A DNA stretch of 64,000 bases from Promethearchaeota archaeon (GCA_030603385.1 JAUVXW010000003.1:32001-96000); one strand, 5' to 3'; shown: positions 1 through 64,000, counted from the first letter of the stretch. The notes: a model not told the origin generated them from the sequence alone. Translations and numbers: made by a program.

Positions 1-1
1 A

Positions 2-886
2 TACATCCATCATCTCATGGGTATAGACGCAAAACCAACTGAAAAATATGATTTAAGTTCACTTCGAGAAATCTCTCAAACAGCATCTACACTCTCACCT
101 GAAGGATTTGAATATGTGTATAGAGATATTAAAAAAGATTTATATTTCAATTCAATAAGCGGAGGGACTGATTTTAATGGGTGTTTTGCTTGTGCATTAC
201 CCATACTTCCGGTATATTCTGGGGAACTTCAAGTAAAATCACTAGGAATGAAGGTTCAGGCTTATAATGAAAATGGTGAACCAGTTCTTGATGAACAAGC
301 TGAATTAGTATGTGAAGCTCCCTCCCCTTCAATGCCTATTTACTTCTGGGGAGATGATGATAATATGACAAAATATAAAGCAGCCTACTTTAATGATTTT
401 AAAGATAAAGATAAGAATGTGTGGCGTCATGGTGATTATATAGTAATTCATAGTGATACGGGTGGAATAACTTTTTGGGGGCGCTCTGATGCTGTTCTGA
501 AACCTTCTGGAGTCAGAATTGGAACAGCTGAGATTTATAATGTTGTTGAACAGTTATCAGAAATAGCTGACTCGTTGGTGATTGGACAAAAGATTAGTGG
601 TGATATCCGAATTGTAATGTTTGTATTGTTAAACGAGGGTTATGAGCTCACTGATGACTTGAAGGATAAAATTAGAAAAACATTACGAGAGAAAACTTCC
701 CCTAGACATGTTCCCAAGCTTATAATACAAGCACCCCCAGATGGTATTCCCTATACATTTAGCAATAAAAAGGTCGAGATTGCGGTTAACAAGATAATCC
801 ATGGAATGGCAATAGCAAATAGAGGTGCTTTAAGAAATCCAGAATCATTAGATTTCTATGAAAAAATGAGAGATGAATTAAGATAA
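2..886 (+). CDS. Acetoacetyl-CoA synthetase-like acyl-CoA ligase, C-terminal part (5' end outside window)
   Basis: SISGGTD, WRHGD, GRSDAVLKPSGVRIGTAEIY and SPRHVP motifs; frame is open to the window edge. Confidence 0.9.
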   Translation, partial: YIHHLMGIDAKPTEKYDLSSLREISQTASTLSPEGFEYVYRDIKKDLYFNSISGGTDFNGCFACALPILPVYSGELQVKSLGMKVQAYNENGEPVLDEQAELVCEAPSPSMPIYFWGDDDNMTKYKAAYFNDFKDKDKNVWRHGDYIVIHSDTGGITFWGRSDAVLKPSGVRIGTAEIYNVVEQLSEIADSLVIGQKISGDIRIVMFVLLNEGYELTDDLKDKIRKTLREKTSPRHVPKLIIQAPPDGIPYTFSNKKVEIAVNKIIHGMAIANRGALRNPESLDFYEKMRDELR

Positions 887-905
887 ATTCAGTTTCTTTT
901 TATTC

Positions 906-1331
906 TTACTTATTCTTTTTGAGAATTTTAATTTTATTAATTAGATCCTCTGTTGATAGCACTTTTACGTGATTTTGTTCCTCTTTTAATTTTTTATCAT
1001 TTGACCAAACTGCAGATTTGAGTGCTAAAGCTAGTGCTAAATAAACTGAATCTTTAGGATCAGGTGAAAATGCATTCGCTTTTTCAAGAAAAAGAATAAT
1101 ATTTTTTTGAGGGATAAAAGTAATATATTCTTTTAATATTTGTACAAAAGTTTCAAAGTTTTCTTTTGATCTGTGAGTTCTTTCAAGGATTTGGGCTTGA
1201 TATTTGGAAAATTCTTCTAATAAGAATTCTGGTGCAAATAATTGTAACACATCACTAATGATAAGTTCAGCAGTTAAACCTCCCTTTATTAATGCTGCAA
1301 ATAAAATATTGGCATCAATTACTAATTTCAA
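906..1331 (-). CDS. PIN-domain (VapC-like) toxin
   Basis: LVIDANIL, DPKD, WSND acidic PIN motifs. Confidence 0.88.
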   Translation of the reverse strand: MKLVIDANILFAALIKGGLTAELIISDVLQLFAPEFLLEEFSKYQAQILERTHRSKENFETFVQILKEYITFIPQKNIILFLEKANAFSPDPKDSVYLALALALKSAVWSNDKKLKEEQNHVKVLSTEDLINKIKILKKNK

Positions 1332-1333
1332 CG

Positions 1334-1558
1334 TTATTCCCTCAAATAACGCTCAGCTATCAATTTACTTACTTCTTTTCCTAACTTTAAAGCATCTTCA
1401 GGAGTAATCTCACTATCTATCCGAAACCCTCTTAAGAATTTAAGATGAGCTATTTTTTGCTTAATTGATGTTCGAGCGACCTCTGACCAATTAATTTCTG
1501 GGAATTCTTCCATCTCCTTTTTTAAATCTTCTGGGATTGAAAGGGTTATATTTGCCAT
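1334..1558 (-). CDS. Ribbon-helix-helix antitoxin (start moved to ATG 1558)
   Basis: MANITLSIPEDLKKEM..INWSEVAR; 2 nt upstream of the PIN gene. Confidence 0.82.
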   Translation of the reverse strand: MANITLSIPEDLKKEMEEFPEINWSEVARTSIKQKIAHLKFLRGFRIDSEITPEDALKLGKEVSKLIAERYLRE

Positions 1559-1683
1559 TTTTTTAAATTTTTTTGTTCTATGTGAATTTATGTGAATACA
1601 CATATTAATATTTTTCTTCTGAATAATATAATCAAATTGAACAAAGAGAAAATAAAATTTGTAAAATGTTCAAGAATATAGGT

Positions 1684-2517
1684 TTAATCAACCCAAAAGT
1701 CTTTTGCTAATCCTCTTCTGGTTTGCCATAATCCATCCTTTCGATTAAAACCGATAACACCCTTCCCTTGATCAGCATCTTTTATTTTCCACATTCCATT
1801 AACAGCTCCAGTTAAGCCCGCTGATAGAACTTCAAAGCCTTGCGCAGTATACAAATCGCATTCTACCCCTCGATTAATTATAAATTTTAATTGACGCATC
1901 CCTTGTTGGTTTTTAGATTTAAGTACTTCTAATAGTTTTTCAACCTCATTATCGAGTTGGTTATCAGGAACTAATCTATTCCACAAATTCCATTCGACGG
2001 CTTTTTTACCTGAATGAAGCGCACCAAGAAGGTTGATTTCCTTAGCTCTCCTTCGACCTATGAATCGAGCCAATCGTGTCGTACCCCCCCATCCAGGCGT
2101 TATTCCAACATCTACTTCAGGCATTCCCCACTTTGAGCGTTCAGTAGCAATAACAAAATCACAAGCCATAGTTATTTCTAACCCACCACCAACTGCATAT
2201 CCATCTACAGCAGCAATTGTGATTTTATCTAATTCTTCAAGTTGATTAGCCATATTTTGATAATATCTTGCACGACGAGTTATATCATTAGCGTCACCCC
2301 ACCTTACCATTTCACTAATATCGTCTCCAACACAGAAATTATTCCCCGCTCCTTTAATAACCAGGAATTTAAATTTTTTAGATTGCCTAATGATTTCTAT
2401 TGCGGAAACTATTTCATCAGATAGTTTCATGCTTAAAGCATTTTTAACTTCTGGACGATTGAGTGTTATAAACGCAGTTTTATCCTTCTCTTCATATATT
2501 AAATTTTCAAAATTCAT
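1684..2517 (-). CDS. Enoyl-CoA hydratase/isomerase
   Basis: ITLNRP, GYAVGGGLE, MPEVDVGITPGWGG. Confidence 0.92.
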   Translation of the reverse strand: MNFENLIYEEKDKTAFITLNRPEVKNALSMKLSDEIVSAIEIIRQSKKFKFLVIKGAGNNFCVGDDISEMVRWGDANDITRRARYYQNMANQLEELDKITIAAVDGYAVGGGLEITMACDFVIATERSKWGMPEVDVGITPGWGGTTRLARFIGRRRAKEINLLGALHSGKKAVEWNLWNRLVPDNQLDNEVEKLLEVLKSKNQQGMRQLKFIINRGVECDLYTAQGFEVLSAGLTGAVNGMWKIKDADQGKGVIGFNRKDGLWQTRRGLAKDFWVD

Positions 2518-2765
2518 AACTTCCTCTTAATTAAAATATAATTTAAATTTTGCTGAGTTTCTACATACAAGTGAAAAATAAAGAAGAACCTAAAATATTG
2601 TATATAGTGAAACACTTAAGAACCTAAATTCTCTTGACCTCTATATAGAAATGAAAGAAAAACATCTTTTTTCTAACTTTTTAATTATAAAATTGAATGA
2701 TTTAAATGGAAATTTCTATAGTCTATAGAGATATAGTTTAAATTTATACAATTTAAACCATTATT

Positions 2766-3383
2766 ATGGATTTATATGACAAATTACCTGATGGCCCAAT
2801 TAAACCTGTAGGAGACCTCTCAAAAAAATTTTTAGAGCTCAGGATTAAATCGTTCAAGGAAGCCTGTGATTATGTACACAATATAGATTATGGTTATAAT
2901 ACAAATTATGATGATAAAATGATACTTTTTAAAGAGGACATGGGTACATGCACAACCAAACATGCGGTAATAGCAGGTCTTGCGGAAGAACTTAATATAC
3001 CTCTCCATAAACATGTAGGTATCTATAAATTAACAGAAGAAATCTCTACTAATACAAATGAAATATTAAAAAAATATAACATACCCTATATACCTATGGC
3101 TCACTGCTTTTTAGTGTATAAAGATTTCCGTTTTGATCTCACAGAAGGTAATTGTAATGGAAAAAATACAACTATCAAGAATTTCATCCATGAGGAAGAA
3201 GTAGATCCATTTATCAGCAGAAAGGATGAATATTTACTTTATAAAAGGATATTAAAAGAACAAGTTCTACCATCGAAAGAAATGGTGGGTATTAAGGAAA
3301 GAACTCTGCTAAAAGCAAGGGAGGAATCTATAATTCTTTTTAAAAAAAATGTGAAAAAGCAGAAGGAATTAGAGACGTCTTAA
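2766..3383 (+). CDS. Hypothetical protein, possible transglutaminase-like fold
   Basis: GTCTTKH...AHCFL...FDLT candidate Cys-His-Asp triad. Confidence 0.55.
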   Translation: MDLYDKLPDGPIKPVGDLSKKFLELRIKSFKEACDYVHNIDYGYNTNYDDKMILFKEDMGTCTTKHAVIAGLAEELNIPLHKHVGIYKLTEEISTNTNEILKKYNIPYIPMAHCFLVYKDFRFDLTEGNCNGKNTTIKNFIHEEEVDPFISRKDEYLLYKRILKEQVLPSKEMVGIKERTLLKAREESIILFKKNVKKQKELETS

Positions 3384-3403
3384 CTTGCTTTATTTGTTGC
3401 TTT

Positions 3404-4027
3404 TCATTTGCGCTCCATAAACACATAATTTGCGATATGGGGTACAGGTTTTCCTCTAATTTCTATTGTTTTTAATTCAATTATCTTAAAGTATGATTCA
3501 AAAAGGTTTTTTAGCTCCTCCTCAGATGAAAAATACAAAACTGTACCCAAAGGAGTTTCTCTGTATTTTCCTTGACCACCAAAGCAAGGATCTTTCTCAC
3601 TGAAACTAACCGAAAGATATTTTGCCTTTGGATTCAGTATTTTGTACACATTTTCAACATATTTCTGTCTTTTTTCAGGAAAAATATGATGCAATAATTC
3701 CCAATCATATGCAAAATCAAAATTGATCTTGAAATCTTCAATATTACTAACAATATCCCCAACAAGGAAGTTACACTCAACTCCCTTTTCTTTAGCTTTC
3801 TTTTTAGCTATCGATATGGCTGAAGTAGAAATATCAATTCCAGTAACATTAAATCCTTTAGTGGCAATGTAAATAGTATAATTACCAATACCGCAGCCTA
3901 AATCAATGGTTCTACAAGGTATTATTTTACCACTCTCAACTAATTCAATTAAAGAATCTGGAGGTGTTTCGTAATTCCAAGGGATCTTTTTTAATGGCAT
4001 TTCCCTATAAATTTTATCTATATCCAC
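3404..4027 (-). CDS. Class I SAM-dependent methyltransferase (TPMT/TehB-like)
   Basis: IPW, IDLGCGIG, GIDIS motifs. Confidence 0.9.
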   Translation of the reverse strand: MDIDKIYREMPLKKIPWNYETPPDSLIELVESGKIIPCRTIDLGCGIGNYTIYIATKGFNVTGIDISTSAISIAKKKAKEKGVECNFLVGDIVSNIEDFKINFDFAYDWELLHHIFPEKRQKYVENVYKILNPKAKYLSVSFSEKDPCFGGQGKYRETPLGTVLYFSSEEELKNLFESYFKIIELKTIEIRGKPVPHIANYVFMERK

Positions 4028-4215
4028 TTACCTCACTTAATTTTTTATTTATATACTTCATAATAAAAAATTCTTTCTATAAGGATTTTACAATATAAAA
4101 TAAATTAAAAAAAAAGATAAGATTCGATAACAATCGCAAAAACAGATTTTTACTAATTATTATTTGTTTCTTATGTTATATTTTCTTTTTTGTAGATTTA
4201 TAAAAGTCTATAAGG

Positions 4216-4476
4216 TTAAAAACGGAAATCTCTTCTACCGCCTCGATTGTACGGATTAGGCGGAGCTTTTTCGGTTACGACTACATTCGAAGCTTGTGGA
4301 CCCTTTTGTCCATCGACAACTTCAAATTCAACCTTATCATTCTCATTTAACGTTTTATATTCGTCATCTCTTCCACTTAATGCGGTGTAGTGAACAAATA
4401 CATCGTTACCTTCTTCAGAGTTTATAAATCCAAAGCCTTTTCGGCTATTAAACCATTTTACTGTTCCTTTTACCAA
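4216..4476 (-). CDS. cspA: Cold-shock protein with RGG-containing tail
   Basis: GTVKWFN, KGFGFI (RNP1), VFVH (RNP2), KGPQA. Confidence 0.95.
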
Positions 4477-4642
4477 TTCAATTCACTTAAAATTTTTGAA
4501 AAAAATACTTTATTTTGTACAAGTATTGATTAGAAAAAAGTACCTAAAGGTAATAAACTTTGACATTTTTGGGATAGATGGAGAATTTTTTCCAGAAGAT
4601 CAAGTACTTAAGCCTATTATACACGTGATTTTATTTTGGAAA

Positions 4643-4672
4643 ATTAAACCATTTTACTGTTCCTTTTACCAA
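4643..4672 (-). repeat. Exact 30-bp copy of the csp 5' end (4447-4476)
   Basis: attaaaccattttactgttccttttaccaa at both positions. Confidence 0.9.
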
Positions 4673-4895
4673 AGCACTTTTTGATAATGGGATTGGTTTT
4701 ACCGACTTTTTTGAGATTTCTGAAAAAAAAATCTAAAGGATCTTTAAAAATTTTCTTTTTTTTCCTAATTACCATTAATCTACATTAATCTTGAATTATT
4801 AAAAGTGAAAAATTAATTATATAATTTGTAATAAATTGACTAAGTTATTATTAATTAAATTACTTAACAGAATACGTTAACGTCTGAAACATCCT

Positions 4896-5858
4896 ATGAA
4901 TAAAGCAAAATTTTATGACATTGTGAAAATGGATGATATACGTGTATCAGTACCACAAACCAGCCACTTTAGTGTAGGAACATCTCCCTATTACGCACAC
5001 CAGCATGGACTTGCTATAGACATTTACCACGACTTAACTTTAGAAAACTATGAGGTATTAAGCCCAGTTTCTGGAAAAATCTTGAAAGTCAAACCTCTAA
5101 TCGCCCCGAAACCGAAATTTATAGGTGGAATTAATAAAGATTACCTAATTTTGATCAGTAATCCCTCTAATTCTGATTTAGTGTGGAAACTCATGCATGT
5201 TAAACCATCTGGTAATGTAGGGGACCAGATCGAAATAGGAGACCCATTAGGGAAAACAATTCGAAATGGATATTTTGCTTATTGGTCAAGTCCTCACTTA
5301 CATCTAGAAATGAGACCATTTAAAGATGCTATCCGCGCTCGTGGTGGAAAACATTTTTCTTTAGCAGTTGAAATTAAAAAGAACTTTAAAAAGTCTCCTA
5401 TGAATTTAAAATTTAAAGAAGTTCCAGTAGAAATTCAATCAATTTTTCCAGAATATATTCTTGGGCGATTTCCAGAATCCTTCTATCATAAAATTTTACC
5501 AATTATCGGAGTTAAGGTAGAAGTAAATCAATTAAATTGTTTATTAGACGGAGGTATCCCTCATTATAAGATCGGTACCGTTATTTCGCAACAAGAAAAT
5601 AGTTTAAATCCTTCTCATTCAGTAAATTTAGGAATTGATAAGATTGGAACTTTACATGAAATTAATGGGCAATTTGGATTTCTTAAATTTGATTCTGTTA
5701 ATTTCTCACTTAATACCAAAGAAATAAGAGGAATTTCACTCTATCTCGCGAATTTCTTACCTTTAATAAAAATAATTCCATATCAAAAGAATGAATTTTC
5801 GTTTGAACCAAATTCTATTCAATATTTAAGTCTATTTTCAAACCATCTAACAACTTGA
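4896..5858 (+). CDS. M23-like metallopeptidase domain protein
   Basis: HGLAID (HxxxD), SPVSG, PHLHLE (HxH). Confidence 0.7.
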   Translation: MNKAKFYDIVKMDDIRVSVPQTSHFSVGTSPYYAHQHGLAIDIYHDLTLENYEVLSPVSGKILKVKPLIAPKPKFIGGINKDYLILISNPSNSDLVWKLMHVKPSGNVGDQIEIGDPLGKTIRNGYFAYWSSPHLHLEMRPFKDAIRARGGKHFSLAVEIKKNFKKSPMNLKFKEVPVEIQSIFPEYILGRFPESFYHKILPIIGVKVEVNQLNCLLDGGIPHYKIGTVISQQENSLNPSHSVNLGIDKIGTLHEINGQFGFLKFDSVNFSLNTKEIRGISLYLANFLPLIKIIPYQKNEFSFEPNSIQYLSLFSNHLTT

Positions 5859-8800
5859 TTACTCAATAGTTTCTTGGATTATCGGAAGTGTAAAATAAAA
5901 AGTCGATCCTTCATTTCTCCCTTCAGATTCAACCCAAATCTTTCCTCCATGTAATTCTACTATTTTTTTTGAAATGTATAACCCAAGGCCAGAACCATCA
6001 GATATTATATCAAGTCCTTGACCATACCTTTCAATCTTTCCAAATTGAGTAAATAATCTTTCTTTCTCTTCCTTAGTTATCCCAATTCCGCTGTCCTTTA
6101 TTGAAACTATAATAAGATTATCTTTAATTTCAGATACAATTTCTATAGTCCCATCGGGGGGAGTATATTTTATCGCGTTGTTTATCAAATTACTTATTAC
6201 TTGATGTATCTGTTCTGGCTCAAAACTCGTTATCAGCTTATCATGAATGGTTAAATTGATAGTATGATTCCTCAATCTAGCTAATCCTCGTAATTCTCTC
6301 ACACTCAATTTTATAAAGAAAGATAAGTCGTCTACAATTTTTTTTAGTTGAACCTTTCCTGACTCTAATTCAGCTGTATTTAAGATATCTTGTATAAGAC
6401 CTTCGAGGCGTTCACATCCTTGCTTAATTTCAATAACTGATGCTAGAACATAATCATCTAACTTTTCTTTATGCACACTTAATAAAAGATCAGAATAACC
6501 TTTAATTGAAACTAAAGGTGTTTTCAATTCGTGTGAAGTCCTTCTCATAAATTCCGATTTTAAACTATTTAATTTGACTAACTCTTGTTCAGCTACTTTT
6601 TTTTCTGTAATGTCCATGACTGATACTAACTCTGCGGGGCTTCCCATATAATTGATAACTGTTGAGAATTGATCAACCCATTTTAACTTACCTGATTTAG
6701 TGAATACTCGATAGGAATAATACGGTTTTACATTAGGATCTCCCCTCCGTAATTTCTCTCGATATTCTCTTAAAAACTGTAAATCATCAGGATGTATCAT
6801 TTGGACTATATTATCTGTTGTCCAATTTGCGATATCTTCATTGGAATATTCAAAAATTTGCAGTAGGGCATTATTCACATATTCAATTTTATTATTTACT
6901 GTTATCAAAATACCCGTAAATGATTGTTCAGCAATCGTTCTAAATTTCTCTTCCGATTCCTTTAGTTTTTGTTCAGATATTTTCTCATCAGTTATATCGT
7001 GAATTGTGACAAAATCCGCTGGTTTTCCTCTATAATTAATATTTTTTGAGAATAATTCTAACCATACGATATCTCCATTTTTCTTTATCCCTCTAAAATG
7101 ATATTGGTTAATAACATTTGATTCACCCAATTGTTTTTTTCTAGCTTGCTCAGCAACTAATTTTCTATCCTCAGGATATATAATATTAAGAAAACCTCCT
7201 TTTTTCCATGCCATAATTTCTTGTACAGTGTAACCAAATATATTAGCAAGTTGGTTATTTACATATTGAATTATATCATCTTGTAGAATAGCGATCCCCA
7301 AGAAAGACTGTTCTGTAAGTGTTCTGAATTTCTCTTCCGATTTCTTTAGTTTTTGTTCAGCATTCTTACGCTCCGTAATATCCTGAGCAACGGCTATAAG
7401 TCTTATTATCTTACCATTTTCATCTTTAATTCCTAAACTGATTGCTTCTGCTAGAAATTCTGTTCCATCTTCTTTAAGCATCGTGTAATGATTGATTCCT
7501 CTTGATATTCCTTCTAAAGACTTATTCATAGCCTCCTTTAGTTTTGGTAAATCGTTTTCTGAAAAGAAATTTCGAATATTTTTGCCTTCTAAAAGTTCTG
7601 GATTTTTCACACCATGAAGATCACAGAATTTCTGATTGTACAAAACTATATTTCCATTTAAATCTAAAACAACAATAGAAGCAGGTACCATTTCAAATAA
7701 AGTTCTAAATTTTTCTTCTGACTCTTTTAACTTTTCTTCCGATATTTTCCTTTCATTAATATCTTGCATTATTATTTGGAGATACATTTTATCTTTCAAT
7801 TTAAAAATTGAAGCTGTTGGCTCCACCCATATTGGAGAGCCATCTTTCTTAACAATTTGCAATTCATTAGGTTTTGGTATATCTCCTTTAAGTAGAACTT
7901 TAAAGTCCGCCATAACTATAGGAAGATACTTGCGAGGAAACATGGGTATATCAATCATATTTTTTCCAATTATATCTTCTCTGGTATATCCAGTTATTTG
8001 ATCTTCCTTAAAATTACAATCTATAATTTTACCCGTCATATCTCCGATTATTATAGAGTATGGTGAACTCATAAATAAATGAGAATATTTTGCTTCTGAT
8101 TCTTTTAACAAATTTTCAGCTGTTTTTCGTTCAGTGATATCTGCCACAAGGGCAATTGCACCTTTATAACTACCCTTATTGTCAAAAATTGGAGAAGCCA
8201 TCAATCTCGTAATCACTTTTTTACCATCTTTTCGAATAAATTCTTTTTCAATTTCTTCCTTCACACCCCTTTTTCTCCTTTCAAGAGTGTTCTTTGTTAT
8301 TTCTATATCTTCTAGAGATGTAATATCGAATAAATTTCTCCCTATCATCTCATCAACTTCATATCCCAATATTTTTGCCATACTTGGATTTACTAAGGTT
8401 GTATTCGCATTTTCATCAATAACCCACACACCTTCTAAGGAGTCTTCTATTAACTGTCGATACTTTTTTTCTGATTCCTTAATTGTTTGTGCTGCTTCAA
8501 TACGTTCAGTTATATCATGAAAAGAAGTTACCATAAATCCAGGGTTAGTTTGAAAAGCAAAAACCTCATAAGCACCTTGTATCTTCTCATCCTTATAATC
8601 CACTTGGTCCCATTTCCATGTACTTCCTTCTTTAGCAATATTTTTATAACGTTCTGGTATATCGGTGTTAATTAGTGGTGGAAACGCCTCTTCTATTGTT
8701 TTACCAATAAACTGTTTATTATCTGCATTAAGTATTTTATCTGCAGTGGGATTTGCGTCAATAAATATAAGTTGTCCATCTGAATTTAACTCATATACAT

Positions 8801-9257
8801 GTAAACCTATAGGAATTGATTCAAATATATTTCTAAATCTTTTTTCTGATTCTATTGATTTTAATTCTGCAAGTTTTCTTTGCGTAATATCAGTGATAAT
8901 ATGAACTGTTCCAGTGATCTCACTTTCATCATTAAAGACAGGATCTGCGGAAATTTCAACCCATCTTCCATTAAGTTGTCTAATGGTAGCTTCTCTGTGA
9001 CCAGACTCCAGCATAAGTTTCACAGGGCACCATTCAATCGGTCCTGACGTACCATGTACTAATTCCCAACAAGAGTGACCAATGATTTCGCTATAACTAG
9101 ATTTCCCCAAAATATCAAGTGTTGCTCTATTGCATTGAATAATTTTATAATCTAAATCAATGAGAAAAATAGACTCCCCTATAGCATCAAGAGTTGCTTG
9201 CCATAGTTTTGTATTATTTTTTAACTCCCCTTCAATTTTTTCGGTAATATCTTTCAA
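5859..9257 (-). CDS. Soluble multi-PAS (~7) histidine kinase
   Basis: Repeated DITERK/SEEKFR PAS linkers; SHELKTPL H-box; NAIKY, DSGIG, GSGLGL. Confidence 0.95.
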   Translation of the reverse strand: MKDITEKIEGELKNNTKLWQATLDAIGESIFLIDLDYKIIQCNRATLDILGKSSYSEIIGHSCWELVHGTSGPIEWCPVKLMLESGHREATIRQLNGRWVEISADPVFNDESEITGTVHIITDITQRKLAELKSIESEKRFRNIFESIPIGLHVYELNSDGQLIFIDANPTADKILNADNKQFIGKTIEEAFPPLINTDIPERYKNIAKEGSTWKWDQVDYKDEKIQGAYEVFAFQTNPGFMVTSFHDITERIEAAQTIKESEKKYRQLIEDSLEGVWVIDENANTTLVNPSMAKILGYEVDEMIGRNLFDITSLEDIEITKNTLERRKRGVKEEIEKEFIRKDGKKVITRLMASPIFDNKGSYKGAIALVADITERKTAENLLKESEAKYSHLFMSSPYSIIIGDMTGKIIDCNFKEDQITGYTREDIIGKNMIDIPMFPRKYLPIVMADFKVLLKGDIPKPNELQIVKKDGSPIWVEPTASIFKLKDKMYLQIIMQDINERKISEEKLKESEEKFRTLFEMVPASIVVLDLNGNIVLYNQKFCDLHGVKNPELLEGKNIRNFFSENDLPKLKEAMNKSLEGISRGINHYTMLKEDGTEFLAEAISLGIKDENGKIIRLIAVAQDITERKNAEQKLKKSEEKFRTLTEQSFLGIAILQDDIIQYVNNQLANIFGYTVQEIMAWKKGGFLNIIYPEDRKLVAEQARKKQLGESNVINQYHFRGIKKNGDIVWLELFSKNINYRGKPADFVTIHDITDEKISEQKLKESEEKFRTIAEQSFTGILITVNNKIEYVNNALLQIFEYSNEDIANWTTDNIVQMIHPDDLQFLREYREKLRRGDPNVKPYYSYRVFTKSGKLKWVDQFSTVINYMGSPAELVSVMDITEKKVAEQELVKLNSLKSEFMRRTSHELKTPLVSIKGYSDLLLSVHKEKLDDYVLASVIEIKQGCERLEGLIQDILNTAELESGKVQLKKIVDDLSFFIKLSVRELRGLARLRNHTINLTIHDKLITSFEPEQIHQVISNLINNAIKYTPPDGTIEIVSEIKDNLIIVSIKDSGIGITKEEKERLFTQFGKIERYGQGLDIISDGSGLGLYISKKIVELHGGKIWVESEGRNEGSTFYFTLPIIQETIE

Positions 9258-9494
9258 AATATCCTTATCCCCATTTATCTAATAATAATAAGAGTTATAA
9301 TTTAATCAACATGTAAATTTTAAAAATAAGAAATTGTATTTAACCATTTGCACTATGAATTAAAAAAGGAACTCAAGCTCTAGAAATGAATATTCCTAAA
9401 ATATTTTTAAAAATACATAAATTATAGAGCAATGATCTCAAATAAAACTGCTTCAAAGACATTTTTAAGGGAAAAATTATCCTTAGGTAATTAC

Positions 9495-10688
9495 TTATAA
9501 CTTATTTTTTTGTATCCTCTTTAAAATATCTAAGTATTTTATAATTTCTTTAGCATCGCTTTTACCGATACAATAGTCTAACTGTTTAGTGAAGAATTGG
9601 CTCAAGATTTTCAATTGAGGGCTTGAAATTTTAAATTTATTACCCTCCTCAATTTGTTTATCTAGTATAGTATCCTTTACTTCTTCAATATTCATATTAA
9701 TTATTTGAAGTGCTATCCATTCGAAAACATCATCAATGTTTTCACTTGTTTTTGCTGAGGTTTCCATATAATATATTCCTAATTCTTTTGCCAATTCCAT
9801 GCCTTCTTCTGTAGTAATTTCTCTTGAATTACCTAAGTCTACTTTATTTCCCACCAATATTAACAATATGTTTGGAAAAGCTACTTCTGTAATAATATCA
9901 TACCATTTTTTCACATTTTCAAATGACTCTCGATCTATTATATCGAAAACTATAATACCTGCACGTGAATCAGTTAGATAATCTGGCCAAAGGCGTTGAA
10001 ATTGACTTTGACCTGCTAAATCCCAAATCATGAATCTTACAGAAGTTTTTAATTCATCAAATTGACATTCTTTTTTAGAAATAAAAGTTCCAATAGTAGC
10101 TTTATAATCTGCTTTAAATATTCCATGAACGTATCTTTGTACCATACTGGTTTTTCCTACACCACCATCACCAATTAAGCTCAATTTATAAACATAATTA
10201 GATGAAAGAGGTGCTTTCTGATAATATTCCATTTTATGTTTGATTTTTTCTACCTCAGTCTGTCTCTTAATCTTAGGCATAACTGGACTAACAGGCAACT
10301 CACCATCAATTATTCGTGCTACTTTATCAGCTGCTAAATAAGTATATGGAAAAATATCATCCACAAAAGCATTAGGGTGGAGGATAGACACTAATACATG
10401 ATCTGATCCAGATTCGCAAAAGATAAAACGAAATTTGTCTGTATCAAAAGTACCGGCACCAAAAGTACCAATATCAAAGTCTTGAGTTATTTTCTTAAGT
10501 ATTAATTCAACTAAGGCACTAAATGCTCCTACAAATTTTTTCTCATCTACATTCTCTGGATCTCGTGTTAAAATTTCTACTACTAATCCATCCTGTCCTA
10601 CTACAAGGACTGATATTAAGGATTCCCCTACTTCTTGCATGTACCATTTAAATAAAGCTTGTAATTTAGCCTTATCAATATATACCAT
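9495..10688 (-). CDS. Roadblock/longin-like domain fused to Rab-like small GTPase
   Basis: N-terminal VLVVGQDGLVV roadblock-like segment; GDGGVGKT, WDLAGQ, NKVD, ETSAK. Confidence 0.88.
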   Translation of the reverse strand: MVYIDKAKLQALFKWYMQEVGESLISVLVVGQDGLVVEILTRDPENVDEKKFVGAFSALVELILKKITQDFDIGTFGAGTFDTDKFRFIFCESGSDHVLVSILHPNAFVDDIFPYTYLAADKVARIIDGELPVSPVMPKIKRQTEVEKIKHKMEYYQKAPLSSNYVYKLSLIGDGGVGKTSMVQRYVHGIFKADYKATIGTFISKKECQFDELKTSVRFMIWDLAGQSQFQRLWPDYLTDSRAGIIVFDIIDRESFENVKKWYDIITEVAFPNILLILVGNKVDLGNSREITTEEGMELAKELGIYYMETSAKTSENIDDVFEWIALQIINMNIEEVKDTILDKQIEEGNKFKISSPQLKILSQFFTKQLDYCIGKSDAKEIIKYLDILKRIQKNKL

Positions 10689-11015
10689 TATATACCAGCC
10701 TTAATCTTTTGTTAATTATTATTTTTACTAAAAAAATCGGTCTATTTTAGTGATTATAATAGATTAATAGAGTTTGATTATTTGAATTCTTTTAAAACAA
10801 AAGGTAAAAAAAGTCAAGACAATAATTTTAATACTTGGATTTTCTTTTCTGATTCAATCACTAATAATCAGCCCTGTTAGATTTTAAAGAAGAGAAATTA
10901 ACCATTCTAAATATAATTTATACCAATAAATCACATAAAAAGTTGTATTTAACACTTTCGTTAGCGAAAAATATCAACAAAAACGGTAGAAAAGGAAAAA
11001 ATACGATTTTATCAT

Positions 11016-11948
11016 TTAGTCTAGTCCATAAACTTGCCTTGGTGCAAGATATTTTGGAAATATATTTATTAAACTCAACCTAGCAAGATAACAGAGATGA
11101 CATTCATCCACATACTCCTTCTCATGCCTAATATCAAGTTCCTTAACTAATTGAGTAGGACCTCCTCGCATTAATGGGCCGCATATTGGGTGTGAATCGG
11201 CATTATAATTCTTGATTAATTCTGATAGTGGGGTTTCCCAAAAGTTGCCAATGCTTAAACCTTGACAAATGTGTGCATTTCCAAATGGATCAACATGAAT
11301 TCTTCCAAGTTCCTTAAAATCTTCATATGGACATTCATTCAAATCTTCCCATGGTCTCTTTGGCAAACCTTCGATCAAATTTTCAACAGCTCTCCCTTTG
11401 AACATAGCTCCACCGCTAATAATAGGTTTTCCTTTTTCTTGTTCTTTCTTAACTATTGGTTCCTCAATGCTTATGGTCATCGCAGGTAGTTTTAGATTCT
11501 CAGAAGCTTTCTTGGCAATTTTTGATAGATTCTGTTTTTCATCTTCATAGTGAAATGTGTCATCACTTATACTAAAATTATCTACACCTAATTCAGCGAA
11601 TGGTTTGAGCCAAATTTCAGCATCTTCAATACTAGTTGCCCAATATGAGTTGGTTACTATTCCAACCTTAAATCCCTTCTCTTTCGCGAGTTTTGCACCT
11701 TCGACCATTATTGGATAATAAAGAAATGGTTCACCACCTTCGAAATAGATCCATTCCACGGTTTCAATTTTCTTTACCTCACTAAGAACTTCTTTGATTT
11801 GTTTTAAAGTAAATGTTCCTTGAGAACTTGGGCTGCAGTATAAAAAACAGTGATCACATGAATAATTACATGTATAGGTTAATAAGAAATGGATTCCTTT
11901 CAGCATTTTTTTTTCACTCAATATTAAGGATATTTTCATATCAAACAA
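11016..11948 (-). CDS. Radical SAM protein with Cys-rich (SPASM/twitch-like) C-terminus
   Basis: CNYSCDHC, GGEP, C-terminal ECP..HIC..CHLC. Confidence 0.9.
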   Translation of the reverse strand: MFDMKISLILSEKKMLKGIHFLLTYTCNYSCDHCFLYCSPSSQGTFTLKQIKEVLSEVKKIETVEWIYFEGGEPFLYYPIMVEGAKLAKEKGFKVGIVTNSYWATSIEDAEIWLKPFAELGVDNFSISDDTFHYEDEKQNLSKIAKKASENLKLPAMTISIEEPIVKKEQEKGKPIISGGAMFKGRAVENLIEGLPKRPWEDLNECPYEDFKELGRIHVDPFGNAHICQGLSIGNFWETPLSELIKNYNADSHPICGPLMRGGPTQLVKELDIRHEKEYVDECHLCYLARLSLINIFPKYLAPRQVYGLD

Positions 11949-12021
11949 TTTTCAATCTTAAAAAAAATTAATTAATTAGATTTCATTAAACTCTAGAAAA
12001 TTTCAAATAAATTGAGATATA

Positions 12022-13368
12022 ATGGTTGAACCAGTAAGTATGTATGAAAAATATTTTAAAGACCCTAAGCGGGAGCCTGTACTTGTAGATTATGTTAGAA
12101 CACCTATGGGTAAAAGAAGAGGTACTATTGTATGGCATAGAGGAGATGATCTTGTTGTTCATTGCTATGAAACCATATTAAAACGCAATAAAATTGATCT
12201 AAGCTCAATAGGAGATTCTATCGTTGCTTGCAATAGTCAAATTGGCGATTGCGCTTTAGATATTGGAAGAACTGCAGCATTAGCAGCTCATTTACCTGTA
12301 AGCGTACCAGGGATGTCTATAAATCGTCAATGTGCTGGTGGAGCTCAAGCTGTGATGTCCGCATGGCAGGCAATTGCCTCAGGAATCCATGATTGCGTAA
12401 TATGTGGAGGTGTAGAAGTTCAAAATAAGTATCCCATAATGTCAGATACGTATATATTTGATAGAGAACAAAATAAAGCTGTAATGATACCACCAAATAA
12501 AAAGATCCAATCAAATCCTGAGGTAGTACGAAAAGCACAAGAATATAAAGCTCAAATGGCAGATCAGATTACTGCTGCTCATTACCTTGGAGTAGTTTGG
12601 AGGGATAAATCTGGTAAATCCTTGGAAGAATTTAGAAATGAATTAGATGGCTTATCTCTACATTCTCATAAGAAAGCATGCTCCACATGGGATAAAAGAG
12701 GAAAAGAAATCGAACCTATATGGTGTCCTAAAATTGATGAGAATGGAAATCCTATGTTAAATGAAAAGAAAGAGATCGCGAAAGATCCAAGTTTGTCAGT
12801 ACTAACTGAAAAAGATGAAACTCCCCGCCCTACCACCTCAATGGAAAAATTAACAAGCTTAAGAACAATAGCTGGAAGAAAAAGTAAGGCTTTTCTAACT
12901 GCAGGTAATAGTTGTCCTACAACTGATGGTGCTGCTGCACAATTATGGATGACAAGAGAGCTAGCCGAAGAATATGGCCTTAAAATAAGAGCAGGTATAG
13001 TTAACTTCGCGGTTGTTGGAACTGATCCAGTTCTCATGCTAACTGGACCGATAAAAGCAATCCCAGAAGCTTTAAAACGAGCAAATATGACTTTAGATGA
13101 CATGGCTTTTATTGAAGTAAATGAAGCCTTTAGCCCTGTTGTATATGCTAGTTGCTATGATTTAGGATTAGATTGGAAAGATGAACGATTTAACCCATGG
13201 GGTGGGGCAATTGCTTTGGGGCATCCAACAGGGATGACCGGAACCCGTTTAATAGGTTCAAATCTTCACCAATTGGAAGAATCTGGCAAAGAATATGCAA
13301 TATCTTCAATGTGTGTAGGGTTAGGTATGGGTGCTGCCACAATTATACGAAATGAGCATCCTAAATAA
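12022..13368 (+). CDS. Acetyl-CoA C-acyltransferase (thiolase)
   Basis: NRQCAGG, NEAF, GHPTG, MCVGLG. Confidence 0.95.
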   Translation: MVEPVSMYEKYFKDPKREPVLVDYVRTPMGKRRGTIVWHRGDDLVVHCYETILKRNKIDLSSIGDSIVACNSQIGDCALDIGRTAALAAHLPVSVPGMSINRQCAGGAQAVMSAWQAIASGIHDCVICGGVEVQNKYPIMSDTYIFDREQNKAVMIPPNKKIQSNPEVVRKAQEYKAQMADQITAAHYLGVVWRDKSGKSLEEFRNELDGLSLHSHKKACSTWDKRGKEIEPIWCPKIDENGNPMLNEKKEIAKDPSLSVLTEKDETPRPTTSMEKLTSLRTIAGRKSKAFLTAGNSCPTTDGAAAQLWMTRELAEEYGLKIRAGIVNFAVVGTDPVLMLTGPIKAIPEALKRANMTLDDMAFIEVNEAFSPVVYASCYDLGLDWKDERFNPWGGAIALGHPTGMTGTRLIGSNLHQLEESGKEYAISSMCVGLGMGAATIIRNEHPK

Positions 13369-13487
13369 GAATGTCAATAACTTTTTATTTTTTTCTCTTG
13401 CGCTATCAAATTGAATAAGTTTAAAGTTTACGATTGAATTTTAATCTTATAAAAACTTAAAAAAATTAATTTAAAGGTATAAATCTT

Positions 13488-14678
13488 ATGATAGAATTTA
13501 CAGAAGAGCAAAAATTAATTAAGCAGAGTGTTTCAGAATTTGCCCAAAGAAAAATTGCTCCAATTGCACTTGAGATGGAAAAAAACAAGGAGATTCCGCA
13601 AGACGTTATAAAAGGTATGGCAGAATTAGGTTTACTTGCATGTACAGCAGATCCTGCCTATGGAGGTTCTGGATTAGATGCCGTTACAGCAGGAGTTATC
13701 GCAGAAGAATTAGCTAAAGGAGACTGTACAGGTTCGACATGCGTGTTTTATCTAGTTCAAGCTGCATGGGGTTTTCTACTAAACAAATATGGGACTGAAG
13801 AAGCAAAAAACGAAATTTTTCCTAAAGTTACTGCAGGGGATTGGTTTCTAGGAATTGCTACTACCGAAAGTGGTGGTGGAACTGATGTTGTCGGTGGAAA
13901 AACGAATATTAAGAAGGATGGAGATTTCTTCATAGTTAATGGTGAAAAAATGTATATCAGTGGCGTACGAGAAGCAGTAACTAATGGAGGTGGTCATATT
14001 ACTATTGCTCATCAAACTCCTGAGTTAGGTTCGAGAGGAATGACCGTGTTTTACTTACCTTTAACAGCTGAGGGAATTACACCCACTTATATCGAAGATT
14101 TAGGTCGTGAAGGTATTTCATGCGGGGGATTTTCGATCGATAATGTAAAAATTCCTAAACACTATATAGTTGGTGAAGAAAATAGAGGATTTTACATCAT
14201 TCATGAAGGCTATGAGTATGCTAGAGCACTAATTGCTGTAATATGTGCTGCTGCTGGCCTGAAATCACTAGAAAATGGTATGAATTATGCGAAAGAGAGA
14301 AAGGTATTTGGACAACCATTAGCTAAATTTCAGGAGATTAATTTTAGATTAGCAGAACACTATACAAAATTAGAAATGTTAAAGCGTCTTGGTTATGAAG
14401 CGTTAAAGGCTATTGACTTAGAGCAAGAAGGAAAAGGAAATAGGTTTGAAACGAGTAAAATTGTAGCAATGGCAAAGATGTTCGCTTCGGACTGGGCTTG
14501 CGAAGCTATTAATGATGCACTTCAGTGGCAAGGGGCATTTGGTTATTCTCGAGAATGCCCAGACCAAGCAGCCTGGAGAGCAGTAAGGTCATTTTCATTA
14601 GCCGAAGGGACACGTGAAGTAATGAAAATGATAGTAGCTAGAGAGCTTCTTGGAAAAGAACTTGTTAGCTACAAATAA
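13488..14678 (+). CDS. Acyl-CoA dehydrogenase
   Basis: TESGGGTD, NGEKMYIS, RKVFG, EGTREV. Confidence 0.95.
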   Translation: MIEFTEEQKLIKQSVSEFAQRKIAPIALEMEKNKEIPQDVIKGMAELGLLACTADPAYGGSGLDAVTAGVIAEELAKGDCTGSTCVFYLVQAAWGFLLNKYGTEEAKNEIFPKVTAGDWFLGIATTESGGGTDVVGGKTNIKKDGDFFIVNGEKMYISGVREAVTNGGGHITIAHQTPELGSRGMTVFYLPLTAEGITPTYIEDLGREGISCGGFSIDNVKIPKHYIVGEENRGFYIIHEGYEYARALIAVICAAAGLKSLENGMNYAKERKVFGQPLAKFQEINFRLAEHYTKLEMLKRLGYEALKAIDLEQEGKGNRFETSKIVAMAKMFASDWACEAINDALQWQGAFGYSRECPDQAAWRAVRSFSLAEGTREVMKMIVARELLGKELVSYK

Positions 14679-14696
14679 CTTGTTAGCAACAAATAA
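14661..14696 (+). repeat. 18-bp tandem duplication spanning the stop codon
   Basis: cttgttagctacaaataa followed by cttgttagcaacaaataa (17/18 identical). Confidence 0.8.
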
Positions 14697-14793
14697 ATTC
14701 ATTAACTTTTTTTTATATTTTTAATAGAATTTATATTAATTCATTGAAGAATTAAACAAAGTTACTGATCACAATCAAGAATTTTTTATTATT

Positions 14794-15579
14794 ATGAAAT
14801 TTATCGTATGTGTTAAGCAAGTTCCTGAATCAAACGTCCTTAAAATCGATCTAAAGACAAATAGAGTGTTGAAAGAAGGAGTTTCAACAATAATTTCGCC
14901 ATTTGATCAGTTTGCTTTAGAAGAGGCAATTAAAATAAGAAAAGACGGAGATGAAATTATTGCTATTTCAATTGGTAATCTTGAATCAAAAAGTACTTTA
15001 ATGAGGTGTTTAGCCTTAGGCGCTGATAAAGGGATATTGCTTAACGATGAGATTTTTCAAGATTCTGATACATTTGCTACATCAAATATACTTGGAGCAG
15101 CTATTAAAAAAATAGGAGATTACATCATAATTTTTTGCGGAAACTCTTCTTTTGATACTGGTACAAGCCAAGTTGGTCCTGAGTTAGCAGCAGTATTAAA
15201 TATTCCTCAGGTGACATATGCTGAAAGTACTGAAGCAGTCACAAATGGGAAAATCAAAATAAAAGTGCAAACAGACGAAGGGTATAGAATAATAGAATCA
15301 ACAGTTCCACTAGTCGTGGCATGTATCCCACCCTCTTCTTTTCAACCTCGCATACCTCCTTTGCCAAAAATTATGGCTGCCCAAAAGAAGCCGTTTGAAA
15401 TTTGGAATGCTGAAGATATTGGAGGCGATAGAAATAAATTTGGTTCTAATGGTTCCTTAATAAAAATTATAAAACTCTATGAGCCACCAAAAAGAGATCA
15501 AGGTATAGTAATTACCGACGAAGCAGATACTGCTGTAGAGAAATTAATGGAATTATTGAGTAAAGATAAGGTGATCTAA
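14794..15579 (+). CDS. etfB: Electron transfer flavoprotein beta subunit
   Basis: VCVKQVP, ALEEA, LALGAD, TSQVGP. Confidence 0.95.
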   Translation: MKFIVCVKQVPESNVLKIDLKTNRVLKEGVSTIISPFDQFALEEAIKIRKDGDEIIAISIGNLESKSTLMRCLALGADKGILLNDEIFQDSDTFATSNILGAAIKKIGDYIIIFCGNSSFDTGTSQVGPELAAVLNIPQVTYAESTEAVTNGKIKIKVQTDEGYRIIESTVPLVVACIPPSSFQPRIPPLPKIMAAQKKPFEIWNAEDIGGDRNKFGSNGSLIKIIKLYEPPKRDQGIVITDEADTAVEKLMELLSKDKVI

Positions 15580-15581
15580 TA

Positions 15582-16583
15582 GTGGTTGACTATAGAGACG
15601 TTTGGGTATTTGTAGAGTTTAAGAAGGATAATATTAGAGGAATTTCTTTTGAGTTACTAGGAAAGGCGAAAGAACTAGCAAAAAAATTGAATGAGAAAGT
15701 TTGTGTTATTCTAATTGGAAATAATATTTCAAAGTTTAAAGAAACTTTTTCTTCTCATGGGATAGATAAAATTTATTTATGTGAAAATCCAGTTTTGGGA
15801 GAATACCTCACAGAAACATATTCTTCCATCCTTGTGGATTTAACTCAAAAATATATGCCTAATATAATTTTATTTCCTGCAACCAAGATTGGGAAAGATT
15901 TAGCACCAAGAGTAGCATGTACATTAGAAACTGGTCTAACAGCGGATTGCATTGATTTAGACATTCAAGATGGTAATCTAGTACAAACACGAACAGTATA
16001 CGGTGGAAACTATTTAGCAGATATAATATGTTCCAAAACAAAACCCCAAATGGCAACAATAAGACCAAATGTAATGGAGAGATCGGAAATAACGACTAAA
16101 AACCAACCTGAAATTATTGAGTTTCTTATAGATATAGATCCTAATCAACTTCAAACAAAAGTCACAGAGAAAATTGAAACAACTGTATCCTATGTCAAAC
16201 CGATTGATGAGGCAGATATCATTGTATCCGGTGGTCGAGGAATAGGAAGTGAAGAGAACTTTAAAATCATTAATACATTAGCTGAGGTATTAAATGCAGC
16301 AGTGGGTGCTAGTAGAGCGGCTGTTGAAGCGGGATGGGTTTCAAAATCATGTCAAGTAGGACAAAGCGGGACGGTTGTTTGCCCTAATATTTATATTGCG
16401 TGTGGTATATCAGGGACAACCCAACATCTAGTTGGAATGAAAAGCAGTAAAAAGATTATTGCTATTAATAAAGATCCCAATGCACCTATATTTGAAGTAT
16501 GTGATTATGGTATAGTTGGCGATTATAAGATCATTGTTCCAATGTTAACAGAAGCATTAAAGAAAAAACTATCTCAGGATTAA
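15582..16583 (+). CDS. etfA: Electron transfer flavoprotein alpha subunit
   Basis: SGGRG, GASRAAV, QVGQSG, GISG..QH, INKD. Confidence 0.95.
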   Translation: MVDYRDVWVFVEFKKDNIRGISFELLGKAKELAKKLNEKVCVILIGNNISKFKETFSSHGIDKIYLCENPVLGEYLTETYSSILVDLTQKYMPNIILFPATKIGKDLAPRVACTLETGLTADCIDLDIQDGNLVQTRTVYGGNYLADIICSKTKPQMATIRPNVMERSEITTKNQPEIIEFLIDIDPNQLQTKVTEKIETTVSYVKPIDEADIIVSGGRGIGSEENFKIINTLAEVLNAAVGASRAAVEAGWVSKSCQVGQSGTVVCPNIYIACGISGTTQHLVGMKSSKKIIAINKDPNAPIFEVCDYGIVGDYKIIVPMLTEALKKKLSQD

Positions 16584-16599
16584 ATTAATCTGAACTAGT

Positions 16600-18318
16600 T
16601 TAGGTATTGGATAAAGAAACATTCCTATAGTTTTTATTAGAACTATATGCCCACATTGCTGTTTGTAAGTTTCTACAGTGAATCCATGTATTAAAGAATT
16701 TTCTATACAATGTTAATTTGGAATACAGTTTTTTTGAACATTTTCTATGAGTTTTTAGGAAATCTTCATTTTCCATATTTTTAATATTATAAGTTAAATG
16801 TCCCATATCATAGAACTTCCAATCTTGAGGAAAATCAATATTTATAAGTCTTTCATTTTGCTGTAATTCTTTGAATAATCGTGTACCTGGTAAAGGAGTT
16901 AATATGGTAGTTTGAATAACATCAATACGATTTTTTAATATGTATTTGACTTTCCTATACATACTTTCTTTTGTTTCCGAATCAGAACCAAAAATGAATG
17001 CTCCTAAAACTGCGATTTTGTATTTATTAATTTTGTTGAAAGCTCTTTCATAATCAAGTTGGAGGTTCAATCTTTTATCCATTACTTTAAGTTCTTCTGG
17101 ATCAGCGGATTCTAATCCTAAGAATACCATTTTACATCCTGCTTTCGCTGCCCATTTTATGACTTCTTCATTGCTTCCAAAATTTAATGAAGCTTGGCAG
17201 AACCATGTTTTATTCAATTTTCTCTCCACCATTCCTTTAAAAAGGTTAATTGTTCTCTCTTCAGCGCTTTTACCATATCCAAGAATATTATCATCCACAA
17301 AGAAAATCATTCTTTGAGGCATTTGTTCCAATTCATCTAATACTTCCTCGTAGGGGCGTTGCCTATATTTTCTTCCATTAAATGCACTTACCGAACAGAA
17401 GTAACAATCCATAGGACAACCTCTTGAAGTTTGTAAAGTCCCAAATAAATATTTATTACTATATATCTTCCTATTAGGGATAACAGTATTCTCTAAGTCT
17501 AAATGAACACCTTCATATTTCTTTTTTAATTTATTGTTAAGAAAATCCTTTATAACTGTAGGCCAAATACTCTCTGCTTCTCCTATTACAACAGAGTCAA
17601 CGTACTCCAAAGTTTCTTCGGGAACCATTGAAGCATGTATTCCCCCCATAATAACGGGTATATTTTTATTTTTATAATGAGCAGCAATTTTATAGGCACG
17701 GTTTGCAACTGAAGTAAATGCTGTTATACCAACAAGATCGGCGTCTTCATACTTAAAATTTTCAAAATTTTCATCAATTAATTTAATTTTAAAGATGTTG
17801 GGAGTTAAGGCGGCTATTATTCCTAAACCTAAAGGTGGAAATGTTGAGGATGGATTTATTGTTAATCCTGCTACATCTTTATTTACAGGATTTATTAATA
17901 AGAGTTTCTTTTTTTCTGGTTTTTCATCAATTTCAATAGGTCTTATCGTAATTTCAAATTGTTTTTTTAGATCTCGAATTAAAATGTAAATTCCTGAAAA
18001 GTAAAACACTAAACTAATGAAATAAACAATAAAGAATAGTAATAAAGCAATTACATTTGTAAAAAGAAAAATGCTATTGATTATTATTGTAGGTAATGAG
18101 AAGAATAAAATCGGGATCATGAATGGTGATTTATTTTTTATTTTAACAACCACACTTTTATTCTGTGCTGTCTCTTTAAGCCCAGAAAGATATGGCATAG
18201 GGTAAAATATTATAAAAGAAGGGATTATTATCCAGATATATTCTTGTATTAAAAAAATCGTAATTAAAATCATGGAAATTAAAAATGCAAATAAAGGGTA
18301 AATATACTTTAATCTCAA
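16600..18318 (-). CDS. Cobalamin-binding radical SAM enzyme with N-terminal membrane domain
   Basis: ~4 hydrophobic helices in aa 1-115; PPLGL, GGIHAS, SRGCPMDCYFC. Confidence 0.9.
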   Translation of the reverse strand: MRLKYIYPLFAFLISMILITIFLIQEYIWIIIPSFIIFYPMPYLSGLKETAQNKSVVVKIKNKSPFMIPILFFSLPTIIINSIFLFTNVIALLLFFIVYFISLVFYFSGIYILIRDLKKQFEITIRPIEIDEKPEKKKLLLINPVNKDVAGLTINPSSTFPPLGLGIIAALTPNIFKIKLIDENFENFKYEDADLVGITAFTSVANRAYKIAAHYKNKNIPVIMGGIHASMVPEETLEYVDSVVIGEAESIWPTVIKDFLNNKLKKKYEGVHLDLENTVIPNRKIYSNKYLFGTLQTSRGCPMDCYFCSVSAFNGRKYRQRPYEEVLDELEQMPQRMIFFVDDNILGYGKSAEERTINLFKGMVERKLNKTWFCQASLNFGSNEEVIKWAAKAGCKMVFLGLESADPEELKVMDKRLNLQLDYERAFNKINKYKIAVLGAFIFGSDSETKESMYRKVKYILKNRIDVIQTTILTPLPGTRLFKELQQNERLINIDFPQDWKFYDMGHLTYNIKNMENEDFLKTHRKCSKKLYSKLTLYRKFFNTWIHCRNLQTAMWAYSSNKNYRNVSLSNT

Positions 18319-18456
18319 TAGTTTAAACCTCTTTTGGGCGCATTTGGATTAGATTTCTTTCTTAGAATATTAAATTTTATGAAATGATCTTAAGTTATTT
18401 GAATTTTAGAAAATTAAAAAAGTCTAAGAAGATTTTTTAAATACCTATAATTCATT

Positions 18457-19686
18457 TTGACTATGAATAAAGTTGCAATAATTGGAGTAGGACATACCAA
18501 ATTTGGAAGATTGCAAGATAAAGGATTGATGGATCTTTTATGTGAAGCATCTCTAGAAGCTATTGAAAATTCTAATACTAGTAACAAAGATTTTGATTCA
18601 GTATATGTTGGAGCAATGAGTCCAGAAATCTTTAATCAAACCTCAGGTATTGCAAGTGCTCTTGTTGATAGAATTAGTTTAATTCCTGCCGCTGCAGATC
18701 ATATCAAAAATGGACCTGCGAGTGGAGGGTCAGCAGTTAAAGCTGGTTTTCAAGCAATTGCTTCCGGAATTAGTGATTTAGTATTAGTGGTCGGAGGTGA
18801 AAAAATGACTCATATTACAACTCCTGGTTATGTTACTTCAAATGTAGCTACTTTAACCCATCCCGAAGCAGAACGGCCTCATGGAGTTTCCCTTCCATCC
18901 TTTGCCGGATTATTAACACGAGCTTATCTAGAAAAATACGATGCTAAACTTGATTGGATTTCAGATATAGCACTTAAAAATCATAAAAATGGAACAATGA
19001 ATCCGAATGCGCATTTTCAGCGGACTATTGAGAGCTTTATGGAAAGTGCTATTAAGAAAGGTAAAGGAAATTGGGATAATGTTTATGATTTCCTTAAAGA
19101 TGATAAATCCAATCCTATTATTGCTGACCCATTAAGACTTTTTCATATTTGTCCCATCTCAGATGGGGCAGCAGCTTTGGTTTTATGTAATGCTGAAAAG
19201 GCTAAAGATTTTTGTGATACCCCCATTAATATTTCTGGGATTGGTCAAGCAACTGATACCCACATCGTATTTGAACGCGAAGATCTTACTACATTAAAGG
19301 CTTTAAGATTATGTTCAGCTCAGGCATATAAAATGGCAAATAAAACCCCCGAAGATATAAATGTAGCAGAACTACATGATGCTTTCGAAATTCTTGAAGC
19401 TGTTCAATCAGAAGATATTGGGTTTTTCAAAAAGGGAGAAGGGGCAAAAGCAGCTCATGACGGATTAACAGAAATTGGAGGTAAAATCCCTATAAATCCA
19501 TCAGGAGGGTTAAAAGCCAGAGGACATCCTTTAGGTGCAACAGGTATTGCTCAGGTTGTGGAGTTAGTATGGCAATTAAGAGGGGAAGCTGGGAAACGAC
19601 AAGTTGATGGAGCAGAAACGGGTATTACATGTAATTTTGGAGGGTTTGGTAATAATATAATTTCAATTTTAGTAGAGAGAATGTAA
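18457..19686 (+). CDS. SCP2-type thiolase-like protein lacking the N-terminal catalytic Cys
   Basis: NGPASG in place of NACASG; ELHDAF; GHPLGATG. Confidence 0.85.
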   Translation: MTMNKVAIIGVGHTKFGRLQDKGLMDLLCEASLEAIENSNTSNKDFDSVYVGAMSPEIFNQTSGIASALVDRISLIPAAADHIKNGPASGGSAVKAGFQAIASGISDLVLVVGGEKMTHITTPGYVTSNVATLTHPEAERPHGVSLPSFAGLLTRAYLEKYDAKLDWISDIALKNHKNGTMNPNAHFQRTIESFMESAIKKGKGNWDNVYDFLKDDKSNPIIADPLRLFHICPISDGAAALVLCNAEKAKDFCDTPINISGIGQATDTHIVFEREDLTTLKALRLCSAQAYKMANKTPEDINVAELHDAFEILEAVQSEDIGFFKKGEGAKAAHDGLTEIGGKIPINPSGGLKARGHPLGATGIAQVVELVWQLRGEAGKRQVDGAETGITCNFGGFGNNIISILVERM

Positions 19687-19775
19687 TAGTTATAATTAAA
19701 ATTTAAAATATTATAAATCCTAAGTGTTTAATTTAAAATTTATCTTAATTTTAATCTTAAAAAAGCAATTGTATA

Positions 19776-20438
19776 TTAGTTAATCACTTTAAATTGAAGT
19801 TCTGTGCCATTTTTATCAAAACATTTAATATGGTTTATACTATATGGAAAACCTACAATAAAATGAAATCTGTTTCCTTTAAATACACTATTTAAATCTT
19901 GTAAAGAAGGGAATACATTTCCAGATGGATGTGAATGAATGGTTCCTTGATAATATCGATTTATTGGAATTCTACTCGGAAAAAATACTCCTGAATTTCT
20001 TGAAGTAATTGCGCCTGGAGGTAATATAAATTCTGAAAATACATTTTTATCCATTTCAAGGATTCCTAAAAATTCTTTTGGATGATGCGCCCGACATAAC
20101 GCTAAAAACCCCTCTAATAAATCCCTTTTTATTTTGACCGTATTTGATTGTAGATCCTCTAAAATATAAATAATTTCATTAATAACATTTAAAATAGACT
20201 TAGTCTTAATTATTTTCCAATTTTTTAAAGAAGTGATATCATTATTTAATTTTTTATAAACTGTCCCAGATTTAATAAGCTTAACTTTTGGTTTTTTAGG
20301 ATATTTAGAATAGTCAATTTCTAACATAATCCCCTTTATTAATCCAATTTTAATATGTGAAATTTTATTTTCAATAGTTTCAGCGTTAGGAAAATGTTCT
20401 ATAATTTTTTGATATTGTATCTCAATTTCTTTAATCAT
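19776..20438 (-). CDS. JAMM/MPN+ isopeptidase with N-terminal UBC/UEV/RWD-like domain
   Basis: PKEFLG..HSHPSG..PSLQD JAMM motif; N-terminal YPKKPKV..LKNW..SILNVINEI. Confidence 0.8.
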   Translation of the reverse strand: MIKEIEIQYQKIIEHFPNAETIENKISHIKIGLIKGIMLEIDYSKYPKKPKVKLIKSGTVYKKLNNDITSLKNWKIIKTKSILNVINEIIYILEDLQSNTVKIKRDLLEGFLALCRAHHPKEFLGILEMDKNVFSEFILPPGAITSRNSGVFFPSRIPINRYYQGTIHSHPSGNVFPSLQDLNSVFKGNRFHFIVGFPYSINHIKCFDKNGTELQFKVIN

Positions 20439-20522
20439 TATGTAAATATAATTACGATTTTAAAAGAATGTTTTCTATTTTGGAAATAATATTACTTATG
20501 GAAAGAAGTGAATGTGTTAGTT

Positions 20523-22421
20523 TTACTCCTCTAATTGCTCTATTTCTAAGAGAAAAAGATCTGCGATTGTAATCCATTTTTGTTTTGTTTCATCGTCTAT
20601 AGAGCTGTTCTCTGTTAATTCTTTTCCTTTTTTAAGATTTTCGAGGGCTAAGTCGAAATTTTTAAGCTCTTTATAACAGATCCCTAGTTTAATATAAGTT
20701 TGATGAATGTACCACTCTTTACTATCTAATTCAATAGCTTTTAAGAATTTTTGTGACCCTTCTTCATACTGTTCAAAATACATTAAAATTTCACCATACG
20801 TATCATGATACATTGCATTATCAGGAGCTTTTTCCACAAGATCTTGGATTATATTAAGCGATTCTTCTTTTTTATCTAAATATTGAAGCCAATAAGCTTT
20901 ATAATTAATAAGATCATTGTTTTGAGGATTTTTTTCAATCAATTCATTAATTATGTCTAAACCTGCTTTTACTTCTTGCATCCTTCTAAGAACAGACGCT
21001 TTTTTCATTTTAATATCAAGTTCACTTTCGGGAAATATTACTAACATCTCATTTAGTAAAGTCAATACGTCATCGAATTGATTATAATAAATTAAAATTC
21101 TTATCTTTGAATAGTATAAATCAAGATTCTCTGGATTTGATTCAATTTTTATATCAAGTTTTTTAATTTCTTCTTTATAATCATCTTGTAACTCTTCGAT
21201 ACTTCTTGATTGAAATATATCTATCATATCTTGCCAAATAATGCCTTCTAATTTATCATACGTCTCTTTAAATTCAACTTTTGCTTCAATTTTGTAAGCT
21301 AAATAGTTAATGTATTCTGGTAAAAAAATATGTAAGGGTTCTTTTAAACCAATAGAAAATAATATTTGACAAATATCTTCTAAGATATCATTTATGGTGC
21401 TACTTATATCAAATGATCTTGAAAACAACTTATTTAGATAGGTAAATTTGGTGATATGATCTTCTGTGATAGCTCTAAGCATTATTTCTAATCTTTCATC
21501 CTCCTGAAAGTAATAATGCATATCTGGTTCTACAATAATTTTAAAAAATTTAATGGGAAAAATTTGATTTTCAATAATTTCATCAATATAATAATCCACT
21601 TTAGATTCTTTTATTCCATAAGTATTCGAGAACTCCTCTACGGAAATATAATTAGGATATTGACTTGGGTGATTAATTGAGATAAAAAGTAGGATTTTGT
21701 CAAAATCTTCCTCATTTGTTAGCATTGCTTCAACTCTGGTATAATCCAATTTCAGCATATTGTTGAGTAACCTAAATTGTATGTCTTTATTTTCAATGTT
21801 ATATTTATTAAAAAATTTGATAGTTTTCACTGTAATCTCTTCAATTCTCTTACTTTCTTCCTCTAAAATTGATTGTTTATCTAAATCATATTCTTGTAAT
21901 ATTCTAGAATACTCTATTTTACCTGAGCGGGTAATTCTATATTTCTTTTCCTCTTTTTCTATAAACCCTTTATCGAGTAATAAGTTTATATTCTTAGACA
22001 GGGACGATTGATTGATAGAAAGAGGTTCTGCTAGGAAATCAGCCCATTTGCAAAAATTATTATTATAAACCATCCAAAGAATCCAATGATCGTAATTTCT
22101 TCTTCTTTTAATTATAGCAAGAGGATAACTTAGAGTTCTTTTTTTTTCTTTAGCTTGTGATAATTCAAGATATCTCTTTCTGCCTTCTGAAGTAATTTTA
22201 TAGTGCCCTCTTGAAATATTCTCAGCGAATCCTTTCCCCTTTAATAATGATAGATATTTTGAGAGAGTAGATAACCGAAGTTCAAGCGGTTTTTGAGTAA
22301 AATTAGACCACTCACATTCTTCATTATTATATAACATCCAAAGAATGATATGTTCAAAATTTTTTTTCTCCAGGGCTGGAGGATTATAAATCTCTTTAGG
22401 AGGTAAATTTATTCGACTCAT
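20523..22421 (-). CDS. Tandem winged-HTH + TPR protein (paralog 1)
   Basis: Two ILWM.YNN..C.W..S.LSK..L..KG..Y.IT..G repeats, a third HTH-like segment, C-terminal TPRs (YHDTYGEIL, YIKLGICY). Confidence 0.85.
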   Translation of the reverse strand: MSRINLPPKEIYNPPALEKKNFEHIILWMLYNNEECEWSNFTQKPLELRLSTLSKYLSLLKGKGFAENISRGHYKITSEGRKRYLELSQAKEKKRTLSYPLAIIKRRRNYDHWILWMVYNNNFCKWADFLAEPLSINQSSLSKNINLLLDKGFIEKEEKKYRITRSGKIEYSRILQEYDLDKQSILEEESKRIEEITVKTIKFFNKYNIENKDIQFRLLNNMLKLDYTRVEAMLTNEEDFDKILLFISINHPSQYPNYISVEEFSNTYGIKESKVDYYIDEIIENQIFPIKFFKIIVEPDMHYYFQEDERLEIMLRAITEDHITKFTYLNKLFSRSFDISSTINDILEDICQILFSIGLKEPLHIFLPEYINYLAYKIEAKVEFKETYDKLEGIIWQDMIDIFQSRSIEELQDDYKEEIKKLDIKIESNPENLDLYYSKIRILIYYNQFDDVLTLLNEMLVIFPESELDIKMKKASVLRRMQEVKAGLDIINELIEKNPQNNDLINYKAYWLQYLDKKEESLNIIQDLVEKAPDNAMYHDTYGEILMYFEQYEEGSQKFLKAIELDSKEWYIHQTYIKLGICYKELKNFDLALENLKKGKELTENSSIDDETKQKWITIADLFLLEIEQLEE

Positions 22422-22485
22422 GATATTTTCTTTAAAAGTCTTTATCTTTAGTTATATATAGTTTTTAATACTATATAAATTTCGC

Positions 22486-22540
22486 GAGCTTCCTTTAAAA
22501 TTCGAACTTCATTTGAAGTTCATGTAATAAAACTAAATAT
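22486..22540 (+). promoter_or_regulatory. Palindromic operator(s) plus BRE/TATA-like element (P1)
   Basis: GAACTTC-attt-GAAGTTC (22504-22521), preceded by a degenerate copy at 22486-22503; AAACTAAATAT 8 nt downstream. Confidence 0.7.
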
Positions 22541-22594
22541 AGGATACAAACTAAATTATAATTATAACAAAACTAAAAAAAAAGGTAAAAAAAA

Positions 22595-22663
22595 ATGAAA
22601 AAAAATGCCAAGAAAGGATTAATAAAAATAAATAATTACGCTTTTAGATATTTACTCAGATAA
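22595..22663 (+). CDS. 22-aa micropeptide MKKNAKKGLIKINNYAFRYLLR
   Basis: AAGGT SD-like site; ATG 91 nt from box start, as at P2/P3; T-rich tract after the stop. Confidence 0.5.
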   Translation: MKKNAKKGLIKINNYAFRYLLR

Positions 22664-22888
22664 ATTTTTCTTTTTCTATTTTTTAATTATTATTATTTAT
22701 CGATTTTTAAACTATTTCTTTCTATTATAAAATCTGTTAAGACTTTATTTTGCTTAATGCAATTCTGCGGGATAACTACATAAATGGGATAAAAAATTTT
22801 TATTATTTCAAGCTAAAATTTTATATTACAAAAAATCTAATCTACTATTAAATAAATTAAGAATATATGATTCCCACAAATAGATTCA

Positions 22889-23428
22889 ATGACTGGTGCT
22901 CAAAAATTTCGATTTAAGATTTCTGTAATAGGCGATGGGCAAGTAGGTAAGACCTCTTTAATTAAAAAGTTCACAAAAGGTTCTTTTAAGAAAGATTATA
23001 TTAAAACTATAGGTGCCCAATTCTCTAAGTATGAAAAAGAAATAGATGGAGATGAGATTCGGTTGATATTCTGGGATATAGCCGGTCAGGATGATTTTCT
23101 TTTTCTACGGCCTTCATTTTATAAAGAAAGTGGGGCAGCAATTATTGTCTTTAGCCTTGAAGAAAATGAGTTAGGTAAACGGAGTTTTGAGCATATAAAT
23201 AATTGGTATGAGAATATTAAAAAATTCTGTGGGGAAATACCAATAATTCTATTTGCTAATAAAGTAGACCTAATTGAGGAAGATAATCTAGATAATTCTG
23301 AATTTCAAAAAATGATAACAAAACATAGTTTTCTAGGATATTACTTGACTTCAGCAAAAACAGGGCAAGGTGTTCATGACGCTTTTAATACTCTTATTAA
23401 TGAATTGTACTATAAATCCAAGACTTAA
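22889..23428 (+). CDS. Rab-like small GTPase (paralog 1)
   Basis: GDGQVGKT, KTIG, WDIAGQ, NKVD, TSAK; no prenylation motif. Confidence 0.95.
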   Translation: MTGAQKFRFKISVIGDGQVGKTSLIKKFTKGSFKKDYIKTIGAQFSKYEKEIDGDEIRLIFWDIAGQDDFLFLRPSFYKESGAAIIVFSLEENELGKRSFEHINNWYENIKKFCGEIPIILFANKVDLIEEDNLDNSEFQKMITKHSFLGYYLTSAKTGQGVHDAFNTLINELYYKSKT

Positions 23429-23464
23429 CCATGAGTATTATAGGATTATAATATAGTACTATCT

Positions 23465-25987
23465 TTAAAATTCCGTTTCTAGTTGCTCAATCTCTGCTAA
23501 ATAGAGATTTACTATTGCTAGCCATTTTCTTTTTGTATCAAGATCACAAAAACATTTGTTTGTAAATTCTTGACCTTTACTAAGATAATCAATTGCTAAA
23601 TCATAATTTTCAAGTTCCTTATAACATATACCTAACTTTATATAAGTCTGGTTAATATACCACTCATCACTAGCTAATTCTATTGTTTTTAGGAATTCTT
23701 TTGTAGCTTTTTCATACTCCTCGAAGTTCATTAAAATTTCACCATATGTGTCATGGTATATTCCCAACTCGGGACTTTTTTTTATAATCTTCTCGATAGT
23801 TGTTAAAACCTTTTCTTTTTCATCTAAATATTGTAACCAATAAATTTTATTAAGTATGAGACTATTATCTTCGGGATATTTTTCGATTAAATCATTGATT
23901 ATCTCTAAACCTGCTTCAATATTTTTCATTTCTCTAAGAATATACGCTTTTTTAATCTTAAGATTCTTTTCCGCTTCAGGAAAATCAACTAGTAATTTGT
24001 CCAATATGGTTATTATTTCGTCGAACTGGTCAAAATAAATTAAAATCCTAATTTTAGAATTGTACCAATCTAGTGTTTTAGGATTTAATTTAATAGCATT
24101 ATCAATCGATTCTAGAGCATCTTCATAATTATTCAATTCTAGTAGGATTTGGCTTTTTAACTGATAATATCTTGCTTTATTGTTTTTATTTGATTCTAAA
24201 TTAATAGCTTTCTCGATATAACTTATTCCCATTTCTTTATCTGCTTTTTCTGCATCGAATGTATAAATCCTATTATAACCAAGTACTAGTCCCTTTAAAA
24301 CGAGAGAAAGAGGTAGTTTAGGATATATTTCTATTGCTTTATTTGTCATATTTAAAGCATTTTCAATATCTCCTAGAGTCATATATGAAAAAGCTAACAG
24401 AAAAAAATAAGGAGCATATATTTCATCTTCCTTATTAATAAGAGATAAATCTACTTTACTCCTTAAGAATTCTATTAATTCTTTATTCCGATTTAAATGA
24501 CAAAGAATAATTCCTTTAACAATAATGAGATCTAAATTCTTTATCTTCGATTTAGAATTAGCAAAAACTTTACCCAATTCTTCCAATCTTAAAGCTTTAT
24601 CATATTCTTTCGATTTTAAATAATCTTGGATCTTTAAATTTAATTCTTCTGGTTTAAACCAGAAAGCTAAGTATGGTTGTAGTACTTCTAATATTGAGGT
24701 ATCTAAATAATAATTCATTTCGCTTTCACCAATAAATTGATATTGAGAAGTTTTATAAATGTCTGATTGCAATATTTCAGGAATGTTCTGCCAAATAATT
24801 CCTTCTAATTTATCAGAAACACCAACTAACTTCTTTTCTTTCTCAATTTTATATGCTAAATAATTGATATATTCAGGTAAAAATTTTCTTAATGATTTTT
24901 TTAATCCTTCATCGAATACATTTTGGCAAGCTTCGTCCAAAATAGCATTTACAGTAGAACTCATATTTAGAGGGAGAATTAAATCTGAGGAGCCCTCAAA
25001 AAGCTTATTCAGGTAGGTAAACTTTGTAATATGTTCCTCTGTAATAATCCTAAGCATCATCTCTACTTTTTCATCTGATTGAAAATAATAAAATTTATCT
25101 GGGAGCACCTCTAATTTAAAAAATCTTATTGGAAAAATTTGGTTTTCCACTATTTCATCAATATAATAATCAAGAGTAGTTTTTTTAATTCCATATTTTT
25201 CAGAGAATTCTTCAGGAAACATATACTTGGGAAAATCATTTGGATGGTTAATCGAAAGAAGAAGTAATATTTTATGAAAATCCTCCTCATCCCTTAATAC
25301 CGGTTTAATTTTTTCATAGTCTAACCTCAAAACACTATTAAGGAATCGAAATTGAATATCTCTCTCACTGATTTCAAAACTTTCAAAAAAATTTAGTGTT
25401 TTTTGTGTTAGTTCGGTTATTCGTTTACTTTCTTCTTCTAATATCGACTGTCTGTCTAAATCATAATAAGTTAACATTTTAGAATACTCTGATTTACCCA
25501 ATCGAGTAATTCTATATTCTTTATTTTCCTTTATTACAAATGTTTTTTCCATTAATTTATTCATATTCTTTGATAAGGAGGATTGATTAATAGAGAGAGG
25601 TTCTTCAAGGAAATCTCCCCATTTGCAATAATTATTATTATAGACCATCCATAGGATAGTGTGATCATAGTTCCTTTTTGCAAGAATTACCTTTGGAGGA
25701 TAACTTAATTTCCTTCCCCCCTTCTTGGCTTGTCCTAATTCGTAGTATCTTTCTCTTCCTTTAGATGTAATACGATACTGATTGAATTCACTTTTCAAAA
25801 TATGCCCATTGCTTTTAAGTCTATTCAAATAAATAGAAAGTGTTGATCGATTCACTTTTTCTTTTAAATCTGACCAAGAGCATACTTCATTATTGCTTAA
25901 TATCCAAAGAATAATGTACTCATAATTGGGTTTGCCAATTAAAGGATTTAAAATCTCGTCAGGGGGGTAATTACAAGGTGTATCCAA
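23465..25987 (-). CDS. Tandem winged-HTH + extended TPR protein (paralog 2)
   Basis: Colinear with 20523-22421 plus ~200 aa of extra TPR-like repeats. Confidence 0.85.
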   Translation of the reverse strand: MDTPCNYPPDEILNPLIGKPNYEYIILWILSNNEVCSWSDLKEKVNRSTLSIYLNRLKSNGHILKSEFNQYRITSKGRERYYELGQAKKGGRKLSYPPKVILAKRNYDHTILWMVYNNNYCKWGDFLEEPLSINQSSLSKNMNKLMEKTFVIKENKEYRITRLGKSEYSKMLTYYDLDRQSILEEESKRITELTQKTLNFFESFEISERDIQFRFLNSVLRLDYEKIKPVLRDEEDFHKILLLLSINHPNDFPKYMFPEEFSEKYGIKKTTLDYYIDEIVENQIFPIRFFKLEVLPDKFYYFQSDEKVEMMLRIITEEHITKFTYLNKLFEGSSDLILPLNMSSTVNAILDEACQNVFDEGLKKSLRKFLPEYINYLAYKIEKEKKLVGVSDKLEGIIWQNIPEILQSDIYKTSQYQFIGESEMNYYLDTSILEVLQPYLAFWFKPEELNLKIQDYLKSKEYDKALRLEELGKVFANSKSKIKNLDLIIVKGIILCHLNRNKELIEFLRSKVDLSLINKEDEIYAPYFFLLAFSYMTLGDIENALNMTNKAIEIYPKLPLSLVLKGLVLGYNRIYTFDAEKADKEMGISYIEKAINLESNKNNKARYYQLKSQILLELNNYEDALESIDNAIKLNPKTLDWYNSKIRILIYFDQFDEIITILDKLLVDFPEAEKNLKIKKAYILREMKNIEAGLEIINDLIEKYPEDNSLILNKIYWLQYLDEKEKVLTTIEKIIKKSPELGIYHDTYGEILMNFEEYEKATKEFLKTIELASDEWYINQTYIKLGICYKELENYDLAIDYLSKGQEFTNKCFCDLDTKRKWLAIVNLYLAEIEQLETEF

Positions 25988-26061
25988 ATTTCATTCATTT
26001 ACCAGTAGATTATATACTTATAATTAATATATAGAAGGGGTTTATTTATACTTTTTGATTA

Positions 26062-26079
26062 AAACTCTAATTAGAGTTA
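26062..26079. promoter_or_regulatory. Palindromic operator upstream of wHTH-TPR paralog 2
   Basis: Perfect AACTCTAATTAGAGTT (26063-26078); AAAGTATAAAT 7 nt away on the minus strand. Confidence 0.65.
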
Positions 26080-26143
26080 AAAAATTACGGATGAAAATGA
26101 ATGTAAATATGTGAGAAAAAAAATATTATCTAAAAAAGATCTA

Positions 26144-26195
26144 AGACTCCATTCAGAGTTTACGATACTAAACTATATATTAAACCCTGCTCTAA
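26144..26195 (+). promoter_or_regulatory. Operator + TATA promoter (P2)
   Basis: AGACTCC-attc-AGAGTTT, N8, AAACTATATATTAAACCCTGCTCTAA. Confidence 0.7.
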
Positions 26196-26230
26196 TTATT
26201 CTTAATAAAAAAACAAAAAAGTGAAAAAAA

Positions 26231-26431
26231 ATGACCCAAACTTATCAAAAAATAATAATAGTGAAAAGACCTGAAGTTCAAACACCAATAGAAAGTGAAA
26301 TGGATGAATTACTTGGAGATTTAAATCCAAGATATTTTGAGGAAACTATTCCTTTTAAAGAGGCGATTGAAAGGGTTTATACCTCAGATATTAATGTTGG
26401 TTCTAAATTCAATTTCTTTAGTGTGTTTTAG
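26231..26431 (+). CDS. 66-aa microprotein
   Basis: Follows P2; shares VKR.E and N.[RK]Y[FL]EE.IP with 27226-27480. Confidence 0.75.
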   Translation: MTQTYQKIIIVKRPEVQTPIESEMDELLGDLNPRYFEETIPFKEAIERVYTSDINVGSKFNFFSVF

Positions 26432-26544
26432 AAATAATTAAATTTTTTTTTAATCTTATTTTCAGGTTGAATCTTATTTTCGCATATAAAAATTTTCTGT
26501 TTTTGAAATCCTTAAAAGCAAATTATTTTATCATTTATGCGACT

Positions 26545-26865
26545 ATGAAAAATTTTTCCTCTAAAACTCACTTAAGTAACTATCAATATGCCATAAAAAT
26601 TATTGAAGATTGTAAGGACTATTGGCTTCAAGATCAATTTCCGAATATTGATCAATTTCTATATGATTATGATTTAATAGATATCACTGGAAAAATCCAA
26701 GATTTTAAGTCTTATTATCAATTTAAGGATGCTCTGGATCATTTAACAAACTATAAATTCATCAGGATCTTAATAGATTCTAGAGCAGTTCCTCGAATTT
26801 ATAAGGGGAACAGAGATATTCCAAACAATTTTACTTATGAAGAATATTGGTCAAGAGATTTTTAA
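26545..26865 (+). CDS. Hypothetical 106-aa protein, possibly wHTH-like (start moved to ATG 26545)
   Basis: FKDALDHLTNYKFIRI helix-wing-like segment; protein-like composition. Confidence 0.6.
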   Translation: MKNFSSKTHLSNYQYAIKIIEDCKDYWLQDQFPNIDQFLYDYDLIDITGKIQDFKSYYQFKDALDHLTNYKFIRILIDSRAVPRIYKGNRDIPNNFTYEEYWSRDF

Positions 26866-27006
26866 AACCTGACGAGCTGAGTCTTTACGAATTTTTAAAC
26901 TATTCTAGTCATATGTTTTAAACTCTATAACTTCTTCTTAAGAATGAACTTATATTAAACAGAGACACATTTTAAGAAGAGATGAGGAGAGTCTAAAACA
27001 AGTCTT

Positions 27007-27058
27007 AAACTCCACTTGAACTTCGCAACGTTAAACTATAAATTAAACCTTGCTCTAA
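27007..27058 (+). promoter_or_regulatory. Operator + TATA promoter (P3)
   Basis: AAACTCC-actt-GAACTTC, N8, AAACTATAAATTAAACCTTGCTCTAA (near-identical to P2). Confidence 0.7.
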
Positions 27059-27096
27059 CTAAACTTATGAGAAAAAATATGAGTGTGAAAAATAAA

Positions 27097-27180
27097 ATGA
27101 AACAAGTCACAGTAAAGGAAGATTCCCTTATCGAACTTGAAGATCTATATATAATTCAGTTCCAAATTCGATATTTTTAG
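27097..27180 (+). CDS. 27-aa micropeptide MKQVTVKEDSLIELEDLYIIQFQIRYF
   Basis: GTGA SD-like site; ATG 90 nt from P3 box; in-frame ATGs at 27067 and 27079 are alternatives. Confidence 0.55.
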   Translation: MKQVTVKEDSLIELEDLYIIQFQIRYF

Positions 27181-27225
27181 GGTTTATTAATTTACAAAAA
27201 TATGAATTGAGGGGTGGTAGAATAA

Positions 27226-27480
27226 ATGGTTCAAGTATTAGTTAAGAGAAAGGAATTTGAGGAACCTTTTAAAATAGAAGATGTAATTATTTTAGAAGAG
27301 CTCCCTGCTATTGAGGAAGATTATACGATAGTGAGAGTAAAAGCAGAGGAGAAACCAGTTAAAAATGCTTTATCAAAATTATTGATGAAAGCTAAATATA
27401 ATGCTAAGTATTTAGAAGAGAAAATTCCTGTGGAAAAGGTCAGAAGAAATATTCACTACAGGAACTACGGAAATTTCTAA
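27226..27480 (+). CDS. 84-aa microprotein, paralog of 26231-26431
   Basis: GAGGGGTGG SD; shared motifs. Confidence 0.8.
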   Translation: MVQVLVKRKEFEEPFKIEDVIILEELPAIEEDYTIVRVKAEEKPVKNALSKLLMKAKYNAKYLEEKIPVEKVRRNIHYRNYGNF

Positions 27481-27531
27481 AAAACAATCTATCATCATAA
27501 CGCTGATTTAATTCATCCGACAAGCCGAAGT

Positions 27532-27587
27532 AGTAAAATCAGGGAGAAGTAAAATCAGGGGGAGGGGGACCTTTTTTATCCCCCTCC
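27532..27587 (+). other. 13-bp direct repeat plus GC-rich hairpin
   Basis: AGTAAAATCAGGG at 27532 and 27548; GGAGGGGGA (27561-69) pairs with TCCCCCTCC (27579-87). Confidence 0.7.
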
Positions 27588-27628
27588 ATTTGATATATAT
27601 TTAAATGATAAAGGGAGGGCGAAATAGA

Positions 27629-27721
27629 ATGAAAATTAAATATTTAGAGAGAATTGAAAGGATTAAGATAAAAAACGATTTAGAAGAGCATAAGGAGCTC
27701 ATTAATCGTATAATAAAATGA
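27629..27721 (+). CDS. 30-aa micropeptide MKIKYLERIERIKIKNDLEEHKELINRIIK
   Basis: Strong GGGAGGG SD; T-rich tract after the stop. Confidence 0.6.
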   Translation: MKIKYLERIERIKIKNDLEEHKELINRIIK

Positions 27722-27776
27722 TTAATTTTTTCAAATTTTTCAAAATAAAAAAAAATTTAATAGAGGTTGTCAATAA

Positions 27777-27872
27777 ATGAAAGAACAAAAAAAGGATAAG
27801 TGGAAATATTCGATGGGAAGTTTTCTTTTAAATCCAGAAAAATATAAATTTGGATTAAAAGATCTTAAATAA
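27777..27872 (+). CDS. 31-aa micropeptide MKEQKKDKWKYSMGSFLLNPEKYKFGLKDLK
   Basis: GAGGT SD; poly-T terminator-like tract after the stop. Confidence 0.6.
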   Translation: MKEQKKDKWKYSMGSFLLNPEKYKFGLKDLK

Positions 27873-28043
27873 AATTCAAACTTTTTTTTTTTATTTCAAA
27901 TTATTAGTACAATTTTCAATTTCGTACATTTTTCGATTACTTTTTAGCAGAAACAAAAATTTTATATTAAAAAATAACTGATCTTAGTTTGATTACATTT
28001 TTTTAAATAGAATATATACTTTTTTTATTTCTTCTAAGATTCT

Positions 28044-28601
28044 ATGAGTGATGAAGGTCGTAGGTTCCGATTTAAAATTTCCGTAATAGGTGATGGGCAG
28101 GTAGGTAAGACCTCTTTGATTAAAAAGTTCACTCAAGGATCATTTAAGAAGGATTATGTTAAGACAATAGGGGCACAATTCTCGGTGTACAATAAAGAAT
28201 TAGAAGGAGATAAAATCAGATTATTATTTTGGGATATTGCTGGGCAGGACACCTTCCACTTTTTACGTCCTTCTTTCTTTAAGAACAGCAAAGCTGCTAT
28301 TATTGTATATAGTCTTGAGGATAATAAACTTGGTAAAGAGAGTTTTAAGCATTTATTAGATTGGCACGAAGACATTATAAAACATTGTGGAGATATTCCG
28401 ATAGTTGTATTTGCAAATAAGGTTGATCTAGTAGACGAGGATAACTTAGACGATTCAGATATTAAAGAAATAGTTAAAGAACATAATTTTCTTGGGTATT
28501 ATATAACATCAGCAAAAACAGGGAAGGGTGTAATTACAGCATTTAATATGATAATTGATGAGTTATATAACAAGTTTAAAACATTATCTGTAGAGTTATA
28601 A
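28044..28601 (+). CDS. Rab-like small GTPase (paralog 2)
   Basis: G1-G5 intact; closely similar to 22889-23428; shared upstream AAAATTTTATATTA (22815 and 27956). Confidence 0.95.
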   Translation: MSDEGRRFRFKISVIGDGQVGKTSLIKKFTQGSFKKDYVKTIGAQFSVYNKELEGDKIRLLFWDIAGQDTFHFLRPSFFKNSKAAIIVYSLEDNKLGKESFKHLLDWHEDIIKHCGDIPIVVFANKVDLVDEDNLDDSDIKEIVKEHNFLGYYITSAKTGKGVITAFNMIIDELYNKFKTLSVEL

Positions 28602-28857
28602 GATTGAATTATCATTCAAAAGAAGATTTACTGAGCTTAGATAATTATTGATAATTCAAGATGCTTTTATTTTATTAGAGAGAAGTTTTATAATAAAAAA
28701 AATCTAATCTTACATCATATAAGATTTATTTAACTTATTATTCTAACCTCTATTAAAAATTCTATGATATTCAATTATCTCGAAATAAATTTTATTGAGT
28801 TTATTTTAATACTAATAAGCATTTTAGAATAATTATTGTTCAAAAAGATGAGAAACA

Positions 28858-29214
28858 ATGGAAGGAGAAGAAAAATATCAATGGGTAAAATGTAAAAATT
28901 GTGGATATTTACAGTATAAATCTCATTTAAGATGTTTAAAATGTAAAAATAGTAAATTTGAAAGGATAAACGCTTCAGGAACATGTAAACTTCTTACTTT
29001 TACTATCTTAAAAGCACCTCCTGCTGAATTTAGGAACAATCCTTCATATGCGCTAGGAGTTGTTGAATTTGAAAATGGAGTAAAAGCACTTGGGCAAATA
29101 TCAACACAAGATAATTTAAAAACTGGAATGGAATTAAAACCTATATACACTAAAATTTGCGATAATTTAGATGGAAAAGAAATATATAATTATGTATTCG
29201 AACCAAATTTATAA
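28858..29214 (+). CDS. DUF35 family Zn-ribbon/OB-fold protein
   Basis: CKNCG..CLKC; TFTI..PP..PSYALGVVEFENG. Confidence 0.88.
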   Translation: MEGEEKYQWVKCKNCGYLQYKSHLRCLKCKNSKFERINASGTCKLLTFTILKAPPAEFRNNPSYALGVVEFENGVKALGQISTQDNLKTGMELKPIYTKICDNLDGKEIYNYVFEPNL

Positions 29215-29235
29215 AATTTATGGAGAATAAAAATA

Positions 29236-30912
29236 ATGTTTACAAATGAAGAACTTCAGAAAATTAAAAGCAAAAGGTCTGAATGGGAAGAACAAAATCT
29301 ATCAAATTTTGTTCAAAAAGGAGAGCGAGAGCAAAAATTTGAAACCCCTTCAGGAATTCCTCTAAAACATGTGTATGGGCCAGAGGATATTGAAAATATT
29401 GATTATTTAGAGGATCTCGGATTCCCTGGGGCACCACCTTTCACTAGGGGGGTATATCCAAATATGTATAGAGGAAAGATTTGGAGTATGAGACAATATA
29501 GTGGTTTTGGTGATGCGCGTAAAACTAATGAACGATTTAAGTATTTAATCTCTCAAGGTCAAAAAGGGCTTTCAATAGCTTTTGATCTTCCTACTCAAAT
29601 GGGGTATAGTTCGGATAATAAGATTTGTTTAGGTGAAGTAGGACGAATTGGCGTCACTGTTAATTCATTGAAGGATTTCGAAAAGGTTTTTAAAGGTATA
29701 GCTTTGGATAAGGTTTCAACCAGTATGACGATAAACGCACCAACATCAATAATATTAGCAATGTATATCGCGATAGGAGAAAAACATGGTGTTAAACAAG
29801 AACAATTAACCGGTACACTTCAAAATGATATTTTGAAAGAATATACTGCAAGGGGAACTTATATCTATCCCCCCAAGCCCTCTTTAAGACTAACCGCAGA
29901 TGTAATTGAATATTGTTCAAAAAATTTGCCAAGATTTAATACAATCAGTATATGTGGTTACCATATGCGTGATGCGGGGAGTAATGCCATTCAGGAATTA
30001 GCATTTACTTTAGCTGATGGTATTTCATATGTTGAAGAGGTTCTCGAAAGGGGCATTGATATTGATGATTTTGCTCCAAGATTATCTTTCTTCTTTACCA
30101 CTCATAATAATTTTTTTGAGGAGATCGCGAAATTAAGAGCGGCAAGACGATTATGGGCGAGGCTCATGAAGGATCGGTTTAATGCTAAAGATCCTAACTC
30201 ATTAAGGTTAAGGTTTCACATCCATACTTCGGGGAGCACATTGACGGCCCAACAACCTCAAATTAATATTATTAGAGCTACTCTTCAATCATTAGCCGCT
30301 ATATTAGGAGGGACTCAATCTCTTCATACTTGTGGAGCTGATGAGGCTTTGGCTATCCCTACTGAAGACTCAGCTAGACTTTCATTAAGAACACAACAAG
30401 TGCTTGCATATGAAACTGGAGTTACGGATGTTGTTGATCCATTGGGTGGATCTTATTATATTGAACATTTGACCAGTAAATTAGAAGAAAAAGCATTGGA
30501 ATATATTGATAAAATAGATAAAATGGGTGGCATGCCTATTGCCATTGAAAATGCTTTTATTCAAAAAGAAATTCTAGATAATGCTTATATGGAACAAAAG
30601 CGGATTGATGATGGAAGTAAAAAAGTCGTTGGAGTAAACATATTTTGCACTGATGACGAATATAAAATAGATACCTTCAAATATGATAAGGACTCTGAAA
30701 GAAGAATCAAAGAAGCATTAAATAATTTAAAGAAAGACCGAAATGTAAACCTCGTTAAAGAAAAATTAAATCAATTAAAAGAAGTTGCTAATTCTTCTGA
30801 AAATATTATGCCGATTATGATTGAGACAGTTAAAACTTACGCTACTGTACAAGAAATTTGTGATGTCCTACGAGATGTATTTGGGGAATATCAGTCTCCT
30901 CAGATATTTTAA
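29236..30912 (+). CDS. mcmA: Methylmalonyl-CoA mutase, substrate-binding subunit
   Basis: PFTRG, WSMRQYSGF, AFDLPTQ, QNDILKEY, GYHMR; no B12 domain. Confidence 0.93.
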   Translation: MFTNEELQKIKSKRSEWEEQNLSNFVQKGEREQKFETPSGIPLKHVYGPEDIENIDYLEDLGFPGAPPFTRGVYPNMYRGKIWSMRQYSGFGDARKTNERFKYLISQGQKGLSIAFDLPTQMGYSSDNKICLGEVGRIGVTVNSLKDFEKVFKGIALDKVSTSMTINAPTSIILAMYIAIGEKHGVKQEQLTGTLQNDILKEYTARGTYIYPPKPSLRLTADVIEYCSKNLPRFNTISICGYHMRDAGSNAIQELAFTLADGISYVEEVLERGIDIDDFAPRLSFFFTTHNNFFEEIAKLRAARRLWARLMKDRFNAKDPNSLRLRFHIHTSGSTLTAQQPQINIIRATLQSLAAILGGTQSLHTCGADEALAIPTEDSARLSLRTQQVLAYETGVTDVVDPLGGSYYIEHLTSKLEEKALEYIDKIDKMGGMPIAIENAFIQKEILDNAYMEQKRIDDGSKKVVGVNIFCTDDEYKIDTFKYDKDSERRIKEALNNLKKDRNVNLVKEKLNQLKEVANSSENIMPIMIETVKTYATVQEICDVLRDVFGEYQSPQIF

Positions 30913-31035
30913 AACCATAATAGTTTTATTATTTTTTGTCTTTTTCTATTTAATTATTTATGTAATGGTTAGTTAACTTACTTATAATTATTAATCATAA
31001 GAAAATTTAAGCTACATCTATTATTAGAGATATCT

Positions 31036-31602
31036 ATGAAATTAAAAATACGATTTTCAGGTCGCGGAGGTCAGGGGATAAAAACACTTGGAAGTGCATT
31101 AGTTCGGGTTGCAATGGTTGCTGATTATTATGCAACACTCACCGTTGACTATACACCATCTGTTAGGGGGGGTCCTATTTTCTGTGATGTTATTTTAGGT
31201 TCTGATCCTATTTCATATCCATTCTGCGATAAAGATGCTGATATTTTTATTGCAATAGATCAAAAAGGATTCGAACGAGCAGCTGAATGTATATATGAAA
31301 AAACTTTTTCTTTTATCGATGAGCATACAATCGCAAACGCCGAAGAAATCATTCAGGAAGGGAAAATTCACCGTGTTCCAATTACAAGACGAGCTGATGA
31401 AAATAAATTACCAAAGAGCGCGAATATTCTCTGTTTAGGATTCCTTTCTAAATATCTTCAAGAAAATGGAAAAATAGATCTAAAAGAAGAATATTATGAC
31501 CAAGTCTTGAATAATATGCCAAAACGGTTTAGAGATGTGAATATTCATAGTTATCAACTTGGTCAAGCTCTTTATCAAGAATTTATAGATAAATCTCAAT
31601 AA
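31036..31602 (+). CDS. korC: 2-oxoacid:ferredoxin oxidoreductase gamma subunit
   Basis: SGRGGQG, VRGG. Confidence 0.85.
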   Translation: MKLKIRFSGRGGQGIKTLGSALVRVAMVADYYATLTVDYTPSVRGGPIFCDVILGSDPISYPFCDKDADIFIAIDQKGFERAAECIYEKTFSFIDEHTIANAEEIIQEGKIHRVPITRRADENKLPKSANILCLGFLSKYLQENGKIDLKEEYYDQVLNNMPKRFRDVNIHSYQLGQALYQEFIDKSQ

Positions 31603-31759
31603 GATGTATGTATTAATTCTCAACAGAGCTGTTTATTAAGAATAGTACACTTTTTAATGAGTTGCTTATACTTTTAAAAAGCAAATTTAAAAGAGAACCT
31701 ACTATTTTAAAGCATAAGAGAAAAAAATATAGTCAGAATGTATAATAGAGGTTTAAAAA

Positions 31760-32047
31760 ATGTTAAAATCTAAACGAATACCAATTTTGCCACCTCCTTC
31801 CCCCGAGAAAAAATATGAAATAATAATAGATTCTGAACAATGCGATGGTTGTGAATTATGTTTGTCATTCTGTCCAAAAGAATTAATAGAAATAAGTGAA
31901 GATAAGTTCAATAGTCGCATGCTCCACTATGCGATCGTGGTTAAACCTGAAGAGTGTGCAGGATGCGGACAATGTGAACGGTTATGTCCTACAGTTTCAT
32001 TATATATTTTGGAAACAGATATTAAGGAGGTTGTAAACAATGAGTAA
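31760..32047 (+). CDS. korD: 2-oxoacid:ferredoxin oxidoreductase delta subunit (ferredoxin)
   Basis: Two CxxCxxCxxxCP motifs. Confidence 0.88.
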   Translation: MLKSKRIPILPPPSPEKKYEIIIDSEQCDGCELCLSFCPKELIEISEDKFNSRMLHYAIVVKPEECAGCGQCERLCPTVSLYILETDIKEVVNNE

Positions 32048-33185
32048 TGCAAACTTCCAAGAAAAAAGAATACTAACTACTGGAAATTCTGCATGTGCAG
32101 AAGGTGCGATTACAGCAGGATGTTTATATTTTGCGGGTTATCCAATCACACCATCCTCAGAAATTGCTGCTTACATGTCAAGACGTCTTCCTCAAGTTAA
32201 TGGAACATTTGTTCAAATGGAAGATGAGCTGGCTTCAATCACAAGTTGTTTTGGAGCTTCTTATGCTGGAAAGAAAGCTATGACTGCAACTTCAGGACCA
32301 GGTCTTTCACTTATGGCTGAAAGTATAGGTTTGGGAATGATGTTAGAAGCACCAGCAGTTATCGTCACAATAATGAGAGGAGGTCCTAGTACAGGACAAC
32401 CTACAAATGCATCTCAATCTGATGTATATCAAACGAGATATGCATCTCATGGAGATTATGAAATAATTGTATTAGCCCCATCTACAGTTCAAGAAATGTA
32501 CGATTTAACCATACAAGCATTTAATTTGTCTGAGAAATATCGTATACCTGTAATTGTCGCTTCAGACGGAATTTTAGGACAAATGATGGAAGTTGTTAAT
32601 ATACATTCAAATATTGAATTGGTAGAGCGTAAAAAACCTCAAGTTCCACCTGAGAAATATAAACCTTTTGAAGCTTTTGATGATGATCTTGTGCCTGGAA
32701 TGGCAATAGCAGGAACGGACTACTCTTTTTATGTTTCAGGTTTAACTCATGATATAGAGGGTAATCCAGAAATGACACCAGAAGCGGCAGAAGTTCTCAT
32801 TACACGGCTTTGTGAAAAAATTAGGAGAGCAAGACCTCAAATTAATGATTGGGAAGAAAAACATTTAGACAATGCTGATATCGTTATCTTAGCCTATGGA
32901 ATTAATGCAAGAGGGGTGCCAGAAGTCGTTGAGCAAGCACGCCAAAAAGGATATAAGGTGGGACTTATCCGATTAAAAAGTCTATGGCCCTTCCCTGATG
33001 AATTAATGGAAAGAATTGGACAAATGGGGGCTTCAAAGGTTATCGTTTGTGAAATGAACAATGGAATGATGATTAGAGAAGTCCAGAGGTTTCGACATTT
33101 GTTTACTGTTTCTGGTATTACAATTCCTACTACTATTCCTTTTAGTCCTAAATTTATTTATGAGAAGTTGATGAAGGAGGTTTAA
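32040..33185 (+). CDS. korA: 2-oxoacid:ferredoxin oxidoreductase alpha subunit
   Basis: GYPITP, QMEDE, TATSGPG, RGGPSTG. Confidence 0.92.
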   Translation: MSNANFQEKRILTTGNSACAEGAITAGCLYFAGYPITPSSEIAAYMSRRLPQVNGTFVQMEDELASITSCFGASYAGKKAMTATSGPGLSLMAESIGLGMMLEAPAVIVTIMRGGPSTGQPTNASQSDVYQTRYASHGDYEIIVLAPSTVQEMYDLTIQAFNLSEKYRIPVIVASDGILGQMMEVVNIHSNIELVERKKPQVPPEKYKPFEAFDDDLVPGMAIAGTDYSFYVSGLTHDIEGNPEMTPEAAEVLITRLCEKIRRARPQINDWEEKHLDNADIVILAYGINARGVPEVVEQARQKGYKVGLIRLKSLWPFPDELMERIGQMGASKVIVCEMNNGMMIREVQRFRHLFTVSGITIPTTIPFSPKFIYEKLMKEV

Positions 33186-33188
33186 AAT

Positions 33189-34055
33189 ATGAGTCCATCA
33201 GATCAAATATCAATCCCCCCTGAAGCACTTGGTCATCCCTTAAGTGATATGTTAAATTTACACCGATTCATTTTTTGTCCGGGTTGTTTAATTGGAACAG
33301 TAATTACATCAATTACAAGCTGTTTAAAAGAAAGAGGACTCACATCTAAAGATTATGCCATTGTATCTGGCATAGGATGTACTGGTCGATCTAGTGGCTG
33401 TTTTAAAGCACCTGCCTTCCATACTACACATGGGAGAGCTATACCTTTTGCGACGGGTATAAAATTAGCAAATCCTAAATTAAAGGTTATTGTTTTATCG
33501 GGAGATGGAGATCTTTTTGCTATAGGTGGGAATCATTTTATCCATGCTGCTAGAAGAAATATAGAATTAACTGTTCTCTGTGTAAATAACAATATATATG
33601 GCATGACTGGAGGACAAGTAGCCCCTACAAGTCAGATTGGCGACATCACTCAAACAACACCATATGGAAATGTGGAACCTCCCTTCAATTTAGTAAGTCT
33701 AGCAGCTGCGGCAGGAGCGACATATGTCGCTAGATGGCCTGCATATGACACACTTAGATTACAAAAAAGTATTTTTAAATGCATAGACAATCAAGGATTC
33801 AGTTTTATAGAAGTGCTTGTTCCTTGTTTTGTCCAATATGGTTCTAAAAATAAATTAGGTGATGCTGTAGAGATGATAGAATGGTTAAAAAAGCAAATTA
33901 GGATTAAGGTTGATTGTCCCCCTCATCAAGCAACTTTTGATTTCAAGAAAGGGATTGTTATATGCGGGGAATTTGTTGAAGAGGAGCGGGAAGGATTTAG
34001 CAAACAAATAGAGCAAGTTCGAATTAAAGCACAAAATAAGAAAATTATAAGATAA
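33189..34055 (+). CDS. korB: 2-oxoacid:ferredoxin oxidoreductase beta subunit
   Basis: FCPGC, SGIGC, HGRA, GDGD..NNNIYGMTGGQ. Confidence 0.92.
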   Translation: MSPSDQISIPPEALGHPLSDMLNLHRFIFCPGCLIGTVITSITSCLKERGLTSKDYAIVSGIGCTGRSSGCFKAPAFHTTHGRAIPFATGIKLANPKLKVIVLSGDGDLFAIGGNHFIHAARRNIELTVLCVNNNIYGMTGGQVAPTSQIGDITQTTPYGNVEPPFNLVSLAAAAGATYVARWPAYDTLRLQKSIFKCIDNQGFSFIEVLVPCFVQYGSKNKLGDAVEMIEWLKKQIRIKVDCPPHQATFDFKKGIVICGEFVEEEREGFSKQIEQVRIKAQNKKIIR

Positions 34056-34065
34056 ATTTAAGATA

Positions 34066-36429
34066 GTGAGTGAAAATATGACTGAAAGTGCTGATAAACC
34101 TGGAATCGAACCTAACATTGGGGTTTTCCTATGTAAATGTGGAAAAAATATTGGTGGAACCATTGATATTGATCAATTAGCTAAAGAAATTGAAGGAGAT
34201 GCAAGAGTCAGACTAGTTCAAGTTAATACATATACTTGTTCTGATCCTGGGCAAGTAGAAATCGAAACAGCAATTAAAGAGCAAGGTATAGAGAAGATAG
34301 TTATAGCTGCATGCTCCCCGAGATTGCATGGTCCAACATGGAAAAAGCTTTTAAGACGAGTTGGAATAAATCCTTCGCTAGTAGAAGTAGCTAATATCCG
34401 AGAACAATGTAGTTGGGTACATCTTTCAGAGAAAGAAGAAGCGACTAAAAAAGCTAAAGAAATCCTTGAAATGGCAATCGCTAAAGCTGAGTTATTAGAA
34501 GCAATTGATGACATTATTGTTCCCATTACACGAAGAGTCTTAATCATTGGTGGAGGTGTAGCAGGAATTCAAGCTGCGTTAGATTTAGCTGATGATTATG
34601 AAGTTATTCTTGTTGAAAAAGCACCTACTATTGGAGGAAAGATGGCTCTCATCGATAAAACTTTTCCAACAATGGATTGTTCGATCTGTATTTTAGGTCC
34701 CAAAATGGCTGATGTAGGTAATCATGAAAATATTAATTTAATTTCATGTGCTGAAGTTACAGGTATATCTGGATACATTGGTAATTTTGAGGTTACAATT
34801 AAAAAATACCCCCGTTATGTAGATGAAAACCTCTGTACTGCATGCGGAGATTGCGTCTCAATCTGCCCTGAAAACGTTATTGATGAGTATTCTGGCAACT
34901 TAGGTTGGAGGAAAGCAATATATATCCCATATCCACAAGCAGTACCAGCTAGTTATATAATTGATGAAAAGAGCTGTTTAGGTCTCTCTCCTCTGGCCTG
35001 TGGAAAATGTGTTCCTGAATGCGAAAAAGAAGCTATAAATTATGAGGATTCCGAAAAAATCTTTAATTATAAAGTCGGAACCATTATTATCGCAGTAGGC
35101 TTTGAACTTTTTGATGCCTCTAAACTCCCAGAATATGGATGGGGTAATTATTCTAACGTTATAACAACCTTTGAATTCGAAAGGTTAATAAATGCTGCAG
35201 GACCAACAAATGGAGAACTTATACGTCCAAGTGATCTTAAGAAGCCAAAAAAAGTTGCTTTTATTAATTGTGTAGGATCGCGTGATAAGAGATTTAATCC
35301 ATACTGTTCTAACTTCTGTTGTATGGAAAGTATAAAGAATAGCCTTTTAATTAAAGAACATTGGCCTGATGTTGAGGTTACAATATTCTTTATTGATATT
35401 AGGGCTTTTGGTAAAGGATTTGAAGAACTTTATTCACGGTCAAGAGAAGAGGGTGTTCTATTTATACGTGGGCGTCCTGGTCAGATCAAAGAAAAAACCA
35501 TCACTAATAATCTTATTGTCAATGTTGAAAATATAAACACTGGAACAATCCTCTCTGAAGAATTTGAGTTAGTAGTCCTTTCTATAGGAGTTGAAGGGTC
35601 ATCAGAATCTATCCCCTTTCCTATTGCTAAGGATTCAAATGGATTTTACATTGAAGCACATCCAAAGCTTCGACCAGTAGATACTCCAACTGATGGTATT
35701 TTCATTGCTGGTGGGGCAGAATCACCAAAAGATATTAGAGAAACTGTTACACAAGCTAGTGCTGCAGCAGGACGCTGTAGAAATTTGCTTTCAAAAGAAG
35801 AGTTCCATGTAGAACCTTTATATGCATTTGTGGATACAGATAAGTGTACTAGTTGTGGGACTTGTGAATCTCGTTGTCCTTACGGTGCTATTAGTGTTGA
35901 TCAAGAAAAAAAAACACCTGCACGAATTATTCCCGTGTTATGTAAAGGTTGTGGAACATGTGCAGCAGATTGCCCTACAAATGCTATTACCATGACAAAT
36001 TTTACAGATACCATGATCCTCAGACAAATTGATATAGCTCTTCGTGAAAATGCCTCAGAAAAAGTATTGATTTTTGCTTGTAATTGGTGTTCATATGCTG
36101 GAGCGGATTTAGCTGGAACAAGTCGAATCCAGTATCCAACTAATACGAGAATTGTTAGAACTATGTGTTCAGGACGAGTAAATGTTTCTTTTATTAAACA
36201 CTGTTTTAACCGCGGAGCTGGAGCTGTTATGTTGACTGGATGCCATCCACAAGATTGTCATTATATTTCTGGAAATGATTTTGCCATAAAGCGAGAAAAA
36301 AGAATTAGAAGCTGGATGAAGAAAAATAATATTTCTGATGAGAAATTTGTCATTGAATGGATCTCTGCAGCAGAAGGAAAAAAATTTGCCGATGTAATCT
36401 CGCAAGTAAGTAAAATAGCTTTAAAATAA
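34066..36429 (+). CDS. hdrA: HdrA-like flavoprotein fused to MvhD/FlpD
   Basis: ACSP, NIREQC, GGGVAG, KTFPTMDC, CVGSRD..YCS..CC, ferredoxins; C-terminal CNWCSY..MCSGR..GCH..DCHY. Confidence 0.93.
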   Translation: MSENMTESADKPGIEPNIGVFLCKCGKNIGGTIDIDQLAKEIEGDARVRLVQVNTYTCSDPGQVEIETAIKEQGIEKIVIAACSPRLHGPTWKKLLRRVGINPSLVEVANIREQCSWVHLSEKEEATKKAKEILEMAIAKAELLEAIDDIIVPITRRVLIIGGGVAGIQAALDLADDYEVILVEKAPTIGGKMALIDKTFPTMDCSICILGPKMADVGNHENINLISCAEVTGISGYIGNFEVTIKKYPRYVDENLCTACGDCVSICPENVIDEYSGNLGWRKAIYIPYPQAVPASYIIDEKSCLGLSPLACGKCVPECEKEAINYEDSEKIFNYKVGTIIIAVGFELFDASKLPEYGWGNYSNVITTFEFERLINAAGPTNGELIRPSDLKKPKKVAFINCVGSRDKRFNPYCSNFCCMESIKNSLLIKEHWPDVEVTIFFIDIRAFGKGFEELYSRSREEGVLFIRGRPGQIKEKTITNNLIVNVENINTGTILSEEFELVVLSIGVEGSSESIPFPIAKDSNGFYIEAHPKLRPVDTPTDGIFIAGGAESPKDIRETVTQASAAAGRCRNLLSKEEFHVEPLYAFVDTDKCTSCGTCESRCPYGAISVDQEKKTPARIIPVLCKGCGTCAADCPTNAITMTNFTDTMILRQIDIALRENASEKVLIFACNWCSYAGADLAGTSRIQYPTNTRIVRTMCSGRVNVSFIKHCFNRGAGAVMLTGCHPQDCHYISGNDFAIKREKRIRSWMKKNNISDEKFVIEWISAAEGKKFADVISQVSKIALK

Positions 36430-36796
36430 ATATTTATTTCTTGAAAAATCTTTGATATTTAATTGAGAACAGCCTTGTTCAGTCATTAAATCGAAAAATG
36501 AACTAGATAATTAATTTTTTAAGATTTTATTCTTTCTGAAATTGTCCATAATAAAATTTAAATGTAATGGGATAACACACCCACCATTTTTTCACTTAAG
36601 TTAAGATTTAAAATGAAAAATTTTAAATAACAAGTCTTCAAATATTTCAATCACCGTAAGCCTTGAAATTTTTTTAAAGTTTCAAGAATTTCTTACCAAT
36701 GTTCTAAATATATCATTCTTTCCACGCGGAAAATAATGAATTTTTAAGAACTAAAAACCAAATATTTACAAAAAAAAAAAATGAGTTGATAAAAAA

Positions 36797-38908
36797 ATGA
36801 ATAAAAAACAATTAACCGCATTACTAGTAGTCTTAGTGTTTATAAATGTTGCTAGTGTTGGAACATTTTTAGTATCTGCCACAGCGAGAACAACCGAACT
36901 TCCCGAATACATAGCCGTTGACATTAATAGTGGTTTAGCGGGGAATGTAGCTAAGCCAAAAATAGCATTCAATTCTGGAGAATATAACTCAATAGCACAA
37001 CTCGAATCTACACCTCCAGTAGGAACGTCTGTTTATGACTGGTACTGTGATGCTCTAACAGATTATTCAGGTAATCCTAATATGACTCTTAGAAAAGTTA
37101 TGGGGAATGTTGAAATTTGGACACAAGATGATATGTCTTATCCAGAAGGTGATCCAAGAAATGATGATCCATACAACACTATGATTTCAGATGATATGAT
37201 AAATTATTTAGCCCTCGAATTTAATGAGGTAATTTACCCCACCGATACGGAATTCTTTGGAATACCACTTGATAGATGGGGTAACAATACTATTTTTGAG
37301 GCGTTGGGATGGAATCCTTCAGAATGGGAGTAGATTGAAACTGATAATCCTCAAAGAGTCATATTAAAGATTCTCAACGAGCGCGATGATAATTATTACG
37401 ACTATACTTATCCATATTATGTAGCTGGGTTCTTTGCTGATCTCTATGATGATGTTTATTATGATAGAAATATGATCCATCTTGATTCATGGAGATGGTG
37501 GCAAAGGTTGGGGGATGAAGGGACTCAATGGTTCCCAGAACGACAAGATCTAGTTGTCAATCGTCCGAATTTGTATGATGGAACTACAGCACATGAATAT
37601 CAGCATCTCATTCATCATGACCATAACCCTGATGATGAGCTCTGGATGAACGAAGGTTGTTCTACATTTGCCGAAATACTTTGTGGCTATCCCGTTGATT
37701 GGAGTAGCATTAACAGCTTTTTGGCTACACCTGATAATTCCCTCACTGACTGGGGAGATCAAGGAAATATTAACATCTTAGCTGATTATGGTCAAGTACA
37801 ATTGTTTGCTACTTATTTGAATGACCATTATTCTACCGATATACAATTCCTTTCGGAGTTTATTGGAACAGGCCTTCCTGGAATTGAAGGAATAAATGAA
37901 GCTTTAACTAATCTTGGACACTCAGTACAATTTGAAGATATATTTAAAGATTGGCAACTTGCTAATTTAATCCATTCTGGAGATGGATTATACAATTATA
38001 AAACAATTGATTTCAATGACCCCGAAGCTGGAGAATTGAGAGTTTATGAGCTAAAGGAAAAATGGCTTACAGATTTTCATGGAACCGATTTTGGAAATAC
38101 ATTTTCGATCCTCGGTTATGATACAGGCGTATCTAGAGTTGGCTCATATGGAACGGATTATGTCTTATTAAGCAAATTAAAATGGCAATATGACTCTGAA
38201 TTATTATTTAATGGAGACACTCATGCCTGGACACCACACTGGGATAAGGACGGTACAGCATGGTATTCAAGCAGTTCTGGACCTTTAACAGCATTAGATC
38301 TTTTTTTGGATGTAGACATAACTGGTGATTCAGTTTTAACAATTGATACTATGTATATTATAGAAGAAGGTTGGGATTTTGGTATTATTCAAATATATAA
38401 TGAAAGTTCAGGAGAATGGGTTTCGCTTGAAAATGCTTATACAACTTATGATAACTGGGGTACTACTGACGAAATTCTCGCAAGCCTACCAGGATTAACG
38501 GGTGATAGTGGTGGTTGGATGACAATGAATTTCGCTCTTGCAGGATTTTCGGGACCATCGACTATTCGTTTCCGTTATATGACAGATTGGGCTTATATGG
38601 ATCCTGGATGGTGGATTGATAATGTAAAAATCGATGAAACACCAGTGAATGAAGGTGATTATTGGGACCTATATGATCCACCGGCAACCTCTTTCATAGT
38701 AACAGTGATAAGACTGGATTTCTGGGAAGGAGAATATTATTTCAGCTTAGTTACTGAGATGGTATTGGATGCAAGCAATGACGGCACTATAGATTTAGCA
38801 CCCTTCCTTTCGTCACCTGGACCAAAACTTCGATATCCTGACATCATATTAGCGATTACTCCTCGTGTTGGTATTGCAGACTACTCATTCTCTGTAGCCA
38901 AAACTTAA
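36797..38908 (+). pseudogene. Secreted zinc metalloprotease (M30/immune inhibitor A-like) interrupted by an in-frame TAG at 37331-37333
   Basis: Both ORFs share one frame with no other stop; signal peptide, HEYQH, WMNEG, InhA-like C-terminus (IRFRYMTD..GWWIDNV). Confidence 0.8.
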
Positions 38909-39035
38909 TGAAATTAATGAAATTTGTAAAACAATTTTAAATATTTTTTTTTATTATTTCTTGTTATTTTAAACAGAATAGGATAATTAGTATCTTAAAA
39001 AGCAAAAATCAAGAGTAATCACAGTTTATTAATAA

Positions 39036-39536
39036 AAATCTAAATATTTAGAATCTAGACCTCTTCTAGAGGGACGCAGAGCTGCTGAAATTCTATCAAA
39101 ATATTTCAAAGTGAACCTAATAATTGATGCTGCTATTGGAAAATTCGCAAGTCAAATAGATTTTGTGTTAATAGGAGTCGATAGTGTGTTGAGAGATGGG
39201 TCAATAATAAATAAAATTGGGACTTATCCCTTAGCGGTTATAGCGAAATCAAATAAAATTGATGTTTTCGCAGCAGGTGATTCTCATAAATATAATCTAA
39301 GAAGTCATTATGGTCAAGAAGTCATAATTGAAAAAAAGCCAAGTAATGAGATTTATGATAAAGGAGGAATTAGAAATTTAGAAATTCATAATTACTATTT
39401 TGATATTACTCCACCAGACTATATTACTGGTATAATCTCTGATTTAGGAGTACTGAACACACAAAAATTTGTAGAAAAAGTGAAAGAAAGCATACCAATC
39501 GAGTGGTTTAAATATTTTTTAAAAGATAATGGTTAA
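39036..39536 (+). pseudogene. 5'-truncated eIF2B/ribose-1,5-bisphosphate isomerase family gene
   Basis: ESRP..EG lies upstream of the called start; GVDSV..DG..NKIGT, FDITP; in-frame TAA at 39033 and N-terminal domain absent. Confidence 0.75.
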
Positions 39537-40783
39537 TGACTCCTAAATCGAAAACAAAAGAAAATCAATTAAAATATAACTCTATTGATGAAAAAGGTTC
39601 TGGTAAGTTGATTGAAGTAGATAACGCATATAGAATAACAGAAAGGCTGGCACTCCCTCGATTAATAGGTTCTGAAGGAGAGAAGAAAGCAATTGAAACT
39701 GTAGTTGAAGAATTTAAAAATGCAGGATACGAGTCAATAAATCGACATGAGTTTATGACTTCATTTAATAATTTAATTTACTCAAGATATATCTTTCTAA
39801 TACTAGGAACGGGATTGATATTATTAAGCCTCTCACTCTATATAAATCCTTTATTAACTTTAGGTCTAATTGCTCTAGCATTATTCCTTTCATTTAAAGC
39901 ACTTCAAACTGCTACTTCTACCAAAATAAAATTATGTAAAAATATGAAAAATAATTATAAGACTGAAAACATTTGGGTTGATTTGAAAAGTAAGAACTCT
40001 AGAGGTAAAGTAATTTTTATGGGGCATTGGGATTCTAAATCTCAAGTATTTCCAACGTCAACACGTATTATGATATTTTTAATATTCATATTTAGTTCTC
40101 TTATTCTTTATATGCTATACTGTATTTTGAGCCTTCTTAAAATTTTAATTAATTTTGAACTACCAATTTTGAACAATATTTTATTAGATGTGTGTATAAT
40201 TACTGCATTAATTGGAGCACTTAATTATTTTAACAAAACAGGAAATAATTCTCCAGGTGCATTCGATAATGCCGCCGCCGTAGGATCAATAATAGAGCTC
40301 GCAAGATACTATAAAACAGATCCAACTAACAATATTGATTTAACATTTCTAAGTCCCGGTTCAGAAGAGTTAAATTTAGGTGGCGTAATTAATTTTATCC
40401 ACAATTTTAAAGACAAGTTAAACAGCGAATCAACTTATTTCATAAACCTAGATCTTATTGGAGGCTCAGAAATAATTAGATTAACAAGTTCTTATGGAAT
40501 TCCACGAAAAAATTCTTCTAAAAAATTGAACGCACTGTTTTTAGTAAGTGCTAAAGAGAAACAAATTAAAATAAAAGATATATATTCTCCCACTGGTGTG
40601 TGGTCGGATTTTATGCCTGTTGTACAAGAAGGCTTTGAAGCATGCTGGCTCGGTTCTGAACCTGGTTTGAAATTTGTCCATACAAAGAGAGATGATATGA
40701 AATTAGTATCTAAAGAAGGTATTAAGAACATACTTACTTTATGTGTTGATGTCATTAAGAAATTAGATAATGAGTTTAAGTAA
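39536..40783 (+). CDS. Membrane-embedded M28 family peptidase
   Basis: PRLIGS, GHWDS, GAFDNA, SEE, NLD, SDF, VHT..D; ~4 TM segments. Confidence 0.88.
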   Translation: MTPKSKTKENQLKYNSIDEKGSGKLIEVDNAYRITERLALPRLIGSEGEKKAIETVVEEFKNAGYESINRHEFMTSFNNLIYSRYIFLILGTGLILLSLSLYINPLLTLGLIALALFLSFKALQTATSTKIKLCKNMKNNYKTENIWVDLKSKNSRGKVIFMGHWDSKSQVFPTSTRIMIFLIFIFSSLILYMLYCILSLLKILINFELPILNNILLDVCIITALIGALNYFNKTGNNSPGAFDNAAAVGSIIELARYYKTDPTNNIDLTFLSPGSEELNLGGVINFIHNFKDKLNSESTYFINLDLIGGSEIIRLTSSYGIPRKNSSKKLNALFLVSAKEKQIKIKDIYSPTGVWSDFMPVVQEGFEACWLGSEPGLKFVHTKRDDMKLVSKEGIKNILTLCVDVIKKLDNEFK

Positions 40784-40924
40784 ATATCTGCTTCTTTCTT
40801 TGTTCAATTTATAATAAAAAAGCAAAATCTTGTAAAATTTTAATAATTAATGTATAAAACTTAAATTATTTTCCTAGATTTAATTTATAGATCTTAATTA
40901 TATATAAAAAAGAAGTTTTCTAAA

Positions 40925-41908
40925 ATGTTGACTCCAGAACAATTTAAAGAATTATTAAAGGATAATGTTATAAATCTTCGAATTCACGCTAGAGGTGGAC
41001 AAGGAGGTGTGACTGCTTCAAACTTATGCGTAGAAGCCTTTTATGGATATGGTGTTTGCCAACCTCTTTTTGGTGCAGAAAGAATGGGGTCTCCTACTGA
41101 AAGTTATGTCAGACTTAGCGCAAATGATGATCTTGTAAGGTCCAATGAACAAGTATATTCACCTCATTTTGTTTGTGTATTAGATCCTTCTCTTCTAGGT
41201 GAGATTAACGTAACCGCTGGTTTAGCTAAGGGAGGATGGTTAATTGTTAATACAACATTAAATCAGGAAGATATTCAAAATATTGTAGGCAGAACTGATA
41301 TAAATGTTGCTACTATTGATGCTACAAGAATCGCTTTAGAAGTTTTAGGCAGAAATATAACAAACACTATTATACTTGGCGCTCTTCTTAGGGTTGGACC
41401 AATATTTACGGTAGAAGCTTTAGCTGATGCGATTATGAGGCGTTTTAAAGGAGAGATTGCTGGAAAAAATGTAGCTGCAATTAAACAAGCAATCGAAGAA
41501 ACATGTGTTTATGATATTGGTCTTGATCCAGATCTTACTATGGATACAAAAATTCCATGGCAACAAGTATTTCCTGGGTTACCGGGCTTTAAAGAATTAG
41601 ATAAAGCAGGTGTTTGGTATTGCGATGAAACAGTTATAGAGATAGGAAGCAATCAAGTGAATACAGGTTCTTGGGGTGAATGGGACATGATTTGGGATGA
41701 AGAAAAATGTACAGATTGCGCTCAGTGCTGGTATATTTGCCCAGACTTTTCTATAATTAGAGAAAAGGGAGAGGATGGATTATGGCACATGAAGGGTATT
41801 GATATACTTCATTGTAAATCATGTCAAAATTGCCTTGAAATTTGTCCAGTTGAAGCTATTAGTAAAAGATTAAAACAAGGTCCGGCGTCATGTGCCGCAC
41901 CAGAATAA
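40925..41908 (+). CDS. porC: Pyruvate/2-ketoisovalerate:ferredoxin oxidoreductase gamma-delta fusion
   Basis: HARGGQG, FGAER.G.P, then TGSW and two ferredoxin motifs. Confidence 0.9.
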   Translation: MLTPEQFKELLKDNVINLRIHARGGQGGVTASNLCVEAFYGYGVCQPLFGAERMGSPTESYVRLSANDDLVRSNEQVYSPHFVCVLDPSLLGEINVTAGLAKGGWLIVNTTLNQEDIQNIVGRTDINVATIDATRIALEVLGRNITNTIILGALLRVGPIFTVEALADAIMRRFKGEIAGKNVAAIKQAIEETCVYDIGLDPDLTMDTKIPWQQVFPGLPGFKELDKAGVWYCDETVIEIGSNQVNTGSWGEWDMIWDEEKCTDCAQCWYICPDFSIIREKGEDGLWHMKGIDILHCKSCQNCLEICPVEAISKRLKQGPASCAAPE

Positions 41909-41922
41909 AGAGGTAGATAAAA

Positions 41923-43152
41923 TTGAGTATTGAACCAATGAAAATATTTTTTAAAGAAATTAAAGAGCCAATCACCACCACGATGATAGGAAATTATGCC
42001 GTTGCTGGTGGTGTTACTCAAACTGACCCAGATGTTATCTGTGCTTTTCCCATTACTCCACAAACTCAATCAGTAGAAGGATTATCTGATGTAGTCCATC
42101 AAGGTAGATTAAAGGCTGCTTTTGTAAATGTTGAATCTGAATTGGCTGCGATAAGTTTCTCAACTGCAGCGTGTGCCGCAGGAGCAAGATCTTTTACTGC
42201 TACAGCAAGTCAAGGGTACTTATTGATGACAGAGGGTCTACCAATGGCAGTTGGATGGAGATTACCCTTAACGATGATGATTTCCGCTCGTGCTTTTAAC
42301 TCCCCAAATTTATCTATTTGGAATTCTTGGGAATATACACAAGTTAATTCGGAACTTGGGTGGAATATAATCGTTTCTGAAAATGTTCAAGAGACCTATG
42401 ATGCAGCGATACTTTCAGTTATGATATCCGAAGATTCTTTGTTCCCAACAATTTTCGTTCATGATGGATTTATAATATCACATTCTGTACAAAAATTAAC
42501 TTTAATTCCTGATGAAAATGTAAAAAGAATGACTCCAAAAAAGCCAAGAGAGACAATTGACCCTTCAAAACCGGGAACTTGGGGTGGAATAGTTACTCCT
42601 GCTTATTTTATGGAAGGCAGAGCTAATTTAGATAAAGCTAAAGAACCAGTTTTGGGCCAAATGACTGATGTGTTCAAAAAATTTAAAACAGAAACTGGGA
42701 GAGAATATAATTTAATTGAAACTTATAATTTGGATAATTCATCAAAAACAGCAATATGTACTATGGGATCATTGTCTGGGAATATAATAAGCTGGATGAC
42801 TAAAAATAAGGATATTGGGTTAATCAAAATCCGAGTCTTTAGACCATTTCCTTATGAAGAACTAAGAAAAATCATTGAAGAATATGGAATAGAAAAGCTT
42901 ATACTGTTAGAAAAAAGTGATTCTTTAAATGGCATGTTACCTCCCTTTTCAATGTCCATAGCTACTGCGCTTTATCCACTTGGAACAATATTTAGAAGTT
43001 TTATTGTGGGTTTAGGTGGTCGAGATGTTACCAGAGATGAATTTGATATTGCGAAAAAGAAAATGGCTTCGATAACTGATATGAAAGGTCCACTTTATAT
43101 GTATCTCGGGGTAAGAGAAACTAAGGAAAAAATTCTTGGGGTGAGTGAATAG
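41923..43152 (+). CDS. porA: Pyruvate-type oxidoreductase alpha subunit
   Basis: FPITPQT, VESE, TATASQG, DGFIISH, GLGGRD. Confidence 0.92.
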   Translation: MSIEPMKIFFKEIKEPITTTMIGNYAVAGGVTQTDPDVICAFPITPQTQSVEGLSDVVHQGRLKAAFVNVESELAAISFSTAACAAGARSFTATASQGYLLMTEGLPMAVGWRLPLTMMISARAFNSPNLSIWNSWEYTQVNSELGWNIIVSENVQETYDAAILSVMISEDSLFPTIFVHDGFIISHSVQKLTLIPDENVKRMTPKKPRETIDPSKPGTWGGIVTPAYFMEGRANLDKAKEPVLGQMTDVFKKFKTETGREYNLIETYNLDNSSKTAICTMGSLSGNIISWMTKNKDIGLIKIRVFRPFPYEELRKIIEEYGIEKLILLEKSDSLNGMLPPFSMSIATALYPLGTIFRSFIVGLGGRDVTRDEFDIAKKKMASITDMKGPLYMYLGVRETKEKILGVSE

Positions 43153-44242
43153 AATGTCAAAACCAGAAAGAAATATAATTAATTTTGAAGATATTTTAGC
43201 AAGAGATGGAAAATGCAATGTGTTATTCTTTAATTATGATAATGAAGCGTTTATGAACACGGGAATTCAAGAAAGTGGAGCAACTCCTCCTTACGCATCT
43301 ACAACAACGGGTCCTGCAGGAGAGAAAATACCTGGAAAGGTTGGAGTAAAACAAGATTTGGTTACACCCTTCGCTTTCTATGGGACTAAAAAACTTTTCT
43401 TAGCTACAGTTAACCCAGCATATCCTAATGATTTTATGGGAAAGATGATGGATGCTCTCAAATCAAATGGTTCCGCATTCATTCAAGCATATTCAGATTG
43501 TATGAGAGGATGGAGACATGAAGCTGCTGACGCATTTAAAATATCAAAATTAGCGACAGATTGTGGATATTGGCCGTTATATACTATTAGAGTGGAAGAT
43601 GGAATGCCAGTTTTTACATATTACCGGGGATTAGATCTTGATAAAGATAAATTTGTAGAATACCTAAAATCCATGGGGAGATTTAGACATTTATTTAAAC
43701 CAAAATTCATGGAAAAAGAAATTAATGAAATCATTTATTTAACAGAAAAAAGAAATGAAAAATTAAAAGGATTAATAGAACAATTCGGAGCTGAAAAGCC
43801 AATTGATTTATATAGGGTAAATAGAAAAAAATTAGCTCCTCAAACTCATTTACAACGAGGTCATGGGCTTTGTCCTGGATGTGGGGCAGGAATGGTCTTA
43901 AATCAAATGGCTACTGCTGCTACAGCTGTAGCAGGCAATAATATTATTTATGTGAATAATACAAGCTGCTCTGAAGTATCCACTTCGAAAGATAACGTAA
44001 CTTCTTGGAATGTTCCCTGGGTGCATCACTTATTTGAATCAGGTGCCACAGTTGCAGATGGCATAATAACAGCTAAAAAAATCATGAAAGCTAAGGGATT
44101 ATATGATAGAGATATCCCATGGGTTATTCATATTGCAGGAGATGGTTCTACATATGATATTGGGTTCCAATTTCTTAAAGCAGCACTTATTAGAACAAGT
44201 AGTTTTATGGAAATGAATCAGTATCTAATAAATCAAAAATAA
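43145..44242 (+). CDS. porB: Pyruvate-type oxidoreductase beta subunit, circularly permuted
   Basis: YDNEAFMNTG near the N-terminus; GHGLCPGCG and GDG..DIGFQ near the C-terminus. Confidence 0.9.
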   Translation: MNRMSKPERNIINFEDILARDGKCNVLFFNYDNEAFMNTGIQESGATPPYASTTTGPAGEKIPGKVGVKQDLVTPFAFYGTKKLFLATVNPAYPNDFMGKMMDALKSNGSAFIQAYSDCMRGWRHEAADAFKISKLATDCGYWPLYTIRVEDGMPVFTYYRGLDLDKDKFVEYLKSMGRFRHLFKPKFMEKEINEIIYLTEKRNEKLKGLIEQFGAEKPIDLYRVNRKKLAPQTHLQRGHGLCPGCGAGMVLNQMATAATAVAGNNIIYVNNTSCSEVSTSKDNVTSWNVPWVHHLFESGATVADGIITAKKIMKAKGLYDRDIPWVIHIAGDGSTYDIGFQFLKAALIRTSSFMEMNQYLINQK

Positions 44243-44359
44243 TTTATTTTTATAATTTCATTTTTTTTATTTCATTATCAACTATATTTTTTAAATTAAT
44301 TCTACAAATCTGGTTTTTCCTAAAGGAATATTTTTTTTAATTCAACTACTATTTCTTTT

Positions 44360-45127
44360 ATGGTAATTAAAGTCGAAAAGAATTATCCAATTTATACAGT
44401 AATAATTGATAATCCCGATGTGAAAAATGCTGTAGATAAAGATGCTGCTAATCAACTTGCTAATGCATTTAGAGAATTTGAATTAGATGAAAAAGCTTTA
44501 GTTGGTGTCTTATGGGGTGCAAATGGAACTTTTTGCTCAGGAGCAAATTTAAAAAATATTGCTGAGGGAGGGGGAAACCGAAAAGAAAAAGATGGGGATG
44601 GACCAATGGGTCCGTCTAGATTACAATTATCTAAACCTGTGATCGCAGCAGTAGCAGGATATGCAGTTGCAGGGGGTCTTGAACTTGCTTTATGGTGTGA
44701 TATGCGAGTAGTTGAGAGAAATGCTATATTTGGGGTTTTTTGCCGTAGATTCGGGGTACCTTTGATTGATGGTGGTACTGTCCGGCTTCCAAGGCTTATT
44801 GGATTAAGCCGAGCTTTAGATATGATTCTTACAGGGCGTCCTGTTAATGCAGAGGAAGCATATAATTGGGGATTAGCAAATCGGATTGTTGATATTGGGC
44901 AATCAAGACAGGAAGCTGAGAAATTAGCAAGGCAGATTGCTGAATTTCCACAAATATGTATGAGAAATGATAGGTTATCCTCTTATAGTCAGTTTGGATT
45001 GAATATAAAAGATGCAATGCTTCAAGAGTTTGAATATGGTTTAAAAACTTTAGAAACAGGAGAACATCTAAAAGGGAGTAAAACATTTATTCAAGGAAAA
45101 GGAAAGCATGGCTCTTTTGATAAATAG
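44360..45127 (+). CDS. Enoyl-CoA hydratase/isomerase
   Basis: FCSGA, GYAVAGGLELA, FCRRFGVPLIDGG. Confidence 0.92.
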   Translation: MVIKVEKNYPIYTVIIDNPDVKNAVDKDAANQLANAFREFELDEKALVGVLWGANGTFCSGANLKNIAEGGGNRKEKDGDGPMGPSRLQLSKPVIAAVAGYAVAGGLELALWCDMRVVERNAIFGVFCRRFGVPLIDGGTVRLPRLIGLSRALDMILTGRPVNAEEAYNWGLANRIVDIGQSRQEAEKLARQIAEFPQICMRNDRLSSYSQFGLNIKDAMLQEFEYGLKTLETGEHLKGSKTFIQGKGKHGSFDK

Positions 45128-45172
45128 AAACTAATTTATGTATCTGCAAATTAAATAATAATTGGTGATGAT

Positions 45173-45589
45173 ATGATTAAATTTGAAGAATTTAGACTCA
45201 AAACCCCAGAGAGAGAAATACTTTTAGATGTAACAAATGAAGTGCATAAAATTGTAAGGAATTCTAATATACAAGAGGGTATATGTCGAGTATTTGTACC
45301 CCATACTACAGCAGGAATAACAATTAATGAAAATGCAGATCCTTCAGTAATAAAAGACATAAGTAACTATTTAGGAAAACTAATTCCACATGAAGGAGGA
45401 TTAGGATACACCTTTAAGCACAGAGAAGGAAATTCAGATGCCCATATCAAATGTACGCTAACTGGACATTCAGTTGAAATAATAATTCATGAAAACAGAT
45501 TAATGCTTGGAACATGGCAAGGTATAATGTTTGCTGAATTTGATGGTCCTCGTAACAGAAGGATTTATGTACAGATTCAGGGGCAATGA
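45173..45589 (+). CDS. yjbQ: YjbQ/UPF0047 family protein
   Basis: HTTAGITINE, NSDAHIK, LGTWQ, EFDGPR. Confidence 0.93.
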   Translation: MIKFEEFRLKTPEREILLDVTNEVHKIVRNSNIQEGICRVFVPHTTAGITINENADPSVIKDISNYLGKLIPHEGGLGYTFKHREGNSDAHIKCTLTGHSVEIIIHENRLMLGTWQGIMFAEFDGPRNRRIYVQIQGQ

Positions 45590-45679
45590 TAAGAATCGGG
45601 CTCAAATTGATATAATCTATAATAAACCTTAATTCATTTCAAAAATTTAATCTTATAATTATTTATATAGGGGATTTAA

Positions 45680-46750
45680 ATGGAATTTGGTTTTAATTCG
45701 CTCTCGAATTTAGCAAAAATTAAAAAAAATGTCAAAAGAAAGAGAATTTCCAGCTACGATAAAAGTGGGGCAAATGCAGATTTTATTTTTATAGAAAACA
45801 AGGAAAAATACAATATATGTGATATTCATGGATCGGGTATAATAAAACACATTTGGATGACATTGGCATCCCAAGATAATAATTATTTAAGGAAAGTCAT
45901 TATTCGAATGTGGTGGGATGATGAAGAAAATCCCTCTGTTGAATGTCCAATTGGTGATTTTTTTGGTATTGGACATGGGAAAACTGTAAATTTTTGGAGT
46001 TTACCACTATCAATGGGTCCTAATGATGGCAAGGGCTTTAATTGCTTTTTCCCCATGCCGTTTTCTAGAAGAGCAAGAATCGAAGTCGAAAATGAAAGCG
46101 ATGAAAGCAAATTAATATGTTATTTTTATATTGATTATGAAGAATATTCTGAAATTGAACCATCTTATGGAAGATTTCATGTTTTATGGAGAAGAGAAAA
46201 CCCTTGCAAGGGTCAAGACTATGAATATCTAAAGAAAAGAAGTTATAAAGCATCAAAGTTTAGTAAAAAAAATCCATCTCATGAAGATGATTATTTAGTT
46301 ATGGAAGCTGAGGGAGAGGGTCATTATGTGGGGTGTCATTTAGATATCCATAACTTATTTGAAACTGAAAGACATAATTGGCCTGGTGAAGGCGATGATT
46401 ACATTGAGATTGATGATGGTGAAATCGTTCTTTATGGAACAGGAACAGAAGACTATTTCTGTGGCTCGTGGTGCCCTATTCAATATTATTGTTCACCTTA
46501 TTTTGGAGTAACTTTAACTGGTGGGAAGAATTGGAGTGGAAAGATCTCATATTATCGGTATCATATTGAGGATCCAATTTACTTTCATAAAAATATTAAA
46601 ATAAAAATAGAACATGGACACGCTAATCAACGTTCGGATGATTGGTCATCAACAGCATATTGGTATCAAACAGAACCTCATAAAAAGTTTAACCCATTAC
46701 TGCCTGTAGATGAAAGATTGCCAAGAGAAAAGCCTAAAGAAATAAAATAA
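45680..46750 (+). CDS. DUF2961 / glycoside hydrolase family 172 protein
   Basis: HIWMT, PIGDFF, PMPF, GEGD, GTGTEDYF, YRYH..DPI.F, EHGH. Confidence 0.9.
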   Translation: MEFGFNSLSNLAKIKKNVKRKRISSYDKSGANADFIFIENKEKYNICDIHGSGIIKHIWMTLASQDNNYLRKVIIRMWWDDEENPSVECPIGDFFGIGHGKTVNFWSLPLSMGPNDGKGFNCFFPMPFSRRARIEVENESDESKLICYFYIDYEEYSEIEPSYGRFHVLWRRENPCKGQDYEYLKKRSYKASKFSKKNPSHEDDYLVMEAEGEGHYVGCHLDIHNLFETERHNWPGEGDDYIEIDDGEIVLYGTGTEDYFCGSWCPIQYYCSPYFGVTLTGGKNWSGKISYYRYHIEDPIYFHKNIKIKIEHGHANQRSDDWSSTAYWYQTEPHKKFNPLLPVDERLPREKPKEIK

Positions 46751-46778
46751 AAATTGAAGAAATTGAAAAATTATACTT

Positions 46779-47477
46779 TTATTCAAGAGCTTTTTTAATA
46801 GCAGCTCTTGCGAGCAATCGTGTAGAATCGAGGAGAGGTAACGGTGAATTATCTGGATCAACTAATAGAGGTATTTCCGTACATCCTAGTACAACCGCAT
46901 CACAACCGTTAGCTTTAAGTTTTTGTAGTATCTTATTAAAAAATATACTAGATTTCTCAGTAAAAATACCATTTACTAATTCTTCAAAAATAATCTGATC
47001 TATTTTTTCTTGATCTCTTTCTTGTAGAATTTCACAGTTAATCCGAAATTTTTTAAGAGCATCGGGATAAACTGGTGATGTGACAAGATATTTTGTTCCT
47101 AATATGCCTAAATGTTTAAATTTCTTATTTTTAGCTTCTTCTCCTACAACTTCTGCAATATTCAACCAAGGGATTGGTGATCTGGATATCATTAGGTTAT
47201 ATGCTTGGTGTATTGTATTATCAGGGCAAATTGCAAAATCAGCTCCTGCTTTTGCTACAATTTCCGTGGAAGTAAGCATTAGCTCTGCTACTTTTTCCCA
47301 ATCCCCATTCCAGATGTATTGCATATAATCAGAAAGAGGTGGTGTATGCATAGTGATCTCAGGATGTCTATATTTAAACAATTTTTCCTGTGCTTCTATA
47401 CATATTGTAGTATAACATAAGGCAGCTCCTTCTGCACTACAAGCAACAATTCCAATATGTTTGACCAAATTTAACAC
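46779..47477 (-). CDS. Aspartate/glutamate racemase family
   Basis: CPDNTIH, GILGT, VLGCTEIP. Confidence 0.88.
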   Translation of the reverse strand: MLNLVKHIGIVACSAEGAALCYTTICIEAQEKLFKYRHPEITMHTPPLSDYMQYIWNGDWEKVAELMLTSTEIVAKAGADFAICPDNTIHQAYNLMISRSPIPWLNIAEVVGEEAKNKKFKHLGILGTKYLVTSPVYPDALKKFRINCEILQERDQEKIDQIIFEELVNGIFTEKSSIFFNKILQKLKANGCDAVVLGCTEIPLLVDPDNSPLPLLDSTRLLARAAIKKALE

Positions 47478-47587
47478 CTATTTACTTTAAGTATTATATT
47501 TTTGCTAATTTAAATTCTCTTAATTTTTTTAATTAACGCTAATTAGCAGTACTAGAATGTACATAAACTTCATTTCCTTCACCATTG

Positions 47588-48394
47588 TTATTTCAATCCT
47601 AATATAACTCTTGCTTCTGATGGATCTGCTATTTCACGACGAACATGTTTACAAATATCGACATAATTTTTTATAATTTCTGCATTATTTTTTGCTGGTT
47701 TTTCTTTTTTAATGAACGGGTAATCCTCCGTACCAACCCTTATATTTCCATCATGGGTAAGAACAAATACTAAAAGCTTCATTTGATCTTCTCCCATTAC
47801 ACTCACACCATGAATAGATTTCTGTGGCATGAATTTTTTTCTATACATATATTCTTGATAATTTGCTGGACTCCACATACCTCCTGGCCAATTGAAGAAT
47901 AAAGTTAAAATATGCGGATTTGACCATTCTATTAAACTTTTATCGATTAAATAATTTAAATTCCAGGAAGATCCCGTATGCCACAATTCCCAATCAGGCT
48001 TAATATTATATTTTTTTAATTTCATACAGTATTCTTCCAATTCTTTTATTGGATGTAGAATATCCACTTTAACTTGATCAAAATACTCAGCATCATGATT
48101 CAACATTACTGACATCATTTCTGGTTTAGCATCAAAATCTCCTTTTCTTTGTTGGATCGACTCACTAGACAGCCCCGCCTGAATAATTATATCACATCTT
48201 TCTCGTATTCTCTTGACTGTTTCAATTTCCTTTCCTCGAGGCAAGTGAACATGAGCAACTGCAGCACCCGCATCACAACATTCGACTACATCCTCAATTA
48301 GTTGCTCAGTTGTTTCTGCCCAATTTTTTACTTCAGGATATACCAAAGAATTTGCAGTGGTAGCGGTTATTATTATTTTTTGGTTTTCTTTCAT
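47588..48394 (-). CDS. Beta-keto acid cleavage enzyme (BKACE/DUF849); start moved to ATG 48394
   Basis: KIIITA, AGAAVAHVH, NIRVGTED. Confidence 0.88.
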   Translation of the reverse strand: MKENQKIIITATTANSLVYPEVKNWAETTEQLIEDVVECCDAGAAVAHVHLPRGKEIETVKRIRERCDIIIQAGLSSESIQQRKGDFDAKPEMMSVMLNHDAEYFDQVKVDILHPIKELEEYCMKLKKYNIKPDWELWHTGSSWNLNYLIDKSLIEWSNPHILTLFFNWPGGMWSPANYQEYMYRKKFMPQKSIHGVSVMGEDQMKLLVFVLTHDGNIRVGTEDYPFIKKEKPAKNNAEIIKNYVDICKHVRREIADPSEARVILGLK

Positions 48395-48523
48395 AATTAT
48401 ATTCAATAAGTTCTTATGATACCTTGTAGTATATAAGCCTTTATATACCAAAAAAGCTAATTTTTTTTTTACTTGACTTCCTAAAAAATTTAATAAATAA
48501 AAATATTTGGAGATAGTCCATTT

Positions 48524-49321
48524 TTGCCAAAAGTAAAAGTTAATGATATTAATATATATTACGAGATTCATGGAGAGGGATTTCCGCTTTTAATGATAAG
48601 AGGATTATCCTCTGATGTATATCGTTGGCCTTTGAGTTTAGTGAAAGAAATTTCAAAACATTTTAAAGTGGTTCTGTTCGATAATAGAGGAGCAGGTCGT
48701 ACAGATAAACCTAATATCGAATATTCAATTAAGATAATGGCTGATGATACAACTGGTCTAATGAAAGTTTTAAATATAGAAAAAGCACATATACTTGGAT
48801 ATTCAATGGGGGGATTTATTGGTCAAGAGATCGCTTTAAATTATCCTGAAAAAGTAAAAAAACTTATATTATGTTCAGCAGGGTGTGGCGGTCCAAAAAG
48901 CGTTCCTGCATCGGAAGAAGTAAGAGAAGGACTAGATAGTAATCGGGAAGGCTTATCAGATGAAGAATTACTCAGAAATTGGCTTCCCATTTATTTCACT
49001 GAAAGCTTTATACAGATTAACCCTGATGAGGTAGAAGAATATGTACGTAGATCCCTCTTAGCGCCAATACCTCCCTATGCCTACAGACGTCAATTGATGG
49101 CGGCATTTAGTTTTAATTCATATGAAAGGCTAAAAGACATAAAAACTCCAACTTTAGTTTTAAGTGGGAAGGAAGATATACTAGTTCCTCATGAAAACTC
49201 AATTCTATTAGCAGAAAACATACCTGGAGCAAGATTATCTTTACTTGAGAACCTTGGTCATGGTCTTTTCACACCAGACCCATTGCTAATCGCAAAAATA
49301 ATCATTGAATTTCTTACTTAG
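48524..49321 (+). CDS. Alpha/beta hydrolase
   Basis: DNRGAG, GYSMGG, ED, GH. Confidence 0.92.
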   Translation: MPKVKVNDINIYYEIHGEGFPLLMIRGLSSDVYRWPLSLVKEISKHFKVVLFDNRGAGRTDKPNIEYSIKIMADDTTGLMKVLNIEKAHILGYSMGGFIGQEIALNYPEKVKKLILCSAGCGGPKSVPASEEVREGLDSNREGLSDEELLRNWLPIYFTESFIQINPDEVEEYVRRSLLAPIPPYAYRRQLMAAFSFNSYERLKDIKTPTLVLSGKEDILVPHENSILLAENIPGARLSLLENLGHGLFTPDPLLIAKIIIEFLT

Positions 49322-49414
49322 TTTCAAGATAAAATAAACTCATAGTAATGTTTAATAAAATATAAAATGAGAGTTATATGTTAGATGAATCAAGACATTT
49401 CCATGTAATAATAT

Positions 49415-50602
49415 TTATACATATTCTATAGTTGCTGGTGGTTTTGGAGTTACATCGAAGTATACAATTTTAGTTTTAGGAATTTTAAGAAGTTCTTGTT
49501 TTAACTGATTTAACAGCTCAAATGGCAAATTTGTAACTGTTGCGGTTCTGGCATCTCTACTATTGATAGATCTAATTATTACATCGTATTGACCTGTAGG
49601 ATTATTACCTAGTTCGAATAAAATCCGAGAAAAACCTTTGAGTTCGGAAGCCTTTTTAATAAGCTTATCAAAATCCCATTCTCCTTTTTCAATTTTAGGT
49701 GTCTGATAAGTTCTGCCTCCATTAACTAATCCTGTAACTTTCTGACTAATAACACCTTCGCTAATTGCAGCAAAAACTTGGAACGGTTCCTGTTCTCCAT
49801 AGCTATTAATAATCATTGTCTTTCCATATTGATTTTTATAGAAATCTTCTAAACGAGCTTCAACGAGGTCATGAACCTTTTTCTCAAATTTCAAATTTTC
49901 AAAGGTGACAGGACCAATGATTCGAGCTGATAAGGCAGGCCCTGGAAACGCTTTCCTATAGATTAGCTCATCTGGCATTCCTAGATATTCAAGCACTTTA
50001 CGTATTTCATGTTTAGTCAAACTTGCTACTGGTTGAATTGTTGCCTCAACATCATATTCAATTTCTACATTATGCTGGCTTTTTACAAATCTTTTTATAT
50101 GAGTATTTTTCAAGGCAAGTTCTTCCTCTAATGTCATAGTTTCTTTTAAATCAGTGATTTTCACCCCAAAACTTTCTTCTATATCGGGGAGTATCGTTCC
50201 ATCTGCCAGAAGATCGCATTTTTCTTCTTTTATAACTTCACTAATAGTACCAGAATAGGCATCCTTGAATAAATGTCTTTTCTTTTCAGCATCTCCTTCA
50301 CCTATAATTTTGGGAAGAAATTGGTCTCGAATATCTAAAATAATTATATCAGGAAACAATTTTTTAATATATTCTCTCTCTTCGACACCTCTAATAACTC
50401 TCATTAACCCATGATCAATAAAAACAGGGATTGTATCAATTTTTGCCTTTTTAAGTAAAAGGTATGCAGTTGAGCTATCAATTCCCCCTGATAAAGCACA
50501 AAATACTTTTTTACCTTTAGCATGCTTATTCAGAAATTTAATTGCTTCCTTAACAAACTTCTTGGGTTCTCGAGGGGGATTAATTAATCTGTGATTTAAC
50601 AT
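49415..50602 (-). CDS. guaAB: GMP synthase subunit B (ATP pyrophosphatase), divergent
   Basis: ALSGGIDS, KSQHNV, FPGPAL, DVTPKPPATIEY. Confidence 0.88.
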   Translation of the reverse strand: MLNHRLINPPREPKKFVKEAIKFLNKHAKGKKVFCALSGGIDSSTAYLLLKKAKIDTIPVFIDHGLMRVIRGVEEREYIKKLFPDIIILDIRDQFLPKIIGEGDAEKKRHLFKDAYSGTISEVIKEEKCDLLADGTILPDIEESFGVKITDLKETMTLEEELALKNTHIKRFVKSQHNVEIEYDVEATIQPVASLTKHEIRKVLEYLGMPDELIYRKAFPGPALSARIIGPVTFENLKFEKKVHDLVEARLEDFYKNQYGKTMIINSYGEQEPFQVFAAISEGVISQKVTGLVNGGRTYQTPKIEKGEWDFDKLIKKASELKGFSRILFELGNNPTGQYDVIIRSINSRDARTATVTNLPFELLNQLKQELLKIPKTKIVYFDVTPKPPATIEYV

Positions 50603-50869
50603 AGAGTTGATTAATATTTATGTTAAAATAAGTGTAGTTATTAAGTGGTTATGATTTATGATTTATTCGCATGATTCGAACTGATCAAGGGCAAATTTGA
50701 ATGGTCCTGGGGGAGTATCTCCTCTAACTATTGCTCCAGATGACCTTAAGGATCTATTGATTCCTGTGGAAAGAAATCCGTTAGAGTATAACATAAAGGG
50801 GTATTCAGGATATAAATATATACCAGATTGGAAAATAAACACTGAGTCCTTCACCTGCTTTCCGGTTAT

Positions 50870-51391
50870 TCAGTCTTGATTCTGGAGAAATTCTTCGAGT
50901 TGGACGAAAATCCCATCTGGATCCCTAGCCGTAACGATTTTTATTAGATCCTTTCCTGGTGTTTCAGGAGTTAGGTCTGCAACTTGAGGAGGGCTAATAA
51001 ACTCAACACCCTTTGACTTTAGATAGTTGTATACTTTGTCAACATCATCCACCTCAAGGGAGATCCGAGTGATTCCGACATTGTTTATTTTATCATAAGG
51101 TTTTCCCGTAGAAGGTGGTTTAGTCCATTGAAGAAGATCAAGCACTGTTGCATTTTTATCATAGCCAAAGCGGATAACCCAGCCTTTATATTCCGCTGTA
51201 TTACCCAACCCAAGAGCAATTCCGACGCCTTCGCTCTCGGTCTTTCTTTTAATAATCTCTGCCTTCTCTCTATTCCCGAGTAAATGTCCTCCTAGCAAGT
51301 CAACATAGAATTCCAGTGATTTTTCAATGTCTGAACAAACTACATTAAAATGAATAATCCTTTTTATCATTAGAGTGCTTTTTTTTTTCAT
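50870..51391 (-). CDS. VOC/glyoxalase family protein
   Basis: HFNVVCSDIEKSLEFY, VDDVD, RDPDG. Confidence 0.9.
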   Translation of the reverse strand: MKKKSTLMIKRIIHFNVVCSDIEKSLEFYVDLLGGHLLGNREKAEIIKRKTESEGVGIALGLGNTAEYKGWVIRFGYDKNATVLDLLQWTKPPSTGKPYDKINNVGITRISLEVDDVDKVYNYLKSKGVEFISPPQVADLTPETPGKDLIKIVTARDPDGIFVQLEEFLQNQD

Positions 51392-51616
51392 TTTTTTTAC
51401 TATTCCTATTTGTTAATTTTTAAATATAATCAGCTTAATTTATTTAAAAGAATTTTCCTTCGAAAGTTAACCTTTTTCAAATCAGAAAATTGTATAAATG
51501 ATTATTAAATCAATATAAAATACCCCTTTTTTTCGGAAAAATTCTTTTTTGATCTTATTTTAATTTGCTAAAATTCAAGTAATAAACAAAATTTTCAAAT
51601 TTACAGGTGAAAAATA

Positions 51617-52480
51617 ATATCAAGAAATGACTTTAAGATTTTTGACGCGCATCTTCACACTTATGGTGTGTTCCTTAATCCTCATAAAGATATAATAAGT
51701 TATATGGATCAATACAATGTAGAAAAGGCGATTATTACAACAATTAATAGAACCAAATATCACGAAAGACAGAAAGAAGTTGCTTCTACAATAAGTGAAG
51801 GGGATAAGATTACTAAATTTATGGCTGATTTTAAGAAATTAATGACTAAAGGTCAACTTGATCATACCGATGTTAAAGAAATTGCGAAAAAAGCTCCTGA
51901 TCGTTTTTACAAATTTTTTTGGTTTAATCCAAAAATGGATTCAGAAGAACAAGAAGAAGATTATAGGATTTTAGAAGATCATTTTAAGGAAGGATTTTGT
52001 GGTGTTAAGATACATTCAGGTTTTCACGCTATCAAGGTACCAAATGATATCCAAAAGCTAATTTCATTTATGCAAGATTATGATAAAAATTTAATATTTT
52101 ACATACACTCACTTCCTAAAACGTCCTTTTTTGGGGGTGTATCAACAAGAGACATTGCGAATTTGGCGTCAAAAAATCCTAATCTAAGGATTATAGTAGG
52201 CCATGCGGCCAATACAATGTCATATGCACTCGATGTCGGAATGACATTGAGGAGGTATGAAAATATCTATTTTGAAACATCTTGTTCTGTTTCTTTTGGT
52301 ATTTATAATCTAATCAAGACAATTGGTCATGAAAAAATCTTGTTTGGTTCAGATTCACCTACAGCATCTACATTACCAATAGAAATTGAGAAAATTCTAT
52401 CCTTACCTAGAATCTCTCATGAAGAAAAACAAGATATATTATATAATAATGTGAATACTTTACTGGAAATGAAATCTTAG
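51617..52480 (+). CDS. Amidohydrolase_2 family; probable ATA start
   Basis: IFDAHLH lies upstream of the called GTG; GVKIH, IH, GH, FGSDSP. Confidence 0.85.
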   Translation: MSRNDFKIFDAHLHTYGVFLNPHKDIISYMDQYNVEKAIITTINRTKYHERQKEVASTISEGDKITKFMADFKKLMTKGQLDHTDVKEIAKKAPDRFYKFFWFNPKMDSEEQEEDYRILEDHFKEGFCGVKIHSGFHAIKVPNDIQKLISFMQDYDKNLIFYIHSLPKTSFFGGVSTRDIANLASKNPNLRIIVGHAANTMSYALDVGMTLRRYENIYFETSCSVSFGIYNLIKTIGHEKILFGSDSPTASTLPIEIEKILSLPRISHEEKQDILYNNVNTLLEMKS

Positions 52481-52751
52481 AATTCCCTTGCACTTTTTAT
52501 GTTAGAATAATCTTAATTTTTTAAAATTTTTTGATTATTTGCAGACAGTTAATCATTTAATTAAATCCAATTCAAAGCCCTTTTCTCAAGTGTTAAAATT
52601 ATTAACCATTTAATTTTTTATCAACTTACTATTAAAATTTGAGATAATTAAACCATATTCAATCTTTTATTTCTATTTTAATAATAAATCAATTAAAAGA
52701 GAAATCCTATTTTATTTTAATTATTAAGAAAAAAATTCATAGGATGATTAA

Positions 52752-53321
52752 GTGAGTTATTTAAGGGATAATAAAATCTGGGAAGAAGAAGAAGATCTAA
52801 ATTGGGATGTTATAGAAATTTCGAAAGTTGACGACAAAATTATTAGATATTTACTTGATAACTTAAAATTGGATAAATCCGATTTATCAGATAATTTTTT
52901 CATTGCCTTTGAAAGTCTATTGAAGATTGGTAAGAAAACAGAAAATGTTTTAGATTCTTATATTAGAGAAACGAATGAAATTCATAATTTTAAAATAGAT
53001 GTTTTCAATTTTATGCTAGATTTCATTAAAAGCAATAAGATTGAATATCTCTTAGTTCCACACTTATATGACCCCGATTTTATTACTAGAGCCAGAACAA
53101 TATTTAAGATTGAACAAGCTGGAGATAAAAAATATTTAAAATTTATATTACCGTTATTGAATGATCCTGACGATTCTGTTCGTTGGGCAGTATTACGATT
53201 TTTGGATACCTTTGATATGATGAAAAATCCTTTAGTTTGTAAAGAACTAAAATGCTTTATAGAAAAAGAATCAAATCCTATAATTAAAGAAAAGGGTAAA
53301 GAAATCTTTAAAAAAACATGA
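52752..53321 (+). CDS. HEAT-repeat protein
   Basis: LYDPDFITRA, LLNDPDDSVRW, ESNPIIK repeats. Confidence 0.75.
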   Translation: MSYLRDNKIWEEEEDLNWDVIEISKVDDKIIRYLLDNLKLDKSDLSDNFFIAFESLLKIGKKTENVLDSYIRETNEIHNFKIDVFNFMLDFIKSNKIEYLLVPHLYDPDFITRARTIFKIEQAGDKKYLKFILPLLNDPDDSVRWAVLRFLDTFDMMKNPLVCKELKCFIEKESNPIIKEKGKEIFKKT

Positions 53322-53366
53322 TAATTTGTGTTTATTCAAGCTTTTATTAAACCAAATTACTTCTTA

Positions 53367-54413
53367 TTAGTATAGTGTACTAATAAATTTCGTCATGTAA
53401 TTTTTGAGAATTGGTATCAAATCATTTTTCCATGCAAGTCCATCTAATTTTCGCACTTTATTAATCCTATTAAAACTGTTCATAGTATTCGATACTGAGC
53501 GTTTAATGTTGTCTAAAGTATTATTTTTTCTAAATTTTTCTGATAAAGCTGAAGTTATATCTTCTGCTAAATTTTGGGTCAATAAATCTTTAAAATCATC
53601 AAAATTATAGATTGTTCCGAATTTGAAATATGATGATAAAAATTGAGAAACAGCACTTTCAATTTCTTTTTGAGAAATTTCAATTTTTCTTATGCAAAAT
53701 GTTCTAATTACTCTTTCTAATAAATATCCATTAAACCTTTTTTCCAATTCTGATTGAACAACTTTGTTTTTTTTAAATTTAAGCTCTTTTCTCATCTTTT
53801 CTTCTTTTCTGGCAAATAAGACGTTTTCATAATCTTTTACAATTATAACTGATAAACCAGACCTTAAAACTATGATATTGGTGTCTAACTTTTCCAATCC
53901 TTGAAAGTGGGTTGGTACTTTATCAATATGCCTTTCTAAAATGTCTTTTATATTGAGGTTTTTTGAATCATATGGGCTGAAAAAGATTTCATACAACGCA
54001 CTAAAATTATATTCGCGAATATCTGATTTAAGTAATTTTCTTATATACTTATCGTACTTTAAGAAGAATCTAAAAATACTGTCATCAACAGCTAAACTTA
54101 AATTATTAAACGGATATTGAGCTCTAACTAGATATTTCTTATATTCTAATCTGATTTTTTGAGCCCTTATCCATTCGAATGCCAAATCTAAGATTTCTTT
54201 ACCTTCCACAATTTTATCTCTGAAATATATTAATGTGTTATAAACCTCTTTGTAATCAGACCCTATTGACTGGTTAACTAAAAACCTTGACGTAAGTTGA
54301 ATTGGACTTAAATTTTTGAATTGATTCTTAAGCCTTTCATAATATCTTAAAATTTTATCTTTTTCAATGTTATATACTTGTTCAAAATCCAATTCTTCCA
54401 TTTTAATCATCAA
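53367..54413 (-). CDS. Hypothetical alpha-helical protein
   Basis: 348-aa ORF overlapping the upstream gene's stop (ATGA). Confidence 0.75.
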   Translation of the reverse strand: MMIKMEELDFEQVYNIEKDKILRYYERLKNQFKNLSPIQLTSRFLVNQSIGSDYKEVYNTLIYFRDKIVEGKEILDLAFEWIRAQKIRLEYKKYLVRAQYPFNNLSLAVDDSIFRFFLKYDKYIRKLLKSDIREYNFSALYEIFFSPYDSKNLNIKDILERHIDKVPTHFQGLEKLDTNIIVLRSGLSVIIVKDYENVLFARKEEKMRKELKFKKNKVVQSELEKRFNGYLLERVIRTFCIRKIEISQKEIESAVSQFLSSYFKFGTIYNFDDFKDLLTQNLAEDITSALSEKFRKNNTLDNIKRSVSNTMNSFNRINKVRKLDGLAWKNDLIPILKNYMTKFISTLY

Positions 54414-55462
54414 ACCTCAAATTCAAAATCAGCATCACCATCAAGAACTTCTCCGATTCTATTAAGTTCCTCATCTAAAATTGTTCCCCATCTTTCCTCT
54501 TTAAAATGAGGGTTTATTAATCTAAGAATTTCTTTTAGATCTTTTTTACTATCTAATATAAGCCTTAATTTTTTTCTAAAATATGATATATTCTTATTCA
54601 TTTCTGTAACTTCGTTTTGTTGAACTAAAATTACACCGTAACTATTAAGTATACCATTATCCAAAGTAAATTCTTCTAAATAAACAACTTTTTTATTCTC
54701 ATAACATAGATTGATTGATCTAATACTAGGGTGCACTCCTTTTTTATTATATAGCTCTAGGGTTTCATTTATCAAGTGTTCATAATAATCTGGTAGAATT
54801 GACACAACGTAATAGGAGGGAATAAAATCTAAATATCTTTTTCTGAGAGGATCATTTTTATCAAAAGTATAAAGGTTGGAAACTCTTATATCTTCAGAGT
54901 TTTTCCTTTCAATTAATCCCACACAATAATATCTTTGCCCTTCTTCCCAATACATCTTTCTAGAAGACCCAAGAGAGTACTCTATTAGATTAATCCCTCT
55001 ATATAATTCAGCTTCTATGAATCGGGAAAAGTTAAAACGACTTCCCAACAAATTTTCGTTTACTACTTTACCTTGCATAATGCTGGGATGAATGTATTCT
55101 GAAATTTTATCATAAATCAGTTTTGTATCTTCTGTAAAAGGAGTACTTATTAAAGCAAAAAGATTTGTTGATCCTTCTAAAGTGTCTATTGAGGAATTGA
55201 GAGTAAAAAAAGATTGAATTACATCTGCTTCAATGGCTTTTGAATAGCGCAAAGATAAAGAAGCTTCGATAGATTCAATTTTCCAATTATTTCCGATTCC
55301 ACTCGCCGCGGTTAAAAAAACAGGACCTAAGAATTTAAAGGAAAGCATTTTCAGCTCATTCCTTTTCTCCTCACTAAAATCATCTGAACATTTAATATTA
55401 TCAAATACCAAATTATCCTCGTCAGCATAGAATAGTCCTAAAATTATTTCCTTGTCATTCAT
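54410..55462 (-). CDS. Hypothetical protein, possibly tandem longin/uDENN-like
   Basis: 350-aa ORF with two halves of similar beta-beta-alpha-beta-beta-beta-alpha pattern; fold call is tentative. Confidence 0.6.
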   Translation of the reverse strand: MNDKEIILGLFYADEDNLVFDNIKCSDDFSEEKRNELKMLSFKFLGPVFLTAASGIGNNWKIESIEASLSLRYSKAIEADVIQSFFTLNSSIDTLEGSTNLFALISTPFTEDTKLIYDKISEYIHPSIMQGKVVNENLLGSRFNFSRFIEAELYRGINLIEYSLGSSRKMYWEEGQRYYCVGLIERKNSEDIRVSNLYTFDKNDPLRKRYLDFIPSYYVVSILPDYYEHLINETLELYNKKGVHPSIRSINLCYENKKVVYLEEFTLDNGILNSYGVILVQQNEVTEMNKNISYFRKKLRLILDSKKDLKEILRLINPHFKEERWGTILDEELNRIGEVLDGDADFEFEV

Positions 55463-55852
55463 TTACATTATTCTCATAGATATGGTTTTTTGCTGCTCCC
55501 ATTAAAAAATAAACCACATTGTTTTAAGTTTAAGCTTTTCAGAAAATCTACTTCTAAATGATACGTACAAAAGTATAGGTTTTAATATTAAAAGTTGTTA
55601 AGAATACCCTTAGGTAAGGGAAGTTATCTATTTACTGATTTATCAATTTTTGTGGTAAAACTCGAATTCCCTATGTTTTCTAAAGAGTTAATGAAGTATG
55701 TTTGTACTGATGATTTATACAAAAAAATTTCAGACTACATTTATAAGAATTCATTTCCATTAGAAATATAATTATCGAGTGGTATAATAATATAAAAATT
55801 TATTAAATTAAATAATAATTAATATATCTAATTATAATTAGGATTTATAAAA

Positions 55853-56383
55853 ATGTCTCATTACGATTACACATTTAAGATTCTTCTTCTTGGAGATGCA
55901 TCCGTTGGTAAAACATCGTTCACAAAACGCTATTGTTATAATATTTTCAACCCAAGTGAAAGATTAACGATTGGTGTTGACTTCCATGTTAAAACAATTG
56001 AATTGAATGAAACTAAAATAAAACTTCAAATATGGGATGTCGGTGGAGAAGAACGGTTTAGATTCCTTTTACCGACATATTGTTTAGGTGCCAATGCTGC
56101 ATTTCTACTTTATGACATAACAAGACCTTCTACTCTGGATAATATTTCAGAATGGATGACAATTGTCAGACAAAAGGGCGGACCTATACCAATAATGCTC
56201 GTTGGTTCTAAAATTGATCTTTCGAAAAGTTCTCGAAAAGTTCCAAGAGAATATGGTATTCAAATCGCTGAAAAAAATAACATGGCGAGTTTTGTTGAAA
56301 TTTCAGCCAAAGAAAATGTTAATGTTGATGAAGGTTTTAAAGTTCTCACCGAACTGACATTGGATAAGACTAATAATAGGTGA
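55853..56383 (+). CDS. Rab-like small GTPase
   Basis: GDASVGKT, TIGVDF, WDVGGEERFR, SKID, ISAK. Confidence 0.95.
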   Translation: MSHYDYTFKILLLGDASVGKTSFTKRYCYNIFNPSERLTIGVDFHVKTIELNETKIKLQIWDVGGEERFRFLLPTYCLGANAAFLLYDITRPSTLDNISEWMTIVRQKGGPIPIMLVGSKIDLSKSSRKVPREYGIQIAEKNNMASFVEISAKENVNVDEGFKVLTELTLDKTNNR

Positions 56384-56387
56384 TGTA

Positions 56388-57353
56388 ATGGAAGATACCA
56401 AATATTTATCTCTCAGCCAATTATTTGATTCCATTGGTGTTATTGAAAAAGGTATAGAAAGAATTTACCATTACATACTAGTTAATAAAAGAATTGATAA
56501 TTTAAAGGATGTGTGTGATCAATTTAGTCTCTCTTTAAAACGGGGATATAAAATCTGTTCAGTGCTCAGCGATTTAGAACTTGTTCAGATTTATGATAGA
56601 CCAATGAAAATTCACCTGGCAAACCCTATTTTAGGTTTATGGCAAAATCTTGTTAATAAAAGAATAGAGAATCTCCAAAATGAATTTGATGAGAAGAGAG
56701 ACAAATGTGAAATCTCGCTAGATGTTTTTATAAAGAACTTCAAATTGGAAGAACAAGTGGCTCAAGTACCTGTTGAATTTGTCAACTATGATGTGAAAAA
56801 TTTTGATGAAAGCTATTATTCGTTTTTAGCTGAAAAAGAATGTAAAATAGCGATAGGCATCAGATATCACAGTCCTTTAATCGATTTGATCCAAGAGTAT
56901 GGTTTTACCCGTATTCCAGAAGAAATTGGTGAATCTATGAAGGCAGGAATGATCAGAATTAAAGAAAACCTTAAAAATATTAAGGTACAAGTTATTTTTC
57001 ATTCTGATGTAGTTAAGGACCTTATAAGCAGTGAAGAATTTGGACTTCTTACAAAACATATTAATCCTATGAATATGGAATTTAAAAATCTTAAAATTCA
57101 TGTAACAGACGAAAATTTTAGTAATTTTAGCCTTTCTGATAGTGAATTTATTATTCAACCAAGTTTTGACCCGACAAATATCTTAATTGGGGCATATATC
57201 TCTCGAAATAGAAATATTTATCAGATCTTCGATACAAAATTTAATGAGATATTTAAAACTGGAATTACTATCGAAGAATTTTTACAAAAGGATAAAAGTT
57301 TAAATATGGATTCTATTACAATAGCCCAATCCTTTGCTTTATGTGTATTGTAA
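56388..57353 (+). CDS. TrmB-like transcriptional regulator
   Basis: N-terminal wHTH (IYHYIL..LKDVCDQFSLS..GYKICSVL..LV..RP), coiled coil, effector-like C-terminus. Confidence 0.65.
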   Translation: MEDTKYLSLSQLFDSIGVIEKGIERIYHYILVNKRIDNLKDVCDQFSLSLKRGYKICSVLSDLELVQIYDRPMKIHLANPILGLWQNLVNKRIENLQNEFDEKRDKCEISLDVFIKNFKLEEQVAQVPVEFVNYDVKNFDESYYSFLAEKECKIAIGIRYHSPLIDLIQEYGFTRIPEEIGESMKAGMIRIKENLKNIKVQVIFHSDVVKDLISSEEFGLLTKHINPMNMEFKNLKIHVTDENFSNFSLSDSEFIIQPSFDPTNILIGAYISRNRNIYQIFDTKFNEIFKTGITIEEFLQKDKSLNMDSITIAQSFALCVL

Positions 57354-57405
57354 GGTTACTTGATTTGAATAAAAAAATTAAAAATTATTAAAAAAACTAG
57401 TAGAA

Positions 57406-58980
57406 CTATTTATCTTCTTGTTCTCTCTTTTGTTTTGCTATTAAAGCTTTTCTAAACTTTTCAAGCATTGCTCTTGGTGTTACTGTGTAATCTTCTTGTC
57501 GTTCAAATCTTTTTAAGTTTTTCTTAATTCCAAATAAATATTTAGCAATATCTTTAAGCTTCTCTAATGGATATCGTCCCATCATTGCAATAGTTTCCAT
57601 TTGGGGTGATCCACCACCATGAAGTCCAGCAACTTGCAATAGACCTGCAATATCAGAACATCCAATACATTCAATTCCTTTAAAACATTTTAGGACATTC
57701 TCTGGGGACACTCTTGGATTTCTTTGCATATACTTCATTGCTAAAGGCCCTACTTCTTTATCATAGAATGTATCGAGAAATGGCAGTGTTGCCATTAATC
57801 CACCTGCCAAATCAGCCAAAATCTTATATTCTTCATATATTTGCTCCCCCGCAAGTTTACGCCCCGCATTCGTAAGAATCTCATCTGGAACTTGAGTACC
57901 AGATGGAGCTTTTTCAGAATGGAGAGCACTTGATTCACCTGCAGCAAAAACTAATTCTGCTGTTCCTAAAATATGTGAAAGCTTATCTCTTACATGGGAT
58001 GTGCTTTGAATTCCATTATACTCTGCAACTAGAGCAGCAGCACTGGCTAGCACTTCTGACATTGCTGCTTTACAACCTGTGTAAGAATGACGATGATAAT
58101 GTGCAAACATTAAAGCTAAAAATCCTGCAAAAGGTGTTTGTTTATGATCTGCATGACCATTTAAAAAAACTCGTTCTTTGGGGATGAAGACGTCATCAAA
58201 TATTATAAATGTTTCACTGTCACCGAGAGCTAAGGCTGCAGATTTCATACTCTCTGGAACATTTTTAGGTTGATGAAAATATGCAGGTCTTACAAGTAAT
58301 TTTACACCCTCCCAATCAGCTGGGATTGCAAAAGCAACTGCATAATCGTGATCATCTGGCATCATCATTCGACAGGGAACCGCGATTATCTCATGTATAT
58401 AAGGTGTATTGGTGATACTACATTTTGCACCGCGGACTATAATGCCATCATCTCTCGTTTCGACAATCCGTAAATATGCATCTGGATTTTCTTGTTGCGA
58501 AGGGCGTTTTAAGCGATCACCCTTAACATCAGTCGACGCACAAGAGCCCGCTAAATCATTTTCTTGAAAATATTTTAAGAACTTTTCGAAATTTTCATAA
58601 TAATTTGTTCCTAATGCTTGATCACATTCATAAGTAATAACAGAAAGAGCATTTAGGGCGTCTATTCCCATACATCTTTGAATACAGCCTGAAACTCTAT
58701 GGCATAAAACTCTAGTCATTCTTTGCTTTTTAAATAAATCCTCTTTACTCTGATGGATGTGGCAAAATCTATTTATCTTTTCTCCAGTTAAGTGAGAGGT
58801 TGCCGTACATAGATCTTCAAATTTCTTATCGTGAGCAAGGTCATATGTCTCGCGCATGATATTAATTCCGCCTCTTATTCGAGGATCATCTCGACCAACC
58901 ACTTCGTCACCTATCCATATGTTCTTTTTCATCAAGTAGAGTGACTCAAGATATTCTTCAAAAGTTTTCATAATTAGCAA
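57406..58980 (-). CDS. abfD: 4-hydroxybutyryl-CoA dehydratase family
   Basis: CIQRCMG and YHRHSYTGCK Fe-S ligands; TDVKGDR; HGGGSP. Confidence 0.88.
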   Translation of the reverse strand: MLIMKTFEEYLESLYLMKKNIWIGDEVVGRDDPRIRGGINIMRETYDLAHDKKFEDLCTATSHLTGEKINRFCHIHQSKEDLFKKQRMTRVLCHRVSGCIQRCMGIDALNALSVITYECDQALGTNYYENFEKFLKYFQENDLAGSCASTDVKGDRLKRPSQQENPDAYLRIVETRDDGIIVRGAKCSITNTPYIHEIIAVPCRMMMPDDHDYAVAFAIPADWEGVKLLVRPAYFHQPKNVPESMKSAALALGDSETFIIFDDVFIPKERVFLNGHADHKQTPFAGFLALMFAHYHRHSYTGCKAAMSEVLASAAALVAEYNGIQSTSHVRDKLSHILGTAELVFAAGESSALHSEKAPSGTQVPDEILTNAGRKLAGEQIYEEYKILADLAGGLMATLPFLDTFYDKEVGPLAMKYMQRNPRVSPENVLKCFKGIECIGCSDIAGLLQVAGLHGGGSPQMETIAMMGRYPLEKLKDIAKYLFGIKKNLKRFERQEDYTVTPRAMLEKFRKALIAKQKREQEDK

Positions 58981-59148
58981 TAATATCTTATTTTAAAAAA
59001 ATTTTCAGAAATTAAACTTAAAACACATATCAAGAATTAACTATTTTTACTTATTTTCATTAAAAAATATAATTATTAGGAAATAAGTTGATTAACAAAA
59101 TCATTTAATTGATTTTGTTTTATCTGTTCAATAAAAAATCGTCGATAT

Positions 59149-60135
59149 ATGAATGAAGAATTAACTCCAGAAAAAATTCAAAAAAGTTTTCTAAATGGAG
59201 ATATAACTAAAGAAGATACTGCTGATCGTTTAATCTCATTAATTGATAGAAGCGAGGATGCGAAAGTTCGGACAGCAAGTATTGAAGCATTGGAAAAAAT
59301 AGATTTTAAGGATGAAATTATTTTTAAAATTCTTGAAAATCATTTAGTATCTGATGAGAATGCTAGTGTTAGAGCTTCAGCAGCAAAAGTTATTATTCTA
59401 AACTTTCTAGATGAAGGATTAGAACCTTTAGAATGGACTACTAAGCATGATAAATCACCTTTAGTTATGAAAGCGATTTTTGATACATTTGCGAGTAAGA
59501 AAATCTCAAACCACGAAGCAATCGAGAAAAACTTAAGTAGTTTTCTGGAGACATTCGCTTTAAATTTGGGGGTTGCGTTTGAAGAAGCTAGGTTTTTTTT
59601 GGATTTAGAAGCTATATTTTCGAAAGGTAAGAGAAGTTATGAAGTTAATCCTCTTGATTATAAAAATTTTGAAGTACTGTATGATTATAAAGATTCTGAA
59701 CCATGGTTAGTGATAAAAAATAAGCACGTTGTGGTCCTTAACCTAAATTTTTTCAATTGGAGATTTGTTAAGGAAAATGGGGAGCTTCTTAATTCCTTTT
59801 CAAAATTAAAATACTTGGACATCTATCTCAATATGATTAAAAAATACAATAATTTTAATCTTGAATATACCAAAGTTCCTGAATCAATTGGTAGACTTAC
59901 ATCCCTCAAAAAGTTAGCATTAGCAAGAAATAATCTTCAGAGTATTCCTGAATCAATAAAAAATTTAAATTTGCTTTCAGAGTTAGATTTAAGCCATAAT
60001 CAATTTCAAGAAATCCCTCTAAGTTTAAAATCACTTAATTCACTTGAGCTATTAAATATGAAAAGCAATAATCTTCAGAGCGTTCCTCAATCAATGAAGA
60101 ATTTTGTGAATTCTCTTGCAGATTTTAAATTATAA
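59149..60135 (+). CDS. HEAT-repeat + leucine-rich repeat protein
   Basis: EDAKVR/DENASVR HEAT motifs; PESIGRLTSLKKLALARNNL-type LRRs. Confidence 0.85.
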   Translation: MNEELTPEKIQKSFLNGDITKEDTADRLISLIDRSEDAKVRTASIEALEKIDFKDEIIFKILENHLVSDENASVRASAAKVIILNFLDEGLEPLEWTTKHDKSPLVMKAIFDTFASKKISNHEAIEKNLSSFLETFALNLGVAFEEARFFLDLEAIFSKGKRSYEVNPLDYKNFEVLYDYKDSEPWLVIKNKHVVVLNLNFFNWRFVKENGELLNSFSKLKYLDIYLNMIKKYNNFNLEYTKVPESIGRLTSLKKLALARNNLQSIPESIKNLNLLSELDLSHNQFQEIPLSLKSLNSLELLNMKSNNLQSVPQSMKNFVNSLADFKL

Positions 60136-60206
60136 ATACGAGTCTTAGATAATTAGTTAAATTTTAAAATTGAGAATAATATCATTAATTAATTTTTATT
60201 AATATA

Positions 60207-61874
60207 GTGATGATAATGACAAATGGTAAAAAAATTAAGGGTGGCGATGTTTTAGTTAAATGTCTTTTAGAAGAAGATGTTAAGTATATATTTGGGATAG
60301 TAGGTGGTCAACTTTTAACGATATATGATGCTGTTTACAGATGGGGCCGTGAAAAAGGAATTGATACCGTTATGTTTCGGCATGAACAAGCTGCAGCGCA
60401 CGCAGCCGATGCGTGGGCTAGAGTTACTAATACACCAGGAGTGTGCATGGGAACAGTTGGTCCTGGTACAACACACTTGCTTCCAGGTGTAGCGGCTGCG
60501 TGGAGTGATAATATTCCTGTAATTACAATAGTGGCGCAAATGCATAGTAGAGATATTGATAGATTCATGTATCAGTCAGGATTAGATCAAATAACAATGT
60601 ACAAACCCATAACCAAATACCAAAAAGCTGTCCACAAGATAGAAGAAATTCCTGATGCTGTCCGCAAATCTTTTCGAGAAGCTATGGGGGGACGTCCTAG
60701 ACCTGTTTTATTAGAATTGCAAGAAGATGCATTAATTGCAGAGATTGATGAAGATAAGGTCTCAATTCTTACCAAAAATCAATATCGGGCAATTGGAAAG
60801 CCTGCAGTTGATAATCAATTAATTAAAGATTCACTCAACCTGCTGTTAAACGCAAAGAATCCTCTAATTATCTCAGGTGGAGGAGTTGCTCGGGCTGAAG
60901 CATGGAATGAGTTACAAGAATTTGCAGAATACTTGCAAATCCCCGTTATAACTACTATAAGTGGTATTGGTACTCTCTCAAATCAATCAAAATGCCATTT
61001 AGGTTTATCGTTTATATCGCATATGTCAATGGGACGTGAAGCTGATGTAGTTTTAAGTCTTGGTTGTAAATTTTCTTTTATATTAGGACACGGTGCAGAG
61101 CCGGCATGGAAGGATTCCCAAACATTAATACAGGTTGATATTGATCCTAGCATGATTGGACGAAATAAACCAGTCACCTTAGGAATTGTGGCTGATTGCA
61201 AATCATTTTTAACTCAAATTCTTGAGGAAGTAAAGCATTCGAAGAGAATTGAGAAAAGAGAATGGTTAGAAAAACTCATTAAGTCCAAAAACCAATATGA
61301 TACAACAATGAAGAAAAGTGCTTCCAATGACAGTATACCAATCACCCCAGAAAGGATGGTAAAAGAAGTTTTGGAGTTTATTGATGAAGATGCAATATTA
61401 ATAATAGATGGTGGAAACATTGCAAGTAGTGCATTTAGACAAATTAATTCATACAAGGACAGGAAGCCATTATCGACACTTCAATCAACAGGTATGGGGC
61501 ACTTAGGAACTTCAGTACCATGGGGTATAGGCGCTAAGCTGGCAAAACCAGAAAAACAAGTAATATCGATTTCAGGGGATGGTAGTTTCATGATAAATAT
61601 ACAAGATTTACAAACGGCAGTAAGTTTAGGCTTTAATAACTTGATCTTTGTAGTAGCTAATAATAGTGCGTGGGGTATGATTAAGACAGGGCAACAACAT
61701 GCGTTTGGCAAGCGATATATTGACGTAGACCTCCCTGAGTTTGATTATGCTAAATGTGCTGAGGCATTTGGATGTTATGGTGAATCTGTATCTGATCCCA
61801 ATGAAATTAAAAATGCTCTTGAACGCGCTAAAAACTCAAACAAACCAGCAGTCATTGATGTAAAAACTAAATAA
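60207..61874 (+). CDS. ThDP-dependent enzyme (acetolactate synthase/2-hydroxyacyl-CoA lyase-like), copy 1
   Basis: RHEQAA, GPG, GDGS..NN. Confidence 0.9.
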   Translation: MMIMTNGKKIKGGDVLVKCLLEEDVKYIFGIVGGQLLTIYDAVYRWGREKGIDTVMFRHEQAAAHAADAWARVTNTPGVCMGTVGPGTTHLLPGVAAAWSDNIPVITIVAQMHSRDIDRFMYQSGLDQITMYKPITKYQKAVHKIEEIPDAVRKSFREAMGGRPRPVLLELQEDALIAEIDEDKVSILTKNQYRAIGKPAVDNQLIKDSLNLLLNAKNPLIISGGGVARAEAWNELQEFAEYLQIPVITTISGIGTLSNQSKCHLGLSFISHMSMGREADVVLSLGCKFSFILGHGAEPAWKDSQTLIQVDIDPSMIGRNKPVTLGIVADCKSFLTQILEEVKHSKRIEKREWLEKLIKSKNQYDTTMKKSASNDSIPITPERMVKEVLEFIDEDAILIIDGGNIASSAFRQINSYKDRKPLSTLQSTGMGHLGTSVPWGIGAKLAKPEKQVISISGDGSFMINIQDLQTAVSLGFNNLIFVVANNSAWGMIKTGQQHAFGKRYIDVDLPEFDYAKCAEAFGCYGESVSDPNEIKNALERAKNSNKPAVIDVKTK

Positions 61875-62136
61875 TAAACTTTTAGTCTAATGGCAAAGAT
61901 CTGGTCGCACTTACGATAATTTTGAAAAATGTCAGTTAGAATAAATAATGATTCTGAAGATCTTTTTTTTACTTCTATTTCTAATGAAATCTGTTAATAA
62001 ATAATTGGTATGATTCTACGATTTCATTCGATTCTGTAAAATCATAATTTTTTAATTATTTGTTGATTAGTTAATTATATAAATATTCAAGTCAAGATTA
62101 ATATCAAACTTATTATCCTTTTAAGATGTCAAAAGA

Positions 62137-63852
62137 ATGTCGAGTGGTAAAAAAATTAATGGTGGCGATGTTTTAATTAAATGCCTTTTAGAAGAAAATG
62201 TTAAATATATGTTTGGTATCCCTGGTGGGCAATTATTAAGTATGTATGATGCTGTTTATCGATGGGGTAGAGAAAAAGGTATCGATACTGTAATGTTTCG
62301 TCATGAACAGGCAGCTGCGCATGCAGCAGATGCTTGGGCAAGAATTACCAATACCCCAGGTGTTTGTTTTGGGACTGTTGGTCCTGGTGCGATGCATCTA
62401 GTTCCTGGTGTTGGGGCAGCATGGGCGGATAATATACCTGTTATAGCCATTGTACCTCAAGTTGATATTGCTTTACAGGATACTTTTACATTACAAGGGA
62501 ATCTTGATCAGGTAGCGTTATTTAAACCAATTACAAAATACCAAAAAAGTATAAGAGAATTAAAAAAAATTCCGGATGCAGTTCATAAAATATTTCGGGA
62601 GGCAACAGGAGGGCGACCTCAGCCTGTATTATTAGAAATTTTTCCAGATGCTTTGATTGAGCGTGTTAAGGAAGAAGATCTTCAAATTCTGTCAGCTAAA
62701 CAATATAGGGCGATTAATAAGCCAGCAATTTCTAAAGATATAATTAGCAAATCATTAGATTTATTATTAAGTGCGGAGAAACCTTTGATTGTATCTGGGG
62801 GAGGTGTCACACGATCAGGAGGATGGGATGAAGTACAGGAATTAGCAGAATATTTACAGATCCCTGTGATTACCACAGTTATGGGTACAGGGACGATGTC
62901 ATCGAGATCAAAATGTAATCTTGGAGTAGCAATGAATAATGCTATTTTTCAGGCAACTAGTCAGTCAGATATGGTTTTAGCTCTTGGTTGCAAATTTGGG
63001 TTTTCTATGGGGCATGGTAAATCACCTACTTGGAGTAAATCCCAAAAGATGATACAAGTTGATATTGACCCAACAATAATTGGTCGTGCTAAGCCAATTA
63101 CACTAGGTATTGAGGGGGATTGTAAAATATTTCTAAAACAAATTCTTGAGGAAGTTAAGAAAACTAAAGAAGTTGAAAAAAGAGAGTGGATGGAGACTTT
63201 AGCTGAAAGTAGGAAGAGTGTTATTGAATCAAAGATTAATGTAGCTTCAAATGATGAGATCCCAATAGATCCTCAAAGAATGATTAAAGATGTATTTCAA
63301 TTTATGGATGATGATGCTATATTAATTATCGATGGCGGAAATATTGCATTTTATGCTTTAGAGCAAATTGATTACTATAAACCCAGGAAACCTCTCTCAA
63401 CTCTTCAGGCAATCGGAATGGGACATCTTGGGGTATCTGTACCATATGGAATTGCCGCAAAATTAGCAAAACCAGACAAACAGGTAATTTCAATTTCTGG
63501 TGATGGGGCTTTTATGATAAATATCAATGATCTAGAAACTGCTGTAAGGCTTGGTTTGAAAAATTTAATTTATGTTATTGGGAATAACAGTGCATGGGGG
63601 ATGATTAAAGTTGGGCAAGAATTTGGGTATCAAAAGCGTTATATAGATGTAGATTTTCCAGATTTTGATTTTGCCAGATGTGCTGAGGGATTTGGATGTT
63701 ATGGGGAAGTAATAACTGATCCAAATGAAATCACCCCTGCTCTTAATAGAGCTAAAAACTCAGGTAAACCAGCAGTATTAGATGTTAAAATCAAATACGC
63801 CACCCCTGATGTTCTTATGTTATTGTTTTCATTGGGAGTATATTTTAGGTAA
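62137..63852 (+). CDS. ThDP-dependent enzyme, copy 2
   Basis: Colinear paralog of copy 1. Confidence 0.9.
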   Translation: MSSGKKINGGDVLIKCLLEENVKYMFGIPGGQLLSMYDAVYRWGREKGIDTVMFRHEQAAAHAADAWARITNTPGVCFGTVGPGAMHLVPGVGAAWADNIPVIAIVPQVDIALQDTFTLQGNLDQVALFKPITKYQKSIRELKKIPDAVHKIFREATGGRPQPVLLEIFPDALIERVKEEDLQILSAKQYRAINKPAISKDIISKSLDLLLSAEKPLIVSGGGVTRSGGWDEVQELAEYLQIPVITTVMGTGTMSSRSKCNLGVAMNNAIFQATSQSDMVLALGCKFGFSMGHGKSPTWSKSQKMIQVDIDPTIIGRAKPITLGIEGDCKIFLKQILEEVKKTKEVEKREWMETLAESRKSVIESKINVASNDEIPIDPQRMIKDVFQFMDDDAILIIDGGNIAFYALEQIDYYKPRKPLSTLQAIGMGHLGVSVPYGIAAKLAKPDKQVISISGDGAFMININDLETAVRLGLKNLIYVIGNNSAWGMIKVGQEFGYQKRYIDVDFPDFDFARCAEGFGCYGEVITDPNEITPALNRAKNSGKPAVLDVKIKYATPDVLMLLFSLGVYFR

Positions 63853-63919
63853 ATATTTAAAAAACAAAAAATAAAAGAAATACCAATTTTTATATAAATT
63901 TTTACATTAGGTGAAAAAT

Positions 63920-64000
63920 TTGGCAGAAGAAAAGAAAATGATGAATGGTGGAGATGTTTTAGTGAAATGTCTCCTCCAAGAAAATGTGAAATATATGTTT
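63920..64000 (+). CDS. ThDP-dependent enzyme, copy 3 (N-terminus only; runs off window)
   Basis: AGGTGA SD; MAEEKKMMNGGDVLVKCLLQENVKYMF matches the paralog starts. Confidence 0.85.
   Translation, partial: MAEEKKMMNGGDVLVKCLLQENVKYMF

Follow-up and report, generated by a model that had tools for sequence, protein, structure and literature searches.

What is the function of two adjacent gene groups of the same layout, each combining a putative transcription factor, very small genes and a eukaryote-like GTPase, in a Promethearchaeota archaeon? In the stretch of DNA that was analysed (64,000 nucleotides of one strand, GCA_030603385.1 JAUVXW010000003.1:32001-96000; hereafter, the window), positions 20523-28601 hold two tandem modules of one common gene order: a minus-strand protein with three winged-HTH (wHTH) units and C-terminal TPRs, a palindrome between back-to-back promoters, small ORFs and a Rab-like GTPase (Table 1). 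This duplicated layout had been described in the initial annotation, and the RegA, GtpA, RegB and GtpB ORFs lie where it put them. As the layout recurs in many genomes, it is not a chance arrangement. Conserved thiolase/JAMM and OB-fold/methylmalonyl-CoA mutase genes border the locus, a variable region in which the number of modules varies among genomes and the GC content falls below that of the flanks.

Table 1. Features of the two tandem modules (positions in the window)
Feature	Position	Strand	Description
RegA	20523..22421	-	632 aa; ORF, Pfam HTH_45/HTH_34/MarR/TPR_1/2, AF2 pLDDT 85-86; regulator clade IIa
RegA-side palindrome GAACTTCAttTGAAGTTC	22504..22521		perfect, 18-bp; candidate operator between RegA and divergent promoters
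s22 (MKKNAKKGLIKINNYAFRYLLR)	22595..22663	+	22-aa micropeptide gene, family PEP2; orthologous ORFs in six other genomes
GtpA	22889..23428	+	179 aa, Rab-like small GTPase; Pfam Ras 2.7e-41; no C-terminal Cys
RegB	23465..25987	-	840 aa, TTG start; RegA paralog; regulator clade Ib, long form
RegB-side palindrome AACTCTAATTAGAGTT	26063..26078		perfect, 16-bp; candidate operator
s66	26231..26431	+	66-aa small protein gene; 55% identical paralog elsewhere in genome
132-aa ORF (106 aa from inner ATG)	26467..26865	+	open frame only
Degenerate palindrome copy AAACTCCACTTGAACTTC	27007..27024		~200 bp upstream of s84
s84	27226..27480	+	84-aa conserved small protein gene; tblastn matches in relatives' module loci
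s31	27777..27872	+	31-aa micropeptide gene, family PEP1; C-terminal ...LNPEKYKFGLKDLK-stop
GtpB	28044..28601	+	185 aa, Rab-like small GTPase; 70% identical to GtpA

Regulators, candidate operators and GTPases

RegA and RegB share 60% identity over 410 aa and 56% over 219 aa, RegB being longer by ~210 TPR residues; with 70% identity between the GTPases, both pairs are paralogous, as had been claimed. Orthologs of RegA at 67-84% identity are found in many Loki-type MAGs. Pfam assigns HTH_45/HTH_34/MarR-type winged helices to the N-terminus and TPR_1/2/8 to the C-terminus of both regulators, with an HTH_45 match of 40.1 bits (cut-off 25.5) and further wHTH profile matches to MarR, Sso10a, Sta1 and ArsR models. 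Two, possibly three, winged-HTH domains followed by TPRs had been suspected from the sequence; the AF2 model of RegA (pLDDT 85) contains three wHTH-like units (~20-90, 108-178 and 237-306), then a helical linker and a TPR superhelix (387-631). The single wHTH domains resemble MarR, PadR and PhiH1-repressor-like folds (Foldseek, TM up to 0.62). Judged by profiles and models, the proteins carry the winged-helix DNA-binding domain of MarR/PadR/ArsR-like archaeal and bacterial wHTH regulators, and the large wHTH-TPR protein is probably a DNA-binding regulator.

The palindromes upstream of the regulators are in line with this assignment. GAACTTCAttTGAAGTTC sits 83-100 bp upstream of RegA and AACTCTAATTAGAGTT about 76-91 bp before the start of RegB, each occurring once in the 3.9-Mb genome. 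The initial annotation had proposed one palindrome common to both promoters; both are indeed perfect palindromes with a common half-site, AACTyyA, but they are related rather than identical. Among clade IIa regulators, GAACTTCA-N2-TGAAGTTC lies at -87 to -102 in 7/9 members (8/9 counting L055, at -254), embedded in a conserved TATA-palindrome-TATA block, while clades IIb/IIc carry ATCATC-N5-GATGAT at -169 (13/17 members), and a third type, TACTTTCAAAATTGAAAGTA, is found at -165/-178. The distance to the regulator start is thus fixed and the sequence specific to the regulator clade, which is most simply explained if the palindromes are the regulators' own operators, and we treat them as candidate auto-operators. 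A degenerate copy, AAACTCCACTTGAACTTC, has three mismatches to the RegA site; the window contains three such hits versus 0.44 expected.

Could the large protein instead be a GTPase scaffold, effector or GAP/GEF-like regulator, with winged helices that serve protein-protein contacts, as they do in ESCRT-II or in RNA polymerase III subunits, and palindromes that belong to another factor? The N-terminal 410 aa as a whole do give weak Foldseek matches to the multi-winged-helix proteins RPC62 and TFIIIC tauB (E 6e-3 to 1e-2), and the membrane and surface genes that accompany the module in relatives would suit a membrane-directed GTPase pathway. However, the single-domain and profile matches are all to DNA-binding archaeal or bacterial wHTH regulators, and palindromes that change with the regulator clade at a constant distance from its start are most simply read as auto-operators; we regard this explanation as quite improbable.

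The GTPases match Pfam Ras with E-values of 1e-41 and 1e-39. Across 25 GTPase sequences, GDGxVGKT, T40, WDIAGQ, NKVD and SAK are invariant or nearly so; the G1-G5 motifs and the catalytic Gln are intact, and by its G motifs the GtpA clade belongs with the Rab-like members of the Ras superfamily. The nearest solved structures to GtpA are Rab23, Rab21 and a Thorarchaeota Rab (PDB 7EZB, among the best matches, E 5.6e-26). None of the 25 sequences has the C-terminal Cys that is prenylatable in eukaryotic Rabs, in line with reports of archaeal Rab-like proteins without it (PMC4915359); the combination of a Rab-like G domain and no prenylation Cys is shared with Asgard Rab-like GTPases such as the Thorarchaeota Rab (7EZB).

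Conserved pairing of regulator and GTPase

Among 68 sampled genomes of a single Lokiarchaeia (Promethearchaeia) family, f1, 60 encode the regulator family, with several copies per genome, in the genera g1, g3, g4, g5, g6 and g7. The module was found only in this one family. The initial annotation's term, an Asgard signalling system, is therefore too broad, although conservation across genera was borne out. A clade GTPase lies on the divergent side of 65 of 77 regulator genes, where the 77 are the distinct regulator genes having 10 kb of upstream flank or a hit, and linkage required at least 50% identity to GtpA, a position on the divergent side and the opposite strand, and no intervening regulator. 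At the density of the window's own genome (~7 clade GTPases in 3.9 Mb), linkage would be expected for only ~1%. GTPase subclades correspond to subclades of the divergent regulators and sister pairs match, as exemplified by a nine-member GTPase clade (97% support) that pairs with regulator clades IIb/IIc. The linkage has outlasted many rearrangements and holds across genera as well as within several paralogous subfamilies. From these sequence comparisons, the tandem modules are not the product of one recent duplication. Adjacency outside close relatives had been set beforehand as a test of the proposal, its absence counting towards refutation; since the module is conserved across genera, that refutation fails.

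The pairing is not obligatory, given that no clade GTPase was found in the 8-10 kb examined around the long-form clade Ia regulators L041, L042, L044, L048 and L050, and that some clade GTPases adjoin TPR-only proteins without a regulator (e.g. G000 C57). Gene order in the divergent unit also varies, with the GTPase either before or after the small genes. Recurrent neighbour families comprise the regulator, TPR-only proteins, small proteins and membrane proteins; the cargo genes of relatives encode membrane/surface proteins (LVIVD repeats, TM proteins) and TPR-only proteins. No roadblock or longin gene was found among the recurrent neighbours of the modules.

Structure prediction suggests how the two proteins might interact. 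For full RegA with GtpA, GTP and Mg, the complex scores were 0.74/0.74/0.72, versus 0.00 for the best of three controls; the mark used was attained for 58 of 80 solved complexes, compared with 2 of 110 mismatched pairs, a calibration that is only rough because the score is the model's own confidence and custom alignments and a ligand were included. At least 56% of contacts agreed between runs, with a partner pLDDT of at least 85. The predicted interface places switch I (37-45) and switch II (67-79), together with the P-loop edge and residues 94-112, in the groove of the RegA TPR (residues 444-629). Across 64 non-redundant cognate regulator-GTPase pairs, predicted interface pairs had higher normalised mutual information (0.283) than the remaining variable position pairs (0.234; Mann-Whitney p 4e-11), a signal dominated by a few subfamily splits and with phylogenetic structure common to the background. 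For example, regulator residue 585 changes in concert with GTPase residues 74 and 76: E is matched by R/S in 34-36 pairs, and A/T by H/L in ~20. Conservation of the predicted interface residues did not exceed that of the remaining TPR (p 0.83). The modelling thus agrees with the earlier suggestion that the TPR domain binds the GTPase, and the GTPase is predicted to contact the TPR domain of the regulator.

These data also bear on whether the genes are passive neighbours, which co-duplicate and co-travel in a variable hot spot but do not affect one another. A variable region between conserved genes, a module number that differs among genomes and a GC content below the flanks would all fit, but linkage that survives rearrangements across genera and paralogous subfamilies would not, and the docking prediction and interface covariation point to interaction. 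Such passive co-travel is very unlikely in our view.

Small ORFs and peptide-receptor systems

All small ORFs have GGT/GAGG-type sites 7-10 nt 5' of the start, and sequence conservation indicates that s22, s31 and s84 are genuine genes. The orthologs of s22 are 26-aa ORFs (M[RK]KNAxKGLIKINNYGQNxxFRDLLK) at the same relative position, all with GAGGT/AAGGT 8-10 nt upstream; codon changes in this family fall on the third position 178 times, versus 107/88 for the first/second. s31 ends in ...NPxKYxFGLKDL, a motif with two occurrences in the six-frame translation of the whole genome, and in many genomes this motif lies between regulator and GTPase, in 27-31 aa ORFs or at the C-terminus of 66-95 aa proteins. 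For s84, tblastn matches lie within module loci of the genera g1, g3 and g4 (E 4e-24 to 1e-5), and Pfam, NCBIfam and PADLOC gave no family match. s66 is weakly similar to s84 (E 5e-4), and its paralog lies at G000 C36:21327-21533. The initial annotation's series of tiny SD-led ORFs therefore stands for the SD sites and for s22, s31 and s84, but searches for relatives of the 33-, 132-, 54- and 38-aa ORFs found no conservation, and the 132-aa ORF had no Pfam match. The peptides are basic and polar, and no signal sequence or hydrophobic export segment was seen in them, as noted before.

In many genomes, genes for 22-31 aa peptides are the immediate divergent neighbours of the regulator, often in two or three tandem copies, and the extreme C-terminus is strictly conserved (...FGLKDL-stop; ...FRDLLK-stop). 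Strict-motif peptides within 1.2 kb were found at 14 (PEP1) and 7 (PEP2) of 125 regulator genes. The tiny ORFs might be regulatory leader peptides (uORFs), whose translation or stalling at the C-terminal motif controls downstream genes without a trans-acting product. Conservation that is strictest in the last 8-12 residues before the stop, SD sites of their own and a position 5' of the GTPase, both in the window and among clade IIa relatives, would suit this. Nevertheless, the motif also terminates the 66-95 aa proteins, its gene is downstream of the GTPase in several genomes (L035, L038, L061, L062), two or three different peptide genes may follow in series, and searches gave no Rfam element and no convincing attenuator structure; we consider leader peptides a slim prospect, slightly more so than the scaffold.

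The layout resembles that of RRNPP(A) systems (Rap/Rgg/NprR/PlcR/PrgX/AimR), which likewise combine an N-terminal DNA-binding HTH with a C-terminal TPR-type sensor in one protein, and have adjoining small peptide genes with a conserved C-terminal part and many paralogous receptor-peptide pairs per genome. In an RRNPP-like switch, the micropeptides or their C-termini would be the primary TPR ligands and the GTPase a mere regulated output. The divergent, tandem peptide genes with their strictly conserved C-termini favour this, and TPR domains classically bind C-terminal peptides. So does an M3 PepF-type oligopeptidase gene that is tail-to-tail with the regulator gene in at least 15 assemblies, given that B. 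subtilis PepF, when overexpressed, is able to break down PhrA, a Phr signalling peptide (PMC7055314), and so does one TPR-only cargo protein of relatives that scores above the Pfam ComR_TPR cut-off (28.7 vs 26.5 bits). Against it, the peptides lack a signal sequence or hydrophobic export segment, strict-motif peptides are far less widespread than GTPase linkage, the TPR groove is predicted to be occupied by the GTPase, and the regulator is not homologous to RRNPP receptors. We judge a peptide-driven switch unlikely.

Membership in RRNPP(A), which the initial annotation had brought into play, was rejected. The regulators have a triple winged helix rather than an XRE-type HTH (or a Rap phosphatase-type 3-helix bundle), and their TPRs have generic folds only: Pfam matches are to TPR_1/2/8/12/14, and the best 50 Foldseek PDB matches include consensus TPR, OGT, APC/C, MamA and Tom70 and no RRNPP receptor. 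In RRNPP(A) systems, the adjacent small gene encodes a pro-peptide with the signal in its C-terminal part; the neighbouring 22-31 aa ORFs, with their conserved C-termini, would be the candidates for such a gene here. For peptide export (Sec signal or PptAB) and re-import (Opp), no signal segment was seen and no transporter gene lies within the conserved module neighbourhood. Furthermore, the most constant partner of the present regulator is a Rab-like GTPase and the host is archaeal, whereas RRNPPA has been described from Bacillota, their conjugative elements and phages (PMC12700828). By sequence and model, the modules thus resemble RRNPP systems in layout and fall outside that family.

A proposed GTPase-gated transcription unit

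The explanation we favour, from evidence that is computational throughout and at slightly better than even probability, is that signalling and transcription are combined in each module as a self-contained unit, comprising a GTPase-gated, autoregulated transcription factor with micropeptide co-factors. The wHTH units of the large protein would bind a clade-specific palindromic operator, probably as a dimer, between two back-to-back archaeal core promoters, the regulator's own and that of the divergent transcript. The cognate Rab-like GTPase would dock with its switch I/switch II face onto the C-terminal TPR superhelix, as onto an effector. As this GTPase is encoded on the divergent transcript, we propose that its nucleotide state would be read as transcription of the module itself, closing a feedback loop. 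In relatives, the readout may extend to the cargo genes (membrane/surface and TPR-only proteins). PEP1, PEP2 and s84 could be third components, either TPR-groove ligands or modulators of the GTPase cycle. Binding to DNA, dependence on GTP, the direction of regulation and what the peptides do in the module are parts that we infer.

Several known systems share elements of this proposal. Myxococcus xanthus MglA is a Ras-like GTPase whose GTP form has the TPR-domain protein SgmX as effector (PMC7519303, PMC7668184), a precedent for a prokaryotic Ras-superfamily GTPase working via a TPR-domain protein; SgmX, however, lacks a DNA-binding domain and its targets are the type IV pili of the cell pole, and MglA is partnered by the roadblock GAP MglB, whereas the present modules contain no roadblock gene. 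Assignment to an MglA/MglB-type or conservon module was rejected, as the recurrent neighbours include no roadblock/LC7 partner (MglB, CvnB). Actinobacterial conservons (CvnA-D / Mfp) and Group 3 MglA are also multi-copy operons of a small GTPase with lineage-specific partners, and a receiver-like wHTH protein next to Group 3 MglA led to the proposal that the small GTPase feeds transcription (PMC4316618). They are bacterial, with MglA-like rather than Rab-like GTPases, and conservon partners are a sensor kinase, roadblock and CvnC instead of a wHTH-TPR protein and micropeptides. In Asgard archaea, gene order ties a GTPase to candidate regulators in the LAMTOR1-Rab-like-DENN operon (10.1101/2020.10.19.343400); in the present modules, the GTPase is partnered by the probable DNA-binding TPR protein and micropeptides instead of roadblock, longin or DENN proteins. 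Tran et al. reported that MK-D1 GTPases could generally not be matched to regulators from genome layout (PMC10933270).

Overall, the interpretation given in the initial annotation is partly supported, and, as it had stated, no published description of this regulator/micropeptide/GTPase arrangement was found in the literature. With the wHTH-TPR protein as a predicted partner and transcription as a proposed output, one clade of archaeal "eukaryote-like" GTPases gains a testable partner and a job.

Two tandem modules and their proteins

The window carries two modules arranged head-to-tail, each with a winged-helix (wHTH)-TPR regulator (RegA in module A, RegB in module B) and a Rab-like GTPase (GtpA and GtpB). 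Housekeeping genes flank the locus, with a B12/radical-SAM gene, a thiolase and a JAMM protein on one side and an OB-fold ChsH2-like gene and a methylmalonyl-CoA mutase on the other. The initial annotation had described these modules as a tandem duplication; judged by the ORFs, Pfam domains, paralogy, G motifs and an AlphaFold2 model, its description is correct.

Positions of the module features and of further genes and elements (contig C-numbers denote other contigs of the same genome, G000)
Feature	Position	Strand	Remarks
RegA	20523-22421	-	module A regulator
s22	22595-22663		only ORF in the module A intergenic region
GtpA	22889-23428	+	module A GTPase; a 467-bp intergenic region separates RegA and GtpA
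RegB	23465-25987	-	module B regulator
s84	27226-27480		conserved in genera g1, g3 and g4
s31	27777-27872		C-terminus ...LNPEKYKFGLKDLK; found in numerous genomes between a regulator and a GTPase gene
GtpB	28044-28601	+	module B GTPase; RegB and GtpB are 2056 bp apart, with several small ORFs in between
RegA palindrome	83-100 bp upstream of RegA start		perfect, 18 bp; unique in genome
RegB palindrome	about the same distance upstream as RegA's		perfect, 16 bp, related half-site; unique in genome
JAMM protein	19776-20438	-	220 aa; directly downstream of RegA
Small GTPase 1	9723-10205	-	other clade
Small GTPase 2	55868-56353	+	other clade; within a further low-GC stretch (52-56 kb, 26-28% GC)
Hairpin	about 27553-27595		9-bp stem GGAGGGGGA/UCCCCCUCC, U-rich loop
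Second s31-type ORF	C33:3448-3543	-	MSKKVDKGLEATLADYFSNPKKYKFGLKDL
s66 paralog	C36:21315-21536	+	55% identity
Palindrome copy	C53:79966-79983		GAACTTCATGCGAAGTTC; one mismatch to the RegA palindrome

Both regulators gave winged-helix matches (HTH_45, above the Pfam cut-off, HTH_34 and MarR) followed by C-terminal TPRs. They are 60% and 56% identical across two shared parts, with RegB carrying ∼210 additional TPR residues. The AlphaFold2 model of RegA (23 homologs, pLDDT 85) comprises three wHTH-like units, a helical linker and a TPR superhelix at residues 387–631, and a separate model of residues 1–410 was concordant (pLDDT 86). Using Foldseek, the whole RegA model retrieved generic TPR matches only and its N-terminal 410 aa had no match at E ≤ 0.001. 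Similarly, NCBIfam yielded generic matches below the cut-off only, and an Rfam search of positions 20000–29000 returned zero matches. We also considered a known defence system, which was ruled out since the PADLOC matches were sub-threshold wHTH/TPR hits only.

The two GTPases match the Ras Pfam family (E ∼1e-40) and are 70% identical. In both, the full set of G motifs is present, as are the switch I Thr and the catalytic Gln; neither has a C-terminal Cys. Their closest solved structures are Rab23, Rab21 and a Thorarchaeota Rab. The two further small GTPases of the window are 28–37% identical to GtpA/GtpB. The JAMM protein next to RegA has its Prok-JAB (JAMM) domain in the C-terminal half and no assigned domain in its N-terminal 100 aa.

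Small ORFs and candidate operators

Three of the small ORFs, named by their length in aa, are clearly genes: s31, s22 and s84. Translating the whole genome in six frames gives just two occurrences of the C-terminal pattern of s31; elsewhere, the motif is found in ORFs of 27–31 aa, often two in tandem, or at the end of proteins of 66–95 aa. The only other such micropeptide ORF of the genome (on C33) has no regulator nearby, and a distantly related small GTPase lies 2.5 kb off (C33:315-905). For s22, six genomes have 26-aa orthologs (M[RK]KNAxKGLIKINNYGQNxxFRDLLK) in the corresponding place, each with a GAGGT/AAGGT site 8–10 nt upstream, and third codon positions carry more of the family's changes (178) than the other two (107 and 88).

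A further ORF, s66, has a single paralog elsewhere in the genome, which adjoins another thiolase and DUF35-type OB-fold pair, the same kind of genes that flank the module locus. No relatives were detected for the ORFs of 33, 54, 132 and 38 aa, and searches of the small proteins against Pfam, NCBIfam and PADLOC gave zero family matches. A common origin of s84 and the s31 family seemed plausible by eye, with proteins at two loci (L051/L052) having an s84-like N-terminus; the hhalign probability was only 3–4%, and we therefore do not claim it. The hairpin (about 27561–27587 on a narrower delimitation) is G/C-rich and lies ∼80 nt past the s84 stop codon in DNA of 26% GC; the fold of the surrounding 141 nt (27485–27625) is not unusual (z −1.63), and the 9-bp G/C stem itself is real.

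Comparison of 50 regulators revealed that the palindromes are specific to regulator clades and fixed in position. In clade IIa, which includes RegA, GAACTTCA-N2-TGAAGTTC was found at −87 to −102 in seven of nine members and at −254 in an eighth (L055); it is also present in clade Ia. ATCATC-N5-GATGAT stands at −169 in 13 of 17 members of clades IIb/IIc, and TACTTTCAAAATTGAAAGTA at −165/−178 in part of clade Ib, to which RegB belongs. The entire block TATATAG / palindrome / TTTAAATAG is conserved in clade IIa, so that the palindrome is flanked by two opposed TATA-like boxes. This is the pattern expected for candidate operators that diversify alongside wHTH proteins. Apart from the RegA site itself, the genome has a single copy of that palindrome with one mismatch, flanked by a 628-aa ORF and an ORF for a small membrane protein; this copy may serve as a second target.

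Conserved linkage and distribution

To map the regulator, the GTPase and other recurrent families, we fetched ∼110 loci with their flanks. In general, a regulator gene faces a divergent unit whose variable gene set includes a same-clade GTPase, mostly in last place; these GTPases have 58–94% identity to the window GTPases or among themselves. The remaining content consists of micropeptide genes, the 84-aa protein, TPR-only proteins (450–700 aa), small membrane proteins or LVIVD-repeat surface proteins. Tail-to-tail adjacency of a GTPase and a regulator, such as GtpA–RegB, arises because modules stand in tandem. Of 125 distinct regulator genes, we counted the 77 with 10 kb of upstream sequence or a match; a same-clade GTPase was encoded divergently, on the opposite strand and without an intervening regulator, for 65 of them, against a chance expectation of roughly 1% (from a clade density of ∼7 per 3.9 Mb in the window's genome). 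Exceptions were mainly long-form clade Ia regulators, and in genus g3 only the 84-aa gene adjoins. In trees, GTPase subclades track those of the divergent regulator. The interval between the thiolase and OB-fold/mutase genes is a syntenic hot spot, occupied by one module (L049), two (the window) or two to three (L045, L052).

Other genes also recur beside the modules. A Peptidase_M3/oligopeptidase F (PepF-type) gene stands tail-to-tail with a regulator gene in at least 15 assemblies (loci L035, L038, L055, L061, L062, L068, L071-L079, L082, L087, L093 and L118; e.g. L035:5786-7576), with none near the modules of the window's own genome, and may have a bearing on micropeptide turnover. Tandem arrays of five to seven TPR-only paralogs (TPR_12/MalT-like, ∼650 aa) adjoin modules at L057, L058, L088, L124 and L133 (e.g. 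L057:9913-19994), and one array-type protein exceeds the Pfam ComR_TPR cut-off (L046:7155-9101).

The window's genome (3.9 Mb, 58 contigs) has 68 small-GTPase matches, and RegA and RegB are its only regulators of this family. Among 300 genomes from the phylum, 68 belong to the window's own family within the Lokiarchaeia, and 60 of these (genera g1, g3, g4, g5, g6 and g7) carry full-length homologs of the regulator, mostly in multiple copies per genome. Beyond that family we found TPR-level matches only, together with a contig-start fragment (G097) and a distant 1052-aa form (G030). A protein search gave at least 1274 regulator clusters, annotated only as ‘tetratricopeptide repeat protein’, ‘hypothetical protein’ or ‘DtxR-family regulator’; named records were Promethearchaeota/Promethearchaeia (Loki-type) MAGs from marine and cold-seep sediments. 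Among sequencing runs, the stretch was present in DNA from marine sediment and cold seeps, and two metatranscriptomes contained only 11–13% of its words, small shares that we did not use as expression evidence either way.

Predicted docking and relation to known systems

In a single complex prediction of full RegA with GtpA, GTP and Mg, using a separate alignment for each protein, the complex reached scores of 0.74, 0.74 and 0.72, against 0.00 for the highest-scoring of three controls. Among solved complexes, 58 of 80 attain this mark, as do 2 of 110 mismatched pairs, counts that hold only roughly here, and a complex score is not a measurement. Contact agreement between runs was ≥56% and partner pLDDT ≥85. 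The predicted interface combines the P-loop edge, switch I (37–45), the interswitch, switch II (67–79) and residues 94–112 of the GTPase with the concave TPR face of the regulator (444–629). As modelled, this is the geometry of an effector that reads the nucleotide state.

Covariation served as an independent check, for which each of 64 non-redundant regulators was matched with its divergent GTPase. Normalised mutual information was higher for predicted interface pairs than for all other variable pairs (0.283 vs 0.234, p 4e-11), a difference that reflects few evolutionary events, and several top-ranked pairs are interface residues on both sides. The predicted contact between regulator residue 585 and GTPase residues 74 and 76 co-switches, with E accompanying R/S in 34–36 pairs and A or T accompanying H/L in ∼20. 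Interface residues were no more conserved than the rest in the TPR (p 0.83) or the GTPase (p 0.47). The contact between GTPase and TPR domain proposed in the initial annotation is supported in silico, by the complex prediction and by interface covariation.

A Rosetta-stone search of longer proteins with this GTPase found no regulator–GTPase fusion. It returned multi-GTPase chains, CDC48_N fusions and one TPR–GTPase fusion (P0153; 36% identity, one contig) whose TPR is only generically RegA-like (E 1e-4). In many Promethearchaeota, same-clade GTPases (55–63% identical) are fused to CDC48 N-terminal domains (∼660 aa; P0125-P0145, which also include chains of three to four GTPase domains of ∼700 aa).

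The original interpretation is supported in part. Gating of the regulator by the GTPase is plausible, with support in silico, and a putative involvement of the micropeptides is likewise plausible. The modules resemble RRNPP receptors in layout but differ in HTH type, TPR family, the missing export signal and host (PMC12700828), and are therefore not members of that family. Closer in its proposed working is MglA–SgmX (PMC7519303), also a small GTPase with a TPR effector; in the modules a predicted DNA-binding domain would be joined to that effector. Among published ideas, the closest is that Group 3 MglA may feed into transcription via a neighbouring receiver/wHTH protein (PMC4316618). An Asgard LAMTOR1/Rab-like/DENN operon has been described (10.1101/2020.10.19.343400), and regulators of MK-D1 GTPases could not generally be matched by gene order (Tran et al., PMC10933270). 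We found no published description of the module in the literature. The three-part module is expanded and specific to its lineage, no counterpart has been described, and all our functional statements are predictions.

Tentatively, the module might be a three-part intracellular switch undescribed in any domain of life. The Rab-like GTPase, in its GTP form, would bind with its switch regions in the groove formed by the TPRs of a DNA-binding protein and so set transcription, and genome-encoded micropeptides sharing a conserved C-terminal tag would compete with this docking or assist it. The docking model is specific and testable, since it names contact residues (e.g. regulator E585 to GTPase R74/S76); candidate operators are also defined, and short peptides suited to synthesis are at hand. 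Asgard archaea encode dozens of small GTPases whose roles and partners are an open question, and one clade here has a constant, co-diversifying neighbour. If the switch reading is true, it would provide a direct link from a GTPase to a transcription factor in a prokaryote, peptide-plus-TPR-HTH signalling would exist in archaea, and the numerous paralogous modules within a genome would offer a natural set of cognate and non-cognate pairs for studying specificity. The expansion of GTPases in Asgard archaea would then in part, for one expanded clade or more of these ‘eukaryotic signature’ proteins, serve gene regulation rather than membrane traffic.
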